The translations under genes and the position numbers were made by a program. From contig OY776328.1 in NCBI GenBank assembly GCA_963675515.1, forward strand, positions 1,140,001 through 1,172,000: a stretch of DNA of 32,000 nucleotides, given 5' to 3'. Within the stretch, counting starts at the first letter, position 1. The number at the start of each line of letters is the position of its first letter. Below, one piece after another: positions 1 to 32,000 of this stretch. Below the pieces are notes generated by a model. It worked only from the letters and a program-made list of their open reading frames with translations, ran no database searches and was not told the origin of the DNA. Source of the stretch: Coprobacillaceae bacterium. Lineage in GTDB: Bacteria > Bacillota_I > Bacilli_A > Erysipelotrichales > Coprobacillaceae.

Positions 1-249
1 ATGATGTTTTTTCCGACCATCCTGCTTGGAGCCAGCGGCGTGGTCTTCATGATGATCATCCTGGCCTCGTTTGGAAAGATATCAAATGGCAAAATCCCGA
101 TGACCCTGGTCATGGTTGTTCTTATTTATCTGGGCAACGAGATCTACCTGGCCCTTTTTGCCAGCGACAACATCTCCCAGGTAACCCATATCGTGGGCGG
201 CCTGCTTGGCATGGTATTTGGATTCTATCTCAACGCTAGCCAAAAATGA
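1..249 (+). CDS. Rhomboid-family intramembrane serine protease, C-terminal fragment (5' end outside window)
   Basis: The ORF runs in from the window edge. The hydrophobic sequence carries the rhomboid catalytic Ser motif GASG and the catalytic His context THIVGGLLGMVFG. Confidence 0.6.
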   Translation: MMFFPTILLGASGVVFMMIILASFGKISNGKIPMTLVMVVLIYLGNEIYLALFASDNISQVTHIVGGLLGMVFGFYLNASQK

Positions 250-1144
250 CAAGCAGTCCCATCATCAGCCCCAAAGATACCAAAGTAGAAAGTGTCGCCA
301 CAATCGGCGGCACTTTGCTTTTGGGGTCGATCGATATGCTGTAGATGACCGCGATTACCGGAGTCGGGGTGACCAAAGCCAGCGCGATTATCAGTTTGGC
401 GGTAGGATCTACGGGCAGGAGCATGAAAAGTCCAAGGATGGCCAGGTTGGTGGCGTATTTGCCAAGCAATGTCTTGCCCACCGATTTCAGGGCGGCACGA
501 TCAAGGGCGAAGTTGAGCTTGATGCCAATCAGAGCCATGCACAAAAACGAATTGGCTCCAGCGGGAATTGCCGCAATGTCGATCACCGCTGATGGCAAGG
601 TTATGCCAACCAGGCTCAGTAGAATCATGAAAAAATAAGTCATGAAGGGGATCGAGCGGACGCAGTGGCCCATTATCTGCTTTATCAGCGAACCTCCGCT
701 TTTGTTTATCTGGGAAAGAGCCAGGGCGTTGTTGCCCCCGAAGACCATCAGCGAATTGCCGATATCGAAGAAAATCAGATAGAGGATGGCCCAGTTGGGG
801 AAGATGCCCGAGACAATGGGCATCAAGAAAAGGCCGTTGTTGTAGCCCGACGCATTGATCATCGAGATCGCCCTGACGTTTCCAGGCTCATTCTTGTTGA
901 TAAGGTAAGCCACGCCGTTGACAAGGAACGGTCCCACAAGACCCAGGAATATATAAGGGACCAGATCCCATGACAGGGTGATTCCGTTGGTGGCGGTGAT
1001 CAAGAAGGCCGGCAGGGTGACCTTCATTACGATGTGGCTTAGCATCACGCCATCCTGTTCCTTGACAATTCCGGCGCGCTTGATGATGTATCCGATTACG
1101 ATGATCGAGATGAAACTGATCATTTTAAATATCATTGCATTCAT
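236..1144 (-). CDS. AEC (auxin efflux carrier) family transporter
   Basis: Polytopic membrane protein with an AEC-like N-terminus (MIFKMISFISIIVIGYIIKRAGI...). I trimmed the ORF-track start (1201) to ATG 1144, which has AAGGAG about 6 nt upstream. A minus-strand TATAAT (1170-1175) lies inside the longer ORF. Confidence 0.7.
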   Translation of the reverse strand: MNAMIFKMISFISIIVIGYIIKRAGIVKEQDGVMLSHIVMKVTLPAFLITATNGITLSWDLVPYIFLGLVGPFLVNGVAYLINKNEPGNVRAISMINASGYNNGLFLMPIVSGIFPNWAILYLIFFDIGNSLMVFGGNNALALSQINKSGGSLIKQIMGHCVRSIPFMTYFFMILLSLVGITLPSAVIDIAAIPAGANSFLCMALIGIKLNFALDRAALKSVGKTLLGKYATNLAILGLFMLLPVDPTAKLIIALALVTPTPVIAVIYSISIDPKSKVPPIVATLSTLVSLGLMMGLLVIFG

Positions 1145-1169
1145 ATAAATCTCCTTTGCGATTACCTGC

Positions 1170-1175
1170 ATTATA
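1170..1175 (-). promoter_or_regulatory. Putative -10 box (TATAAT) for the AEC transporter gene
   Basis: The reverse complement of 1170-1175 is TATAAT, 25 nt upstream of ATG 1144. No good -35 is visible. Confidence 0.3.
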
Positions 1176-1256
1176 TCCGATTTTAAATTCTTTTGCTCCA
1201 TTTTTACAAATCTGAAAAATGAAAAAATTCACGGAATAATTGATAAGGTGGATTGT

Positions 1257-1284
1257 TTGACATAAGTACCCTGAAAAGTATAAT
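1257..1284 (+). promoter_or_regulatory. Sigma-70/SigA-type promoter of the CoA-binding/pnt operon
   Basis: TTGACA (1257-1262), 16-nt spacer, TATAAT (1279-1284). SD AAGGAGGG (1291-1298) follows, then ATG 1305. Confidence 0.6.
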
Positions 1285-1304
1285 TAAAATAAGGAGGGAC
1301 TTGT

Positions 1305-1688
1305 ATGAATCTCGAAGAAATAATGCAATATGATAATTTTGTCGTTTTGGGAAATACCATCGAGCCGGAAAAGTATGCCTGCAAGATCAAAAACCGGCTG
1401 CTTGATTGTGGCTACACTGCCGTAGGCGTGCAAAAGGAGCTTGAATCAATCAACGATGTCGATTTCGATATCGATGTGCTCGTTCTTTGCATCAACCGGA
1501 ATCTGGGAATCGAATTTTTGAAGGAGAACAAGAAACCGATCAAAGCAGTGGTAATCCAGCCCAACGCCGGATCAAGGGAAATCACTGACTTTCTCGATGA
1601 AAACAAGATTCCCTGGATGGACGGCTGCATCCTGGTGGGTTGTTCACTTTCAAACAAACACAAAAAATGGAGGATAACAAATGAATAA
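1305..1688 (+). CDS. CoA-binding domain protein (YccU/YneT-like)
   Basis: 127-aa protein. The N-terminal block 'FVVLGNTIEPEKYACKIKNRLLDCGYTAVGV' resembles the Rossmann-like CoA-binding fold of this family. Its stop overlaps the pntAA start by 8 nt. Confidence 0.5.
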   Translation: MNLEEIMQYDNFVVLGNTIEPEKYACKIKNRLLDCGYTAVGVQKELESINDVDFDIDVLVLCINRNLGIEFLKENKKPIKAVVIQPNAGSREITDFLDENKIPWMDGCILVGCSLSNKHKKWRITNE

Positions 1689-2808
1689 TATTCTTGTATG
1701 CAAAGAACTAGACGAGGAAACCAGGGTCGCCCTGATCCCGGGGGACATCAAAAAGCTGATTGGAATGAATCTTCAAGTCGCCGTTGTTTCCGGGGCGGGC
1801 CTCAAGTCGGGCTTCATGGACGATGACTATCAAAAGGCGGGTGCGACGATCGTGGCGACAAATGATGAGGGCTACAAGTCAGCCGACATAATCGTGCGCA
1901 TCATCAAACCCGAGACAGTCGATGGAATCAAAGCAGATACTCTTCATGTAAGCTACCTCGATCCTTTCAATGAAAAGGAACTCCTGGGGGAAATGGTTGA
2001 AAAGAAGATCCAGGCCGTATCATTGGAAATGATTCCAAGGACGACCCTGGCCCAGAAGATGGACGTCCAGTCTTCGCAGACATCGCTGGCTGGCTATGTC
2101 GCTGTCATAAATGCGGCAGCCAAACTGCCCAAGATCTTTCCGATGATGATGACCCCGGCGGGAACAATCGCCCCGGCCAAGGTGTTCATTATCGGGGTCG
2201 GAGTTGCCGGATTGCAGGCCATCGCCACCGCCAAACGGCTCGGGGCGCGGGTAGAAGCTTTCGACACCCGGCCGGTAGTCGAGGAACAGGTCAAGTCACT
2301 GGGGGCGAAGTTTGTCAAGATCGATCTAGGTGAGATGGGGCAGACCGAGCAGGGCTATGCCAAAGCGCTTACCCCTGAGCAGATCGCCCTGCAGCAAGAA
2401 GCCCAGGCCAAGGTATGTGAAAAATCGGATATCGTCATCACTACAGCCAAGCTGTTTGGCCGCAAGGCTCCGATCCTTTTGACCGAGGCGATGCTTGATC
2501 GCATGGCTCCAGGTTCAATCGTGGTCGACATGGCGGTTTCCACCGGCGGCAATGTCGAAGGGTCGAAGGTCGACCAGGATGTCATCAGGCCAAATGGAGT
2601 GCGAATCGTTTCGGGCGACATGCTCGAACGCCAGGTGCCCTATGACGCATCAAAGATGCTTTCCGGGAATATTTTTGCCTTTTTGAGCCATTTCTATGAC
2701 CAGGAAGCCAAGGAAGTCAAAGTAAGACTGGAAGATGAAATAATGAAGGGATGTCTGATCACCCAAGGTGGACAGATCATCCATGACTGGTTCAAAGACA
2801 ACAAGTAA
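1681..2808 (+). CDS. pntAA: NAD(P) transhydrogenase subunit alpha, part 1 (dI domain)
   Basis: 375 aa with an alanine dehydrogenase/PNT-type fold and the NAD-binding loop IIGVGVAGLQAIATAKRLGA. It is followed by the two membrane subunits. SD GGAGG sits 7 nt upstream. Confidence 0.9.
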   Translation: MNNILVCKELDEETRVALIPGDIKKLIGMNLQVAVVSGAGLKSGFMDDDYQKAGATIVATNDEGYKSADIIVRIIKPETVDGIKADTLHVSYLDPFNEKELLGEMVEKKIQAVSLEMIPRTTLAQKMDVQSSQTSLAGYVAVINAAAKLPKIFPMMMTPAGTIAPAKVFIIGVGVAGLQAIATAKRLGARVEAFDTRPVVEEQVKSLGAKFVKIDLGEMGQTEQGYAKALTPEQIALQQEAQAKVCEKSDIVITTAKLFGRKAPILLTEAMLDRMAPGSIVVDMAVSTGGNVEGSKVDQDVIRPNGVRIVSGDMLERQVPYDASKMLSGNIFAFLSHFYDQEAKEVKVRLEDEIMKGCLITQGGQIIHDWFKDNK

Positions 2809-2822
2809 AGGGAGGGCATTAT

Positions 2823-3110
2823 ATGAGCATCATGTTAATATTCGTCTTTGTGATCGCCGGATTTTTGGGAGTCGAGCTGATATCCAAAGTACCATCACAG
2901 CTGCATACCCCGCTGATGTCCGGGACCAACGCCATCTCGGGGATCACGATTGTCGGAGCCATCTCGGTGGCCGCCATCAATATCCCCGGGACAGTGGGCA
3001 ACATTCTCGGTTTTCTGGCCATCGTCCTGGCGACCATCAATGTGGTCGGAGGTTATCTTGTCACCGACAGGATGCTGGGAATGTTCAAGAAAAAGGGGGA
3101 TGACAAATAA
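2823..3110 (+). CDS. pntAB: NAD(P) transhydrogenase subunit alpha, part 2 (membrane dII-alpha)
   Basis: 95-aa hydrophobic protein with the characteristic 'HTPLMSGTNAISGI' block. It lies between pntAA and pntB, preceded by SD GGAGGG. Confidence 0.85.
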   Translation: MSIMLIFVFVIAGFLGVELISKVPSQLHTPLMSGTNAISGITIVGAISVAAINIPGTVGNILGFLAIVLATINVVGGYLVTDRMLGMFKKKGDDK

Positions 3111-4531
3111 TGAACAGTACGGTTATCGCTCTATTATATATCGTTTCAAGTGTCTTTTTCATCCGCGGCATCAAGCTGCTGGGAAAAACGGCCACAGCCC
3201 GCAAGGGTAACCAGATTTCATCCATCGGGATGGCCATCGCGGTTGTCACCGTCATGATCCAGAAGGAAGTCATGGGTTCATGGTCTTCGAATGTCATGGA
3301 CAACGGCTATTTCTACATTATCGTTGCAGTTGCCATCGGTTCGCTTATCGGAGCGGTCTGGGCAAACAGGGTCCAGATGACCGGGATGCCCGAACTGGTG
3401 GCCTTGTTCAACGGATTTGGCGGGTTGTCTTCGCTTCTGGTGGCCCTGTCGCAATACGTGTATGAAAGCTCCAATGTGATCGCACATGACGTGATCACCG
3501 GAGTGTCGCTTGGTCTTACCATCGCCATCGGGTCGATCGCCTTCACCGGGTCTCTGGTGGCCTGGGGAAAACTTTCAGGCAAGATGTTCAAGAAGCCATT
3601 CAATGTCCCAGCCAAGAACCAGCTCAACGGTTTTGTGAGTATCCTGGGTCTTGTCGCCATCGGTTTCTATGCGATCTCGACCAATGCCTATGGGCAAATG
3701 GTGGCGGTGCTATTTGCCACCGGTCTGTTCCTGTTGCTTGGATTCACCATCACGATCACAATCGGCGGGGGCGACATGCCCGTTGTCATCTCCCTGCTCA
3801 ACTCCCTTTCAGGGATAGCGGCGGCCTTTGCGGGTTTCACCATCAACAATACGGTCCTTGTTGTGGCGGGCTGTCTGGTCGGAGCTTCCGGTCTGATATT
3901 GACCCTGATCATGTGCAAGGCGATGAACAAGTCGTTGCTTAGCCTGCTTTTTGCATCAAGTGGAACAGCCAAAAAGTCCCAGGCTGTAGGAATTGCAAAG
4001 GAACCAAAAGCGGCCAGTGTCGAAGACGCATATCTGGTGCTTGAAGCGGCCAGCTCCGTTGTCTTCATTCCCGGTTATGGAATGGCCGTGGCTCAGGCGC
4101 AGCATGCAGTCAAGGAACTTGCTGAAAGGCTTGAGGATAATGGCTGCGAAGTCAACTTCGCCATCCATCCGGTTGCCGGAAGGATGCCCGGCCACATGAA
4201 TGTCCTTCTTGCCGAAGCCGATGTGGATTACGAACAGCTCAAGACGATGGATGAGATGAATCCACAGATGGCCAACCAGGACGTCGCGATCGTCATCGGG
4301 GCCAACGACGTAGTCAACCCGGCGGCGCTCAATGACGAAAGTTCGCCGATCTATGGAATGCCGATCATCAATGCCTTCGAGGCAAGGACTGTCTTTGTCC
4401 TTAAACGGGGCAAGGGTACGGGATTCTCGGGAATCGAAAATCCGCTTTTCACCAATGACAACACCCTGATGATCTACGGTGATGCCAAAAACACCATCTC
4501 CTCGCTGGCGGGCGAGTTCGATGAGGATTAA
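3110..4531 (+). CDS. pntB: NAD(P) transhydrogenase subunit beta
   Basis: 473 aa with N-terminal TM helices and a C-terminal dIII NADP(H) domain (GYGMAVAQAQH ... HPVAGRMPGHMNVLLAEA). The start overlaps the pntAB stop (TAATG). Confidence 0.92.
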   Translation: MNSTVIALLYIVSSVFFIRGIKLLGKTATARKGNQISSIGMAIAVVTVMIQKEVMGSWSSNVMDNGYFYIIVAVAIGSLIGAVWANRVQMTGMPELVALFNGFGGLSSLLVALSQYVYESSNVIAHDVITGVSLGLTIAIGSIAFTGSLVAWGKLSGKMFKKPFNVPAKNQLNGFVSILGLVAIGFYAISTNAYGQMVAVLFATGLFLLLGFTITITIGGGDMPVVISLLNSLSGIAAAFAGFTINNTVLVVAGCLVGASGLILTLIMCKAMNKSLLSLLFASSGTAKKSQAVGIAKEPKAASVEDAYLVLEAASSVVFIPGYGMAVAQAQHAVKELAERLEDNGCEVNFAIHPVAGRMPGHMNVLLAEADVDYEQLKTMDEMNPQMANQDVAIVIGANDVVNPAALNDESSPIYGMPIINAFEARTVFVLKRGKGTGFSGIENPLFTNDNTLMIYGDAKNTISSLAGEFDED

Positions 4532-4556
4532 AGACAGCAAGACTGTCTTTTTTTTT
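4532..4556 (+). terminator. Rho-independent terminator of the pnt operon
   Basis: AGACAG-caaga-CTGTCT hairpin followed by T8. Confidence 0.6.
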
Positions 4557-4604
4557 GCTTGGACCAGGAATTTAGTGAAAAACCCATTCAATGGGGCACA
4601 TCGG

Positions 4605-4632
4605 TTGTATTTGATGGAAATTTTGATATAAT
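4605..4632 (+). promoter_or_regulatory. Putative promoter of the ABC exporter gene
   Basis: TTGTAT (4605-4610), 16-nt spacer, TATAAT (4627-4632). SD GGAGGTGG precedes ATG 4656. Confidence 0.4.
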
Positions 4633-4655
4633 GATTTGACTCAGGAGGTGGACCG

Positions 4656-6395
<1,740 letters not shown>

Positions 6396-6448
6396 TTTTT
6401 GCCAGGTTTGAGCAGTGGAAGCTAAGACAGCCTAGCTTATCAAATCGT

Positions 6449-6477
6449 TTGCATTTGGCCGCCACTTGGCGTAAAAT
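6449..6477 (+). promoter_or_regulatory. Putative promoter of the NifU-like gene
   Basis: TTGCAT (6449-6454), 17-nt spacer, TAAAAT (6472-6477). SD GGAGG lies before ATG 6502. Confidence 0.4.
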
Positions 6478-6501
6478 GGTTTTTGTGACTGGAGGATTAA
6501 T

Positions 6502-6744
6502 ATGGAAGAAGTAGTTGAACAGATAAAAAAAGTATTGGATAAGATCCGTCCGTATCTAAACCGGGACGGTGGCGATATCGAGTTTGTGGATTTTGTCGAC
6601 GGGATTGTCTACGTTAGGATGCTTGGAGCCTGCGCAGGCTGTGGCATGATCGAATCGACCCTGTATGACGGGGTGCAGCAGATCCTGATGGAAGAAGTGC
6701 CGCAGGTGATCGGTGTGGAAAACATCGTGGGCAACCTGATTTAA
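6502..6744 (+). CDS. NifU-like (Nfu-type) Fe-S cluster carrier domain protein
   Basis: 80 aa with 'IRPYLNRDGGDIEFVDF...GACAGCGM', the typical NifU C-terminal domain with its CxxC motif. Confidence 0.8.
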   Translation: MEEVVEQIKKVLDKIRPYLNRDGGDIEFVDFVDGIVYVRMLGACAGCGMIESTLYDGVQQILMEEVPQVIGVENIVGNLI

Positions 6745-6808
6745 AGTTGGGACAAATCTGACACAAAAAGCGGTTGAAAACCGGTTATAATATTAATGTA
6801 AAATATGC

Positions 6809-6836
6809 TTGTAATTCCTGGCATTTATGTTATAGT
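6809..6836 (+). promoter_or_regulatory. Putative promoter of the metK leader
   Basis: TTGTAA (6809-6814), 16-nt spacer, TATAGT (6831-6836), about 30 nt upstream of riboswitch helix P1. Confidence 0.4.
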
Positions 6837-6865
6837 TACAATGTTGAAAATTTCATAAAAAAAGA

Positions 6866-6961
6866 CTCTTATTAAGAATCGTTAGATGCAGATCGAAGAT
6901 ACGATGGCAACCCTCATTGAGAAGGTGCCCCACTAAGCAAGGTAAACTTGAACAATAAGAG
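6866..6961 (+). promoter_or_regulatory. SAM riboswitch (S-box / SAM-I-like aptamer) controlling metK
   Basis: P1 is CTCTTATT (6866-6873) paired with AATAAGAG (6954-6961). P2 is ATCGT...ACGAT. P3 is GGCAACC...GGTGCC, the conserved SAM-I core. P4 is CAAG-gtaaa-CTTG. The element sits directly upstream of metK and is followed by antiterminator and terminator alternatives. Confidence 0.72.
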
Positions 6962-7001
6962 AAAGCTCCCTGATAATGCTTTCTCTTTGGGAGCTTTTTT
7001 T
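6962..7001 (+). terminator. Riboswitch expression-platform terminator
   Basis: AAAGCTCCC (6962-6970) pairs with GGGAGCTTT (6989-6997) and is followed by a T-run. A competing perfect 10-bp antiterminator is AAGAGAAAGC (6957-6966) with GCTTTCTCTT (6978-6987). Confidence 0.78.
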
Positions 7002-7023
7002 ATTCACAAGAAGGAGAAAGAAA

Positions 7024-8169
7024 ATGGAAGATAAAAAAATATTCACATCGGAATCGGTTTCCCAAGGTCATCCCGACAAGGTCTGTGACCAGATCTCGGA
7101 TGCAATCCTTGATGCCTGCCTTGAACTTGATCCACATGCAAGGGTTGCCTGCGAATGTTTTGCGACGACCAATCTGGTTGTAATCGGCGGAGAAATCACG
7201 ATGAACGGTCATGTCGACTATGAACAGATCGCCCGTGAAGTATTGAAGGAAATCGGTTATGATGACGATGACAAGGGAATGGACTACCGCGAGGCGGCGA
7301 TCCAGGTCGTGATCCACAAGCAATCGCCCGACATCGCCATGGGAACAAACCTTGAAGTCGGCGGAGCCGGAGACCAGGGGCTGATGTTCGGTTACGCTTC
7401 AAACGAGACCAAGAACTACATGCCTTTGCCAATCTCGATCGCCCATCACCTTGTGCGTGATGCCACAGCCAAACGCAAATCAGGCGAATTCAAGAATGCC
7501 CGCCCGGACATGAAATCACAGGTTACCATCGATTATGACGGAGACCATCCAAGAATCGAGACAATCCTGATGTCGATCCAGCATGATCCCGATTTCGATG
7601 AAACCAGCTTCAAGAAATACATCTATGAAAACATCATGGTTCCGGTTGCCAACGAGTATGGCCTGAACACGGATTTCAAGGTGCTTATCAATCCGACTGG
7701 TCGTTTTGTCATCGGCGGTCCTCACGGTGATGCCGGCCTGACCGGACGCAAGATCATCGTCGACACCTACGGCGGAATGGCCCGCCATGGCGGAGGCGCG
7801 TTCTCTGGCAAGGACCCTTCAAAAGTGGACCGTTCGGCTGCTTACATGACCCGCTATATCGCCAAAAACCTGGTGGCGGCCGGATTCGCGGACCGTCTTG
7901 AAATCCAGGTCTCATATGCGATCGGTGTAAAAGAACCGGTTTCGATCTCGGTTGAGACGTTCGGGACCCAGAAAGTATCGGATGAAACTATCCTTCAGGC
8001 AATCAGGGAAAACTTCGACCTGACACCTCAGGGCATCATCACGTCGCTTGATCTTACCCGCCCGATTTACGCCCAGACCGCGGCGCATGGCCACTTCGGC
8101 CGTGACGACATCGATCTGCCATGGGAAAAGCTCGACAAAGTCGAAAATCTGAAAAAATATTTGGATTAA
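7024..8169 (+). CDS. metK: S-adenosylmethionine synthase (methionine adenosyltransferase)
   Basis: '[25 protein letters not shown]', '[12 protein letters not shown]' and '[19 protein letters not shown]' are diagnostic MetK motifs. The start is set at ATG 7024 (SD AAGGAG 7011-7016) because the ORF-track start 6976 lies inside the terminator. Confidence 0.96.
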
Positions 8170-8198
8170 AAAAGTATGTTACAAAGCATACTTTTTTT
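8170..8198 (+). terminator. metK terminator
   Basis: AAGTATG-ttacaaag-CATACTT hairpin followed by T7. Confidence 0.6.
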
Positions 8199-8291
8199 GT
8201 TGAAAAGGTTTAAATGAAAGCGCTTGACGTTTTAACGGTGGATTATTTGAGATTAATGTTGTATAATTAATCCATAGAGGAGGTATGCATT

Positions 8292-8834
8292 ATGAAAATT
8301 TCAATAAGAGGTAAAAATATCGAAATTACTGATGCAATCGCAAATGTAGTTGAAGAAAAGTTAAGTGTGTTGGATAAATATTTCATCATGTCCGAAGCCG
8401 TTCAAGCGAAGGTTCTTGTAAGAACTTATCCTCATGTCGGACAAAAAATCGAAGTAACCATTCCAACCGAGTATGTCCTGTTACGGGCTGAAGACGTGAA
8501 CGAAGATCTGTACGCTGCCATTGATTTGGTGGTTGACAAATTGGAAGCTCAGATCCGCAAGTACAAAACTAAACTTAGTCGCAAATCAAAAAACAATAAA
8601 CTCGCGTTTAACGTGGCTTCATTAGATGAATTGGAAGACAGTGAAGAAGAAGACGTGATTGTCAAAGTCAAACAGATTTTGCCAAAACCGATGGACATGG
8701 AAGAAGCAATCATGCAGTTGGAATTGATCGACCATGATTTCTATGTTTATGTCGACCGCGAAACAGAACGCACCAGTGTTGTTTACCGCCGTCATAACGG
8801 TGGCTACGGTCTCCTTGAAACAACCGAACAATAA
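8292..8834 (+). CDS. hpf: Ribosome hibernation-promoting factor (long HPF)
   Basis: 180 aa. The N-terminal S30AE/YfiA domain (MKISIRGKNIEITDAI...) and a C-terminal dimerisation domain (KPMDMEEAIMQLELIDHDFYVY) match long-form HPF. Confidence 0.9.
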   Translation: MKISIRGKNIEITDAIANVVEEKLSVLDKYFIMSEAVQAKVLVRTYPHVGQKIEVTIPTEYVLLRAEDVNEDLYAAIDLVVDKLEAQIRKYKTKLSRKSKNNKLAFNVASLDELEDSEEEDVIVKVKQILPKPMDMEEAIMQLELIDHDFYVYVDRETERTSVVYRRHNGGYGLLETTEQ

Positions 8835-8860
8835 AAAGAACTCGTCAGAGTTCTTTTTTT
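8833..8860. terminator. Bidirectional terminator between hpf and the radical-SAM gene
   Basis: A-run, AGAACTC-gtca-GAGTTCT, T-run. The hairpin overlaps the last codons of the minus-strand gene. Confidence 0.6.
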
Positions 8861-9783
8861 GTTCCTTGGTAAAGGCCGTGTTCGACCATGTACTTGTCGA
8901 TATCGTTGAGGATGGTGACTTTCCTGATCGACCAAAGCGGTGCGATCAGGTCGCTGGCAACCCCGTCACCGGTGAGCCGCTCGACTACGATCTTGCTGTC
9001 GATCAGGCTTAGCTGCCTGGCCACCACTTCGATATATTCGTCGCGGGTAAGCAGCTGGAAATCACCTCTTTGGTACATCGAGGCCAAGGCGGTGTTTTTA
9101 AGTACGAAAAGCATGTGGATCTTGATGGCCTGGATGTCCATCGCGCCCACCACCCGGGCCGTCTCGAGCATCATTTCCATTGTTTCATAAGGCAGGGAGT
9201 TGATCAGATGGACGCACACATCGATGCCCCGCGTGCGCAGCTTTTTTAAGGCTTCCTGGAATTCTTTAAAGCTGTGGCCCCGGTTGATAAGCTTTCCTGT
9301 CGCGTCGTGGATTGTCTGCAGTCCCAGCTCGATTGTCAGGTCGGTCTGTTTCGAAAGTTCTTCGAGGTAGTCGACCATTTCATCTTCAAGGCAGTCGGGC
9401 CTGGTGGCGATGGCGATCCCCACGACGTCGTCACGCTTCAAGAAAGGCTCGACCATCGCTTTTACCTTGGCCACCGGCCCATAGGTGTTGGAGTTGGCCT
9501 GGAAATAGGCGATATACTTGCATCCCGGCCATTTTTTCTGGAAGATCGGGGTCAGCTTGTCGAACTGGACCATCAAGTCGTCGTTGATGTCGCCCGCATA
9601 GTCGCCCGAACCCTTCGAGGAGCAATAGATACAGCCCCCATAAGACTTGGTCCCGTCGAGATTGGGGCAGGTGAAGTTGGCGTTTAGAGGGATCTTGGCC
9701 ACTTTGGTCCGGTATTTGGTTTTTAGATAATAGTTGTATGTGTGATAACGCTTGTTATCAAAACTGTATTCAAATTTGTTCAT
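8845..9783 (-). CDS. TIGR01212-family radical SAM protein (YtqA-like)
   Basis: 312 aa. The N-terminal 'KRYHTYNYYLKTKY...KIPLNANFTCPNLDGTKSYGGCIYCS' is the characteristic Cys motif of this subfamily. Confidence 0.82.
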   Translation of the reverse strand: MNKFEYSFDNKRYHTYNYYLKTKYRTKVAKIPLNANFTCPNLDGTKSYGGCIYCSSKGSGDYAGDINDDLMVQFDKLTPIFQKKWPGCKYIAYFQANSNTYGPVAKVKAMVEPFLKRDDVVGIAIATRPDCLEDEMVDYLEELSKQTDLTIELGLQTIHDATGKLINRGHSFKEFQEALKKLRTRGIDVCVHLINSLPYETMEMMLETARVVGAMDIQAIKIHMLFVLKNTALASMYQRGDFQLLTRDEYIEVVARQLSLIDSKIVVERLTGDGVASDLIAPLWSIRKVTILNDIDKYMVEHGLYQGTKKEL

Positions 9784-9827
9784 GGTCTAATTATACAAAA
9801 AACAAAGTCAAAAGCAAGGAGAAATCA

Positions 9828-11621
9828 ATGACATTAAGTGCGATCAACATTACAAAAACATTCCGCGATGGCGGGTCGGTCAATCAGGTATTTGAAAATC
9901 TGAGCATTTCTTTTCCTGCTGCGGGTTGTGTCTATCTGGTGGGGAAATCGGGCGGGGGCAAGTCGACATTGTTGAACATTTTAGGGGGCATCGAAAGTGT
10001 CGATTCGGGCATGGTCACCCTCAACAACCGGGATATTTCAAGGATTGGGGAATACCTGCGCGACCATGTGGCCTTCTTGCACCAGCGGGCCAATCTGCTT
10101 GGCTTTTTGAACGCCCGGGCCAATGTGGTTCTCGCCTGCGATCTTAAGCGGGTTTGTTTCGATGAAAAAAAGTACCGGGCACTTGTGGCTTCGATGGACC
10201 TTTGCGGCCATGACGAAAAGCCAATCAGCCAGCTCTCGTTTGGGATGTGCCAGCGTTTCGCTTTGATCCAGGCGCTTTTAAGCAAGGCCAGGATAATCCT
10301 GCTTGATGAGCCGACGGGAAGCGTCGACTTGCATAGCCGGTCCATCATCAAGAAGACGATCGAAAAGTATTCGAAGGATCGGCTGTTTGTGATCGCCACC
10401 CATGACTTGAAGCTCATTTCCAGCGGCATGGTTGTCGACCTCGACAATCTTGGCCGGACATATGATTTCAACAATGACAGATATGCCCTTGTAAAAAGAG
10501 GACCGCTGGCACCGTTCCGGTGGAATCTGTATTCATGGAAGCAGTTTTCAAGAGACTGGAAAAAGGCGGCGCTGATCGTGTCATCGCAGGCCATAATCGC
10601 CACAGCAATCGTCGTGATGCTGGTCCTTTTTTATCAGGGGGCAAGATATATCGATTCCGCCCGGGCTGAGTGTCCCTATAACCGGATAATCACAATCGAG
10701 TCCTCTAGCATCGCTTTTGAAAAGTCCTATCTCGACAAGCTTGTGGCTGATTATGGCGTAATTGGCTACAATCCTTATCTGGACTTGAATTCTTTGATCC
10801 TGAAAAACGACGATGACTATCTCGATGTGCAAAGTTTCCAGTGCAATCCCGATATTGCCCAGTCATCGATAAAGGCAGGCAGGATGATCGGGAATCCGGG
10901 TGAGATCCTCGTCAACCAGGCGCTTGTCGATCGGGGAGTTAATCTAGGCGAACAGATAGTGGGGACAGTTGCCCCGATCACACTTGTTGTCGTGGGGGTG
11001 ATCGCGGATGAGTTCAACTCCCTTCCTGGTGTCTATTACCAGGACGGCTATCTCCCCGTCGGGCTAAGTGGCGATATGACCAAGGTCAACCTGGTGGTGG
11101 AGGACTACACCCAAATCGCTAGACTGATTGATTCGCTAAAAGGGGACTTTTATGCTTACAGCGACTTTTTGACATTCAAAGAAAGCTATTCGAATCTTCT
11201 GGCCCTGGCGGGATTTGCCGGAGCTTTTTTCATTGTGGTCGCCCTGGTCATCGGGGTGATCCTTTATTCCCTGGTCATCTCAGCCACCTTTTACCAGCGC
11301 CATCAGGACAATTGTCTCTTGCTTATCCTTGGCTTGAATAAGCGCGGGTTGCTTGGAAACATGATTGGCGAGAGCCTGGCTGTGGGGATGGTTATTTCAA
11401 TGATGGGATCGTTTTTTGGGCTGATAGCGACCAACTTTGTCAAGGAGATGGACTTCATTCCCGACTTTCTAAAGACGCCCCTGAAACTTGATTTTACTAC
11501 GACGGCCGGACTGTTTTTGGCAATTGTCCTGGTCTATTCGCTGGTCGGTCTGGTCGCAACACTCAGCCAGTTAAATACGATCAGAAAACTCAAAATTTCA
11601 CAAGTTCTAAAGGAAGAATAA
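9828..11621 (+). CDS. ABC transporter, fused ATP-binding domain + FtsX/MacB-type permease (degenerate signature motif)
   Basis: Walker A is GKSGGGKST, Walker B is ILLDEPTGSVD and the H-loop is IATHD. The signature is LSFGMCQ instead of LSGGQ (10233-10253). The C-terminal half has TM1, a roughly 210-aa extracytoplasmic domain and TM2-4. The start is set at ATG 9828 (SD AAGGAG). Confidence 0.78.
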   Translation: MTLSAINITKTFRDGGSVNQVFENLSISFPAAGCVYLVGKSGGGKSTLLNILGGIESVDSGMVTLNNRDISRIGEYLRDHVAFLHQRANLLGFLNARANVVLACDLKRVCFDEKKYRALVASMDLCGHDEKPISQLSFGMCQRFALIQALLSKARIILLDEPTGSVDLHSRSIIKKTIEKYSKDRLFVIATHDLKLISSGMVVDLDNLGRTYDFNNDRYALVKRGPLAPFRWNLYSWKQFSRDWKKAALIVSSQAIIATAIVVMLVLFYQGARYIDSARAECPYNRIITIESSSIAFEKSYLDKLVADYGVIGYNPYLDLNSLILKNDDDYLDVQSFQCNPDIAQSSIKAGRMIGNPGEILVNQALVDRGVNLGEQIVGTVAPITLVVVGVIADEFNSLPGVYYQDGYLPVGLSGDMTKVNLVVEDYTQIARLIDSLKGDFYAYSDFLTFKESYSNLLALAGFAGAFFIVVALVIGVILYSLVISATFYQRHQDNCLLLILGLNKRGLLGNMIGESLAVGMVISMMGSFFGLIATNFVKEMDFIPDFLKTPLKLDFTTTAGLFLAIVLVYSLVGLVATLSQLNTIRKLKISQVLKEE

Positions 11622-11622
11622 T

Positions 11623-13446
11623 ATGCTTGAAATAAAAAACCTCACAAAACTTTATAATGACCAGACCATACTTTCCAATATCAACCTGACATTCAGGTCT
11701 GAGGGTCTCTACTTCATCACCGGTAAAAGCGGCAAGGGCAAGACAACCCTGTTCAACCTTATCGGCAAGATTGACCGCGATTACCAAGGCGAAATCCGTT
11801 TTGACGGTATGGACATCCAGGCCATCAAAAACTACCAGGGCCGCTATGTCAGCTACCTGTTCCAGAGTCCGACCCTGGTCAACGAGCTTGGCTGTTCAGG
11901 CAATTATCAGCTTCCCGCCATCTTCAACAAGGTGATAGCCAAAGCCGCCCGGAATGCGATTCTCGACAAGCTGGCTATATCCCAGCTGGGAAACTGCAAC
12001 GTCTTGAAGATATCCGGGGGCCAGAAATCCAGGGTGGCGCTGATGCGGACGCTCATGTCAAATCCCCGGATAATCCTGGCCGATGAGCCGACCGCTTCGC
12101 TCGACCATGAAAATGCGCTAAAGGTGCTGGATTTCTTGAAGGCTCAGGCAAAAGAACGCCTGGTGATCGTCATAACCCACGACCACAGCCTGATCGATGA
12201 AGATGCCACAGGAGTAGTCGATCTCGATACGGGAGCCACCTTGCCACCGGTGGACCAAAAGCCGGATTTTGTGGAACTGGACCAGCCGGCCCATAAGATC
12301 GGTAGCCTTGCTATTAAATGGCTGCGCATCGATCTTAGGACGAATGTGAAAATGGTGGCGGGCATCGTGATCGCCCTGGTGACGATAATGATAACGGCTG
12401 TTGTCGCCTTGGGACTCAAGCAGGAGGTCAATCTCGAGTTGAACCAGCTGTTTTCAACGTCGTCATATTCGTCCCGGCTAAAAAGCCAGGAGGCGATTAC
12501 CCTGACTGCCCTGGAGCCATTGCAGGATGATCCTGACATAACCCACCTTTATCTGCTTATGGATGAATATGAATTCCTGGGTGTGGCCCTGGACGGTGAT
12601 GTCAAGGAAAACCTGATCATCCCGGTGAATGACCCCACCAAGGCCAAGCCGGTCCATTTCACAGGGAACGATGGCGTGGTCGTGTCCAAAAGGCTGGCCG
12701 ACCGCCTCGATCTTCAAGGTGATGGGCTTGAAGATGTCTATCTGTATTTTTCCTATCATGATGTGATCAAGAGTCTGAAGGTAAATGTCGCGGGAATATC
12801 CCAGGCCAATGAGATAGTCGACAGCCTGTATTTCAATGAGCTTGAACCGGTCGGGATGGTGGCCGACCTTTTTCATGAGGATGTGGGCTCCATCGAAGGG
12901 TCGATTGTGACAATCGAAGGATCGGACCTTTCCCTTGAATATCTCGAAAAAAACCACCCCGACTTCCAATTCAAGGTCCTGGGAGCGTCCTTGAAAGACC
13001 AGGTCAATGCCATGCTTGACAATATCAACCTGGCGCTGCTGCTTTTTAGCTGCCTTTCCCTGGTGGCCTCGCTGTTTCTTGTCGGGGAGGTCGTCTATCT
13101 AAGTGTAATCAAGAACCGCCGCAACATCGGTATCTTCATGACCCTTGGAGCGACAAGCGGTGATCTGGCAAGGATGATCATGATTGAAACAACGCTTCTT
13201 GTCACTCTTGGTTTCGTTGTGGCGTGTGGCTATGTCTTTGGTCTTGTCGCCCTGGTCAATCATCTGGCAGTAAATACCGGCGAGTTCAATTTCGTGGCCA
13301 AGGAGTTTCTGGTGTTCGACTGGAGTGTCGCCTTGACCGTGTATCTGATCATGCTTGGAGTGTCGCTGTTGGCCTCCTTATCTCCGGCGATCATTGCGAG
13401 CAGGCAGGATGTCAAAAAGGTTTTAACAACTGGTCGGGAACACTGA
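11623..13446 (+). CDS. ABC transporter, fused ATP-binding domain + FtsX/MacB-type permease (canonical motifs)
   Basis: Walker A is GKSGKGKTT, the signature is ISGGQKSR, Walker B is ILADEPTASLD and the H-loop is ITHDH. Topology matches the upstream paralog. The start lies 1 nt after the upstream stop. Confidence 0.78.
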   Translation: MLEIKNLTKLYNDQTILSNINLTFRSEGLYFITGKSGKGKTTLFNLIGKIDRDYQGEIRFDGMDIQAIKNYQGRYVSYLFQSPTLVNELGCSGNYQLPAIFNKVIAKAARNAILDKLAISQLGNCNVLKISGGQKSRVALMRTLMSNPRIILADEPTASLDHENALKVLDFLKAQAKERLVIVITHDHSLIDEDATGVVDLDTGATLPPVDQKPDFVELDQPAHKIGSLAIKWLRIDLRTNVKMVAGIVIALVTIMITAVVALGLKQEVNLELNQLFSTSSYSSRLKSQEAITLTALEPLQDDPDITHLYLLMDEYEFLGVALDGDVKENLIIPVNDPTKAKPVHFTGNDGVVVSKRLADRLDLQGDGLEDVYLYFSYHDVIKSLKVNVAGISQANEIVDSLYFNELEPVGMVADLFHEDVGSIEGSIVTIEGSDLSLEYLEKNHPDFQFKVLGASLKDQVNAMLDNINLALLLFSCLSLVASLFLVGEVVYLSVIKNRRNIGIFMTLGATSGDLARMIMIETTLLVTLGFVVACGYVFGLVALVNHLAVNTGEFNFVAKEFLVFDWSVALTVYLIMLGVSLLASLSPAIIASRQDVKKVLTTGREH

Positions 13447-13488
13447 TGACTTCAATCATGAGAGGTTCAAAGTGTCGATAAAAAAAAC

Positions 13489-13518
13489 TTGAATCGGCTA
13501 TGGTGGCTATGCTATAAT
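13489..13518 (+). promoter_or_regulatory. Putative promoter of the leuS leader
   Basis: TTGAAT (13489-13494), 18-nt spacer, TATAAT (13513-13518). Confidence 0.45.
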
Positions 13519-13524
13519 GGGTTG

Positions 13525-13740
13525 GTAAAATCAGTGAAAAGGAATATTAGCTTGCGAAGTTATTTTAGAGAGATAGTGGTTGGTGGAAACTATCATGACT
13601 GACAGCGAACTCGCCTTGGAGATGCATGGATGAAGCAGTAGTCCGTGCCGTTGACTGCGTTAAAGTTTTGAGGTGCCAAGCAATTGGAACTAAGGTGGTA
13701 ACGCGCAAGGTCGTCCTTAGATGGATGGCCTTTTTTTGTT
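13525..13740 (+). promoter_or_regulatory. T-box leader (tRNA-Leu responsive) with terminator
   Basis: Stem-I elements are an AGAGA box (about 13566) and a GGTGGAAAC distal loop. The specifier region 'GAACTCGCCTTGG' carries the Leu codons CTC (13610-13612) and CTT (13615-13617). The T-box core is GGTGGTAACGCG (13694-13705). The terminator is AAGGTCGTCC/GGATGGCCTT followed by T7 (13707-13736). Confidence 0.82.
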
Positions 13741-13755
13741 TAGAGGAGGAAAAAT

Positions 13756-16152
13756 ATGGCATTTGATCATCATCAAGTTGAAGCTAAGTGGCAGAAATAC
13801 TGGTTGGAAAACAAGACCTTTGCGACTGATGCTCACGATTTTAGCAAGGAGAAATTTTACTGTCTGGACATGTTCCCTTACCCATCGGGCAACGGGCTTC
13901 ACGTGGGCCATCCCGAAGGATATACGGCGACAGACATCGTTTCAAGAATGAAACGGATGCAAGGGAAGAACGTCCTTCATCCGATGGGATTCGATTCATT
14001 CGGTCTGCCAGCGGAGCAGTATGCGATCAACACCGGTAACCATCCGGCCGAGTTCACCCAGAAAAACATCGATGTTTTCCGCAAGCAGATCCAGTCACTT
14101 GGATTCTCTTACGACTGGGATCGCGAAATCGCGACCAGCTCGCCTGACTATTACAAATGGACCCAATGGATCTTCACGAAACTTTACGATATGGGACTGG
14201 CCTATGTCGACGAGATTCCGGTCAACTGGTGTCCCGAACTCAAGGCGGTTCTTGCCAATGAGGAAGTGATCGACGGCAAATCGGAACGCGGGGGCTTCCC
14301 GGTCATCCGCAAACCGATGCGCCAATGGGTCTTGAAAATCACCGAATATGCGGAAAGGCTGCTTGACGACCTTGAAGATCTCGACTGGCCTGAAGCGACC
14401 AAACAGATGCAACGCAACTGGATAGGAAAATCGGTGGGAGCACAGGTCGATTTCAAGATCGCCAATACGGATAAGGTGTTCACGGTCTTCACGACCCGGG
14501 CGGACACGCTTTTTGGGGCGACCTACTGTGTCATGGCGCCTGAACATCCTTTTGTGGGCGAAATCGTGACACCTGAACAGGCTGAGGCGGTAAGACAATA
14601 CCAGTCTGAGATCGAATCGAAATCCGATCTTGAACGGACCGACCTGGCCAAAGACAAGACCGGGGTTTTCACCGGAGCCTATGCGATCAATCCGGTCAAC
14701 GGGAAAGAGATCCCGATCTGGATTGCCGACTATGTCCTTTCAAGCTACGGTACCGGTGCGATCATGGCGGTTCCGGCTCACGACGAGCGTGACTGGGAAT
14801 TCGCTAAGAAATTCGATCTGGAAATCATTCCGGTCCTGGATGGAGGCGATGTCGACCAGGCTGCCTTCACTCAGGACGGTCCTCACATCAATTCCGGATT
14901 CCTTGATGGAATGAACAAGGAAGATGCCATTGCGGCAATGATCAAATGGCTTACTGACAACAAGACCGGTGAAGCGAAGGTTACCTACAAACTGCGCGAC
15001 TGGCTTTTCTCGAGACAGCGCTACTGGGGTGAACCGATTCCGCTGATCCATATGGAAGACGGGACGACCCGGACTGTTCCTTTGGAGCAGCTGCCTTTGG
15101 AACTTCCGGCGACAAACAACTTCAAGCCATCGGACAACGGAGAATCACCGCTGGCCAATGTCGAAGAATGGCTCAATGTCGAAATCGATGGAGTCAAGGG
15201 ACGCCGCGAAACGAACACGATGCCCCAATGGGCCGGTTCATGCTGGTACTACATCCGCTACATCGACCCGCACAATGACAAGCAGATCTGCGATCCTGAG
15301 CTGATCAAGCACTGGCTGCCAGTCGACCTGTATATCGGGGGAGCCGAGCATGCGGTATTGCACTTGCTTTATTCCCGTTTCTGGCACAAGGTCCTTTACG
15401 ATGCGGGAGTAGTTGCCTGCAAGGAACCTTGGCAGCGCCTGTTCCACCAGGGGATGATCCTGGGGGACAACGGCGAAAAGATGTCTAAATCAAGAGGCAA
15501 TGTCATCAATCCTGACGAAATCGTGGCCAGCCACGGTGCCGATACCTTGAGACTCTACGAGATGTTCATGGGACCTCTCGAGGCAGCCCTGCCTTGGTCG
15601 ACCAACGGTCTTGACGGATCGCGCAAATGGCTTGACCGGGTTTACCGCCTGCTTTCCAATCCGGAAAACATCGTGAGCGAAAACGACGGCAAGCTTGACC
15701 GCGTCTACCACCAGACTGTCAAGAAGGTGACCGAAGACTTCGAGACGCTGGGATTCAATACGGCCATCTCGCAGATGATGATCTTCATCAACGAATGTTA
15801 CAAAAACAAGACTGTCTATCGGGAATATGCCTTCAATTTCGTCAAGATGCTGTCATGTATCGCACCCCATGTCGGTGAGGAACTGTGGCAGGTTCTAGGT
15901 CACGAGAACACCGTTTCTTACGAGCCATGGCCGACTTACGACGAGAAGATGCTTGTCGAAGACGAGGTTGAAATCGTGGTCCAGGTAAACGGCAAAGTCC
16001 GGGCCAAACTGACTGCCGCCCTCAACGAGGATGAGGACAAAGTCAAGGAAATGGCGCTGGGCAATGATAATATTATCTTCCATACCCGTGACAAGAACAT
16101 CGTCAAGATCATTGTCGTTAAAAACAAGATCGTCAATATCGTTGTAAAATAA
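13756..16152 (+). CDS. leuS: Leucine--tRNA ligase
   Basis: 798 aa with class-I HIGH ([12 protein letters not shown]) and KMSKS motifs, and a bacterial LeuRS N-terminus '[12 protein letters not shown]'. Confidence 0.97.
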
Positions 16153-16166
16153 TCTAATTGATTTTG

Positions 16167-16200
16167 AAGTGTGATCATGTTTCAGTGGTCACACTTTTTT
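16167..16200 (+). terminator. leuS terminator
   Basis: AAGTGTGATCA ... TGGTCACACTT hairpin (one G-U pair) followed by T6. Confidence 0.7.
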
Positions 16201-16278
16201 AAATTCTGGTGCAACTCCAGGTGGATTGAGAAATGAACAAAACTGTAGCACAATGTATTACAAAAAGAGGTGGTTTGC

Positions 16279-16496
16279 ATGAGTTTTTCAATCAGATTGA
16301 ACAAAGAAGAGGAAGAACTGTTTAAAAGCTATGTTAGGCTCCATGGTTACTCATTGTCGGAAGCCTTGAAAAAGGCTTTACTTGAAAAATCGAAGATGAT
16401 TATGATATAGCGTTGGCGAAGCAAGCCTACGAAGATTTCATCAAAGACCCGACAACCGTATCTCATGATGAGTTGAAAAGACAGCTTGGGCTATGA
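16279..16496 (+). pseudogene. RelB/DinJ-type (RHH, DUF6290-like) antitoxin, interrupted by a 1-nt frameshift
   Basis: Frame 1 gives MSFSIRLNKEEEELFKSYVRLHGYSLSEALKKALLEK, then runs out of frame to TAG 16408-16410. The shifted frame continues (I)EDDYDIALAKQAYEDFIKDPTTVSHDELKRQLGL and ends in an ATGA overlap with the toxin start. The break is at the A5 run 16385-16389. Confidence 0.72.
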
Positions 16497-16762
16497 GTTA
16501 TCAGGTCCGTTATAGCAAGAATGCAGTAAAACAGATCAAAATGATGGATTATTACACAAGGCTGATGATCATCAATTGGATTGAAAACAATCTGGTCGTT
16601 TGCGATAATCCCCGGTCCCAGGGAAAAGCTTTGACCGGAGAAACGAAAAACCAGCGGCGTTATCGGGTGGGGGATTACCGGATCCTTTGTGATTTGGTGG
16701 ATGACCAACTCATCATCCTGGTCATCAATGTGGGTCATAGAAGAGAAATTTACAAAAAGTGA
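16493..16762 (+). CDS. RelE/ParE-family type II toxin
   Basis: 89 aa with the family-typical C-terminal block 'YRVGDYRILCDLVDDQLIILVINVGHRREIY'. It has a 4-nt overlap with the upstream antitoxin frame. Confidence 0.8.
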   Translation: MSYQVRYSKNAVKQIKMMDYYTRLMIINWIENNLVVCDNPRSQGKALTGETKNQRRYRVGDYRILCDLVDDQLIILVINVGHRREIYKK

Positions 16763-16927
16763 TTTCTCTAATTTTGCTTCTCGATTATGTTTTTTGGCTC
16801 TGCTTTTGGATTTGGAATCCGTCTTGCCTGATTATTCGAGGTATTTAAAACCACGAATTAAATCCAAATTGAATTCCAATCAATTATAGACTTATGGAGT
16901 GTGAAATAGGCAAATATTAGAATACCG

Positions 16928-16936
16928 TGGTATAAT
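16928..16936 (+). promoter_or_regulatory. Extended -10 promoter element upstream of fic
   Basis: TGgTATAAT (16928-16936), followed by SD GGAGGG and ATG 16972. Confidence 0.4.
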
Positions 16937-16971
16937 GATTTCCAAGAGATTTAGTTAATGGAGGGACGTAA

Positions 16972-17577
16972 ATGATACTGGAAAATAAGCTGGTGATCAG
17001 CGATCCGGTTGAACTTGCCTTGATAGAGGGATGAGTGAGCAAGAAAAAAGCGCGGCGGCTATTAGATGAATCTGCACTTATCCAAGTGAATGTCGGGGCA
17101 TTTGAAAGTCTTCGCAAAATCCATCAATATTTGTTTGATGAAGTCTATGATTTTGCCGGCAAACTGCGAACCGTCAATATTGCGAAAGGAAATTTCCGTT
17201 TTGCCCCGGTGATGTATCTGCAAGCATCGCTGGAACATATCGAAAAGATGCCTCAAAGCACGTTTGATGAGATTGTTGAAAAATATGTCGAGATGAACAT
17301 CGCCCACCCATTCAGGGAAGGCAACGGGAGAGCGAAAAGAATTTGGCTTGATTCGATACTTGAAAAAGAACTTATGAGAGTTGTCGATTGGTCGCAGGTG
17401 AAAAAGGAAGAATATTCTCTTGCGGTGGAACGCGGTCCGATCAAGGATGTCGAAATCAAACACCTTCTTAAAAATGCGTTGACCGAAAAAATCGATGACC
17501 GTGATGTGTTCATGAAAGGCATCGATGCGAGTTACTTCTACGAAGGATACTACGCCTATGCGACGTCGGAATTGTGA
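16972..17577 (+). pseudogene. fic: Class-III Fic (AMPylase-type Fido) protein interrupted by an in-frame TGA at codon 21
   Basis: ATG 16972 (strong SD) encodes MILENKLVISDPVELALIEG, then TGA at 17032-17034. The same frame continues from GTG 17035 for 180 aa. That part has the Fic motif HPFREGNGR (17305-17331) and the C-terminal inhibitory-helix motif SYFYEG (17530-17547). Confidence 0.75.
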
Positions 17578-17624
17578 AAATAGGATATTGATCAGACTAT
17601 GATTAAAATTGCATAGGGAGAAGG

Positions 17625-18404
17625 ATGAATATGAAAATGCCTGCTATTTTCGTCGGCCATGGATCGCCGATGAATGCGATAGAAACAAATGTTTACACCA
17701 GACAATGGGCTAAGATTGGGAAAATGTACCAGCCCAAAGCCATACTGATGATTTCGGCTCACTGGTACAAGCCTGCCACGGTTACCCAGGATGCCAAGAT
17801 TCCTAGTCAGATTTACGACATGTACGGTTTTCCCGAAGCTTTGTATAAGTTGAAATACCCCGCAAAAGGCGATGAAAATCTGACTGGCCGGGTCGTGGAA
17901 TCGCTAAGCGATTACGGTATAACCATCGACGACAGCTGGGGAATTGACCATGGGGCCTGGTCGGTTTTGGTCCACATGTACCCAAAAGCCGACATTCCGG
18001 TTGTCCAGCTTAGCGTCAATTACAAGTTGGCCCCGGCAGGGCAGTTCGAACTGGGGCAAAAGTTGGCCGTCTTGCGCGATGAGGGATATATGATCATCGC
18101 CAGTGGCAATATTGTCCACAACCTGCGTCTGGTCGATTTTTACGCCAACAAGCCCTTTGACTGGGCGGTTGCCTTCGACGACCATATCGAACAGGCGATC
18201 AAAAACAAGGATTATGGGGCCTGTGTAAACTATCAGGGTTTCGGGGATGCCGCCAAAAAAGCGGTTTTGACGCCTGACCATTACTACCCTTTGCTTGTGC
18301 TTCTGGGAACGGTTGACGATGATGATAGTGTCACTGTCTTCAACAAAGGTTACGAGTATGGCAGCCTGTCGATGACCGGTTATCTTTTCGATGGAGCCCA
18401 GTGA
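17625..18404 (+). CDS. ygiD: 4,5-DOPA dioxygenase extradiol-like (LigB/class III extradiol dioxygenase, YgiD family)
   Basis: 'PAIFVGHGSPMNA' at the N-terminus, 'ISAHW' and 'DHGAWSVL' are typical YgiD/DODA motifs. The start is ambiguous among ATGs 17625, 17631 and 17637. Confidence 0.82.
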   Translation: MNMKMPAIFVGHGSPMNAIETNVYTRQWAKIGKMYQPKAILMISAHWYKPATVTQDAKIPSQIYDMYGFPEALYKLKYPAKGDENLTGRVVESLSDYGITIDDSWGIDHGAWSVLVHMYPKADIPVVQLSVNYKLAPAGQFELGQKLAVLRDEGYMIIASGNIVHNLRLVDFYANKPFDWAVAFDDHIEQAIKNKDYGACVNYQGFGDAAKKAVLTPDHYYPLLVLLGTVDDDDSVTVFNKGYEYGSLSMTGYLFDGAQ

Positions 18405-18487
18405 CTGGATATTCCGACAAATGCCGGTAGCCAATAATTGCCAAATATGTTACAATTGAGTAAATAAACCTTCAAGGAGACAATCAA

Positions 18488-19495
18488 ATGGACAAAGTGA
18501 CTCTAGGAAATACCGGAATTACCGTCAACCGCAATGGCTTTGGCGCCTTGCCGGTGCAGCGGGTCGATATGGATGGGGCGGTGGCCCTGCTTAAAAAAGC
18601 GTATGAAAACGGAATCCGTTTTTTCGATACCGCCCGCCTTTACAGCGATTCGGAAACCAAGCTGGGCGCGGCTCTGTCATCGGTGCGCGAAAACATCTAT
18701 ATCGCCACCAAGACCAATGCGACCACGCCAGATCAGTTCTGGGCTGATCTTAACACCAGCCTCAAGAACCTGAAGAGTGACTATATCGATATCTACCAGT
18801 TCCACAACCCGAAATTCTGCCCGAAACCAGATGATGGCACTGGCCTTTATGAAGCGATGCTTGAAGCCAAAGCCCAGGGGAAAATCCGCCATATCGGGTT
18901 CACCAACCATTCCCTGGAAGTGGCGAATGATGCGGCCAATTCGGGTCTGTATTCAACCATCCAGTTTCCTTTCAGTTATCTTGCCAGCGCGAAGGATCTT
19001 GAGCTGGTGAAGACTTGCCAGGACAAGCAGATCGGTTTTATCGCCATGAAATCGTTGGCTGGGGGACTTATCACCAAGTCCAGACTGGCATATGCCTTTG
19101 CGAGCCAGTTCGACAATGTGCTGCCTATCTGGGGCATCCAGAAGGAAAGCGAACTTGACGAATTCCTTTCGTATCAGGCCACTGCGCCAATAATGGACGA
19201 AAAGATGGCTGATGCGATCGAATCCGACATGAAGGAACTGGGCGGGGATTTCTGCCGGGGCTGTGGCTACTGCATGCCTTGTCCCGTTGGAATCGAGATC
19301 AACAACTGTGCGAGAATGTCGCTTTTGCTGCGCCGTTCGCCGTCGGCTTCCTGGCTTGGCGAAAACTGGCAGGCCAAGATGGCCAAGATCGAAGATTGCA
19401 TCAATTGTGGCCATTGCAAAAGCAAGTGTCCGTATAATCTGGATACGCCGGCCCTTTTGAAAAAGAACCTGGCCGATTACCGGACCTTCCTTTGA
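18488..19495 (+). CDS. Aldo/keto reductase fused to a C-terminal 4Fe-4S ferredoxin-like domain (COG1453-type oxidoreductase)
   Basis: The AKR N-terminus is 'LGNTGITVNRNGFGALP...FFDTARLYSDSE'. The C-terminal Cys clusters are CRGCGYCMPCP and CINCGHCKSKCP. Confidence 0.8.
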   Translation: MDKVTLGNTGITVNRNGFGALPVQRVDMDGAVALLKKAYENGIRFFDTARLYSDSETKLGAALSSVRENIYIATKTNATTPDQFWADLNTSLKNLKSDYIDIYQFHNPKFCPKPDDGTGLYEAMLEAKAQGKIRHIGFTNHSLEVANDAANSGLYSTIQFPFSYLASAKDLELVKTCQDKQIGFIAMKSLAGGLITKSRLAYAFASQFDNVLPIWGIQKESELDEFLSYQATAPIMDEKMADAIESDMKELGGDFCRGCGYCMPCPVGIEINNCARMSLLLRRSPSASWLGENWQAKMAKIEDCINCGHCKSKCPYNLDTPALLKKNLADYRTFL

Positions 19496-19503
19496 TTCGG
19501 TTG

Positions 19504-19530
19504 AAAACGGGCTGTAAGCTCGTTTTTATT
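19504..19530 (+). terminator. Terminator after the AKR/Fe-S gene
   Basis: AAACGGGCT-gta-AGCTCGTTT hairpin followed by a T-rich tract. Confidence 0.6.
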
Positions 19531-19552
19531 TTAAATAATCTTCAAATTCCCC

Positions 19553-19583
19553 TTGACCTTAAAGGGCACTTTAACGATATATT
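19553..19583 (+). promoter_or_regulatory. Promoter with 19-bp spacer and internal dyad (MerR-type architecture?)
   Basis: TTGACC (19553-19558), 19-nt spacer, TATATT (19578-19583). The spacer contains the dyad TTAAAG-ggca-CTTTAA (19559-19574). Confidence 0.4.
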
Positions 19584-19656
19584 TGATAAAGGAGGCATCA
19601 GTCATTATTGGAAACAGCCCATCACGAAGACGGGCGGTAATGGCTGAAAAAGACCC

Positions 19657-20052
19657 ATGGAAATAGTAGTAGTGGACGGGCAAGGCGGCGGCATCGGCCG
19701 GAGCATCTGCCAGATTTTAAAACAGAATTTTGATGATGTCTTCATCATCGGCGTGGGCACCAATGCGGCGGCAAGCACCAACCTTAAAAAAGGTGGCGCC
19801 GATGTCATCGCCACGGGCGAGAATGCGATCATTTACAATGTGACAAAAGCCAGGATAATCATCGGCCCCATCGGCATCGCTTTTGGCAATTCGATGTATG
19901 GTGAGATCTCACCGGCAATCGCCCAGGCAATCAGCGCCAGCGAAGCGGCCAAGTATCTGATTCCCATCAGCCAGTGCAAGGCCAATATCGTCGGGGTCAG
20001 GCAAAGCTCGATTGGCGAATATCTTGATGAATTGGTGGAATTATTGAAATAG
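19657..20052 (+). CDS. DUF3842-family protein
   Basis: 131 aa with the N-terminus 'MEIVVVDGQGGGIGRSICQ', as I recall for DUF3842. There is no SD of its own and an in-frame stop 12 nt upstream rules out extension. Confidence 0.55.
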   Translation: MEIVVVDGQGGGIGRSICQILKQNFDDVFIIGVGTNAAASTNLKKGGADVIATGENAIIYNVTKARIIIGPIGIAFGNSMYGEISPAIAQAISASEAAKYLIPISQCKANIVGVRQSSIGEYLDELVELLK

Positions 20053-20136
20053 TTAAAAGTATCTGATACATGAAGTATGGATGAACCGGAGAACCGGTTT
20101 TAACTTGCGTCGGATACTTTTTTCTTTACGTTTTTT
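20052..20136 (+). terminator. Large terminator/attenuator-like structure between DUF3842 and larE
   Basis: AAAAGTATC (20055-20063) pairs with GATACTTTT (20113-20121) and is followed by T-rich tracts. An inner hairpin is AACCGG-agaa-CCGGTT (20084-20099). An alternative pairing is GTTAAAA (20052-20058) with TTTTAAC (20098-20104). Confidence 0.35.
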
Positions 20137-20159
20137 ACCGGATTACTAGGAGAATATTA

Positions 20160-20942
20160 ATGGATAAATTGGAACAATTGAGAGAGTTGCTTGAAAGCTA
20201 CAGGAAAGTGGCGATCGCCTACAGCGGGGGTGTCGATTCGAATTTCCTGTTTGAAGTGGCCAAATCGACCCTGGGGCAGGAAAATGTCCTTGCGGTTTTC
20301 TGCCAGGGGGCGATGATTTCACCTGAGGAGAAAAATGAAGCAGAAAAAATGCTTGAGGGGTCGAACCATGTCCTTTTGCATGTCGATGCCCTGGCAATCA
20401 AGCAGTTTCGCTGCAACGACAAACAGCGCTGTTATCACTGCAAAAAGGCGATCATGTCGAAGGTCATCTTAGCCGCATCTTCGCGGGGATTTGCCACTGT
20501 CCTTGACGGGCGCAACCATGACGATGGAAAGTCATATAGGCCGGGAATCCAGGCCTGCGAGGAGCTGGGAATCCTTTCTCCCCTGGCCAATGTGGAAATG
20601 ACCAAAAGCGAAATCAGGGCATTCTCGAAACAGTTGGGAATAGTCACCCATGACAAGCCGGCCAATGCCTGTCTGGCATCGCGGTTTGATTATGGTGTCG
20701 AACTTACCGAAGAAAAGCTGGACCGGGTGGCAAAAGGGGAAGCGCTGATTGCCAAATTGGGAATCGCTTCGAGAAGACTCAGGGTCAAAGATGACCTTGC
20801 CAGAATCGAAGTCGAACCAAAAGACTTCGAAAAAATCATCAGCTCGCACCAACTGGTGGAAGATATAAAAAAATTGGGATTCCGCTATGTGACACTTGAC
20901 CTTGCGGGATTGAAAAGCGGAGGATATGACAGTGAAAGTTAA
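20160..20942 (+). CDS. larE: LarE, ATP-dependent sulfur transferase of nickel-pincer nucleotide (NPN) cofactor synthesis
   Basis: PP-loop SGGVDS (residues 22-27), the 'PANACLASRF' block with the conserved Cys, and a C-terminal LarE-like fold. It is followed by larB and larC. Confidence 0.85.
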   Translation: MDKLEQLRELLESYRKVAIAYSGGVDSNFLFEVAKSTLGQENVLAVFCQGAMISPEEKNEAEKMLEGSNHVLLHVDALAIKQFRCNDKQRCYHCKKAIMSKVILAASSRGFATVLDGRNHDDGKSYRPGIQACEELGILSPLANVEMTKSEIRAFSKQLGIVTHDKPANACLASRFDYGVELTEEKLDRVAKGEALIAKLGIASRRLRVKDDLARIEVEPKDFEKIISSHQLVEDIKKLGFRYVTLDLAGLKSGGYDSES

Positions 20943-21672
20943 AGAAATATTGGAACAGGTGCAAAATGGAACGATGTCGGTTGACAATGCCAAACAACTT
21001 CTTGACCAGCCATTGGACTATGCAACTATCGATTTCGACCGGGAGAAACGCACCGGGGCCCCCGAGGTCATCTATGGCGAAGGCAAGACTGCCAGGCAGA
21101 TCGAAGGAATCATCCAGAACATGCTCGACCATGAATGCCAGACAATCCTGGTCACGCGCATTTCGAGTGAGAAAATGGAATATCTCCAGCCTCTTTTCCC
21201 GCAATTCGAATATGATGAGCTGGCCCGGACGTTTCTCTACCATCACAACAACATCCCGACAAATATCGGAAAGATTGCCGTGGTATGCGCCGGAACATCG
21301 GACCTGCCCGTAGCCCGGGAAGCCTGCATCACCGCCAGATTCCTTGGAAACGAAACGACTCTTATCTCCGATGTCGGCGTGGCGGGGATCCATCGCCTTT
21401 TCAACCGGCTCGATGAAATCCGCGAAGCAACCGTGGTTGTAGTCGTAGCCGGCATGGAAGGAGCATTGGCTTCGGTTGTGGGAGGGCTGACCGACAAGCC
21501 GGTGATCGCCTGTCCCACTTCGGTGGGCTATGGGGCCAACCTTGATGGATTGGCAACCCTGTTGGCGATGCTCAACAGCTGTTCTAGCGGCATAGCGGTG
21601 GTAAACATCGATAACGGGTTTGGGGCCGGATTCATGGCCCATTCAATCAACTGTCTGAAAGGAAAAAGATAA
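20926..21672 (+). CDS. larB: LarB, nicotinic acid adenine dinucleotide carboxylase/hydrolase (P2CMN synthase)
   Basis: 248 aa with a PurE/AIR-carboxylase-like domain (VVCAGTSDLPVA ... VVAGMEGALASVVGGL). It overlaps larE by 17 nt. An alternative GTG start at 20932 has better SD spacing. Confidence 0.85.
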   Translation: MTVKVKEILEQVQNGTMSVDNAKQLLDQPLDYATIDFDREKRTGAPEVIYGEGKTARQIEGIIQNMLDHECQTILVTRISSEKMEYLQPLFPQFEYDELARTFLYHHNNIPTNIGKIAVVCAGTSDLPVAREACITARFLGNETTLISDVGVAGIHRLFNRLDEIREATVVVVVAGMEGALASVVGGLTDKPVIACPTSVGYGANLDGLATLLAMLNSCSSGIAVVNIDNGFGAGFMAHSINCLKGKR

Positions 21673-23012
21673 TGAAAACACTGTATTTTGACTGTTCGAG
21701 CGGAATATCCGGGAACATGACGATTGGGGCTTTGCTGGAACTTACCGGTGATTACGCCTACCTGATCGACGAACTCAAGAAGATCAACGTTCCAGGTTAC
21801 CATCTGGAAATAGACAAACGCGACAAGAACGGGATAATGGCAACCCATGTCGAGGTTGTGATAGAATCTCACGGCCATCACCACGGCCATGAGCATGACG
21901 GCCATCACCATGACCATGAGCATGACGGCCATCACCACGACCACGAACATGACGGCCATCACCACGACCATGAGTATGACGGCCATCACCACGACCACGA
22001 ACATGACGGCCATCACCACGACCATGAACATGACGGCCATCACCATGAACACCGGAACCTTGGTGCGGTAAACGCCATCATCGACCAAAGCGGTCTTGAT
22101 ATCAAGACGAAGGAACTGGCAAAACGGATATTCCTGCGGGTTGCCCAAGCTGAAAGCAAAGTCCATGGAAAGCCTTTGGAGGAGGTTCATTTCCACGAAG
22201 TGGGGGCGATCGATTCGATTGTCGATATCGTTGCCACGGCAATCCTTATCAACAGGATAGCTCCCGATGCGATCTATGCTTCAGTTGTCAATGACGGGCA
22301 TGGCTTTGTCAAATGTGCTCATGGTCTGATGAGTGTTCCGGTTCCGGCGACCAGCGAGATATTCGCTTCAAGCGAGGTTGTCTACCGCCAGATCGACATC
22401 GACGGGGAACTGGTGACACCGACTGGAGCGGCCATAATTGCCGAGCTGGCCAGTCAGTTTGGAGTGATGCCGCCAATGAGGGTCACCAAGATCGGTTGGG
22501 GAAGCGGAACCAAGGATCTGGCCATTCCCAATGTGTTGAAAGTATCCCTGGGTGAAACCGCCGATGTGACTTTGCGGATTGCTGTGATGGAGACAAATAT
22601 CGATGATACGACCGGGGAAATCATGGCCTACACCATGGAACGGCTATTTGAATCCGGGGCTTTGGATGTTTTCTTCACTCCGATCTATATGAAGAAAAAC
22701 CGTCCGGCTTACCGTTTGAGCGTTGCGTGCCGTGAAGATAAGATGGAAGAGCTGCGTGACATCATCTTTAAAGAGAGTTCAACCATTGGAATCCGCTATC
22801 GCTTTGAGGATCGTTTTGTGTGCAAACGGGAAATAATAACCCGGCAAACATCACTGGGGCAAATCCGGTTGAAGGTCACTAAAAGCCAGGGCCGGGAAGA
22901 CGAGTATTTCGAATTCGACGATCTCAAAAGCATAGCCGTGCAACAGCGGATGGCCATCAAAGATGTGATAAAAAAGCTGACGATCGAACTTTCAAATTAT
23001 GAAAACGACTGA
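21672..23012 (+). CDS. larC: LarC, nickel insertase (cyclometallase) for the NPN cofactor, single-ORF form with expanded His-rich tract
   Basis: The N-terminus is 'LYFDCSSGISGNMTIGALLEL' and 'HFHEVGAIDSIVDIV' is typical LarC/DUF111. The start overlaps the larB stop (TAATG). A His-rich insert lies at about aa 68-128. Confidence 0.87.
   Translation: MKTLYFDCSSGISGNMTIGALLELTGDYAYLIDELKKINVPGYHLEIDKRDKNGIMATHVEVVIESHGHHHGHEHDGHHHDHEHDGHHHDHEHDGHHHDHEYDGHHHDHEHDGHHHDHEHDGHHHEHRNLGAVNAIIDQSGLDIKTKELAKRIFLRVAQAESKVHGKPLEEVHFHEVGAIDSIVDIVATAILINRIAPDAIYASVVNDGHGFVKCAHGLMSVPVPATSEIFASSEVVYRQIDIDGELVTPTGAAIIAELASQFGVMPPMRVTKIGWGSGTKDLAIPNVLKVSLGETADVTLRIAVMETNIDDTTGEIMAYTMERLFESGALDVFFTPIYMKKNRPAYRLSVACREDKMEELRDIIFKESSTIGIRYRFEDRFVCKREIITRQTSLGQIRLKVTKSQGREDEYFEFDDLKSIAVQQRMAIKDVIKKLTIELSNYEND
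21894..22055 (+). repeat. Six tandem 27-bp in-frame repeats encoding (H/Y)DGHHHDHE
   Basis: Units start at 21894, 21921, 21948, 21975, 22002 and 22029. They differ only at a few third-codon positions, at one C/T first position (H->Y), and in the degenerate last unit. Confidence 0.92.
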
Positions 23013-23094
23013 TTAACCCTTTACCTTAAACCGCCCTTCAATGGTAAGATGTTTTTGTGAATGACTGCAGACATATTTTAAAAGGAGGGATTCT

Positions 23095-24197
23095 ATGTTA
23101 TCGGATTCAAAATTCGGTTTCGGCTTGATGCGGCTGCCCAAAAATGCGGACAATGAGATTGACATCGAGCAGGTAAAGGACATGGTCGATGGCTTCATGG
23201 CAGCGGCTTCAATTATTTCGACACCGCCTATGTGTACAAGGGATCGGAAGCGGCGATGAAAGCGGCGCTGGTCGACCGGTATCCTCGTGAAAGTTATACC
23301 ATCGCCAACAAGATCCACAAGATGGCCTTTGAAACAAAGAAGCAGATGGCTGATGTCTTCGAAGAGTCGCTGCGCCGCTGCGGGGTTGACTATTTCGATT
23401 TCTATCTTATCCATGCGATCAACCGAAAGCTTTACCGGGAATACCAGGACTATGGATGTTTCGAATATTGCCAGAAACAAAAAGAAGCGGGTAAGATTCG
23501 CTATCTTGGTTTCTCTTTCCATGACGACGCGAATCTTCTCGACCAGGTGCTTCGCGAGCATCCGGAGATTGATTTCGTCCAACTCCAGTTGAATTATCTC
23601 GACTGGGATAGCGGTGTGATCCAGGCCAGAAAAAACTACGAGGTGGCCTTGAAACACAACAAGCCTATTGTAGTAATGGAACCGATAAAAGGAGGCAACC
23701 TGGCCGCCTTGCCTGAGCACATCGAAAAGATCTTCAAGGAATACAATCCTGCAGCCTCGATGGCCTCATGGGCATTGCGATTTGTCGGCTCGCTTGAGGG
23801 TGTGATGACCATATTGTCAGGAATGTCTACTGCACAGCAGCTGGTTGACAACCTGGCGACAATGAATGATTTCCACCCAATCAGTGATCCGGAGGCCGCC
23901 CTGATAGAAAAGATCACCCAAGAATATCTGGCACTCAAGACAATCGACTGCACCGCCTGTCGTTATTGTGTCGCCGGGTGTCCAAAGAACATCCTGATTC
24001 CGGACCTTTTTGCCGCATACAACGACCAGATGGCCTATGGCAAGACGAGCCGGCCCAAGACTTTCTACAATGAACATACGGCCGATGGCCATGGCTTGGC
24101 GAGCGAGTGCATTGCCTGTCGCAAGTGCGAACATGTCTGCCCGCAGAAGCTGCCAATAGTCGAATTGCTCCAGAAGGTCGGCGCGACATTCGAATAG
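23095..24197 (+). pseudogene. Second aldo/keto reductase + 4Fe-4S domain oxidoreductase, interrupted by a 1-nt frameshift
   Basis: ATG 23095 (SD AAGGAGGG) gives MLSDSKFGFGLMRLPKNADNEIDIEQVKDMVDGFMAA, then goes out of frame to TGA 23257-23259. The shifted frame reads (G)FNYFDTAYVYKGSEAAMKAALVDRYPRESY... through to 24197, with C-terminal CTACRYCVAGCP and CIACRKCEHVCP. The break is at GCGG^C, about 23205-23207. Confidence 0.75.
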
Positions 24198-24199
24198 TT

Positions 24200-24226
24200 A
24201 AGACGTTTAGTGACGTCTTTTTCTTT
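24200..24226 (+). terminator. Terminator after AKR paralog 2
   Basis: AAGACGT-ttagtg-ACGTCTT hairpin followed by a T-rich tract. Confidence 0.6.
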
Positions 24227-24253
24227 GCAAAAAAGCGCTCACATTGATATAAT
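24225..24253 (+). promoter_or_regulatory. Promoter of ppk2
   Basis: TTGCAA (24225-24230), 17-nt spacer, TATAAT (24248-24253). It lies inside the over-long ORF-track prediction, which supports ATG 24300 as the start. Confidence 0.6.
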
Positions 24254-24299
24254 TAAGTTATGGAAGGTAACACACTATTACTTAAAGAGGAGAGGGATT

Positions 24300-25163
24300 A
24301 TGAAACTTGAAGATTATCGCTATTCCAAAAAAGGGATGGTAAAACTGAGTGAAATTGCCACTGAACCGGAATCCGCATGCGACAAGGATGAATGCATGAA
24401 GCGTCTTGAGAGCAATATTCTGGAAATAGTCGAATATCAGGAGAAGCTTTATGCCGCAAAACGGGAAGGACTGATCATCATCCTGCAGGCAATGGATGCC
24501 GGAGGCAAGGACAGCACCATCAAGAAGGTGACTTCAGGAATCAATCCCGCAGGCATCGACATCGCCGATTTCAAGAAACCCAACACCGGGGATCTCGAGC
24601 ATGACTTTCTATGGCGGGTCAACAAGATGACGCCGGTCCGGGGCAAGATAGCGATCTACAACCGCTCCTACTACGAGGATGTCCTGGCGGTCCAGGTCCA
24701 CAATCTCCATCTAGGCTATAAGATGATGCCGCGGGTCATCGACAATCCCGACTTTTTCGAAAGGAGGAAAAGGGACATCGCCCATTTCGAGCAGTATCTT
24801 TTCGACGAGAGCTACCGGGTGGTCAAGATCTTTCTCCATATCTCCAAAGCTGAACAAAAGCGCCGTTTTTTCGAGCGGCTTGAAGATCCCGACAAGAACT
24901 GGAAATTCGACCCAGGAGATCTGGTCGACCGGGAAAACTGGGACAGATATCAGGAAATATACGAGGGGATAATCGGAGATACGGCGACCGAGAATTCGCC
25001 CTGGTATGTCATCCCCGCAGACAAGAAATGGTATTCATGTTTCGTGGTGTCCCAGATAATATTGGACACTCTCAAGGCGATGGATCCCCAGTATCCGATA
25101 TTGGACAAGGAAGAACTGGAGAATTTCGCTCTGTACAAAAAACTGCTGGAAAACGAAAAGTAG
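24300..25163 (+). CDS. ppk2: PPK2-family polyphosphate:nucleotide phosphotransferase
   Basis: Single PPK2 domain of about 287 aa. Walker A-like 'QAMDAGGKDSTIK', 'IYNRSYYEDVL' and 'PWYVIPADKKW' are typical PPK2 blocks. SD is GAGGAGAGGG. Confidence 0.85.
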   Translation: MKLEDYRYSKKGMVKLSEIATEPESACDKDECMKRLESNILEIVEYQEKLYAAKREGLIIILQAMDAGGKDSTIKKVTSGINPAGIDIADFKKPNTGDLEHDFLWRVNKMTPVRGKIAIYNRSYYEDVLAVQVHNLHLGYKMMPRVIDNPDFFERRKRDIAHFEQYLFDESYRVVKIFLHISKAEQKRRFFERLEDPDKNWKFDPGDLVDRENWDRYQEIYEGIIGDTATENSPWYVIPADKKWYSCFVVSQIILDTLKAMDPQYPILDKEELENFALYKKLLENEK

Positions 25164-25201
25164 AAGGTTACCTCCAAATATCATGGAAAGAGGAATTGAA
25201 G

Positions 25202-25825
25202 ATGAGAAAGCTTAGAAAATTGATGATTTTGGTTTTGATGGCCAGCCTTTCATTTGGTTGTGGCGCCAGCTCCAAGCCGGATGATGTGGTCAAGGATTTC
25301 TTTGAAGCGGCCAAAACGTTCGACATGGAAGCCATGGTTGCGACCATCGTTCCTGAAAACACCCTGGCTGCAGAATACACCAAGGAAATCATGTCCGATG
25401 AGGAGTTCGGGGATTATCCTGAGGAAGTACTGAGTTACCTCGAAGAAAATGCGAGCAAGATAACCTACAAGATAACTTCGAGTGAGGTTGACGGCGACAA
25501 AGCGACGGTTATGGTCGATGTGAACTATATCGACTCATATCCGCTTATTGAGGAAATGTTCACCGAATACATGACCCAGGCCTTTGCCCTGGCTTTAAGC
25601 GGGCAGGAAGTCACTGACGAACAGTACGAACAGCTCATGACCGACATATTCAAAGACAAGATGGAGAATATGGAAGACAACTTCAAGGATGTGAGTCTGG
25701 AAATACCTTGTGAAAAGGTTGATGGAAAGTGGTATATCGCAGATGTCGATGAGGAAATGATGGATGTTTTCCTTTCAGGATTTATCTTGGCGGCGGCGAC
25801 ATTCGAGGCTCAGTTCAACCAATAG
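25202..25825 (+). CDS. Putative lipoprotein (DUF4878-like)
   Basis: Signal peptide MRKLRKLMILVLMASLSFGC with a lipobox-like Cys. 'KPDDVVKDFFEAAKTFDMEAM' resembles DUF4878 lipoproteins. The start is trimmed from 25028 to ATG 25202. Confidence 0.55.
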   Translation: MRKLRKLMILVLMASLSFGCGASSKPDDVVKDFFEAAKTFDMEAMVATIVPENTLAAEYTKEIMSDEEFGDYPEEVLSYLEENASKITYKITSSEVDGDKATVMVDVNYIDSYPLIEEMFTEYMTQAFALALSGQEVTDEQYEQLMTDIFKDKMENMEDNFKDVSLEIPCEKVDGKWYIADVDEEMMDVFLSGFILAAATFEAQFNQ

Positions 25826-25845
25826 GGCTTAGGCCCTATTTTTTT
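25823..25845 (+). terminator. Terminator after the lipoprotein gene
   Basis: TAGGGC-ttag-GCCCTA hairpin followed by T7. Confidence 0.7.
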
Positions 25846-25914
25846 AAAAATGCATATCGGTGGCGGTATCCTGCAATTTGGGTATAATATTATTAACGAA
25901 AAGGAGGGATTGCA

Positions 25915-26427
25915 ATGAGTAAAACACTTATAGCTTATTTTTCAAGAACCGGGGAAAATTTCGTCCAAGGGGCAATCAAAGGTCTGGAAGTCGGCAATAC
26001 GGAAGTTGTCGCCAATAAGATCAAGGAGTTAACCGGAGGCGATCTGTTCAAGATCGATCCCGTGGTGCCTTATGATGACGATTACGATATCTGTTCCAAC
26101 CAGGCCCGTCAGGATTTTTTGAATCAGGAACGGCCTGAATTCAAGAATCCTCCAGACAACATCAGGGATTATGATACGGTCTATGTGCTTTTTCCAAACT
26201 ACTGGAATTCCATGCCGATGCATGTGTGGACCTTCCTGGAAAAATATGATTTTACAAACAAGACGATCAAGCCGCTGGTTACCCATATGGGCAGCCGCTT
26301 CGGTACAGCCGAGCTTGATATCGTGAAGCTTTGCAGTGGTGCCAGAGTGATGAAGGGGCTGGCGGTGCTGGGCGATCTGGTCAACGAATCCGACGCCAAA
26401 ATAAAAAGCTGGGTCGAGATGAATTAA
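25915..26427 (+). CDS. Flavodoxin-family protein
   Basis: The 'TLIAYFSRTGEN' N-terminal FMN-phosphate loop and 'VLFPNYWNSMP' are typical of the Flavodoxin_4 type. SD is AAGGAGGG. Confidence 0.8.
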   Translation: MSKTLIAYFSRTGENFVQGAIKGLEVGNTEVVANKIKELTGGDLFKIDPVVPYDDDYDICSNQARQDFLNQERPEFKNPPDNIRDYDTVYVLFPNYWNSMPMHVWTFLEKYDFTNKTIKPLVTHMGSRFGTAELDIVKLCSGARVMKGLAVLGDLVNESDAKIKSWVEMN

Positions 26428-26450
26428 GTGGAGGTAACTTCACTTTTTTT
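26426..26450 (+). terminator. Terminator after the flavodoxin gene
   Basis: Short AAGTG...CACTT hairpin followed by T7. Confidence 0.45.
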
Positions 26451-26520
26451 CATATGCGCAACAATTGTGGTTTCAAAAATAATTTTTAAAAAAAGTTTAA
26501 GTTCATTTAACAATTCCGGT

Positions 26521-26526
26521 GTATAA
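26521..26526 (+). promoter_or_regulatory. Putative -10 box of the four-gene cassette
   Basis: TATAAT in an AT-rich spacer 66 nt upstream of ATG 26593. No clear -35 is present. Confidence 0.3.
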
Positions 26527-26592
26527 TTGTCTTAGATGTAAAATCAACCTTCACCGGTTGAACAAGATTCCATTAAGACAAAGGAGCAATTT

Positions 26593-26775
26593 ATGGAACA
26601 AAGGCGTTACAAAGAATTATTGGAGATTTTAAGTGATTCCTCGCGTTGCGTGGCCGATCATATTGCCGCTAAAAACGAGCTGATGTTATGGTATCAGGGC
26701 GTCCTGGAAAAACATCCCAACTCAGGCGATCAATACCATCATGACAATCTCAAAACCGCTCTGGCCAAGAGATGA
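26593..26775 (+). CDS. Hypothetical 60-aa protein (cassette ORF-A)
   Basis: SD AAGGAG (26581-26586) lies 6 nt before the ATG. The stop overlaps the next ORF's start (ATGA). I recognise no family. Confidence 0.45.
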   Translation: MEQRRYKELLEILSDSSRCVADHIAAKNELMLWYQGVLEKHPNSGDQYHHDNLKTALAKR

Positions 26776-26945
26776 AAGGAGCCAGGGCAATCGACATCGA
26801 GGGCGACATCATCGATGTCTCGCTTGAAAGGCTGCTTGAAGATGCGATTGAATATTATGGGACTTTGATGGCCTATCCCGAAGTGTACATCCTCAACACT
26901 CCGATAGAGCAACTTTATCAGGATGTTTATCTTTACGAAAATTAG
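26772..26945 (+). CDS. Hypothetical 57-aa acidic protein (cassette ORF-B, below the ORF-track size cutoff)
   Basis: Hand translation gives MKGARAIDIEGDIIDVSLERLLEDAIEYYGTLMAYPEVYILNTPIEQLYQDVYLYEN. It has an ATGA overlap with ORF-A, and its TAG is immediately followed by ATG 26946. Confidence 0.4.
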   Translation: MKGARAIDIEGDIIDVSLERLLEDAIEYYGTLMAYPEVYILNTPIEQLYQDVYLYEN

Positions 26946-26963
26946 ATGATTGGAGGCTTTACT

Positions 26964-27155
26964 ATGTTTGATGATGATGACGGTTTTGATCTGGATATCG
27001 ATGAGTCTAGCGATGATTTCGATGATGAGTTCTCCAGAGATGACGATTTTGATAGCGACCGCGACTTTGATGATGAAACATCGGACGACTTTTCAGGCGA
27101 AGATGATACCGAAAAGACTTTCTACAAAGAGTTTATCAAAAGCCATTTTGATTGA
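26964..27155 (+). CDS. Hyperacidic 63-aa protein (cassette ORF-C; alternative start 26946)
   Basis: SD GGAGG (26952-26956) lies 7 nt before ATG 26964. The sequence MFDDDDGFDLDIDESSDDFDDEFSRDDDFDSDRDFDDETSDDFSGEDD... has 24 Asp and 6 Glu in 63 residues, with recurring D-D-F / F-D spacing. Confidence 0.5.
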   Translation: MFDDDDGFDLDIDESSDDFDDEFSRDDDFDSDRDFDDETSDDFSGEDDTEKTFYKEFIKSHFD

Positions 27156-27173
27156 TGGCTAGAGGAGGGACCC

Positions 27174-28562
27174 ATGGACAAGTACCAGGAAGAAAACAGT
27201 CGCATGGATGCCATATTGGACAATGACTATCTAGGTCAAAGTGACCTGCTCGCTATCCTGACCCGGCTGATTGTCGGTGGCGCCAGAAACAATTCCGCTT
27301 CAATGGGTTTTGGAAATATCCTCATCGATGCGCCCAGCCCACAGGGAAAAAGCGCGTTTGTCGCCTCACTAACTCATGTGATCAACGGCAGATATCTCAA
27401 CAACAGCGACTCGATGATGGGAAAAATCCTCGATGATGAAGAAAAGAAGATTCTCCATGCGATGTCGGCATTTTCTTTCGATGCCTATGAGCTGGATGTC
27501 CTTGGGCTTGGTGAATATGATATCCTGCTGGAAATGATATCGAGCGTATCCAGGGAGCTGGGATTCAGTGTCCCGGGCAGCCAAATTGAAAAAACCGCTC
27601 AGGATGTCGGAGCCTTGCTTGGCCGGATAAAAGACAAGGCCTATGTGCCCGAGGTGCTAAAAAGCCCGCTCCACAGTGTCAATCTCTATGGCGATATTCT
27701 GACCGGCCGCAACATCAAATCGAAACTGAACCAGGCGGTCGATGAAATCGCCAAACTGAATGACTATCCGCTGTTTGTGGTCACCATTGACAATATCGAC
27801 AAGTGTCCACCTGTAAGAGCCCTGCGGCTCCTGGGTTTTAGCGAACTATTCAGCAGGAATCCCAATCTGCTTTTTGTTTTCGCGGGCGATTATCGGATAC
27901 TAAAACAGAACATCCAGACGTTTTATGGCAATGGTTTCCTGGTGGAAAAGTTTTTAAAGCGCCAGTTCGATTTTTTCTGTCGGCTAAAAGAACCACCATT
28001 GCCTGGATACTGCCGCTTCATTCTCGAGCAATTCGGCATCGAAGACAAGGATATGGTCTTGGTGATTTCAAGCATTGGCGACTATTACAGCTTCGATCTT
28101 GACGGGATCCACAGTCTGGCAAGACAACTGGCCCTGGTTTGGGTGGATTTGAATGGACCGGACGGACCGGAATCGGAAGAGACTTTCTTCAGGCGCTTTT
28201 TTCTGGCTATGACACTGGGACTCAAAAACAAGGACCGGGAACTGTTGCGGGACTTTCTCCTTGGCATTTGGCCGCCAGAACAGATTGTTGCCATCTTTGA
28301 AAATTCGCCCGAAATTCTATCTCAAGTCAAGCGTGGCTGCTTACAAAAGGAATTGACAGACACTGTGGTATTGGAGCTTGTCAGGGAATGGTACTGGGAT
28401 TTTTTGGCTGCCCTGGATAAGGTGGGTCTTTATGATCATTTTCCTGGTGGAGCAAACGAAAAAGACCTGGCAGTTCTGGTTGAAAAGCTCAGGACCATGG
28501 AAACCAAGGGCTTTGAGGGCATCAGGTGGGGTTCGGTGCTTGGCATCTTGCATTTTGATTGA
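27174..28562 (+). CDS. KAP-family P-loop NTPase-like protein (cassette ORF-D), no TM insertion
   Basis: SD is GGAGGG. The N-terminal block is 'DYLGQSDLLAILTRLI'. The P-loop is APSPQGKS (27330-27353). The Walker-B/KAP block is 'LFVVTIDNIDKCPPVRALRLL' (27774-27806). It is followed by 'LLFVFAGDYRILKQNI...FLVEKFLKRQFDFFCRL', matching KAP-domain conserved blocks as I recall them. Confidence 0.65.
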   Translation: MDKYQEENSRMDAILDNDYLGQSDLLAILTRLIVGGARNNSASMGFGNILIDAPSPQGKSAFVASLTHVINGRYLNNSDSMMGKILDDEEKKILHAMSAFSFDAYELDVLGLGEYDILLEMISSVSRELGFSVPGSQIEKTAQDVGALLGRIKDKAYVPEVLKSPLHSVNLYGDILTGRNIKSKLNQAVDEIAKLNDYPLFVVTIDNIDKCPPVRALRLLGFSELFSRNPNLLFVFAGDYRILKQNIQTFYGNGFLVEKFLKRQFDFFCRLKEPPLPGYCRFILEQFGIEDKDMVLVISSIGDYYSFDLDGIHSLARQLALVWVDLNGPDGPESEETFFRRFFLAMTLGLKNKDRELLRDFLLGIWPPEQIVAIFENSPEILSQVKRGCLQKELTDTVVLELVREWYWDFLAALDKVGLYDHFPGGANEKDLAVLVEKLRTMETKGFEGIRWGSVLGILHFD

Positions 28563-28605
28563 AAAAAAGGATCAGTCGCAGTAAAGTGCAGACTGGTCCT
28601 TTTTT
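28562..28605. terminator. Bidirectional terminator shared by the cassette and the serpin gene
   Basis: A7, GGATCAGTCGCA-gtaaag-TGCAGACTGGTCC (one bulge, one G-U pair), T6. The hairpin overlaps the serpin stop codon. Confidence 0.75.
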
Positions 28606-29857
28606 AAAGATTGTTTATCGCTCCCATGAACACGGGAACTTCCTGATCGAAATCGTAGATCATATAGACAAACGGGCGGTCCAGGATGACCTCCTTTTCA
28701 TTGACGATGATCGAGGTATCGACCATTTCGACGATTGTCACAGCTCCGGCCTTGGTGCCGATCTCATTGAGTTCGATGGCACAATTGTGCAGGATGCGGC
28801 TGATGAAAAGCGCGCCTGAGGCGGTGTCCGCCATTTTGGAGAAGTCGGCGATTTCACTGAAGGCGTCGACCATGCCTAGTCCCACAAGCAGCTCGCTCAA
28901 CTCCTTCTTGTAGTCATATTTGAACTTTGGAGTGGCGGTGGTGACCGGAACGCTCTGGGGATTGGTTATAAGCTCGTGGAGACTGCTGGCATCAAGCTTA
29001 TCGAGATATGAGTCGATGTCGCCTTTTGGCAGCAGTGCCACAAAGCCATAGCGTTCATCCTGGTATTTCTTCACAAAACCGGTGACCAGTTCGTCCTCGA
29101 GATACAGACTTTCATCACTGTGAAGGAATTCGACATCGCTCTTGGCAGCGTCTGAATTGTTGAAGGTGCCGTTGTAGACCATATCGCTGGTATATTCGAC
29201 TGCCCACTTGTCCTCGAACAGGACCGTATTTATCAGATAGATAACGGCTTCCACCGGAACCTGGTCGAGTGCCTCTTTTATCATGCCCTTGGTATGGTAA
29301 TCGATATAGTTGTTGATGTCTTCCAGGGTGGTGCTGTCGAATGGGGCCTGGTAGCCATCTGCCTGATAGTAGGTAGCGTTCATTTTCAAAAAATCAGGGT
29401 TGATGGTCAGGCGGTCCTGGTCATCGCGGATCCAGATCGAGTTGGATATTTCGACAACCTGGTCGTCTTCCAGGGAATCGAGATAGTTTTTCAAATCATT
29501 GTTCAGATCGTCCACTGGCATGTCGAGCAGCAGCTTTTCCATCTGTTCCAGGGTGTTCCCTGCGGCCCCATTTTCACACATGGCCAATGCCAGGGTGATA
29601 GACAGGGGTGAGATCAGGATGTTTTCCTGGTTAGTGTAGATGCTCTTGAATAGCTGGCTGGAAAGACGGGTGAATCCAATCCCGAAATCATCGCCGGTGG
29701 GCTCTGTCGTCACAGTGTCGCCACTGACACCTTCCATCAGATCTTTAGCCAAGATGTTAAGGGTTGGAGTATCGTCCTTGGCAAAGTAGTTGAAAACAAA
29801 GACAAATGCCAGGATCGCGCCGATAAATACGATAAATATTTTAGCTGTCAGTTTCAT
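28604..29857 (-). CDS. Serpin-family protease inhibitor with N-terminal membrane anchor/signal
   Basis: 417 aa. The N-terminal hydrophobic helix is KIFIVFIGAILAFVFVFNYF. 'ENILISPLSITLALAMCENGAAGNT' is the canonical serpin N-terminal block. The hinge and reactive-centre loop 'EIGTKAGAVTIVEMVDTS...' is followed by 'LDRPFVYMI'. SD is AGGTGA. Confidence 0.85.
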   Translation of the reverse strand: MKLTAKIFIVFIGAILAFVFVFNYFAKDDTPTLNILAKDLMEGVSGDTVTTEPTGDDFGIGFTRLSSQLFKSIYTNQENILISPLSITLALAMCENGAAGNTLEQMEKLLLDMPVDDLNNDLKNYLDSLEDDQVVEISNSIWIRDDQDRLTINPDFLKMNATYYQADGYQAPFDSTTLEDINNYIDYHTKGMIKEALDQVPVEAVIYLINTVLFEDKWAVEYTSDMVYNGTFNNSDAAKSDVEFLHSDESLYLEDELVTGFVKKYQDERYGFVALLPKGDIDSYLDKLDASSLHELITNPQSVPVTTATPKFKYDYKKELSELLVGLGMVDAFSEIADFSKMADTASGALFISRILHNCAIELNEIGTKAGAVTIVEMVDTSIIVNEKEVILDRPFVYMIYDFDQEVPVFMGAINNL

Positions 29858-29903
29858 AATATCACCTCAATTTGTAACAGCTTGTCCCCCTCTATACACT
29901 TCG

Positions 29904-29912
29904 ATTATACCA
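29904..29912 (-). promoter_or_regulatory. Extended -10 element for the serpin gene
   Basis: The reverse complement reads TGgTATAAT, about 45 nt upstream of the serpin ATG. Confidence 0.4.
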
Positions 29913-29942
29913 CAGCATTGATGGATAAACATCAAATTTTTG

Positions 29943-29971
29943 TTTACTTAAATTGCTTGGCGTGCTAGAAT
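29943..29971 (+). promoter_or_regulatory. Putative promoter of the export-protein/GNAT pair
   Basis: TTTACT (29943-29948), 17-nt spacer, TAGAAT (29966-29971). Confidence 0.4.
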
Positions 29972-30004
29972 TTTCAAGTATATGATTGATTGATGGAGGA
30001 AATT

Positions 30005-30505
30005 ATGGACGGAATGATTCAATGGTTCATCGCTACTTTTGGCGGGGTGTTTTCAAAAGAAATGATTGTGTTTTTGGTGTCGATAACACCGATTCTCGAA
30101 TGCCGGGGCGGCTTGATCGTGGCATCGTTATTGGGTGTCAGCCTTACAACGGCATTGCCGATTGCGATATTGGCCAATGTGGTGATTATTCCGTTCATCC
30201 TGATTTTCATCAAGCGACTTTTCGCCTTCTTGAAGCAGTTCTCAATTTTCAAAGGGCTGATTGAAAAAATCGAGGCCCGGGCCCTTCACAAAAGCAAGGA
30301 TCTCGACAAGGGCGAGTTTATCGGGCTTTTGCTTTTCGTGGGGATCCCGCTTCCGGGCACCGGAGCCTATACCGGAACGCTTCTTGCTTCATTGCTTGAG
30401 ATGGATGTCAAGAAAGCTTCCCTGGCCATATTCCTGGGGGTGCTCATGTCATCGACGATCATGTCGATATTTTCATACGGGCTCTTGGGTCATCTGTTTT
30501 TCTGA
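30005..30505 (+). CDS. Small multidrug-export-like membrane protein (COG2426 / PF06695-type)
   Basis: Four-helix hydrophobic protein with 'ITPILECRGGLIVA' and 'GIPLPGTGAYTGTLLASLL' blocks typical of this family. The start is set at ATG 30005 (SD GGAGG 29995-29999). ATG 29993 is also possible. Confidence 0.6.
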   Translation: MDGMIQWFIATFGGVFSKEMIVFLVSITPILECRGGLIVASLLGVSLTTALPIAILANVVIIPFILIFIKRLFAFLKQFSIFKGLIEKIEARALHKSKDLDKGEFIGLLLFVGIPLPGTGAYTGTLLASLLEMDVKKASLAIFLGVLMSSTIMSIFSYGLLGHLFF

Positions 30506-30525
30506 TTGGATAGGGAGGAATCATA

Positions 30526-31023
30526 ATGGAATTTGTCAAAGTTGAAGCCGGCGACAGAAAGGCCATCGAAGAACTTTCAGCCATGGCGTGTACGATTGTC
30601 AAGGAATACTACGAAAAGCTCCTGGGAAGTGACCAGAATGATTATATGATCGAGAAGTTCCAGTCTTTTAAGGCGATAACAACCCAGCTAGATTCAGGCT
30701 ATAATTACTATGTCCTGGAAAGTGACAATGAACCGGTCGGTTTCATCGGCTTCTATCCCAATGGGAAAAGGATGTACCTGAGCAAGTTCTACTTCGCCAA
30801 ATCCGCCAGGGGCAAAGGGCTAGGTAAAAAGACACTGGCGTTTCTGGTTGATAAGACCCGTGCAAAGGGGCTTGAGAGCATCTATCTCAATGTGAACAAG
30901 TACAACGAGTCGATCAAAGCGTACGAGAAAATGGGCTTTGCCAGGATCGGCGAGGAAGTGAACGATATCGGCAACGGCTATGTCATGGATGATTATGTCT
31001 ATGAATACAAATTGTTTGATTGA
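30526..31023 (+). CDS. GNAT-family N-acetyltransferase
   Basis: 165 aa with an acetyl-CoA binding motif-A region 'FAKSARGKGLGKKTLAFL' (Q/R-x-x-G-x-G/A) and 'AYEKMGF'. SD is GGGAGGA. Confidence 0.8.
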   Translation: MEFVKVEAGDRKAIEELSAMACTIVKEYYEKLLGSDQNDYMIEKFQSFKAITTQLDSGYNYYVLESDNEPVGFIGFYPNGKRMYLSKFYFAKSARGKGLGKKTLAFLVDKTRAKGLESIYLNVNKYNESIKAYEKMGFARIGEEVNDIGNGYVMDDYVYEYKLFD

Positions 31024-31039
31024 ATTGCCACAAATTGTT

Positions 31040-31067
31040 AAAAGCTCCGCTACGGCGGAGCTTTTTT
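31040..31067. terminator. Bidirectional terminator between the GNAT and XRE regulator genes
   Basis: AAAAGCTCCGC-tacg-GCGGAGCTTTTTT, a perfect 11-bp stem flanked by A and T runs. Confidence 0.8.
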
Positions 31068-31078
31068 CTCGACTTTGA

Positions 31079-31783
31079 TCAGGTTACGGAAAACATGTTG
31101 TAGAGCTTAAGCAGCCTGATGTCTTCCTTGGAGATCTTCAGCTGGCTGATAAGCTGCTCGTCTTCGACCAGTTTTTCCTTGGAAAGAAGCATCTTTGAGG
31201 CAACGGGCATCATCGGCCGCGATGAGAATCCGTTGAAAAGCCCCCATTTCACCGGAGCGTCCAAAAAGGCTGCCAGGATCTGGACACTTGCCTTTTCCAT
31301 GGGCGAGTCCTGGTTGGTCAGGAAGATGTTCGTGATGGCATCGTAGTGCTCCATATGTCCGGTGTAGGTGTTTTCGCAATTCTGGTACGAATCGAATTCA
31401 TTGATGTTCATATACATCATCAGCTTGAAGGTGTTGTCGGCGATCTCGTCGATGACGATAAAAAGGCATCGAATCAGGATGTTCGCCCGGCCGTCGTAAA
31501 AGTAGCCATAGAAACGTCCGACGTTCTTGAAAAAGGCTGGCATATCCTTTTGAGTCCGGGCTGTTTCGCTTTGGGGATAGTAAAGAAGCTTGTCGACGGA
31601 GACATCAAGGGCTTTGGCGATGTCGTATAGGGTTTCGATGTCAAGGGCGATTTCTCCCTTTTCGTATTTGGAAATGGCCGATTTGCTTTTGAAGATAAGT
31701 TGGGCTAGTTGTTCCAGGGTAAGTTGACGCATTTTCCGGTACGTCCGGATATTCTTTCCTACTTCCTGCTTGATATTGTGCAT
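31079..31783 (-). CDS. XRE-family helix-turn-helix transcriptional regulator with an uncharacterised ~165-aa C-terminal domain
   Basis: The N-terminal 'VGKNIRTYRKMRQLTLEQLAQLIFKSKSAISKYEKGEIALDIETLYDIAKAL' is a canonical Cro/C1-type HTH. SD is AAGGAG. Confidence 0.82.
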   Translation of the reverse strand: MHNIKQEVGKNIRTYRKMRQLTLEQLAQLIFKSKSAISKYEKGEIALDIETLYDIAKALDVSVDKLLYYPQSETARTQKDMPAFFKNVGRFYGYFYDGRANILIRCLFIVIDEIADNTFKLMMYMNINEFDSYQNCENTYTGHMEHYDAITNIFLTNQDSPMEKASVQILAAFLDAPVKWGLFNGFSSRPMMPVASKMLLSKEKLVEDEQLISQLKISKEDIRLLKLYNMFSVT

Positions 31784-31935
31784 GATCTCTCCTTGGGTTT
31801 CCTACAAATCCACAAAAAGCGGATTTTGACAGTTAATTTTTCCTTCCAGTCAAAATGTACCACGGATCAGGTCAAAAATCTACCCAGAAGAAACAATAAA
31901 CAAAAAAAGTTTCTTCCAAGGAAACCTGGGGTCAT

Positions 31936-31964
31936 TTGTAAACATCCTTTCATACTGCTAGAAT
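31936..31964 (+). promoter_or_regulatory. Putative rightward promoter for a gene beyond the window
   Basis: TTGTAA (31936-31941), 17-nt spacer, TAGAAT (31959-31964). Confidence 0.4.
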
Positions 31965-32000
31965 ATGTGTGTATACTAAAAGCAGCTGCCAATTTGAAGG

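Follow-up and report, generated by a model that had tools for sequence, protein, structure and literature searches.

The window analysed here, a stretch of 32,000 nucleotides (32 kb), carries a three-gene operon, AB-C-D, between a flavodoxin gene and a convergent serpin gene. The operon is real, is confined to a small group of Erysipelotrichaceae and occupies one constant chromosomal site. Its features, in window coordinates, are as follows.

26426–26452, plus strand: intrinsic terminator of the upstream flavodoxin gene, 8-bp stem and T-run (hairpin 26426–26445)
26489–26527, plus strand: conserved promoter/operator block AAAAAGTTTAAGTTCATTTAACAATTCCGGTGTATAAT, with the −10 box TATAAT at 26522–26527
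26534–26592, plus strand: 5′ leader of ~58 nt, with a hairpin TCAACC/GGTTGA (26544–26561) and the Shine–Dalgarno (SD) site AAGGAG (26580–26585)
26593–26945, plus strand: gene AB, a 117-aa acidic helical orphan, split in the window by a 1-nt deletion at ~26766–26771
26593–26775, plus strand: ORF-A, 60 aa
26772–26945, plus strand: ORF-B, 57 aa
26946–27155, plus strand: ORF-C as first called, 69 aa
26964–27155, plus strand: gene C, a 63-aa hyperacidic peptide with 30 D/E residues (48% Asp/Glu) and a net charge of −25
27174–28562, plus strand: gene D (ORF-D), 462 aa, a soluble KAP-family P-loop NTPase, to judge by its sequence, with an all-helical C-terminal region
28563–28605, both directions: intrinsic terminator shared with the convergent serpin gene (28604–29857, minus strand)

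The ORFs, promoter, SD sites and bidirectional terminator predicted by an earlier sequence-only reading were all found at the locus. Its description of a self-contained unit also holds, as the co-oriented, tightly spaced genes have their own conserved promoter and terminator. In five lineages the operon has one promoter, one terminator and short conserved spacers (16–20 nt) with SD sites. The flavodoxin terminator placed ahead of the unit is indeed a terminator-like hairpin with a T-run; its stem-loop is kept in loci L002, L003 and L011, and it is the 5′ boundary of the operon unit. The TATAAT box assigned to the unit lies inside a block of ~39 nt which hardly changes among six loci, in contrast to the variable intergenic DNA around it. 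The block has a poor −35 region and was not scored by a generic sigma-70 scan; its motif occurs once in the window. The invariant upstream part of the block may be a regulator site. The leader hairpin is present in the window, L002, L003 and L010 with a weak consensus structure (−2.55 kcal/mol), and an Rfam search of the cassette gave no match. At the other end, RNA folding bears out the long bidirectional hairpin: it is strong on both strands (−24.9 kcal/mol on the plus and −18.8 kcal/mol on the minus strand), with an A-run before and a T-run after it.

The sequence-only reading had counted four genes, the first two being mini-proteins coupled through an ATGA overlap. We find three. The overlap (26772–26775) is present, but it is the product of a 1-nt deletion and not a native coupling of two mini-genes. 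Fused A+B aligns without gaps to the 117-aa ORFs of relatives (82–85% identity), a single uninterrupted 117-aa ORF is present in all ten other loci, and DNA alignment shows one base missing in the window relative to all orthologues. Another 1-nt deletion, ~3.5 kb away at about 23195–23210, disrupts a conserved reductase gene, so the AB break is likely to be an assembly error or a recent mutation. Programmed frameshifting at the A/B junction was rejected because there is no slippery heptamer and the second, unrelated 1-nt deletion lies nearby. For A and B as separate functional polypeptides of a native four-gene design, one may point to the stop/start overlap, which would permit termination–reinitiation, to both halves being open and conserved, and to Met61 of AB, which every family member retains, even the distant sequences P0014 and L016. 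The intact ORF in all ten other loci, the single missing base and the second deletion in the reductase gene make this design extremely improbable. P0015 (57 aa), which looks like a stand-alone B half, was rejected as such: it is a truncation on a chimeric 603-bp contig with artefactual ends, and its homology extends upstream of the called Met.

For gene C, the most likely start is ATG 26964 (Met7 of the ORF as first called) and not ATG 26946. All relatives start C at the position of this Met7, 16–20 nt past the AB stop, and the 18-nt AB–C spacer contains an SD site (GGAGG, 26950–26954), matching those of the relatives, which would serve ATG 26964. The coupling suggested earlier, in which the TAG of ORF-B abuts ATG 26946, is therefore probably spurious. 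Alignment with six orthologues revealed the conserved motifs D[LF]DIDESS, RD[FY]DDE and Y.EF; the (GAT)n poly-Asp tract differs in length among strains. The peptide appears disordered and highly charged. The acidity attributed to the small partners is evident in both, with a net charge of −25 for C and −9 for ORF-B.

Neither small gene can be placed in a known family, in agreement with the sequence-only reading. AB has no match in Pfam, NCBIfam or PADLOC, C none in Pfam, NCBIfam, PADLOC, PHROG or PDB, and PDB sequence searches with profiles of AB, C and D gave nothing meaningful. Both are always present within the ORF-D family, which supports the earlier view of an NTPase with small partners. 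Profile searches with AB recovered clade members only, apart from one distant full-length homologue of 109 aa (P0014), the only one among 1.84 billion representatives, and one truncated fragment. P0014 is encoded in an all-orphan cassette adjoining a Tn916-type excisionase. A relation of its 511-aa neighbour to C or D was rejected (hhalign probability ~0.1%).

Gene D contains the following regions.

27330–27353, plus strand: Walker A, APSPQGKS, residues 53–60
27645–27719, plus strand: near-invariant block VPEVLKSPLHSVNLYGDILTGRNIK, residues 158–182, in the insert between Walker A and Walker B
27774–27806, plus strand: Walker B, FVVTIDNIDKC, residues 201–211
28044–28559, plus strand: fast-evolving C-terminal helical region, residues 291–462, with 22–32% identity to orthologues

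The assignment of ORF-D to the KAP family was confirmed above the Pfam gathering threshold (KAP_NTPase, PF07693: 26.7 bits against a cutoff of 20, E 4.2e-6, residues 58–263), and six relatives of D carry a precomputed PF07693 annotation. On sequence grounds, D is a soluble and very divergent KAP-family P-loop NTPase without transmembrane (TM) segments. Its maximum 19-residue Kyte–Doolittle hydropathy is 1.09, no TM segment was detected by hydropathy and no TM-like helix is seen in the AF2 model (pLDDT 73.7, pTM 0.72). TM helices beside the NTPase domain are typical of the KAP family, but their lack does not exclude D from it, since PifA likewise has none (PMC13001434). In the model the C-terminal region is helical and mostly confident; residues 128–181 have pLDDT values below 50. 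The near-invariant block at residues 158–182 is a candidate interface for partner binding or oligomerization. With a pI of 4.95 D is acidic, as are AB and C, so that a direct charge complementarity between C and D is not obvious. As had been noted before, no nuclease, protease or pore effector is recognizable in the operon proteins, nor was an enzymatic effector domain of any kind recognized in AB, C or D.

In Walker A, the relatives have APWG[YW]GKS, and outgroup members of PDC-S20 (a PADLOC phage defence candidate class, and candidate only, of single-gene KAP-like NTPases) have WGTGKT. The window protein keeps GKS and, through the private substitutions W55S and G56P, is without the KAP hallmark W-G. 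The Walker B consensus of the family, hhhIID[DNA][IL]D[KR]C, corresponds to the KAP-type DDxDRC; relatives have IIDDIDRC, the window TIDNIDKC. Residues D206, D209 and C211 are invariant even when distant PDC-S20 members are included. Private changes at sites of D that are otherwise invariant are most numerous in the window lineage (29 of 142, 20%, versus 7–16% elsewhere). Together with the frameshift in AB, the P-loop that departs from the family form and DN in place of DD in Walker B, this could mean that the operon is decaying or non-functional in the window genome, whatever its ancestral role. We regard this as unlikely. D, C and both halves of AB remain full-length open frames, GKS and the three invariant Walker B residues are kept, and the second Walker B position varies in P0002 as well (DA). 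The AB frameshift may stem from the assembly, and the private changes exceed those of the other lineages only modestly, which a longer branch might explain by itself.

Evolutionary rates differ strongly within the operon. Between L002 and L003, dN/dS is 0.07 for AB and 0.09 for C, values in the range of five flanking genes (0.06–0.13); both small genes are thus under purifying selection and have a coding signature, as the earlier reading had expected. For D the value is 0.35 overall, 0.24 in the N-terminal and 0.50 in the C-terminal part. A sliding window gives the lowest values (0.08–0.13) at residues 100–225, which cover the insert with the near-invariant block, and 0.45–0.69 at residues 300–450. 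The NTPase core and the internal insert are therefore strongly constrained, and the helical C-terminal third evolves about fivefold faster than the neighbouring genes. As dN/dS above 1 was not reached in any sliding window of D, relaxed constraint accounts equally well for its fast evolution. The flanking genes are saturated at synonymous sites (dS >1), which indicates long vertical inheritance of the cassette.

The gene order is the same in ten carrier loci: PPK2, lipoprotein, flavodoxin, AB-C-D, serpin, Sm_multidrug_ex, GNAT and HTH. All of them were retrieved through D or AB, so the sample consists of carriers. The GC content of the cassette (0.43–0.49) is like that of the flanks, and no integrase or transposase was found at the carrier loci. 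In the window, the neighbours of the operon include flavodoxin, serpin, PPK2 and LarBCE; there are no restriction–modification (RM) or BREX genes within its 32 kb, and the sole nearby defence candidate is a Fic protein (PDC-S04) ~9 kb upstream. The accessory stretch in which the sequence-only reading had located the operon is not supported by this fixed housekeeping-type synteny, the native GC and the missing mobility genes. As far as carriers can show, the ten loci behave as a strictly syntenic core locus, which that reading itself had held to be irreconcilable with its proposal. A functional link to the serpin was rejected, as this gene is convergent, has no PADLOC match and is disrupted in L011, a locus with an intact AB-C-D.

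The family is rare. Among 5.8 billion proteins, D is represented by seven clusters and AB by three, and a scan of species-representative genomes with the window sequence of ORF-D revealed no relatives. Searches of viral contigs, phage genomes and plasmids with AB, P0014, the 511-aa protein and D turned up no family member, only remote KAP relatives (22–26% identity). A metagenome scan with the flanking flavodoxin for a cassette-less sister yielded relatives of ≤60% identity, none with shared synteny.

The interpretation that we favour, tentatively and at somewhat less than even confidence, is that AB-C-D is a vertically retained NTPase-switch conflict module; the operon may serve as an anti-phage module. 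A non-defence complex is nearly as likely. In the latter case, D would be the ATP-dependent assembly or regulatory switch of a lineage-specific cellular NTPase complex with two small acidic cofactors, and it would evolve fast because a helical scaffold domain is only weakly constrained. A strictly constant place between conserved metabolic genes in all ten loci, whose flanks have dS >1, native GC, and the finding of neither mobility genes nor adjacent known defence genes all fit such a cellular role. So do purifying selection on AB and C as strong as on PPK2 and flavodoxin, a dN/dS of D which is never above 1, the absence of an effector domain and the conserved promoter/operator block, which suggests integrated regulation. 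It is at odds with every detectable affinity of D, in sequence and structure, being to defence or candidate-defence ATPases, with the mobile-element context of the distant AB homologue, and with the extremely narrow range of the family, which makes an important housekeeping role unlikely.

For a conflict or defence function, or a toxin–antidote pair, as proposed from the sequence, the family affinity of D to PDC-S20, PifA and QatA, its structural similarity to RdrA and BrxC and its fast evolution provide circumstantial support; a defence-island context is not supported for the carrier loci. The only distant homologue of AB has a mobile-element context, an observation on the side of a conflict module. 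On the opposite side are the housekeeping-type synteny in ten loci with native GC and no mobility genes, a long vertical inheritance that is atypical for defence genes, the lack of family members in the viral, phage and plasmid sequences searched, the short match to PDC-S20, the low TM-scores of the structural matches, the missing effector domain, and, in the window copy, the broken AB with a non-canonical P-loop and Walker B.

As a conflict module, the operon could work as follows. By analogy with PifA, QatA, PDC-S20, the single-gene KAP defences and RdrA-like rings, D would be an oligomerizing ATP-driven switch, whose variable C-terminal domain would sense a cue from the invader. The invariant output or regulatory parts would be the two conserved small partners: C might act as a polyanionic, nucleic-acid-mimicking inhibitor or bait, and AB as an adaptor or effector on a conserved cellular target. 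Conserved partners combined with a variable sensor are a typical pattern of NTPase immune sensors. A more far-reaching version, to which we give rather little credence, sees a new chromosomally fixed immune module, built of a TM-less KAP ring with a divergent C-terminal sensor and two new small-protein signalling modules. In it, C would be a hyperacidic nucleic-acid mimic and AB an effector/adaptor fold that is reused in a Tn916-like element with different partners.

The tight linkage of the genes in the order small–small–large and the operator-like conserved promoter would also suit a toxin–antitoxin or addiction module, with AB (or D) inhibiting growth, C as a labile neutralizer and D as a regulator or chaperone. 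Like many antitoxins, C looks disordered and is highly charged, and the frameshift of AB in the one complete genome is as expected for a toxic protein. This explanation is nonetheless decidedly unlikely. Pfam, NCBIfam and PADLOC show no similarity to any toxin–antitoxin family, C could not simply neutralize AB or D by charge because these are acidic themselves, and the frameshift may be an assembly error, given the second one 3.5 kb away. Further, most toxin–antitoxin loci are mobile and patchily distributed; the AB-C-D locus is fixed and syntenic.

A role of KAP NTPases in phage defence has been shown experimentally only recently. If AB-C-D is a conflict system, it combines two obligatory small partners with a minimal, soluble KAP NTPase, lacks an enzymatic effector, and would offer a tractable case for the regulation and actuation of KAP switches as well as two new small-protein families, one of them common to a mobile element. 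If it is not, it calls for caution, as KAP/PDC-type homology with orphan neighbours is not enough to make a defence island and one inserted or deleted base can mimic a pair of ‘coupled mini-genes’.

Among known systems, the best Foldseek matches of the D model in PDB are RdrA (E 1e-5) and BrxC, with E-values from 1e-5 to 1e-2 at a probability of 1.0. TM-scores are only 0.35–0.40 and sequence identities 10–16%; to judge from the model, the low scores reflect a generic ASCE/AAA+-like core. RdrA forms heptameric rings. Both ATPases are roughly twice as large as D, and their partner genes (RdrB deaminase, BrxB, PglZ) are absent here; for RADAR, no deaminase gene was found in the operon or its flanks. 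QatABCD is similar in that its several genes form an operon and encode a KAP NTPase together with a non-enzymatic partner, and D has a weak QatA match (E 1e-3). QatA is a DNA-binding protein that assembles into heptamers or octamers (PMC13279940). It is larger (~600–650 aa), and our operon is without QatB, the QueC-like QatC and the TatD-like QatD.

PifA is the F plasmid protein responsible for T7 exclusion. It resembles D as a KAP-fold NTPase without TM helices, and D relatives give weak matches (E 1e-9 to 4e-4), restricted to the N-terminal ~230 positions of the PifA model; the window protein had no match to PADLOC PifA at an E-value limit of 1. In contrast to D, PifA is plasmid-borne, ~720 aa long and has no AB or C partners. 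Single-gene KAP NTPases with unknown C-terminal regions confer Walker B-dependent phage resistance (PMC13552941). EF_KAP and its relatives share with D the KAP NTPase followed by a diverse C-terminal region of ~170–320 aa without a recognizable domain; EF_KAP itself has TM helices and acts alone beside a serine recombinase (PLoS Biol 2026, PMC13552941). D is without TM segments and recombinase neighbours and comes with two small partners that are obligatory.

In PADLOC, all members of the D family match PDC-S20 best (E 1e-13 to 1e-25). The closest outgroup proteins of D, P0011–P0013, are full-length members of this class (positions 1–462 for P0012 and P0013, E 1e-171 and 1e-165), and one of the three adjoins a giant N6-methyltransferase/SNF2-helicase gene. 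The window protein matches PDC-S20 with E 3.7e-13, not over the full length but over positions 171–278 of 464 (~110 central model positions), and identity is 17–19%. Length (~450–465 aa against ~460 aa for D), the Walker A GK[ST] and the Walker B D..D.C are shared. PDC-S20 was defined by a single gene lying within BREX, DISARM or RM-I loci, whereas D has two partners and metabolic neighbours.

All four open reading frames (ORFs) called in the sequence-only reading were confirmed in the window, where the cassette and its boundary signals are laid out as follows.

26522-26527, + strand, TATAAT, -10 box of the cassette
26593-26775, + strand, ORF-A, 60 aa
26772-26945, + strand, ORF-B, 57 aa
26946-27155, + strand, ORF-C as first called, 69 aa
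27174-28562, + strand, ORF-D, 462 aa
28563-28605, both strands, strong hairpin flanked by an A-run and a T-run, 3' end of the cassette

ORF-A and ORF-B are the two halves of one gene, which we call AB. For comparison we used the contigs of the ORF-D homologue clusters, one species-representative MAG and one ENA contig. A single 117-aa gene occupies the A+B position in all ten related loci (L001-L011), and the concatenated window sequence aligns to these genes free of gaps (82–85% identity). At the junction one base is missing in the window (GGCC-AAGAGATGAAAGG versus GCCAAGAAAATGCAGGG); the ‘ATGA overlap’, previously read as coupling of two mini-proteins, therefore stems from a 1-nt deletion. 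That four genes are the native anatomy is accordingly very improbable, even though all four frames exist in the window. Programmed frameshifting at the junction is unlikely because a slippery heptamer is absent there. A 57-aa protein (P0015) resembling a free-standing B half was also considered. Its homology extends upstream of the called Met, and its 603-bp contig encodes the peptide ‘SGDWSSDVCSSDL’ at both ends, once per strand. We take this inverted terminal repeat to be an assembly artefact, and P0015 thus to be a truncated gene call.

Comparison of other window genes with their orthologues revealed a second 1-nt deletion near 23200 (GGCCAG to GGCAG; break at 23200-23208). It splits into two frames a conserved aldo-keto-reductase/4Fe-4S gene (23095-24197; 367 aa in relatives). 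Both deletions lie in short homopolymer runs of well-conserved genes, and their occurrence within 3.6 kb suggests either an indel-prone assembly or recent or ongoing pseudogenisation.

The start of ORF-C also had to be moved. Its orthologues all begin at the position of window Met-7, that is at ATG 26964, 18 nt past the AB stop and served by GGAGG at 26950-26954. AB–C and C–D spacers measure 16–20 nt throughout five lineages, each with a Shine–Dalgarno site. The abutment of the TAG on ATG 26946, earlier interpreted as translational coupling, is therefore probably coincidental. The corrected C protein (26964-27155) has 63 residues, 30 of them Asp or Glu, and a net charge of -25. It gave no match in database searches; the motifs D[LF]DIDESS, RD[FY]DDE and Y.EF are kept in the family. 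Among strains otherwise 99–100% identical in AB, C and D, the poly-Asp tract of C ranges from six to nine residues with the (GAT)n copy number (L003:4958-5146, L004:511-696, L006:4959-5141, L010:638-817), an in-frame triplet-repeat length polymorphism. In the window copy, only (GAT)3GAC is present.

AB, C and D form an operon, and within the family they always occur together. Upstream, a terminator-like hairpin with T-run closes the flavodoxin gene (26426-26445). The TATAAT box received no score in a generic sigma-70 scan because its -35 region is poor. It lies in a block of about 39 nt (AAAAGTTTAAGTT.ATTTAA...TCC...GTATAAT) which hardly varies among six related loci, unlike the remaining intergenic DNA, and which has no second copy elsewhere in the window. 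The roughly 33 nt directly 5' of the -10 box (26489-26521, AAAAGTTTAAGTT.ATTTAAC.ATTCC) are almost invariant in the six loci and show no sigma-70 -35 match; they may represent an operator or an alternative-sigma element. The 3' hairpin (-24.9 kcal/mol on the + strand, -18.8 on the - strand) is common to the cassette and the convergent serpin gene.

As the sequence-only reading had proposed, ORF-D is a KAP-family NTPase. It scores above the Pfam threshold for KAP_NTPase, and its catalytic motifs appear to be retained: GKS of Walker A is invariant in the family, and Walker B follows the KAP pattern (hhIID[DNA][IL]D[KR]C). No transmembrane-like segment was found in D. The AF2 model (pLDDT 73.7, pTM 0.72) shows an ASCE-type core, an all-helical C-terminal region and a low-confidence insert at residues 128–181 that contains the near-invariant block VPEVLKSPLHSVNLY.D.LTGRNIK. 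Among PDB folds the best matches were RdrA of RADAR (E 1e-5) and BrxC of BREX. PCH-2, ClpX, RFC and ORC came next; TM-scores of only 0.35–0.40 indicate that the core alone is shared.

A search of 5.8 billion proteins yielded only six homologue clusters of D (40–45% identity). For every family member the top PADLOC match was PDC-S20 (E 1e-13 to 1e-25), but it spans no more than about 110 central positions; PifA and QatA matches were weaker. The nearest outgroup found with the family profile (P0011-13) consists of PDC-S20 members matched over their full length (E down to 1e-171), with just 17–19% identity to D. One of them adjoins a giant N6-methyltransferase/SNF2-helicase gene, and no AB- or C-like partner was found beside it. 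PDC systems are putative defence candidates that are defined by lying within BREX, DISARM or type I RM loci (bioRxiv 10.1101/2024.01.29.577857). The partial match and the distant outgroup thus make D a new, isolated and TM-less KAP subfamily, most closely related to candidate defence genes.

Independently of function, the window's own copy may be degenerating. AB is broken, the P-loop reads APSPQGKS versus APWGYGKS, Walker B reads DN, and no other lineage carries as many private substitutions (20% versus 7–16%). We consider degeneration unlikely.

Amino-acid identity to the window, and dN/dS from L002-L003, the unsaturated pair

Flanking genes: 68–92% identity
AB: 82–85% identity; dN/dS 0.07
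C: 55–60% identity; dN/dS 0.09
D, whole: 40–45% identity; dN/dS 0.35
D, residues 1–290: about 50% identity
D, residues 291–462: 22–32% identity
D, N-terminal part: dN/dS 0.24
D, C-terminal part: dN/dS 0.50
Flavodoxin: dN/dS 0.08
PPK2: dN/dS 0.06
HTH: dN/dS 0.11
Serpin: dN/dS 0.13

By these values AB, C and D are all real coding genes. The rates are asymmetric: AB and C are constrained like housekeeping genes, whereas the C-terminal domain of D is the fast-moving part. Along D, sliding-window dN/dS was 0.08–0.13 at residues 100–225 and 0.45–0.69 at residues 300–450, with no window above 1. The pattern would fit a variable sensor with conserved outputs, and equally well relaxed constraint on a scaffold.

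The locus had been placed in an accessory stretch and taken not to be a strictly syntenic core locus. Neither view held among the carriers, all of which were retrieved via D or AB. In every one, LarB/LarC, aldo-keto reductase, PPK2, a 207-aa protein and flavodoxin precede AB-C-D, and serpin (convergent), Sm_multidrug_ex, GNAT, XRE-HTH and aminotransferase follow. The cassette has the GC content of its flanks (0.43–0.49). The remainder of the window belongs to the core chromosome (PntAB, ABC transporters, MetK, HPF, LeuRS, LarE/B/C), in which no integrase, transposase or tRNA was found. A SAM riboswitch upstream of metK (6866-6961) and a T-box leader upstream of leuS (13525-13721) are ordinary features that confirm the housekeeping neighbourhood. 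In pairwise comparisons D follows its flanks, L002 and L003 being the closest pair for either, and the flanks show a dS above 1 between the deep lineages; the cassette has therefore long been passed on vertically. The serpin is probably a mere neighbour, since it is convergent and is disrupted where AB, C and D are intact: in a long-read ENA contig (L011:10011-11269) only tblastn fragments in different frames remain of the serpin, which is either a pseudogene or affected by assembly indels. Between LeuRS and the cassette, about 9 kb upstream of the latter, lies a 180-aa Fic/DOC-domain protein (17035-17577, + strand); it matches PDC-S04, a candidate defence family of PADLOC, over its full length (E 2.3e-90) and SoFic weakly. 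The roughly 880 bp between leuS and this gene (16153-17034) hold no ORF of at least 100 aa and no Rfam or tRNA match.

AB is an acidic protein, with a net charge of -13 where it is intact (L002); it has no detected hydrophobic segment and is modelled by AF2 as mainly helical with moderate confidence (pLDDT 70). It matched nothing in Pfam, NCBIfam, PADLOC or PHROGs, in the PDB by sequence, or in the PDB and BFVD by fold. When 1.84 billion representatives were searched exhaustively with HMMER, the only distant homologue of full length was P0014 (109 aa, E 1.5e-9), carried by two AT-rich contigs (L014 and L015; L014:103-4723). Its cassette encodes, in order, an 84-aa protein, a 52-aa zinc ribbon, the AB-like protein, a 511-aa acid-rich orphan and proteins of 167 and 317 aa; a Tn916-type excisionase (Pfam E 1.7e-9) and an ORF resembling an integrase N-terminus follow. 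It contains no KAP NTPase. The 511-aa protein proved unrelated to C and D, and its neighbours had no match in Pfam, PADLOC or PHROG. The cassette makes up an uncharacterised cargo module carried by an integrative element. The AB fold can thus be combined, as a module, with different partners, and its single occurrence in a mobile-element setting points weakly to conflict biology.

The three-gene cassette is real, conserved, not assigned to a described system and confined to one narrow clade; the sequence-only reading is borne out in part, its four genes and accessory region are not. A defence role is suggested by family resemblance only. QatA binds DNA and forms heptamers or octamers (PMC13279940), and single-gene KAP defences are Walker-B-dependent with diverse C-terminal regions (PMC13552941). 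By analogy, D would oligomerise and work as an ATP-driven switch, with its helical C-terminal domain recognising a variable cue. C would mimic nucleic acids as a polyanion and serve as inhibitor or bait, and AB would be a conserved adaptor or effector whose target is conserved too; the obvious candidate for a docking site is the invariant block at D residues 158–182, which is poorly modelled. That AB-C-D is such a conflict module is quite possible, if short of probable: D, AB and C are all acidic, an effector is not recognisable, and the locus behaves as core chromosome. A lineage-specific non-defence NTPase complex is only slightly less likely, and a TA-like module is decidedly improbable. 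AB-C-D is best described as a KAP-NTPase module with two orphan partners. D belongs to none of PDC-S20, PifA and QatA; the analogues used for it are QatA, the rings of RdrA and the single-gene KAP defences.
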